Shown here piece by piece: positions 1 to 345 of a stretch of DNA of 345 nt. The position numbers were made by a program, and so were the translations under genes. The stretch lies in the NCBI RefSeq assembly GCF_003334305.1, contig NZ_QOWS01000083.1. The stretch is one strand, 5' to 3'. Numbering within the stretch: the first letter of the stretch is position 1; each line of letters opens with the position of its first letter. Source of the stretch: Escherichia coli. Lineage in GTDB: Bacteria > Pseudomonadota > Gammaproteobacteria > Enterobacterales > Enterobacteriaceae. The notes beneath the pieces were generated by a model. That model worked only from the letters and a program-made list of their open reading frames with translations, ran no database searches and was not told the DNA's origin.

Positions 1-183
1 TCACGCCTGAAGGGAAAGCTGCACGTTATCAGCAAGCGTTACACTCAGCGCATTGAGCGACATAATCTGAATCTGAGACAACATCTGGCAAGGCTGGGAC
101 GGAAGTTACTGTCGTTCTCAAAATCGGTGGAGTTGCATGACAAGGTCATCGGGCATTATCTGAACATAAAACACTATCAGTAA
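1..183 (+). CDS. insB: IS1 transposase InsB (InsAB' C-terminal part), 3' partial: last 60 codons plus stop
   Basis: Frame 1 is open from position 1 to TAA at 181-183. Manual translation: [60 protein letters not shown]. The ...[23 protein letters not shown] tail matches the IS1 InsB C-terminus as I recall it. The 5' end lies outside the window. Confidence 0.88.
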
Positions 184-198
184 GTTGGAGTCATTACC
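176..198 (+). repeat. IS1 terminal inverted repeat (about 23 bp), overlapping the insB stop codon
   Basis: ATCAGTAAGTTGGAGTCATTACC is the reverse complement of the IS1 end consensus GGTAATGACTCCAACTTA(T/C)TGAT. In IS1 the insB stop lies inside the terminal repeat (established knowledge). Exact repeat length is from memory. Confidence 0.75.
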
Positions 199-268
199 TC
201 CTCCCGAACTCAAAGCTATCATACAGATAATTACTGGTTAACCCTATATAGGGCATTTTAAAGTGTTG
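199..268. other. 70-bp AT-rich non-coding spacer between the IS1 end and the IS3 end; origin unidentified
   Basis: No ORF of meaningful length on either strand. Sequence TCCTCCCGAACTCAAAGCTATCATACAGATAATTACTGGTTAACCCTATATAGGGCATTTTAAAGTGTTG matches neither IS terminus as I recall them. Confidence 0.6.
236..253. repeat. Two overlapping perfect palindromes: GGTTAACC (236-243) and CCCTATATAGGG (242-253)
   Basis: Seen directly: GGTTAACC and CCCTATATAGGG each equal their own reverse complement. Function unknown; could be a protein-binding dyad or coincidental. Confidence 0.5.
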
Positions 269-307
269 TGATCTTACCCAGCAATAGTGGACACGCGGCT
301 AAGTGAG
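269..307 (+). repeat. IS3 left terminal inverted repeat (IRL), approximate extent
   Basis: IS3 has imperfect terminal inverted repeats of roughly 39-40 bp (established knowledge). The inner boundary cannot be confirmed without the right end, so the end coordinate is approximate. Confidence 0.55.
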
Positions 308-320
308 TAAACTCTCAGTC

Positions 321-328
321 AGAGGTGA
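321..328 (+). promoter_or_regulatory. Shine-Dalgarno / ribosome-binding site for IS3 orfA
   Basis: AGAGGTGA contains GAGG at 322-325, 8 nt upstream of the ATG at 334, which is suitable spacing. Confidence 0.55.
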
Positions 329-333
329 CTCAC

Positions 334-345
334 ATGACAAAAACA
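334..345 (+). CDS. insE: IS3 OrfA (transposase N-terminal DNA-binding subunit), 5' partial: first 4 codons only, M-T-K-T
   Basis: ATG ACA AAA ACA directly follows the SD. IS3 OrfA begins MTKT... as I recall, and the K-12 gene name for IS3 orfA is insE. Only 12 nt are inside the window, so the call rests on the IS3 context rather than on the ORF itself. Confidence 0.75.

Follow-up and report, generated by a model that had tools for sequence, protein, structure and literature searches.

Architecture of the analyzed locus

The analyzed window, i.e., the whole stretch of 345 bp of Escherichia coli DNA, is composed of three parts: the right end of an IS1F element, a 70-bp spacer (positions 199-268), and the left end of an IS3 element. 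The transposase genes of both insertion sequences (ISs) lie on the plus strand. The first-pass annotation of this DNA had placed an IS1 right end at position 198 and an IS3 left end from position 269, in the same orientation and 70 bp apart, and all of these assignments were confirmed by the comparisons presented below. The features distinguished within the window are summarized in Table 1.

Table 1. Features distinguished within the 345-bp window.
Feature	Position	Strand	Details
IS1F, right-hand 198 bp	1-198	+	matches the annotated tail of K-12 IS1F at 198/198 positions
IS1F right terminal inverted repeat (IRR), 23 bp	176-198	+	ends with ...CATTACC
Spurious 20-codon ORF MPYIGLTSNYLYDSFEFGRR	194-256	-	PGAP hypothetical protein WP_113705808.1
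Relic of an arlC/ompTp-type omptin gene, 70 bp, internal	199-268	-	codons 194-216 of 317, encodes QHFKMPYIGLTSNYLYDSFEFGR
Canonical IS3, left-hand 77 bp	269-345	+	77/77 identical to K-12 IS3B and IS3C
IS3 imperfect terminal inverted repeat (IRL)	about 269-307	+	IRL and IRR agree at 28/39 positions
IS3 5'-UTR hairpin	303-333	+	-12.6 kcal/mol, z -1.8
IS3 orfA (InsE) start ATG	334-336	+	M-T-K-T

The reference for the left part of the window was the IS1F copy annotated as a mobile element in the genome of E. coli K-12 MG1655 (NC_000913.3, 4518472-4519239). The K-12 sequence and the window agree through ...GTCATTACC (i.e., ...GGAGTCATTACC), after which K-12 continues with gaccatgttt and the window with tcctcccgaa, and this split fixes the end of the IS1 element at position 198 (breakpoint 198/199). 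The plus-strand frame spanning positions 1-183 encodes the C-terminus of InsB (...LNIKHYQ*, with the TAA stop at 181-183), and in the profile search it matched the NCBIfam model transpos_IS1 (E 3.9e-9). In the genome L001, which matches the window at 100%, the complete element has 768 bp (7431-8198), 766/768 of them identical to IS1F of K-12, and its left and right inverted repeats agree at 20/23 positions. Near-identity to the reference, the 768-bp length, the 23-bp inverted repeats, and the insA/insB' frames assign the element to the IS1 family, isoform IS1F. The 8-9-bp target duplication that marks a simple IS1 insertion is missing here, which bears on the origin of the flanks and not on the identity of the element.

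The IS1F copy of L001 is annotated as an IS1F transposase with a programmed frameshift, but it contains an internal stop. This in-frame stop is located within insB (approximately 7970-7975), the same stop is present in insB7 of K-12, and in K-12 as well as in RefSeq genomes the insB copy of IS1F is labelled a pseudogene. Because of this stop, the IS1F copy probably cannot make its own transposase, and its movement would need IS1 functions provided in trans or homologous recombination.

In the right part of the window, homology to IS3B and IS3C of K-12, each of which resides in a different genomic context, begins exactly at TGATC, and the flanks diverge directly before this motif. The third K-12 copy, IS3A, was rejected as a boundary reference, as it is an atypical 1255-bp copy devoid of the first three bases. 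IS3A is located in eaeH (L007 2227-3484), and its annotation likewise covers 1255 bp, with GCC in place of the terminal TGA of IRL. The IS3 element of L001 (8269-9526, 1258 bp) is identical to both IS3B and IS3C at 1258/1258 positions, has the same TG...CA ends, and is annotated with a "programmed frameshift". Assignment to IS3 proper is based on the identity starting from TGATC in the window and, in the 100%-matching genome, on the 1258-bp size, the imperfect inverted repeats, and the orfA-orfB -1 frameshift; the 3-bp target duplication, a mark of simple IS3 insertion, is absent. On the basis of the 100%-matching genomes, it can be expected that the source genome of the window also carries a complete IS3.

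The hairpin upstream of orfA is formed by the inverted repeat GTGAGTAAACTCT / AGAGGTGACTCAC and covers the GAGG motif located just upstream of the orfA ATG, although it is only modestly more stable than shuffled sequences. It may damp translation of read-through transcripts. This hairpin is an intrinsic feature of IS3 and has no part in the main finding of this work.

Identification of the omptin gene relic

The spacer aligned, on the minus strand, with a gene encoding a 317-aa omptin of plasmid pMRY15-117_1 (L005), with 67/70 nucleotides identical, and this similarity ends at both IS ends (plus or minus one ambiguous base on each side). The chromosomal ompT gene of K-12 matched the spacer at only 47/65 nucleotides. 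The 23-aa peptide encoded by the spacer fits the omptin profile NF008224 at positions 194-215 (E 8.6e-8); being that of a fragment, its score lies, as anticipated, far under the cut-off for the whole protein. In tblastn searches, the peptide showed 91-95% identity to plasmid omptins, 77% to OmpP, and 68% to IcsP. The relic differs from the plasmid gene by three substitutions (G to S, R to L, and G to R).

The omptin gene of pMRY15-117_1 shares 73% identity with OmpT of K-12, and its neighbors are a mig-14-like gene and an SDR (hlyF-type) gene. It thus has the arlABC/ompTp arrangement, localized in the PI-6 region of ColV-type and AIEC plasmids, which was described by Desloges et al. (PMC6854850), who reported that ArlC is 73% identical to OmpT; CP041299, one of the spacer matches, is the arlC plasmid of that study. 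In total, the spacer alone was found in 2528 genomes. It is at least 99% identical in 2048 records and 95-99% identical in a further 760, and the sampled members of the latter class sit in an intact gene for an omptin outer-membrane protease, mostly on plasmids.

By sequence match the segment belongs to the omptin family, but a complete frame of about 317 aa with a signal peptide and the catalytic Asp/His residues is absent. The SDNDEHY catalytic segment of the omptin gene lies downstream of the retained fragment, and both continuations have been replaced by IS ends. The 70-bp segment is thus a gene relic, and neither a functional gene nor a member gene of the family; its recognition is the only real addition of this work over the first-pass annotation. 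The 20-codon ORF annotated as WP_113705808.1 is the same omptin fragment read through into the terminal repeat of IS1F, and it is an annotation artefact, which was found annotated in thousands of RefSeq genomes (e.g., L001 8194-8256, minus strand).

When one-genome-per-species bacterial contigs were scanned for exact 40-mers of the relic allele, 0 matches were obtained, and no intact donor omptin gene carrying this allele was found among the species representatives. Likewise, the missing omptin halves were not found beyond the IS3-like elements of L002, L019, and L020. Literature searches on IS1F/fecI and on fecIRABCDE/IS1 retrieved the description of fec within KpLE2 (PMC3032704), and a description of the omptin relic was not found among the results.

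Genomic context of the junction

In strain 504838, which matches the window at 100%, the gene order is fecE-D-C-B-A-R-I, ykiE, IS1F (768 bp), the relic, and IS3 (1258 bp), followed by a truncated hypothetical gene, a GTPase gene, Ag43, CP4-type island genes, tRNA-Ser (serX), and ghrA. The pair of ISs is thus flanked by fec/ykiE on the left and by a truncated serX-island gene on the right. The earlier suggestion of an IS-scarred accessory region can therefore be made specific: it is the right edge of the ferric-citrate uptake (fec) island within a tRNA-linked genomic island, with near-identical copies on IncF plasmids. The type strain ATCC 11775 carries this fec-IS1F-relic block in the leuX (tRNA-Leu) island, which is also the location of fec in KpLE2 of K-12. 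In ATCC 11775, as in the majority of genomes, a degenerate stub stands in place of IS3, and an ariR/ymgB-family gene comes next.

The serX island (504838; L012/L013) and the leuX island (ATCC 11775, L021; K-12, L003) share a backbone of GTPase-Ag43-CbtA/YeeU genes, which could mediate the exchange between these islands. The serX-island gene truncated by IS3 in L001 adjoins, in other genomes, a type I restriction-modification system (L010 1204-10565; L011 1212-10561) with an embedded DarT/DarG toxin-antitoxin pair and an M48 peptidase gene, and this defence cluster is absent from L001.

On IncF plasmids (L004 900-5112; L017 1-4109; L016 3801-4370), the same module, composed of IS1, the relic, the IS3 stub, and ariR, was identified. 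The genes placed to the left of IS1 are there evgS/evgA-like two-component genes or a fimbrial gene, and not fec. The plasmid relic has 71 bp, as it contains an additional C where it meets IS1.

IS3 stub and mosaic elements

The common stub (e.g., ATCC 11775, L002 8269-8605; approximately 2000 genomes) consists of IS3 positions 1-235 joined to positions 1134-1227, i.e., it is internally deleted. Its identity to IS3 is about 89% within positions 67-235 and 1134-1227, and complete at positions 1-66. All 26 differences between the stub and IS3, found in 238 aligned columns, are located after column 66, a distribution with a chance of about 2e-4 under uniform decay. In the stub, the ATG of orfA is mutated to AAG. 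The window is identical to the majority form through position 334 and has the canonical sequence from position 335, where the T of ATG stands in place of the A of the stub.

The intact-IS3 form of the junction is rare. With a 530-bp junction probe, for which identity of at least 99.8% requires a canonical IS3, about 21 records with canonical IS3 were obtained at this threshold, besides a small class at 98.7% and a class at approximately 90% identity.

Two strains from these probe matches were found to carry full-length IS3 elements of mixed composition, located next to the relic. In FDAARGOS_1058 (L020 5131-6385), SNPs and indels typical of the stub are present at positions 67-98 and 200, the sequence is canonical afterwards, and an integrase gene follows. 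In ECC-1470 (L019 5131-6385), the stub changes at positions 67-98 are accompanied by another diverged patch (124-356), after which the sequence becomes canonical, and the right flank is a dGTPase-family gene. Both mosaics are recombinants of the stub and an intact IS3, with crossovers at different places. The form present in the window most probably follows the same pattern, with a crossover inside the first 66 nucleotides of the element (window positions 269-334). In another strain, M114 (L015 2843-4100), the IS3 adjoining the relic carries only one of the stub-type changes, the G at position 200.

The uneven divergence of the stub may go back to an earlier conversion event, or the stub may derive from a diverged IS3 isoform. 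Similarly, its perfect first 66 nucleotides could result from an older conversion event or from a constraint acting on IS ends, rather than being a mark of the crossover in the window.

The opposite direction of change was also considered, i.e., that the arrangement with the intact IS3 is ancestral and gave rise to the widespread stub through mutations and an internal deletion. IS copies commonly decay, and the stub shares with IS3 the exact left junction along with the first 66 nucleotides. However, beyond position 66 the stub is about 11% off IS3, while the L001 copy matches K-12 IS3 at 1258/1258 positions, and a divergence of this extent cannot have arisen from a copy still identical to an active IS3. 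The location of 26/26 differences after column 66 also disagrees with uniform decay, the intact form is known from only about 20 records as compared to approximately 2000 genomes with the stub, and on its right side the intact form is bordered by a truncated, unrelated island gene, with no target-site duplication. We consider an ancestral intact IS3 improbable, and favor the replacement of a pre-existing stub by an intact element.

Target-site duplications and exchange of the flanking modules

The sequences flanking IS1F (ggggatttc and tcctcccga) do not contain a 9-bp duplication, and none was detected in any of the six contexts checked. The IS3 element is flanked by ttg/ata in L001 and by ttg/gaa in L015, i.e., it lacks a 3-bp duplication, unlike IS3B of K-12, which is bordered by ATC on both sides.

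The outer neighborhoods of the pair are variable. The relic constitutes a constant right flank of IS1F in combination with three different left flanks, namely fec (L001), evgAS-like genes (L004/L017), or a fimbrial gene (L016), and reciprocally, the fec left flank is constant in combination with different right flanks, i.e., the relic or the yjhU region (K-12). As one flank remains constant while the other varies, the IS1 copy can be recognized as a joint of module exchange. Taken together, the lack of target-site duplications, the variable outer flanks, the mosaic IS3 elements, and the adjacent deletions identify the two IS ends as joints of recombination and deletion, and not as fresh insertions or an insertion hot spot.

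Two sister strains with the same IS3 differ from L001 in the extent of the DNA retained around the junction. Relative to L001, a further 184 bp of the right-flank gene are retained in M114 (L015). In the other strain, Ecol_AZ159 (L014 2838-2843), the IS3 left end abuts the first 5-7 nucleotides of IS1F, the rest of which has been deleted together with the omptin relic, giving a fecI-ykiE-IS3 arrangement. In a derivative of Nissle 1917 (L006 5001-5110), the relic has 67 bp (3 bp shorter), the region of the ariR-family gene is deleted, and the IS3 stub has additional SNPs and stops close to the position corresponding to 306 in the window.

These results allow the remaining proposals of the first-pass annotation to be evaluated. 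Its prediction of rearrangement-prone flanks agrees with the deletions adjacent to IS3 on either side, as well as with the mosaic IS3 elements bearing different right flanks. The suggestion that one element had inserted near a locus already disrupted by the other also fits, as both ISs flank a disrupted omptin gene of which the 70-bp relic is left. The hot spot proposal, in turn, found no support, as neither IS is accompanied by a target-site duplication and thus neither occupies a fresh, simple insertion site.

For the same reason, it is very unlikely that IS1F and IS3 were placed 70 bp apart by two independent simple transpositions into a hot spot, with no later rearrangement. ISs commonly cluster in accessory DNA and both elements are of full length in L001, but neither a 9-bp duplication around IS1F nor a 3-bp one around IS3 is present, the enclosed 70 bp are an internal gene fragment with both continuations missing, and the outer flanks of both ISs vary between strains and plasmids around fixed inner junctions. 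A composite transposon was rejected too, given that the two ISs belong to different families, only 70 bp are enclosed, and duplications are lacking. Recombination and deletion at the IS ends thus remain the preferred explanation of this architecture.

Conservation of the junction and a possible function of the spacer

The whole 345-bp sequence recurs at 100% identity in 13 complete E. coli chromosomes, and at least 80% of the window is covered in one place in 2066 of the 5426 complete E. coli genomes. Accordingly, the junction of IS1F, the relic, and the IS3 left end is present in approximately 38% of complete E. coli genomes, usually with the degenerate IS3 stub. IncF plasmids from E. coli (97.7%) and from Salmonella (94%) also carry near-identical copies of the window. 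The question, raised in the first-pass annotation, of whether the arrangement is conserved or unique to one strain can therefore be answered: the junction is not strain-specific.

Such conservation of the spacer (at least 99% identity in 2048 records) may raise the question of whether it is kept for a function, as a micro-protein, a small RNA, or a regulatory site, the more so as PGAP annotates a 20-aa ORF within it and a 12-bp palindrome, CCCTATATAGGG, is present at positions 243-254. The ORF, however, is merely a run of omptin codons entering the IS1 repeat, and the palindrome encodes P-Y-I-G and occurs also in the intact plasmid omptin gene. A search of the window against Rfam (E up to 1) returned no RNA family. 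The promoter and terminator scan of the window detected no terminator at any position, and its only promoter-like matches were two weak ones inside IS1F, with none in the spacer or at either junction. Moreover, the spacer was lost without replacement in Ecol_AZ159 and shortened in Nissle, and recent common descent together with linkage to fec accounts for its conservation. A function of the spacer is therefore highly improbable.

Although short-read assemblies break at multicopy repeats such as IS1 and IS3, and the matching genomes have a median of 12 places similar to some part of the window, a chimeric mis-assembly has a practically negligible probability and was excluded as a general explanation, since the identical 345 bp recur in 13 separately sequenced complete chromosomes and the same junction in approximately 2000 genomes and on plasmids of E. 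coli and Salmonella.

Proposed history of the junction

The window is, with high probability, a structural scar devoid of function, which marks the right-hand boundary of the E. coli fecIRABCDE-ykiE island. From the arrangements observed in present-day genomes, the following order of events can be proposed. IS1 and an IS3-like element would have struck the two sides of an omptin gene of the arlC/ompTp type, and later events at each IS would have removed the rest of the gene, leaving only the 70-bp segment. Among the genomes examined, there was none with an omptin half kept next to either IS.

Both ISs would then have served as portable homology. The IS1 copy may have joined the left modules (fec, or the evgAS-like and fimbrial genes of IncF plasmids) to the right ones (the omptin relic, or yjhU in K-12). 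The IS3-like element presumably decayed in most genomes to the internally deleted stub, whose first 66 nucleotides still equal those of IS3. In the lineage of the window, the stub would have given way to an intact canonical IS3, most probably through homologous recombination inside these 66 nucleotides (positions 269-334), and the replacement would have joined the fec-IS1F-relic block to the truncated gene of the serX island. We infer both the order of these events and the position of the crossover from the junction variants described above.

Significance of the junction

The fec genes are linked to mastitis and to urinary-tract fitness. It is conceivable, if slightly less probable than the contrary, that the junction acts as a fixed "handle" on the fec operon, with the IS3 stub and the IS1 copy repeatedly used as homology patches through which the fec module is moved, or its neighbors are swapped, among tRNA islands (leuX and serX) and IncF plasmids. 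If this were the case, the variants of the junction would constitute a readable record of the spread of this fitness/virulence locus in E. coli. The variants themselves (the stub, mosaic IS3, intact IS3, and deletions) could mark movements of fec between the leuX and serX islands and plasmids, and this would be the largest use of the locus.

Beyond annotation hygiene and the local genome architecture, the importance of the locus is slight. The gain for annotation is that a hitherto unannotated 70-bp spacer and a spurious 20-aa protein are explained as a dead piece of an arlC-type omptin gene. As regards the architecture, the right edge of the fec island can be described as a pair of IS joints at which the flanking DNA is exchanged or deleted.

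Comparison with known systems

The closest known counterpart of the spacer is arlC (ompTp), as the reference gene aligned with it over 67/70 nucleotides shares with arlC the mig-14-like/SDR neighbors and the 73% identity to OmpT. The difference is that in the relic only 23 codons are left, without the catalytic Asp/His region, signal peptide, start, or stop.

The counterpart of the left part is IS1F located by fecI in the phage-like element KpLE2 of the K-12 and B strains, where the same fecIRABCDE-ykiE-IS1F block, the same left junction (…ggatggggatttc|ggtaatg), and the same insB stop are found. The right flank of IS1F is the yjhU intergenic region in K-12, whereas in the window it is the omptin relic followed by IS3. 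The islands also differ in position, which is serX in the strain matching the window and leuX in the case of K-12 KpLE2.

As to the processes involved, adjacent deletion and IS-IS recombination are established generators of island mosaics for IS1 and the IS3 family. The junction shows the same features as the products of these processes, i.e., a fixed end combined with a varied neighbor, no target-site duplications, mosaic elements, and nested deletion endpoints. The first-pass annotation had regarded the locus as known biology and not a new system, and we share this view, as all the components and processes recognized here are known ones. The junction is ordinary biology that implies no new mechanism or system, and, compared with other IS-driven island mosaics, it differs from them in nothing of kind and represents their textbook outcome.

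Follow-up and report, generated by a model that had tools for sequence, protein, structure and literature searches.

A probable right end of the fec-adjacent IS1F, followed by an omptin gene relic and the left end of IS3, in a 345-nt stretch of Escherichia coli DNA

The IS1 copies of E. coli K-12 include the canonical consensus elements IS1A and IS1E and a non-consensus copy, IS1F, described as the "type 4" IS1 of this strain, which differs from IS1A by 73 mismatches (90.5% identity) (PMC12428005, PMC12903888); IS1D is 98.8% identical to IS1A (PMC12903888). When the consensus copies IS1A and IS1E are absent, K-12 shows almost no IS1 transposition, and the IS1F copy located next to the fec operon is immobile in this strain (PMC12428005). 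If InsAB' is over-produced in trans, then IS1F becomes the most often mobilised of the non-consensus K-12 copies (44% of events), and the authors ascribe this trans-mobilisation to the greater likeness of its two ends, i.e., to inverted repeats that are distinct and more symmetric (PMC12903888). IS1F shares with IS1A/IS1E the length of 768 bp, the arrangement of insA, A6C site, insB' and terminal repeats, and the reading frame. In the K-12 MG1655 reference, the annotated "insertion sequence:IS1F" occupies NC_000913.3 4518472-4519239 beside fecI and comprises insA7 and an insB7 pseudogene.

The window, i.e., the whole stretch of 345 nucleotides that was analysed, contains the terminal part of such an element together with parts of two other genetic units. 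The features identified were as follows.

Positions 1-198, plus strand: the right-hand 198 bp of IS1F (IS1 nt 571-768), identical at 198 of 198 bases to the IS1F of K-12 MG1655 and to the fec-adjacent copy of locus L001.
Positions 1-183, plus strand: the 60 final codons of InsB, the C-terminal portion of the InsAB' transposase, as read from the translated peptide, with the TAA stop at 181-183.
Positions 176-198, minus strand: the right inverted repeat (IRR) of IS1F, which shares bases with the InsB stop codon and, from the end inward, has the sequence GGTAATGACTCCAACTTACTGAT (pattern match).
Positions 199-268, minus strand: 70 bp left over from codons 194-216 of an omptin gene (OmpT-like outer-membrane protease), identified by alignment to the omptin of p113.6k.
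Positions 194-256, minus strand: a 20-codon ORF, the PGAP "hypothetical protein" WP_113705808.1 (MPYIGLTSNYLYDSFEFGRR), the sequence of which is that of the omptin fragment.
Positions 269-345, plus strand: the left end of IS3, with a terminal repeat starting TGATCTTACCCA, a leader and the first four transposase codons (MTKT, ATG at 334), identified from PGAP and from the pairing of the repeats.

No RNA family was detected anywhere in the window by an Rfam scan with E values up to 1. Frame 1 of InsB is open over the 60 codons, and the 60-residue tail matched positions 167-199 of the 199-position NF033558 profile (NCBIfam IS1 family transposase) with 36.7 bits, a score that falls below the whole-protein cutoff only because the query is a fragment. 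PGAP labels the gene "IS1-like element IS1F family transposase". We consider, with a probability of about 95%, that window 1-198 is the right end of the IS1F located at the fec-adjacent locus, in a copy that has lost its function through an insB amber codon. The right end of IS1F is an already known, reference-annotated element, so that the observation made in the earlier note is correct but ordinary; IS1F has been named in the K-12 reference for decades and two 2025 papers deal with its mobility, and there is little significance in the finding beyond a correct annotation. Those parts of the element that lie outside the window were read on L001, the locus that matches the full 345-base window exactly. 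There, insA is open over 91 codons, and the A6C frameshift motif AAAAAAC is found at nt 307, as in both IS1A and IS1F. Between the L001 copy and the K-12 IS1F there are just two differences, at nt 156 and 210, neither of which lies in the window.

The earlier note had claimed that the sequence diverges by roughly 10% from canonical IS1. We compared it with IS1A (K-12 NC_000913.3 19796-20563, annotated as "insertion sequence:IS1A") position by position and gap-free, both elements being 768 bp long. Window 1-198 differed from IS1A at 17 of 198 positions (3, 27, 39, 42, 45, 51, 60, 66, 78, 81, 84, 91, 107, 108, 133, 144 and 180), which corresponds to 91.41% identity, and 91.4% was also the identity to many copies annotated as IS1A or IS1B in a BLAST search of 5,426 complete E. 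coli genomes. Across all 768 positions, 73 differences separated the K-12 IS1F from IS1A (90.49% identity), and 71 separated the L001 copy from it. The estimate was thus close to the measured divergence (8.6% in the window and 9.5% across the whole K-12 element), and the alignment did not give the near-100% match to standard IS1 with which the claim would have fallen. IS1D must be likewise distant from the window, because it is 98.8% identical to IS1A.

All 17 changes fall within the last 60 InsB codons, and 14 of them are at third codon positions (binomial p = 4.7e-5, with equal use of the three positions as the null). Two first-position changes, CGG -> AGG and CTG -> TTG, are synonymous, and the sole replacement relative to IS1A is at codon 36 (window 106-108), where a second- plus third-position change (TCG -> TTA) replaces Ser by Leu, so that the two InsB tails differ in 1 residue of 60. 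With 16 synonymous changes and 1 non-synonymous change, the substitutions are mostly synonymous in the InsB frame (dS 0.50, dN 0.007, omega 0.015, Nei-Gojobori). When IS1F and IS1A were compared over insA, 19 of the 22 changes were at third positions (p = 4.2e-7, omega 0.088), and in insB beyond the overlap the figures were 32 of 43 (p = 4.3e-8, omega 0.078). The InsAB' of an intact IS1F copy (L006, see below) differs from that of IS1A in 17 of 232 residues. The low omega values, together with the excess of third-position changes, show that the divergence between IS1F and IS1A accumulated under purifying selection for a working transposase, and IS1F is therefore a separate lineage, i.e., a true iso-IS1 and not a degraded IS1A. 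The earlier suggestion of a distinct IS1 isoform agrees both with this pattern of purifying selection and with the 100% identity of window 1-198 to IS1F.

We also considered whether a canonical IS1 (IS1A/IS1R type) might have drifted neutrally after its inactivation, in which case the divergence would simply be decay. Such a history would fit the pseudogene state of the fec-adjacent copy and its immobility in K-12 (PMC12428005), but the omega values, 0.015 for the window and close to 0.08 for the element as a whole, are incompatible with neutral drift. In addition, IS1F and IS1A differ without any indel, the element has kept exactly 768 bp, and the frameshift motif and the repeats are conserved. 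Furthermore, an intact and recently transposed element, the malM copy of strain 203740 (L006), has these 17 differences as well. In this copy the transposase is annotated as intact, nt 542 belongs to a TGG codon, and the tail agrees with the window at 198 of 198 bases. The perfect 9-bp duplication on its two sides, GAAATGAAG, is what a recent IS1 transposition leaves behind. The InsAB' built from it scored 242 bits against NF033558 (cutoff 100). Neutral decay of a canonical IS1 was therefore rejected on the basis of dN/dS, and we give it next to no credence. The divergence from textbook IS1 is real, and it reflects an old isoform and not a sequencing error or decay.

Two residues of InsA, affected by nt 156 and 210, set the L001 copy and IS1A apart from the K-12 IS1F and the intact malM copy, in which the changes His34Pro and Thr52Lys are found. 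Residue 34 sits between two cysteines (CSHC), which we take to be part of the zinc-finger motif of InsA.

The full 345-base window, with its flank, was found with a 100% match in at least 13 genomes, and at a coverage of 80% or more in 2066 of the 5,426 genomes. Four loci with the flank of the window were opened (L001, L005, L009 and L011), and in all of them the element adjoins fecI/ykiE of the ferric-citrate operon. An internal stop, and with it a pseudogene, is annotated in 5 of the 5 fecI-adjacent copies examined, i.e., in these four and in the K-12 copy (L002), which has another right flank. The stop is an amber codon (TGG -> TAG at IS1 nt 541-543, with the change at nt 542, in the context FEVVV*MTDGW), read directly in L001 and K-12 only, and its last base lies 28 bases upstream of window position 1. 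The K-12 IS1F, with a tail that is base-for-base that of the window, shares with the window-flank loci both the fecI/ykiE left neighbour and this amber codon. The window copy was placed at the fec-adjacent IS1F because its right flank (omptin relic plus IS3) matches that arrangement. From this flank identity and from the five examined relatives we infer that the amber codon is present in the window's own copy as well, at a position outside the window, and that with its InsAB' frame so interrupted the copy is dead. The element would have become fixed beside the fec operon, and would later have been inactivated by the insB amber codon just upstream of the window.

The earlier note had read the open InsB frame as a sign of an isoform "rather than a decayed copy". 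This holds inside the window, but it fails upstream, where the fec-adjacent copies carry the amber codon: an open frame in a short window says nothing of the rest of the gene, and here the stop is 28 bases outside. "Not decayed" would be fully right only if the window came from an intact, autonomously active IS1F copy. Intact copies with tails identical to that of the window do exist, with L006 and its fresh 9-bp target duplication as an example, and when a 90-nt IS1F segment was searched for exact matches, 2190 records had the TGG version and 1876 the TAG version; the amber position itself lies outside the window. However, the right flank of the window, with the omptin relic followed by IS3, is that of the fec-adjacent arrangement, four of the four examined copies with this flank as well as the K-12 copy have an annotated internal stop, and the fec-adjacent copy has no target duplication. 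An origin of the window from an active copy is thus very unlikely, and we retain the amber-bearing fec-adjacent copy as its source.

The target-site duplication of 8-9 bp was absent around the fec-adjacent IS1F in the two copies checked (L001 5431-6198 and L002 3431-4198). The element is preceded by GGGGATTTC and followed by TCCTCCCGA, or by GACCATGTT in K-12. The lack of a duplication is expected for an old copy with an adjacent rearrangement. The left flank on the fec side is common to K-12 and to the lineage of the window, whereas the right flanks are wholly different from the first base after the element: the yjhU region in K-12, and the omptin relic and then IS3 in the window. The stretch thus does not come from K-12 itself, for all that its IS1F part is identical. 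With a common left flank and right flanks that part at this base, the IS1F right end is a rearrangement breakpoint of the fec island. The block formed by fec, IS1F, the relic and IS3 was also observed on small circular records labelled as plasmids, NZ_CP021680.1 (L009, 23 kb) and NZ_CP060942.1 (21 kb), with 99.4% identity to the window.

The DNA that follows the IS1F end, window 199-268 on the minus strand, matches the omptin gene carried by plasmid p113.6k in frame over nt 580-649, with 67 of 70 nt identical (95.7%), so that the relic peptide QHFKMPYIGLTSNYLYDSFEFGR aligns with QHFKMPYIGLTGNYRYDSFEFGG of the omptin. This omptin gene is carried on avian E. coli plasmids. In L001 no omptin homology was found beyond IS3 or before IS1F, i.e., the homology ends at both IS boundaries. 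The 70-bp spacer is thus an internal fragment of an omptin gene that has lost both ends to IS1F and IS3. The ORF of WP_113705808.1 (20 residues, present in many genomes) represents the omptin frame, entered at an internal Met and continued into the IS1 end, and is very probably not a gene. Hence, the tiny "hypothetical protein" between IS1F and IS3 in many genomes is what remains of an omptin gene.

On the other side of the relic, the "IS3-like element IS3 family transposase" annotated by PGAP starts at L001 6334, which is window position 334. From its left end at L001 6269 the IS3 extends over 1258 bp to L001 7526, where an imperfect inverted copy of this end terminates. No duplication was observed in the 3-base flanks of this IS3 in L001 (TTG and ATA). 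In ATCC 11775 and Nissle 1917 the IS3 at this junction is truncated or swapped for other IS remnants; because IS3 varies there between strains, this junction is a hotspot of IS-mediated rearrangement.

At the other extreme of the relic, window 1-198 terminates with ATCAGTAAGTTGGAGTCATTACC, an IS1-type right terminal repeat (pattern match, 176-198). The terminal-repeat change cited in the earlier note is real: the window has ...CTTACTGAT where IS1A has ...CTTATTGAT, the difference being at position 180. Read inward, i.e., as the reverse complement of window 176-198, the repeat is GGTAATGACTCCAACTTACTGAT compared with GGTAATGACTCCAACTTATTGAT in IS1A, and position 180 is the single difference between them. 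In L001 this IRR pairs with a left inverted repeat (IRL), GGTAATGCTGCCAACTTACTGAT, 768 bp away, as a repeat of about 23 bp that starts with GGT(A/G)ATG. Over 23 bp, IRL and IRR have 3 mismatches in IS1F vs 5 in IS1A. Relative to IS1A, the IS1F ends have C and not T at IRR position 19, and A and not G at IRL position 4, so that they are more alike, and window position 180 is one of these two changes that raise the similarity of the ends.

The window holds two parts of a DDE-type insertion sequence, the C-terminus of InsB and the 23-bp right-end binding site of the transposase. The fec-adjacent IS1F is unable to produce a transposase of its own, but with its ends intact it can still be moved by one supplied in trans, as published for K-12. 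It can be imagined that the fec operon, the amber IS1F, the omptin relic and IS3 travel as one horizontally transferred module, with the IS1F right end as a fixed internal scar, and that the dead IS1F with its symmetric ends is kept as a trans-mobilisable carrier of the fec genes to new replicons; we regard this as a speculation with rather poor odds.

The window spans only the right quarter of the element, and by itself it says nothing of the type of the left part, so that it could in principle be the right half of a mosaic IS1 with a left part of another type. Mosaics are real. On plasmid p720632_86 (L008, 1004-1771) we found an element that is IS1A-like over approximately nt 1-372 and IS1F-like beyond, with 43 differences from IS1F and 40 from IS1A, and with insB and the transposase intact. 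Furthermore, the best identity to the window varies from record to record in an almost unbroken series of values between 87% and 100%, and tails that are 95-99% identical to it occur in at least 4975 plasmid records, for the most part of Klebsiella and Escherichia. However, the tail of the L008 mosaic is 98% identical to the window and differs from it at 4 of 198 positions, whereas those of true IS1F copies are identical to it, and every locus with the flank of the window that was aligned or read has a full IS1F-type element. A mosaic was thus judged unlikely, with a tail that is exactly that of full IS1F copies and a flank context that agrees, and we hold the chance of such an origin to be only slight, below even the one given above to an active copy. 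The end of a full IS1F-type element remains the preferred reading of window 1-198. The L008 element itself points to recombination between IS1 isoforms, which would explain the graded identities among IS1 copies. IS1 variation is a continuum, in which the IS1F-type right end is common and the "canonical" IS1A is one variant among many.

One further IS1F-type copy, in the O157:H7 strain PV15-279 (L007, 1004-1771), keeps TGG at nt 542 but is interrupted by another premature stop (GAG -> TAG region, nt 382, MD*QW). Because this stop differs from the fec-adjacent amber codon, IS1F has been inactivated more than once, in independent events.

Follow-up and report, generated by a model that had tools for sequence, protein, structure and literature searches.

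A probably passive junction of IS1F, an omptin gene relic and IS3 upstream of IS3 orfA in Escherichia coli

Introduction

The junction promoter (Pjunc) of IS3-family elements such as IS911 and IS2 is assembled on the excised circle, where a −35 box in the right inverted repeat (IRR) is joined to a −10 box in the left inverted repeat (IRL); in the literature examined, no such promoter is described for IS3 itself. In IS10 and IS50, fold-back inhibition shields the ribosome-binding site from outside transcription. The promoter of IS1 is weak and repressed by InsA, the translation of InsB depends on a rare frameshift and IS1 insertions show a classic polarity that is Rho-dependent. Structure-based repression over the ribosome-binding site has also been described for IS200 (PMC4513863). 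IS1 carries an outward-facing −35 hexamer in its inverted repeat (PMC8764528), and fusion promoters form when the flanking DNA offers a −10 box at a suitable spacing (Prentki et al., 1986, as related in PMC9330008 and PMC8764528). A native promoter of IS3, P3L, has been located in the left end of the element (PMC8860574), and a 150 bp IS3 left end containing the previously characterised promoter gave undetectable activity in a reporter (PMC12095673).

The window analysed here is a 345 bp stretch of Escherichia coli DNA next to fecIRABCDE–ykiE. It is made up of three pieces, namely an IS1F right end (1–198), a relic of an omptin gene (199–268) and an IS3 left end (from 269 onwards), with both IS1F and IS3 reading on the + strand.

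Results and discussion

The first-pass annotation had placed an IS1 right end and an AT-rich spacer upstream of IS3 orfA in a shared orientation, and the element ends and the existing gene annotation agree with this layout. The description of the spacer stands in part: its GC content of 0.37 is below the 0.45–0.46 of the flanks, but it is an antisense piece of an omptin gene and not anonymous DNA.

Window positions 1–198 are 100% identical to the IS1F of K-12, the annotated last base of the K-12 element falling on position 198, and comprise the 3′ part of the insB7 pseudogene on the + strand. Both marks of an IS1 right end are present: the terminal inverted repeat ...GAGTCATTACC at the tip, and an insB frame that closes about 15 bp before it, the natural TAA stop codon of insB being at 181–183 (+ strand) according to the annotation and to reading of the frame. 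An alignment with IS1A also extends to the terminal ...CATTACC, with 17 differences in 198 bases (∼91% identity) and with the last 18 bases the same. RefSeq labels the IS1F gene as 'IS1-like element IS1F family transposase; internal stop'. The in-frame TAG that makes insB7 a pseudogene lies some 28 nt before the start of the window (7971–7973 in the coordinates of L001, the larger locus that includes it), a point missing from the first-pass annotation. The fec-adjacent IS1F of K-12 (insA7/insB7, b4294/b4576) has the same sequence, the same insB7 pseudogene and the same left neighbours, fecI–ykiE. The two loci differ to the right of IS1F, where K-12 continues into the yjhU side with neither the omptin relic nor IS3.

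The 70 bp spacer (199–268, − strand) was identified through its identity to omptin coding sequences as an internal relic of an ompT-like outer-membrane protease gene. It shares 68 of 71 bases (95.8%) with annotated omptin genes on IncF plasmids, the match being in frame and in the interior of the gene, and in the omptin frame it translates as QHFKMPYIGLTSNYLYDSFEFGR. Of the three pieces of the junction this one is unique, IS1 and IS3 being multicopy. Part of it is covered by an ORF at 194–256, which RefSeq lists as a 20-residue 'hypothetical protein' (WP_113705808.1); judged by this identity, that product is a piece of the omptin relic.

IS3 starts at position 269 (TGATCTTACCC...), and its tip, TGATCTTACCCAGCAATAGTGG, is the same as in the annotated K-12 copies IS3B, IS3C, IS3D and IS3E. 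From the K-12 tips and a comparison of the two IS3 ends in L001, the IRL was placed at 269–307 on the + strand; it begins TGATC..., with a GATC site at 270–273, is about 39 bp long and matches the IRR. A Shine–Dalgarno sequence, GAGGTG (322–327, + strand), precedes the orfA start codon, ATG (334–336), which is at IS3 position 66, and the annotation of the intact IS3 shows a frameshifted transposase. All of the elements are known members of IS1 (isoform IS1F), IS3 and the omptin family, both insertion sequences being already in the RefSeq annotation. Positions 176–345 are probably no more than the place where three of them meet: a defective IS1F tip, an antisense omptin leftover and an intact IS3 left end.

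The window and L001 7190–8700 were scanned for σ70 consensus promoters with a threshold of at least nine matches out of 12. Two sites were found in the window, against 0.4 ± 0.6 in shuffled sequences, and both are within IS1F (38–66 on the + strand and 91–62 on the − strand). No + strand site reached 9/12 in 176–345, in agreement with the first-pass annotation, which had noticed no convincing σ70 pair there by eye. The site at 38–66, GTTACA-17-CATAAT (9/12, + strand), is a candidate source of read-through only; its IS1A counterpart, GATATA...CATAAC, matches at 6/12.

Weaker pairs were ranked with a position weight matrix (PWM), a simple log-odds model whose consensus frequencies follow promoter compilations in the literature and were left unfitted, so that scores in bits are on an approximate scale. 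The best + strand pair with a −10 box in 176–333 is TTACCT (194–199)-17-TATCAT (217–222), with 8/12 matches and 9.4 bits. Its −35 hexamer consists of the IS1 tip plus the first base of the relic, while the −10 hexamer is within the relic. If this hybrid promoter were active, transcripts would run from around 229–231 into IS3. The spacing is optimal and the score is close to those that weak promoters obtain with this matrix (lacP1, 10.2; bla P3, 9.6; J23105, 9.2; with lacUV5 at 14.4), and there is precedent for fusion promoters that combine an IS1 end with a −10 box in the adjoining DNA (PMC9330008, PMC8764528). However, among first-order Markov sequences matched in length and composition, 24% contain a pair of at least 9.4 bits, the match is under the 9/12 threshold of the consensus scan, there is no extended −10, the −35 hexamer differs in position from the outward −35 known for IS1 and any transcript starting near 229–231 would still carry the complete leader hairpin described below. 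In the four K-12 IS3 copies, which lie in unrelated contexts and were each taken with 119 bp of upstream DNA plus the leader, the best scores were 8.65, 6.5, 5.2 and 6.9 bits; with 9.4 bits the window nominally leads these five contexts without standing out from them. Activity of this pair appears improbable, and the suggestion that a hybrid or fortuitous promoter drives orfA is not supported, its best candidate being at chance level.

The hexamer TTGGAG (185–190, + strand) in the IS1 end is presumably the known outward −35 of IS1. As in the IS1 fusion promoters, an IS1 end carrying this hexamer is joined to foreign DNA ahead of a gene that reads in the same direction. Here, in contrast, the sequence 15–19 bp downstream (206–215, gaactcaaag) contains no −10-like hexamer, so that TTGGAG was rejected as a partner in a hybrid promoter, and the sole 8/12 pair makes use of a −35 that spans the IS1 tip and scores at chance level. 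The arrangement also recalls Pjunc, in that the sequence directly upstream of the IRL could offer a −35 box to a −10 box in the IRL. It differs in that the upstream DNA is the omptin relic and not an IRR; combinations of −35 hexamers in the relic with the −10-like hexamers of the IRL (AGCAAT and AATAGT) were rejected as weak, with 7/12 matches and 4–4.8 bits.

On the − strand, the IRL and the relic together contribute a further hybrid candidate directed towards IS1F, TTGCTG (IRL)-18-TAAAAT (relic) at 255–284, with 8/12 matches overall, 5/6 in the −10 box, and 8.85 bits by the PWM. An active promoter here would yield RNA in the sense of the relic and of the 20-residue ORF and antisense both to insB and to any read-through RNA, which it would damp. 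For the IS3 left end, −35 boxes that already exist on the bottom strand are reported to become promoters when given a −10 (Table 1, hotspots 12 and 13, of PMC12095673). The score is nevertheless at chance level, and the wild-type 150 bp IS3 left end, which was tested without the relic flank, was inactive on both strands (PMC12095673). An active promoter at this position seems very unlikely.

Within the IS3 left end itself, the best candidate for a weak native promoter is TAGTGG-17-TAAACT (285–313, + strand), with 6/12 matches and 4.5 bits by the PWM; its assignment as the native promoter is tentative. The weakness of this candidate fits both the location of P3L in the left end (PMC8860574) and the undetectable reporter activity (PMC12095673).

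The leader of orfA is predicted to fold into a hairpin (303–333, + strand; −12.6 kcal mol−1) formed by GUGAGU/ACUCAC and CUCU/AGAG. The 5′ arm is at the inner edge of the IRL, and the pairing involves part of the Shine–Dalgarno sequence as well as the nucleotides leading to the AUG. The hairpin was the centroid structure in each folded construct that contained 303–333, and the centroid agreed with the minimum free-energy structure; compared with shuffled sequences the stability is marginal (z = −1.55, with 17 of 200 shuffles equally good). In a set of eight divergent left ends of IS3-like elements on plasmids, the pairing is maintained through G–U changes only, and no compensatory pairs occur among these eight relatives, which are too similar to inform a covariation test. 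A native transcript from the candidate at 285–313 would start around position 320, inside the hairpin, and would lack the 5′ arm. In a manner resembling IS10, IS50 and IS200, the IS3 repeat is predicted to pair with the Shine–Dalgarno region and outside transcripts would carry both arms, so that by analogy the hairpin would cover the ribosome-binding site in RNA arriving from upstream. In contrast to those systems, the IS3 hairpin is a prediction, with a z score of −1.55 and no covariation.

No intrinsic terminator, taken as a GC-rich stem of at least 5 bp with a U-run behind it, was found in the window or on either strand of L001 7190–8700. A strong terminator between 183 and 334 would have spoken against read-through into IS3, which the first-pass annotation had proposed, and no such terminator was found. 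The palindrome CCCTATATAGGG (242–253), followed by CATTTTA, can form a hairpin (242–260, + strand), but was rejected as a terminator, since the stem has 4 bp, the predicted energy is −4.5 kcal mol−1, four U follow it and it is no better than shuffled sequences (z = 0.02). The RNA fold of 176–345 as a whole is likewise no better than shuffled sequences (z = +0.25), and an Rfam scan of the window returned no match at E values of up to 1.

Read-through from the ykiE/IS1F side is therefore physically possible. Three + strand promoter-like sites with 9/12 matches lie upstream of orfA, at L001 7224–7259 (ykiE side), 7438–7465 and 8038–8066, the last being the site at 38–66 in the window. The site at 7438–7465 is inside the IS1 left end, the known location of the IS1 promoter, and from the first two sites to orfA there is 1.1 kb free of any intrinsic terminator. 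Transcription from the ykiE region, from the IS1F promoter or from the site at 38–66 might then measurably raise the level of orfA/orfAB mRNA and the transposition of IS3 in strains with an intact copy. The absence of an intrinsic terminator from the + strand of L001 7190–8700 and the three upstream sites favour this proposal, and given that the native IS3 promoter was undetectable in a reporter (PMC12095673), even small inputs could matter.

Several features weigh against such an effect. The RNA ahead of orfA is untranslated for at least 360 nt because of the premature TAG in insB7, the lack of + strand ORFs of at least 20 residues in the window and the stop codons at 181, 259 and 304 in the frame that insB and orfA have in common. 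(These three stops also led us to reject a translational fusion or coupling of insB and orfA, despite the common frame.) This ribosome-free RNA is rich in C and poor in G over 131–278: the C/G ratio is 1.2–2.0 in 78 nt sliding windows starting at 131–201, stays above 1 for those starting at 131–211 and peaks at 2.0 over 171–248. Rho favours RNA of such a composition when it is untranslated over some 80 nt or more, and from the base composition Rho-dependent termination over 131–278 is plausible. The polarity of IS1 is itself Rho-dependent, InsA represses the IS1 promoter, and the predicted Shine–Dalgarno hairpin would form in long transcripts. A measurable rise through read-through is accordingly considered unlikely, and the feeding of IS3 orfA from upstream is probably small.

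The place occupied by the window (at least 80% covered) is found in 2066 of 5426 complete E. coli genomes (∼38%), and a probe spanning the junction (190–280) matched 2065 genomes. A 401 bp probe that extends 250 bp into IS3 distinguishes intact from remnant IS3. With this probe, an intact annotated IS3 is present in about 27 records, with at least 98.3% identity (strains ATCC 43896 and 504838 have this intact arrangement), and a remnant form in about 1670 records (at least 80% coverage), with 93.3% identity, BL21 being among them; the type strain ATCC 11775 has the same decayed IS3. BL21(DE3) and ATCC 11775 do not differ from the window over positions 1–334. In the remnant, the orfA start codon is changed from ATG to AAG, indels are present, IS3 positions 239–1133 are deleted and the right tip is lost. 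It is also a mosaic, with IS3 positions 1–66 identical (66/66) and the rest at ∼84%. IS3 is thus a dead remnant in ∼98% of the genomes that have the junction, which further counts against read-through having a role, in that the layout would not have been selected for the feeding of IS3. The intact form is followed by at least three different downstream contexts.

The flanks of the two elements in L001 bear no target duplications. For IS1F, a duplication of about 9 bp is missing (ggggatttc on the left and tcctcccga on the right), and by these flanks the element marks a site of rearrangement rather than a simple insertion. For IS3, the 3 bp duplication is missing (ttg before the IRL and ata after the IRR), a mismatch compatible with recombination of one IS3 copy with another. 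The lack of target duplications, the preponderance of dead IS3, the variable downstream DNA and the mosaic remnant together suggest that the arrangement marks a rearrangement scar, left by IS-mediated deletions and IS3–IS3 recombination and not by selection for expression.

Conclusions

We favour, as the probable reading, an inert junction in which orfA is driven by its own weak left-end promoter. Positions 176–345 would then be devoid of any dedicated regulatory element, having neither a σ70 promoter better than chance nor an intrinsic terminator, and IS3 orfA would most likely be served, like that of other IS3 copies, by the very weak left-end promoter of the element. RNA entering from the ykiE/IS1F side could reach orfA, but would be expected to add little OrfA, because it would originate from a weak, InsA-repressed IS1 promoter, would be untranslated and plausibly subject to Rho action and would contain both arms of the predicted leader hairpin.

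There is a slight chance that, in the ∼27 strains with an intact IS3, the TTACCT-17-TATCAT pair or read-through from ykiE/IS1F is active and turns this IS3 into a 'master copy' that produces more transposase; if so, this would explain the several downstream contexts at IS3. The mechanisms considered here (IS fusion promoters, junction promoters and read-through into insertion sequences) are well known and nothing in the locus is new in kind. Upstream transcription, if it did raise IS3 expression, would be one more case of the known context-dependent activity of insertion sequences and would matter little. For annotation, the value of the comparison is that the spacer can be described as an omptin pseudogene fragment rather than as a 20-residue 'hypothetical protein'. 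The fec–IS1F–relic–IS3 junction appears to be an old and widely inherited scar, which may be used as a marker of lineage and rearrangement in E. coli.

No target-site duplication was found at either element adjoining the fec module: the 9 bp expected of IS1F are absent when positions 7424–7441 of the source locus are compared with 8190–8207, and the 3 bp expected of the intact IS3 are absent when 8266–8271 are compared with 9524–9529. Escherichia coli K-12 carries the same IS1F, with wholly different DNA to its right (the yjhU side). The missing duplications and the different K-12 flank together indicate that IS1F and the intact IS3 both stand, at the fec module's edge, on junctions left by deletion or recombination.

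The commonest version of the locus, found in ATCC 11775, BL21 and ∼1670 other records, carries a dead IS3 remnant (positions 8269–8620 of the ATCC 11775 locus). This remnant is a sharp mosaic, in which IS3 positions 1–66, comprising the left inverted repeat (IRL) and leader, are 100% identical to the active element, while identity is ∼84% from the start codon onwards and the start codon itself is changed from ATG to AAG. Past this point there are indels, an internal deletion of IS3 positions 239–1133 and loss of the right tip. A live IS3 could have produced such a mosaic by recombining with the remnant or converting it; alternatively, constraint acting on the leader could account for it. The fecIRA-ykiE-IS1F-relic-intact IS3 arrangement also occurs in two small circular 'plasmid' records (NZ_CP021680.1, 23.3 kb; NZ_CP060942.1, 21.1 kb), which also hold chromosomal-type genes, namely a BCCT transporter and a DUF2254 protein. 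Each record may represent a circle that was excised, an amplicon generated by IS activity or an artefact of assembly.

RefSeq/PGAP annotates a 20-residue 'hypothetical protein' (WP_113705808.1, MPYIGLTSNYLYDSFEFGRR) on the minus strand at window positions 194–256 (8194–8256 of the source locus) and in hundreds of genomes. This reading frame is simply part of the relic left by the omptin pseudogene, continuing into the IS1 tip, and is very likely to be a spurious gene call. The relic has its intact relative in an omptin gene on conjugative IncF plasmids (positions 2197–3150 of the plasmid locus; ∼690 plasmid matches), where its neighbours are an hlyF-like gene (SDR oxidoreductase) and mig-14; this setting suggests a common origin for the fec-side chromosomal relic and the ColV-type plasmid omptin.

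Within IS1F, insB7 is interrupted by a premature stop (TGG to TAG relative to IS1A; 7965–7980 of the source locus, ∼28 nt 5′ of the window), directly followed by an in-frame ATG (GTA TAG ATG ACG). Judged from sequence, re-initiation there could in principle yield a 69-residue C-terminal InsB fragment ending at window position 183; no obvious Shine–Dalgarno sequence for this ATG was seen. A promoter-like site (GTTACA-17-CATAAT, 9/12 consensus matches) lies on the plus strand at window positions 38–66 and owes its score to IS1F-specific substitutions, IS1A having GATATA...CATAAC (6/12) there; if active, it would produce an untranslated RNA that leaves IS1F in the direction of IS3. A candidate hybrid promoter that faces outward (TTGCTG-18-TAAAAT, 8/12, 8.85 bits on an approximate σ70 matrix) lies on the minus strand at window positions 255–284, with TTGCTG in the IRL of IS3 and TAAAAT in the relic. 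Its transcript would be antisense to insB, and the candidate may bear on the −35 boxes awaiting a −10 that have been reported for the bottom strand at the left end of IS3 (PMC12095673).

Follow-up and report, generated by a model that had tools for sequence, protein, structure and literature searches.

The ferric-citrate (fec) iron-uptake island of Escherichia coli is bordered on its right by two insertion sequences (IS) separated by a short stretch of DNA, which raises the question of what the intervening DNA is, and whether it makes up, alone or together with the IS ends, a system of its own. The DNA analysed here is a 345-nt stretch, referred to in full as the window. A sequence-only reading of it had ascribed all but 70 bp to two well-characterised IS, and this partition proved exact: IS1F and IS3 account for everything except a spacer of precisely 70 bp (Table 1). 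The spacer is a relic of an arlC/ompTp-type omptin gene, and the window as a whole is very likely a non-functional scar in which an IS1F end, the omptin remnant and an IS3 end are joined at the right border of the fec island. The best explanation of its contents is that the only working parts are those of the IS, namely the terminal repeat of IS1 and the terminal repeat, leader and orfA start of IS3.

Table 1. Features of the 345-nt window, with the basis on which each was assigned.
Feature	Positions	Strand	Basis
Right end of IS1F	1-198	+	Identity to the curated K-12 element
C-terminal 60 codons of insB and stop TAA (181-183)	1-183	+	Frame 1 translation gives the InsB C-terminus
IS1 right terminal inverted repeat, ATCAGTAAGTTGGAGTCATTACC	176-198	+	Agreement with the left end
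20-codon ORF, MPYIGLTSNYLYDSFEFGRR; PGAP WP_113705808.1, 'hypothetical protein' in some genomes	194-256	-	ORF list
Spacer: internal 70-bp arlC/ompTp-type omptin relic, codons ~194-215 of 317; no start, stop inside IS1	199-268	-	Omptin alignment
IS3 left end: terminal inverted repeat, 5' leader, first four orfA codons	269-345	+	K-12 IS3A identity
Small hairpin in the IS3 leader, GUGAGU..CUCU / AGAG..ACUCAC	303-333	+	Inverted repeat and centroid folds

The IS1 block matches the curated IS1F of E. coli K-12 MG1655 over the final 198 bp of that element without a mismatch (198/198), ending in ...TAAGTTGGAGTCATTACC, and the annotated end of the IS1F CDS falls at window position 183. When reverse-complemented (GGTAATGACTCCAACTTACTGAT), its right terminal repeat shares 20 of 23 positions with the left end, GGTAATGCTGCCAACTTACTGAT. 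In strain A7 (locus L001), a genome with a 100% match to the window, the element is a whole copy of 768 bp which differs from K-12 IS1F at two positions. PGAP labels this block 'IS1-like element IS1F family transposase' and treats it as a pseudogene with an internal stop; the K-12 insB7 is also annotated as a pseudogene, and IS1F is thus without an intact InsAB' transposase. Comparison of the A7 flanks revealed no 8-9 bp target-site duplication around IS1F (GGGGATTTC versus TCCTCCCGA). The missing duplication is due to a later rearrangement of the copy, and does not affect its family identity.

At the other side of the spacer, positions 272-345 are identical to K-12 IS3A, and the TGA at 269-271 completes a TGATC terminus that mirrors the right end of the element. 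The A7 copy of IS3 is 1,258 bp long with TGATC...GATCA termini, and its bases 4-1258 are 99.92% identical to K-12 IS3A. Its terminal inverted repeats are imperfect, with TG...CA ends (TGATCTTACCCA... and ...TGGGTAGGATCA), and 28 of their first 40 positions match. The orfA ATG lies at position 334, where a CDS annotated as 'IS3-like element IS3 family transposase, programmed frameshift' begins; orfA and orfB are annotated as a two-piece CDS with a programmed frameshift, of which the window contains just the start. K-12 IS3A (L007:1730-2984) is annotated at 1,255 bp, without the first three left-repeat bases (TGA) seen in the window copy. A 3-bp target-site duplication is absent from the A7 flanks of IS3 (TTG versus ATA), which is consistent with recombination between IS3 copies rather than with a fresh insertion. 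Since neither IS carries a target-site duplication, the borders of the spacer point to IS-mediated deletion or to recombination between IS copies, and not to simple insertions.

The spacer was aligned in register with an intact omptin gene located on an APEC ColV-type plasmid (L003), to which it is identical at 67 of 70 nucleotides. The termini of IS1 and IS3 mark the limits of this similarity, to within a single ambiguous base next to IS3. Translated from the minus strand, the fragment gives QHFKMPYIGLTSNYLYDSFEFG, and 20 of its 22 amino acids are identical to residues 194-215 of the 317-aa L003 omptin. The translated fragment furthermore matches the 'OmpT' structure 7xw0 of the PDB (E=6.7e-9). 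At profile positions 194-216 it also hits two NCBIfam models of omptin subfamilies, NF008224 (E=7e-8) and NF008222 (E=4e-7). The surviving part amounts to 22-24 codons (~7% of the gene) where a complete precursor has ~317 residues, and its omptin family score is 32 bits against a cut-off of 415. Lacking a start codon, a signal peptide and a complete barrel, the relic cannot make a protease.

About 760 plasmid records have the same 70 bp within a CDS annotated as 'omptin family outer membrane protease'. The intact gene resides in a mig-14 / SDR-oxidoreductase / omptin cluster. When the whole omptin region was employed as a BLAST query, a piece of ~72 bp was all that it matched in A7, in ATCC 11775 (L002) and in an IncFIB plasmid (L004); no match was found at the K-12 locus, nor any further omptin DNA beyond IS3 or IS1 at the chromosomal loci. 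The plasmid omptin arlC (ompTp) has been described as ~74% identical to OmpT and as part of the plasmid pathogenicity island PI-6 (PMC6854850), and the intact plasmid omptin found here corresponds to this gene of PI-6.

In every chromosomal locus read, the left flank consists of fecEDCBA-fecR-fecI, followed by ykiE and then IS1F, while the right flank of the junction is a variable, IS-riddled island. The fec island has been placed in the KpLE2 phage-like element, with IS elements around it (PMC3032704, PMC5379014), and IS911 and IS1 are reported to surround the fec operon within KpLE2 (PMC5379014). No published description of the IS1F-omptin relic-IS3 border was found in the literature that we retrieved. 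Among complete E. coli genomes, 2,066 of 5,426 (~38%) carry the full IS1-relic-IS3 junction if a match must cover 80% or more of the window, a threshold that is out of reach for either IS alone; a search with only the spacer finds it in 2,534 of the 5,426, and BL21 is one of the strains that have the spacer. Another 29 records with the junction are plasmids, some of them from Salmonella (94% identity).

The sequence-only reading had expected any interest to lie in the flanks and had proposed annotating them. This annotation bears out the expectation: to the left stand fecIRABCDE and ykiE, to the right the variable island with possible cargo genes, and in the window itself the tests reveal no new system. 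The small-protein gene ykiE, annotated with 22 codons, separates fecI from IS1F at all fec loci examined, K-12 included (L001:7330-7398, L002:7328-7396, L005:10373-10441), just outside the window and upstream of IS1F. The sigma factor required for fec expression is encoded by fecI. In strain A7 this gene is annotated as frameshifted (L001:6671-7193), and the adjacent fec operon may therefore be silent in that strain. On the right-hand side, the IS3 of the mastitis strain ECC-1470 (L006) is followed by a dGTP triphosphohydrolase-family gene, a gene for a 189-aa hypothetical protein and then an H-NS-family gene (L006:7495-9397). These genes may represent cargo carried by the variable island, with a possible link to phage defence. 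Further to the right in ATCC 11775, genes for two zinc-ribbon proteins and an inovirus Gp2-family protein beside an IS66 element (L002:14055-15707) are putative mobile-element cargo.

The junction is not uniform across genomes. Most copies carry a decayed IS3 relic, exemplified by ATCC 11775 and the IncFIB plasmid, in which the orfA ATG is changed to AAG and which shows a 1-bp deletion, many substitutions and an internal deletion of ~900 bp; over its first 238 bp this relic is more than 10% diverged. The form seen in the window, with a canonical IS3 from the first base, was found in 26 records at full coverage and at least 98.8% identity among the top-ranked matches to the query L001:8150-8750, after which identity drops to a class at 91%; as IS3 alone makes up 80% of that query, a count at 80% coverage or more is inflated by unrelated IS3 copies. 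The IS3 of ECC-1470 (L006:6120-7380, compared with L001:8269-9526) is a mosaic: its first ~66 bp are canonical, 51 differences, including the AAG and the 1-bp deletion of the relic, fall at IS3 positions ~67-370, and just two more occur over the following ~900 bp. Such a mosaic speaks directly for recombination or gene conversion among copies of IS3. Finally, in the ST131 locus (L008:4001-4276), 68 of the 70 spacer bases are left, in direct contact with another fragment of the IS3 family that lies on the minus strand; the IS3 relic present in ATCC 11775 has been deleted here together with the ariR-like gene.

The spacer and IS1F are identical between A7, ATCC 11775 and ECC-1470, and the right flank varies with the form of the junction, with Ag43 and GTPase genes in A7, a dGTPase-family gene in ECC-1470 and an ariR-like gene in ATCC 11775. 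On the IncFIB plasmid, IS1, the omptin relic, the IS3 relic and an ariR/ymgB-like gene (L004:4431-7142) lie beside evgS/evgA-like genes, and the module is bounded by a second, inverted IS1A copy that is ~90% identical to the first IS1. This layout resembles a composite transposon and could account for movement of the module between plasmids and chromosomes.

Taken together, the junction forms suggest a history for the window, which we propose as follows. An arlC-like omptin gene in the plasmid mig-14 / SDR-oxidoreductase / omptin cluster would have been broken by two elements, an IS3-like one on the 5' side and IS1 on the 3' side. The remainder of the omptin gene, along with the target-site duplications, would then have been lost through IS-mediated deletions or through recombination among IS copies, and the resulting IS1-relic-IS3 module would have travelled with the fec island and reached plasmids as well. 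In the rare lineage to which the window belongs, an active canonical IS3 would have replaced the old, decayed IS3 relic through homologous recombination, restoring the orfA ATG and bringing in a different right-hand flank. We have moderate confidence that the relic junction is the old one and that the canonical IS3 probably arrived later by homologous recombination with other IS3 copies. The opposite order, in which the canonical IS3 is ancestral and the relics derive from it, is unlikely, given how far the relic has diverged over its first 238 bp, next to a spacer and an IS1F that have remained identical. Since the right flanks also vary with the form, an order in which the relic came first is the most economical. 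No single-insertion intermediate, that is, an arlC-like gene with only IS1 or only IS3 at these coordinates, was found.

Among functional readings of the window, the one that survives best, while still being very improbable, is that the spacer and the IS3 leader (199-333) act as a regulatory RNA, or else as a hybrid promoter through which read-through from insB is coupled to expression of the IS3 transposase. The three pieces are co-oriented, such that transcription of insB would enter the IS3 leader, and the hairpin in this leader covers the ribosome-binding site of orfA: the Shine-Dalgarno-like GAGG (322-325) is base-paired within it, and it extends to the base preceding the ATG. As the hairpin lies wholly within IS3, however, it is part of every IS3 copy and no product of the junction; a putative role is that it damps or occludes the translation of read-through transcripts. 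Neither strand of the window has a match in Rfam at E<=10, and the fold energies are no better than those of shuffled sequences (z=-0.58 for 269-345, z=+0.42 for 199-345 and z=-1.17 for 185-345 on the minus strand). The value of -0.58 leaves the hairpin as an internal feature of IS3 and not as an independent structured RNA. Covariation is uninformative for 199-333 because the copies are 94-100% identical. A promoter and terminator scan found no terminator-like site in the window, nor any site of either kind in 199-333; its two weak promoter-like sites both lie inside IS1 (38-66 on the plus strand and 91-62 on the minus strand). Furthermore, the downstream orfA is dead in most genomes through its AAG start, frameshift or deletion, which leaves nothing to regulate.

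A reading that is somewhat less probable again takes the 20-codon minus-strand ORF as a genuine small-protein gene born of the junction. PGAP does call this protein in some genomes and the DNA is found in more than 2,000 of them, yet its residues are those of an omptin β-barrel segment in the omptin frame, and its ATG is the internal Met of ...QHFKMPYIGL.... The stop codon TAA (window 196-194, minus strand) lies four bases inside the IS1 terminal repeat. Annotation of identical DNA varies, and in other genomes PGAP treats it as a truncated pseudogene ('incomplete; missing N-terminus'). No promoter-like site was found upstream of the ORF on the minus strand within the IS3 end, and linkage to the fec island accounts for the broad distribution. 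The call of WP_113705808.1 is hence an annotation artefact of the omptin relic. Just as improbable is the suggestion that the junction is active as a whole, with transcription of the omptin scrap from the IS ends and, as its product, either a micro-protein of 20 aa or a leader or antisense RNA modulating the IS3 transposase or fec/ykiE.

Least probable of all, and scarcely credible, is an origin of the 70 bp from the chromosomal ompT of the DLP12 prophage, or a chance omptin resemblance: K-12 OmpT does match the translated fragment (PDB 1i78, E=3.5e-5, 16/22 identity), but of the two omptins compared, the arlC/ompTp type is much closer in both residues and E-value, the DNA is 95.7-98.5% identical to plasmid omptin genes with only five records in the 60-80% band, and agreement at 67 of 70 nucleotides by chance is not believable.

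The earlier assertion that the window holds no novel system accordingly stands, with IS1F and IS3 as flanks and a 70-bp arlC/ompTp pseudogene relic as spacer. A structured RNA or small-protein gene in 199-333, which had been named as the finding that would overturn it, was sought with a negative outcome: Rfam was empty, the folds resembled shuffles, and the only ORF follows the omptin frame. It had also been stated that the window shows no sign of CRISPR repeats, tRNA-like structure or fragments of defence or toxin genes. The first two parts hold, since ARAGORN found no tRNA or tmRNA gene, Rfam gave no match, and the repeat search found no CRISPR or other repeat array, just two-copy matches of 8-25 nt with irregular spacing which, apart from the IS3 leader hairpin, are chance-like. 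One correction concerns the spacer, in which a gene fragment had gone unseen. The omptin outer-membrane protease is a virulence and antimicrobial-peptide-resistance gene, and is neither a toxin nor a phage-defence gene.

The biological weight of these observations is very small; the window is an example of a fec island border worn down and rearranged by IS elements. The DNA that PGAP annotates here as a 'hypothetical protein' or as a pseudogene in thousands of E. coli genomes can now carry the label of an arlC/ompTp omptin fragment, and the relic ties the chromosomal border of the fec island to the DNA of a plasmid virulence cluster. The three or four forms of the junction (canonical IS3, mosaic, deleted relic and relic lost) are possible lineage markers.

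All three pieces are members of well-characterised and already known families, namely IS1F, IS3 and the arlC/ompTp omptins. The contents of the window do not make up a system, and the identity of the spacer is the sole addition. The K-12 IS1F, the copy near fecI in the KpLE2 phage-like element, shares the same 198 bp, likewise has a pseudogene insB frame and occupies the same position, directly downstream of fecI-ykiE; it differs in its right flank, which continues directly into yjhU in K-12, and into the omptin relic and IS3 in the window. The IS3 of the window resembles the K-12 copies IS3A-E (insE/insF) in its 99.92% identity, its TG...CA ends and its orfA/orfB frameshift, and departs from them in lacking the 3-bp target duplication and in its site, where most other genomes have a decayed IS3-like relic. 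In comparison with the arlC/ompTp genes of ColV-type, AIEC and ExPEC plasmids, the relic is alike at the nucleotide and amino acid level over codons 194-215, and differs from the intact gene in keeping only 7% of it. Finally, the locus conforms to the IS-bounded fec island of the literature, with IS elements on either side of fecIRABCDE; what follows past IS1F, the omptin relic and IS3, is a further detail of its border and not a new kind of element.

Follow-up and report, generated by a model that had tools for sequence, protein, structure and literature searches.

A 70-bp spacer between IS1F and IS3 at the edge of the Escherichia coli ferric-citrate island is very probably a relic of a plasmid-type omptin gene

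The ends of two insertion sequences (IS) face each other in a 345-nucleotide stretch of Escherichia coli DNA (contig NZ_QOWS01000083.1 of assembly GCF_003334305.1; henceforth 'the window', meaning the whole of this stretch), and the locus raises the question of what the 70 bp caught between them once were. A first-pass annotation had suggested that this spacer belongs to neither element and is what remains of the locus that the two had disrupted, and that its identity would therefore reveal the invaded locus. As shown in Table 1, the spacer is indeed foreign to both elements. Window positions 1-198 matched the end of the IS1F annotated in K-12 MG1655 at every position (198/198), and identity fell to 19/70 over the next 70 bases. 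The terminal 23 nt of this stretch, ATCAGTAAGTTGGAGTCATTACC, pair with GGTAATGCTGCCAACTTACTGAT at the opposite end of the element (87% complementary over 23 nt; positions 8431-8453 and 9176-9198 of the larger locus L001, the latter being window 176-198), and both the ~23-bp inverted repeats and the identity to a reference copy that mark a right end of IS1F are thus present. PGAP annotates the element as 'IS1-like element IS1F family transposase', a pseudogene with an internal stop. On the other side, inverted repeats of 39 nt with TG...CA ends (TGATC...GATCA; L001 9269-9307 with 10488-10526) delimit a 1,258-bp IS3 in L001, annotated as 'IS3-like element IS3 family transposase' with a programmed frameshift, and therefore set its start at window 269 and the left boundary at 268/269. 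The ~39-bp TG...CA repeats and the orfA/orfB programmed frameshift of an IS3 left end are accordingly both found here, and in a Shigella plasmid described below the same IS3 left end borders an unrelated flank.

Table 1. Features of the 345-nt window and their coordinates.
Feature	Position	Strand	Remarks
IS1F, right-hand 198 bp (3' end of degenerate insAB' frame and right terminal inverted repeat)	1-198	+	
IS1F right terminal inverted repeat, ATCAGTAAGTTGGAGTCATTACC	176-198	+	
Omptin gene relic, QHFKMPYIGLTSNYLYDSFEFGR (nt 580-649 of a 954-nt gene)	199-268	-	nucleotide, BLASTP and NCBIfam matches
Overlapping palindromes GGTTAACC and CCCTATATAGGG	236-253	-	coding strand CCC TAT ATA GGG TTA ACC
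20-aa ORF WP_113705808.1, MPYIGLTSNYLYDSFEFGRR	194-256	-	PGAP 'hypothetical protein'
IS3 left end	269-345	+	inverted repeat 269-307; leader hairpin 303-333; orfA ATG at 334

The nucleotide search that the first-pass annotation had proposed identified the spacer as a piece of an omptin gene. Sensitive BLASTN against plasmids returned 707 records, 696 of them with at least 80% query coverage, and most plasmid matches showed 95.7% identity over 70/70 nt (E = 3e-23) to genes annotated as 'omptin family outer membrane protease'. BLASTN against complete E. coli genomes found chromosomal ompT at ~76% identity to the spacer. The plasmid omptin gene runs on the strand opposite to the spacer match, and ungapped alignment placed the spacer in codon phase 0 both in the 954-nt genes (nt 580-649) and in the 951-nt chromosomal omptin of APEC O1 (nt 577-646). 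Two intact plasmid alleles, L003 and L008, each matched the spacer at 67/70 nt, compared to 49/70 nt for K-12 ompT and 50/70 nt for the APEC O1 chromosomal omptin. The relic extends from codon 194 to the first base of codon 217, comprising 23 in-frame codons, and the omptin homology ends exactly at both IS boundaries, identity collapsing just outside 199-268. Results at the protein level were the same: the minus strand of the window translates to QHFKMPYIGLTSNYLYDSFEFGRR followed by a stop, and the intact plasmid protein reads QHFKMPYIGLTGNYRYDSFEFGGS (in the longer stretch ...KQHFKMPYIGLTGNYRYDSFEFGGSF...). By BLASTP, 20/22 residues of the relic peptide were identical to omptin positions 194-215, and its 24 amino acids matched the NCBIfam models NF008224 (E = 7e-8) and NF008222 (E = 4e-7) at model positions 194-216, the intact plasmid protein itself scoring 651.7 bits against the omptin model NF008222 (cut-off 537). 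The spacer therefore has both properties expected of an omptin fragment, that is, significant similarity and a colinear match in phase with the parent frame, and nothing in the analysis contradicts this identification.

In marked contrast to a functional omptin, which is a protein of ~317 amino acids with a signal peptide, a beta-barrel and catalytic residues, the relic retains codons 194-217 only. The DNDEH motif of the intact protein, at 228-232, lies outside it, and the parts that are missing include the catalytic Asp/His pair, which we take to be positions 230/232 of the OmpT precursor. The remaining codons carry two to three amino-acid changes, G205S, G216R and, against one allele, R208L. 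The codon differences between the relic and the intact plasmid alleles were non-synonymous in 3/3 cases for one allele and 2/3 for the other, a pattern that fits decay, although so few differences do not allow a test. Since Gly216 was conserved in all four omptins compared (4/4), G216R is more likely to represent decay after inactivation. We therefore consider it very probable, judging from sequence comparison, that the spacer is a non-functional, mid-gene relic of a plasmid-borne omptin of the ArlC/pOmpT lineage, an outer-membrane aspartyl protease, and that the rest of the gene has been lost.

The intact plasmid omptin found in our searches is carried by IncF plasmids, adjoins mig-14 and an SDR oxidoreductase gene, and is 73% identical to OmpT. 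Published ArlC/pOmpT is ~74% identical to OmpT and is encoded on IncF plasmids in the island PI-6 (PMC6854850, PMC11410778); its gene, the episomal ompT of IncF virulence plasmids, adjoins mig-14 (arlA) and the SDR oxidoreductase gene (arlB/hlyF) in PI-6 of pO83 (PMC6854850, PMC11410778). Because both the genomic neighbours and the identity to OmpT agree, we infer that the plasmid parent gene is arlC. The relic resembles this gene in matching two of its alleles at 67 of 70 nt, in register and in phase, and in carrying both palindromes exactly, and the Leu208 codon is common to the relic and L008; it differs in keeping 23 of 317 codons and in the amino-acid changes listed above. The K-12 ompT gene, which lies in the DLP12 prophage region between appY and envY, belongs to the same family and shares the gene position and the peptide KMPYIGLT with the relic. 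However, it lacks the palindromes (CCCTACATTGGCTTGACT instead) and differs at 21 of the 70 nt, and on these alignments chromosomal ompT of K-12 is clearly not the parent. The first-pass annotation was thus right that the identity of the spacer would name the invaded locus, namely an omptin gene of the plasmid ArlC/pOmpT type, and the same segment uninterrupted by the ISs, for which it had advised a search, exists in the form of the intact plasmid omptin genes.

The spacer was also correctly described as AT-rich, its G+C content being 37.1% compared to 44.3% for the window, and this composition follows from that of its source, as the plasmid mig-14/omptin island itself has a G+C content of 36.9%. 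Omptin fragments are commonplace, as a truncated and probably inactive plasmid copy of ompT reported next to arlC (PMC6854850), another such remnant in IS-rich mobile DNA, shows. By its description, that copy differs from the relic in lying on arlC plasmids and not at the fec island, and in belonging to the ompT lineage. A species scan, in which one genome per species was searched with a degenerate 51-nt pattern fitting the relic and the intact alleles, returned one contig and no E. coli, even though the pattern sits in ATCC 11775, and is uninformative on distribution in other species. The contig (L011, DEQI01000184.1, from the metagenome-assembled genome 'Planococcaceae bacterium UBA3370') is 5.9 kb long and 99.7% identical to the E. 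coli IncF island with mig-14, the SDR oxidoreductase gene and the omptin gene, and by this identity mis-binning or contamination almost certainly accounts for its presence in a Firmicute assembly.

We next consider the two palindromes, GGTTAACC at 236-243 and CCCTATATAGGG at 242-253, which lie where the first-pass annotation had placed them and overlap by two bases. A perfect 8-bp palindrome occurred at least once in 69% of dinucleotide-preserving shuffles of the window, and a perfect palindrome of at least 12 bp in 2.4% of shuffles of the spacer and 6.4% of those of the window; the 12-bp palindrome is therefore mildly unusual, but it was chosen after the fact. This mild rarity, together with the position of the dyad 16 bp from the end of IS3, is what speaks for an operator or other protein-binding dyad regulating a neighbour, for example the transposase of IS3 or read-through from IS1F. 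Such a function is nevertheless very improbable. On the coding strand the palindromes spell Pro-Tyr-Ile-Gly-Leu-Thr (PYIGLT), and both intact plasmid alleles carry these 18 bp unchanged within their open reading frames, where no IS is nearby. The chromosomal omptins of K-12 and APEC O1 encode the same PYIGLT peptide by CCCTACATTGGCTTGACT and CCCTATATTGGCCTGACG, respectively, and have no palindrome. Moreover, one Shigella plasmid (L005) has a relic truncated midway through the palindrome but an unaltered IS1F side, and K-12 has IS1F and the fec genes without any relic. Sequence comparison thus revealed neither conservation apart from coding constraint nor a regulatory location. Since the dyads are present in the plasmid genes and absent from chromosomal omptins encoding PYIGLT, they can be regarded as a by-product of AT-rich codon usage; in all likelihood, both the palindromes and the AT-richness were inherited from the parent coding sequence and the codons that it uses for PYIGLT, and would have no role at their present location. 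The codons of a conserved peptide can, in other words, by themselves give rise to a near-perfect palindrome in a spacer rich in A and T.

The relic also underlies an annotated gene. The open reading frame of WP_113705808.1 runs from an internal Met codon of the omptin frame to a TAA stop contributed by the terminal repeat of IS1F. Having an ATG and a stop, and being annotated in thousands of RefSeq genomes, it could be read as a genuine small-protein gene of 20 codons born of the rearrangement. This is hardly credible, because the frame is merely that of the omptin, entered at an internal Met and closed by the IS1 inverted repeat; no Shine-Dalgarno-like purine run was found in the 25 nt upstream of its ATG (CTGGGTAAGATCACAACACTTTAAA) and no promoter-like site on the minus strand in or near the spacer, and the peptide comes from within one beta-barrel region of the parent protein and would not be expected to fold or function by itself. 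On sequence grounds we regard the 20-aa 'hypothetical protein' of PGAP as an annotation artefact made from an omptin pseudogene fragment, and this corrects an annotation that has been propagated over thousands of RefSeq E. coli genomes.

Folding of 230-260 and of 199-268, on both strands and against shuffles, bears on a further suggestion of the first-pass annotation, that the dyad could form the tip of a terminator hairpin; an intrinsic terminator here would insulate the two ISs or end a transcript of the original locus. A stem of 4-5 bp is possible on either strand, but the RNA fold of the dyad amounted to -4.5 kcal/mol on the plus strand (z = -0.23) and -5.9 kcal/mol on the minus strand (z = -1.13), and none of these folds yielded a hairpin beyond shuffle expectation. 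A scan for promoter-like and terminator-like sites detected neither in 199-268 and no terminator-like site anywhere in the window; the two promoter-like sites that it returned are both inside IS1F, at 38-66 and 91-62. Similarly, the spacer had no Rfam match on either strand at E-values up to 1. As, moreover, the parent gene has this stem midway along its coding sequence, a terminator here is most implausible. The region is full of IS debris, with IS5, IS66 and more IS3-family remnants downstream, but the idea that the spacer is a terminal fragment of a third mobile element can be dismissed with near certainty, since over its 70 bp it follows the interior of a 954-nt protease gene colinearly and in phase, with 95.7% identity, and its peptide matches omptin protein models. 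Overall, the spacer is an ordinary gene relic at an IS-rich island boundary and involves no new mechanism or system.

How did the two elements come to enclose so small a part of the gene? Insertion of an IS3-family element duplicates 3 bp of its target. For IS1, target-site duplications of 8-9 bp are described (PMC12428005). In L001 neither element was flanked by a duplication, IS1F lying between the 9-bp sequences GGGGATTTC on the left and TCCTCCCGA on the right, and IS3 between TTG before its left repeat and ATA after its right repeat; the hallmark of simple insertion is thus missing for both. Searches of five fec-island loci with blastn and tblastn detected no omptin pieces beyond the 70-bp relic, and no reciprocal junctions, in which the missing omptin halves would lie beside an IS1 or IS3 end, were found. 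Because there are no target duplications at either IS and no other piece of the gene nearby, IS-mediated deletion or recombination is a more probable origin of the relic than a pair of simple insertions into an intact gene. The fragment would have been trimmed on each side by adjacent deletion mediated by the IS, or by recombination between IS copies.

The gene order at the window, fecEDCBARI-ykiE-IS1F-relic-IS3, places the relic at the boundary of the ferric-citrate uptake island, and shows what the ISs destroyed at the edge of that island. Among 5,426 complete E. coli genomes, 2,066 had the whole junction (at least 80% of the window) and 2,755 had the region upstream of fecI, so that the relic is present in roughly three quarters of those that are fec-positive. 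In 2,050 E. coli records the spacer was at least 99% identical, a uniformity that selection could explain, but the recent spread of a hitch-hiking island would lead one to expect it just as much. Some plasmids contain the relic as well, among them records from Salmonella, Shigella and Klebsiella. We are confident that it is carried passively with the fec island, on chromosomes and on some plasmids.

In published work the fecIRABCDE genes are part of the KpLE2 element, with IS911 and IS1 on either side (PMC3032704, PMC5379014), and IS1F is described as a divergent type with 73 mismatches and essentially no transposition (PMC12428005). The excerpted literature on fec, IS1 and IS1F describes the IS context of the island and contains no mention of an omptin remnant there. 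The IS1F at the fec end of KpLE2 in K-12 (PMC3032704, PMC5379014, PMC12428005) matches the window at 198/198 nt and has the same flank on the ykiE/fecI side. Like the IS1F of the window, the K-12 copy (L010 4473-5260, MG1655) has no 9-bp target duplication (GGGGATTTC compared to GACCATGTT). It differs in that its right flank is directly the yjhU region, with no relic and no IS3, and this difference in right flanks implies a further rearrangement adjacent to IS1F in one of the two lineages.

Through the origin of the relic, the past of the fec island is connected with the pool of AT-rich plasmid genes to which arlC/pOmpT belongs, and it possibly included a plasmid stage. We can tentatively suggest, though we consider it somewhat doubtful, that the variant of the island with IS1F, relic and IS3 was at one time linked to, or put together on, a virulence plasmid of the IncF type with an omptin gene of the arlC/pOmpT type, and that recombination at IS1F and IS3 shuttled fec between plasmids and chromosomes. 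If so, the relic would be a usable lineage marker for tracing the transfer of fec between plasmids and chromosomes. As a marker of island history it is of minor value. The significance of the locus is modest and consists in the correction of an annotation, in what it adds to the history of the fec island and in a caution on palindromes.

The variants of the relic observed in other loci fit continued erosion. On the chromosome of an E. coli O25b:H4 ST131 strain (L004 4060-4110) the relic lacks 3 bp at its junction with IS3, where AAAGTG abuts TGATC, compared to AAAGTGTTG abutting TGATC in the window, and contains one TGT unit and not two. The copy in the Shigella flexneri IncFIB plasmid NZ_CP058832.1 (L005 3040-3090) breaks off at window position 248/249, midway through the 12-bp palindrome, and a Salmonella plasmid copy has one substitution.

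Several of these loci also differ beyond the relic. In the ST131 locus, two substitutions mark the left end of IS3, which is interrupted after ~38 bp by another sequence, ACCGCCCCGGGTTTCCTGGAGAGTG, that appears to resemble the end of an IS629/IS1203-type element. In the Shigella plasmid, the sequence joining the cut relic begins with GGGCTCCGTTTGGGAAACGGAAAATATTGTACGTTAAG, which appears to resemble a Tn3-family 38-bp terminal repeat, and no inverted-repeat partner for this Tn3-like end was found in the locus; ~2.5 kb encoding an MBL-fold hydrolase, an HTH regulator and an ester cyclase follow, and then the left end of IS3 with a new flank (5520-5545). In the type strain ATCC 11775 (L002 9269-9605), what is left of the IS3 beside the relic is ~340 bp of degraded sequence that has lost an internal part and in which the start codon has changed (ATGACA to AAGACA); this change explains why matches stop at window position 342. 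At the same position L001 has its intact 1,258-bp IS3, and the downstream neighbourhood is unlike that in the type strain. Finally, the leader of IS3, just 5' of the orfA ATG, contains an inverted repeat, GTGAGTAAACTCT / AGAGGTGACTCAC, that folds at -12.6 kcal/mol (z = -1.8; 9 of 200 shuffles fold equally well). The hairpin sequesters a GAGG ribosome-binding site and extends to the orfA start codon, and could be a candidate translational brake on transcripts entering from outside the element.

Follow-up and report, generated by a model that had tools for sequence, protein, structure and literature searches.

Do the short sequences that adjoin two neighbouring insertion sequences record how, and when, these elements arrived? 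The question is raised by a 345-nucleotide stretch of Escherichia coli DNA (the window, by which this whole stretch is meant throughout), in which the right end of an IS1 element is followed by a 70-bp spacer and by the left end of an IS3 element. The outermost bases of the spacer, TCCTCCCGA at 199-207 and TTG at 266-268, had been proposed in the initial annotation as candidate target-site duplications of two simple insertions, which they would serve to date; should their partners be missing at the far ends of the elements, recombination or deletion between IS copies was offered as the origin of the junction. The duplication made by IS3 is usually of 3 bp, which is established knowledge and is the length that had been given there. 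The length given for IS1, 8-9 bp, is likewise the usual one (PMC12428005).

Two IS ends and an omptin fragment at the edge of the fec island

The window forms the edge of the fec (ferric citrate uptake) island and is a mosaic of the right end of IS1F, an antisense omptin relic and the left end of IS3, the gene order being fecABCDE, fecIR, ykiE, IS1F, 70-bp spacer, IS3. Positions 1-198 (plus strand) are the right-end 198 bp of a 768-bp element annotated as 'insertion sequence:IS1F' in K-12 MG1655 (L003 4473-5240). They contain the stop of the transposase frame at 181-183 and the right terminal inverted repeat, whose last bases (191-198) read TCATTACC, position 198 being the terminus. The complete IS1F of record L001, which starts with GGTAATGCTGCC... 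at its left end, shows 2 differences from that of MG1655 over 768 bp, and it has both the length of about 768 bp and the terminal inverted repeats of an IS1 (GGTAATGCTGCCAACTTACTGAT ... ATCAGTAAGTTGGAGTCATTACC over 768 bp, as in the annotated MG1655 element). It is labelled by PGAP as 'IS1-like element IS1F family transposase', a pseudogene with an internal stop. IS1F carries 73 mismatches to the IS1 consensus and its transposition is almost nil (PMC12428005); it is a divergent, essentially inactive IS1 type adjoining fec. A literature search on IS1F in combination with fec returned the description of IS1F in K-12 only, and no account of the omptin relic.

Positions 269-345 (plus strand) are the first 77 bp of an intact IS3 of 1258 bp with TG...CA termini (L001 6269-7526), which reads TGATCTTACCCAGC... 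from position 269 onward and finishes as ...GGTAGGATCA at its right end. The PGAP label is 'IS3-like element IS3 family transposase, programmed frameshift', the annotated CDS begins at L001 6334, and the termini, the length and the orfA/orfB arrangement with programmed frameshift are all those of IS3. Within the window, IS3 comprises its left terminal inverted repeat, followed by a hairpin (303-333) and by the start codon of orfA (334-336). Comparison with annotated genomes bore out the identity of both ends and placed the boundaries, IS1F up to 198 and IS3 from 269, where the initial annotation had them; the letters TCCTCCCGA and TTG, adjoining the two tips, are also as described there. The arms of the hairpin, of 13 nt each, are 85% complementary, and 10 bp are paired in the predicted fold (-12.6 kcal/mol, z -1.8). 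It is located just 5' of the orfA ATG, with the ribosome-binding-like bases GAGG in its 3' arm, and by analogy with other IS elements it may damp the translation of read-through transcripts. A scan of the window against Rfam returned nothing at E <= 1.

The spacer (199-268, minus strand) is an internal fragment of an omptin gene, a nature that went unrecognised in the initial annotation although the limits of the stretch were correctly placed. It is identical at 67/70 nt (95.7%), on the opposite strand, to genes for an 'omptin family outer membrane protease' carried by E. coli virulence plasmids, and it corresponds to nt 580-649 of the CDS, or codons 194-217 of a 317-aa plasmid-type OmpT-like protein (the matching stretch is L004 3001-3070, inside the CDS 2696-3649). 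Its frame is open over 23 codons, reading QHFKMPYIGLTSNYLYDSFEFGR as compared with QHFKMPYIGLTGNYRYDSFEFGG in the plasmid omptin. The relic thus resembles the plasmid gene (ompT-like, from ColV/virulence plasmids such as pS88) closely at codons 194-217 and has kept its frame, but it retains only 70 of the 954 bp and has no start, stop or catalytic residues of a complete, protease-capable omptin CDS; what survives is therefore a dead relic rather than a gene. A 20-aa 'hypothetical protein' is recorded in RefSeq (WP_113705808.1, MPYIGLTSNYLYDSFEFGRR) at window 194-256 on the minus strand; this call is an artefact, in which translation is taken to start at an internal omptin methionine and to continue past the relic into the tip of IS1F. 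Among the plasmids of E. coli and Shigella, several agree with the window, at 99.2% identity, only as far as base 248, the relic in them having been shortened by some other event.

The intact omptin gene reads ...AAAC-TCCCCCCGA where the relic has TCCTCCCGA, and at the edge on the IS3 side it reads AAAGTGTTG|TTTGTAGCC, with TTTGTAGCCTATAGC as the sequence that continues beyond TTG. Because the intact gene reads through both positions, the two candidate strings (plus strand) are the outermost surviving omptin bases, nine of them abutting the IS1F tip and three the IS3 tip, and both are unduplicated. Within +-6 kb of the relic no further omptin homology was detected. The adjoining 200 bp of the intact gene, to the left and to the right of the fragment, were located at 745 plasmid places and at only 4 chromosomal places, compared with about 2,100 chromosomal places for the relic fragment itself. 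The remaining omptin halves, together with any second copies of the repeats, have been lost from the relic-bearing chromosomes.

Flanks of IS1F and IS3 in related loci

The flanks of both elements were read base by base in 15 related loci, whereas the genome counts given in this work derive from BLAST coverage. To its left, IS1F is flanked by GGGGATTTC, which belongs to the fec side, in 11 of these loci, K-12 included, and by CTGCAAATC in the other 4, which are the genomes where the module is located beside a decarboxylase/antiporter pair and not beside fec. The right flank of IS1F is TCCTCCCGA, GACCATGTT (K-12) or TGGTTTTTG (ETEC1738). No direct repeat of 8-9 bp occurs at both IS1F ends in any of the 15 loci, and the longest word common to the 40-bp flanks of the element is of 5 bp. 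On the other side of the spacer, the left flanks of IS3 or of IS3-like ends were ...TTG, ...GTG (ST131), GGTAA (AZ159), ...GGA (MS20658) and ...GAC (ETEC4068). The left flank of the intact IS3 is always ...TTG in the eight window-type loci, where no 3-bp direct repeat was found at both ends, since its right flank takes six forms (ATA, GAA, TTT, CTT, TAC and TAA) and was never TTG in the 15 loci read. Even the 13 records that match the window at 345/345 positions comprise at least three types of right flank (ATA, GAA, TTT). In all, not one matching pair of left and right flanks was encountered for IS1F or for IS3 in the 15 loci.

Position alone defines the two strings, and the shorter, a 3-mer, is uninformative; across 184 kb of related loci, TCCTCCCGA was found only at this junction and at one site in the tnpA of IS66, for a chance expectation of ~1.4. 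Because the two strings are absent from the IS1F left end and from the IS3 right end in all 15 loci, TCCTCCCGA and TTG are not target-site duplications in the present sequence, contrary to what had been proposed. The reading of both elements as intact simple insertions, with the 9-bp and 3-bp strings repeated at their far ends, is in keeping with the duplications that IS1 and IS3 normally produce (8-9 bp and 3 bp, as given above) and with the location of both strings exactly at the IS tips, but the far flanks never match, the shared word in the IS1F flanks does not exceed the 5 bp mentioned, and the boundaries are secure, given the 768 bp shared with MG1655 IS1F and the 1258 bp and TG...CA termini of IS3. 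This reading is refuted for the genomes examined and retains practically no probability. Target-site duplications are unusable here for ordering or dating IS1F and IS3.

The partner of TCCTCCCGA might instead be sought farther away, if IS1F were one arm of a composite IS1-fec-IS1 transposon and the second copy lay outside another IS1 beyond fecE. The fec genes do move between chromosomes and plasmids, and in 504838 an 'IS1 family transposase' pseudogene is found ~16 kb off, on the far side of fec and in the same orientation. However, this distal element has no recognisable IS1 ends (with <=3 mismatches allowed) and aligns only weakly and locally to IS1F, and TCCTCCCGA, TCCCCCCGA and GGGGATTTC are all absent from the 22 kb beyond fecB. 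The composite transposon was rejected as very improbable, the distal 'IS1 family' element being unrelated in sequence and the partner 9-mer missing.

Rearrangements anchored at IS termini

Breakpoints in the relatives were located exactly at the terminal base of an IS, one flank being constant and the other variable; the tally of flanks was three right and two left for IS1F, and five left and six right for IS3 or IS3-like ends. The largest case is that of K-12, which is without 27,278 bp of the type strain (L003 5240/5241 as compared with L019, type strain record 4134634-4161913). The gap extends from the IS1F right tip into a GRP-family sugar-transporter gene beside yjhU, the genomes being otherwise collinear, and with this KpLE2 deletion the omptin relic, the IS3-like remnant, an Ag43 gene, toxin-antitoxin genes and mtnK/mtnA were lost. 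In ETEC1738 the IS1F right tip is joined to a third sequence, TGGTTTTTG. At the IS3 tips, AZ159 has lost 833 bp relative to M114, from the IS3 left tip into IS1F, of which bases 1-5 remain (the junction reads GGGGATTTC-GGTAA|TGATCTT); in MS20658 IS3 is joined to a truncated solute-binding gene; 504838 misses 180 bp beside the IS3 right tip, also relative to M114; and 865 bp are missing beside the IS3-like tip of ETEC4068. The DNA missing in the cases of 27,278, 833 and 180 bp is present, contiguous and collinear in relatives. ETEC4068, as the sole fec locus without IS1F among those inspected, was considered as an empty site for IS1F and was discarded, as it represents the 865-bp deletion ending at the IS3-like tip.

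Adjacent deletions mediated by IS1 are classical, for instance those from IS1 in gal and on R plasmids. The K-12 and ETEC1738 arrangements are like them in that they start at an IS1 terminus, keep the IS, leave no repeat and vary in one flank. They differ from the classical deletions in that the events are inferred by comparison and in that IS1F is a low-activity pseudogene, so that deletions of the IS1 type would need transposase acting in trans, from other IS1 copies, or an earlier state in which IS1F was active. The varied neighbours of IS3, joined to it at the terminal TG or CA, are likewise comparable to the products of adjacent deletion by IS3-family elements or of homologous recombination between IS copies, processes that drive the remodelling of islands. 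The KpLE2/fec island of K-12 (PMC12428005) has the same IS1F, the same fec-side flank GGGGATTTC and the same ykiE-fecIR-fecABCDE neighbours as the window type, and differs from window-type and type-strain genomes by the absence of the omptin relic, the IS3-like element and 27 kb of the island.

The position of the intact IS3 is occupied in about 1,650 genomes by a decayed, internally deleted IS3-like remnant, of which about 235 bp survive at the left and about 115 bp at the right. In the type strain ATCC 11775 (L002 6269-6640) the tip of the remnant is identical to IS3 at 66/66 positions and identity then drops to ~86% (23 differences in 169 bp), while window 336-345 matches the true IS3 and not the remnant of most genomes. 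The sharp change of identity near window 335 suggests a conversion or recombination breakpoint. Most likely the intact IS3 would have replaced the remnant through recombination within the shared 66-bp tip, and its right side would later have been reshuffled several more times; unlike other cases of IS3-family remodelling, this replacement would have to rely on a crossover within no more than these 66 identical bp. A chimeric query that represented the GAA-flanked IS3 as a simple GAA/GAA insertion, against a left side of the L009 type, retrieved 0 records. In the ST131 form (L005 4060-4110, NZ_OX637964.1; also L006) 3 bases (TGT/TTG) are missing before the tip, so that the junction reads AAAGTG|TGATC; slippage in the TGTTGT repeat may be the cause. 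Over 38 bp the IS3-like tip of this form shows 2 mismatches, and at base 38 it is interrupted by the terminus of a different IS3-family element, which may be IS629/IS1203-like.

It is very probable, with a likelihood that we would set at about 0.85, that the junction is an IS-end-anchored rearrangement, an old mosaic of IS1F, omptin relic and IS3, and that its two edges are not target-site duplications. At most one flank of each element would represent the original target, and the other, or possibly both, would come from rearrangements starting at an IS terminus. The candidate routes are IS-mediated adjacent deletion (intramolecular, one-ended transposition) and homologous recombination between IS copies, singly or in combination; both are textbook behaviour of IS elements, and neither process leaves matching direct repeats. 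In the sequences compared, transpositional deletion and RecA-type recombination would look alike, and either may have made a given junction. The junction of IS1F, relic and IS3-like element would have been formed once, long ago, after which it would have passed down by inheritance and spread horizontally together with fec. The origin by recombination or deletion between IS copies, which the initial annotation had kept as its fallback, is supported by the lack of repeats and by the IS-tip breakpoints of the relatives.

A tentative alternative, less probable than this rearrangement, is that the two strings are half-footprints. IS1F and IS3 would then have inserted into an intact omptin gene, with duplications of TCC(C/T)CCCGA and TTG respectively, and the outer omptin halves would have been lost later together with the second copies; the reciprocal junctions would read TCCYCCCGA+GGTRATGCTGCCAAC and GGGTAGGATCA+TTGTTTGTAGCC. 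Both strings are indeed omptin sequence at the exact IS tips, an intact omptin gene must once have existed there, and later deletions from IS tips are documented at the locus. However, the number of events required is the same as for inward deletion to omptin by an IS that already lay next to fec or next to the island downstream, no intermediate was found, and other parts of omptin occur at only the 4 chromosomal places mentioned. In its literal form the alternative fails for the intact IS3 of the window, the same junction being occupied by the diverged remnant in about 1,650 genomes. No omptin gene beside fec, whether uninterrupted or singly interrupted, was found, and without such an ancestral arrangement an erased duplication and a direct deletion endpoint would look the same at either junction.

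Distribution of the junction and its meaning for the fec island

Window 185-285, which spans both junctions, is present in 2,065/5,426 complete E. coli genomes. The fec|IS1F junction, searched with the fec flank plus 30 bp of IS1F in the same 5,426 genomes, is present in about 2,705, and the junction with the true IS3 in 22 records. The junction is present too on plasmids of E. coli and Salmonella. Because of this distribution, the junction of IS1F, relic and IS3-like element can be considered old and widespread, and the intact IS3 recent and rare; it is from here that the evidence on age comes, and not from the two strings, which do not date the insertions as had been suggested.

In four genomes (L014-L017, e.g. 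NZ_AP022298.1 1644056-1646143) the module is located beside genes for an Orn/Lys/Arg decarboxylase and a basic amino acid/polyamine antiporter, and not beside fec. Their IS1F variant is of 760 bp, the same as the fec-linked copy of BKQ37E. A chimeric element produced by recombination between two IS1 copies was considered for these antiporter-side copies and rejected, as they are IS1F-like throughout and identical to the BKQ37E copy. A scan of species representatives with the 20-mer CCCTAAAGGATGGGGATTTC gave one match, in a Methanosaeta MAG (L012, MVQH01000051.1 9450-9469) with no other homology, where ~0.5 would be expected by chance; the same scan returned no E. coli record, although the type strain has CCCTAAAGGATGGGGATTTC, and its negatives are to be taken with caution.

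A more far-reaching proposal is that the IS1F-relic-IS3 module acts as a standing recombination hub that repeatedly reshapes and relocates the fec island, which we regard as unlikely. Were it true, the hub would have produced the 27-kb KpLE2 deletion of K-12, would move fec between chromosome and plasmid and would sometimes travel without fec, as beside the genes for decarboxylase and antiporter. In that case the 70-bp relic, which is 100% conserved, could be used in phylogeny as a sign that the mobile fec module arose only once. A regulatory role for the relic or for the hairpin at the IS tip, which would be a stronger version of this proposal, is without support.

The IS biology observed here is ordinary and well understood, and the island is a well-known one; what is added to it is small, namely the omptin origin of the spacer and a catalogue of lineage-specific erosions. 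The junction would represent a single old event, present in about 40% of complete E. coli genomes and eroded differently by lineage, K-12 included, and its variant flanks could serve as markers of fec-island lineages in strain typing.
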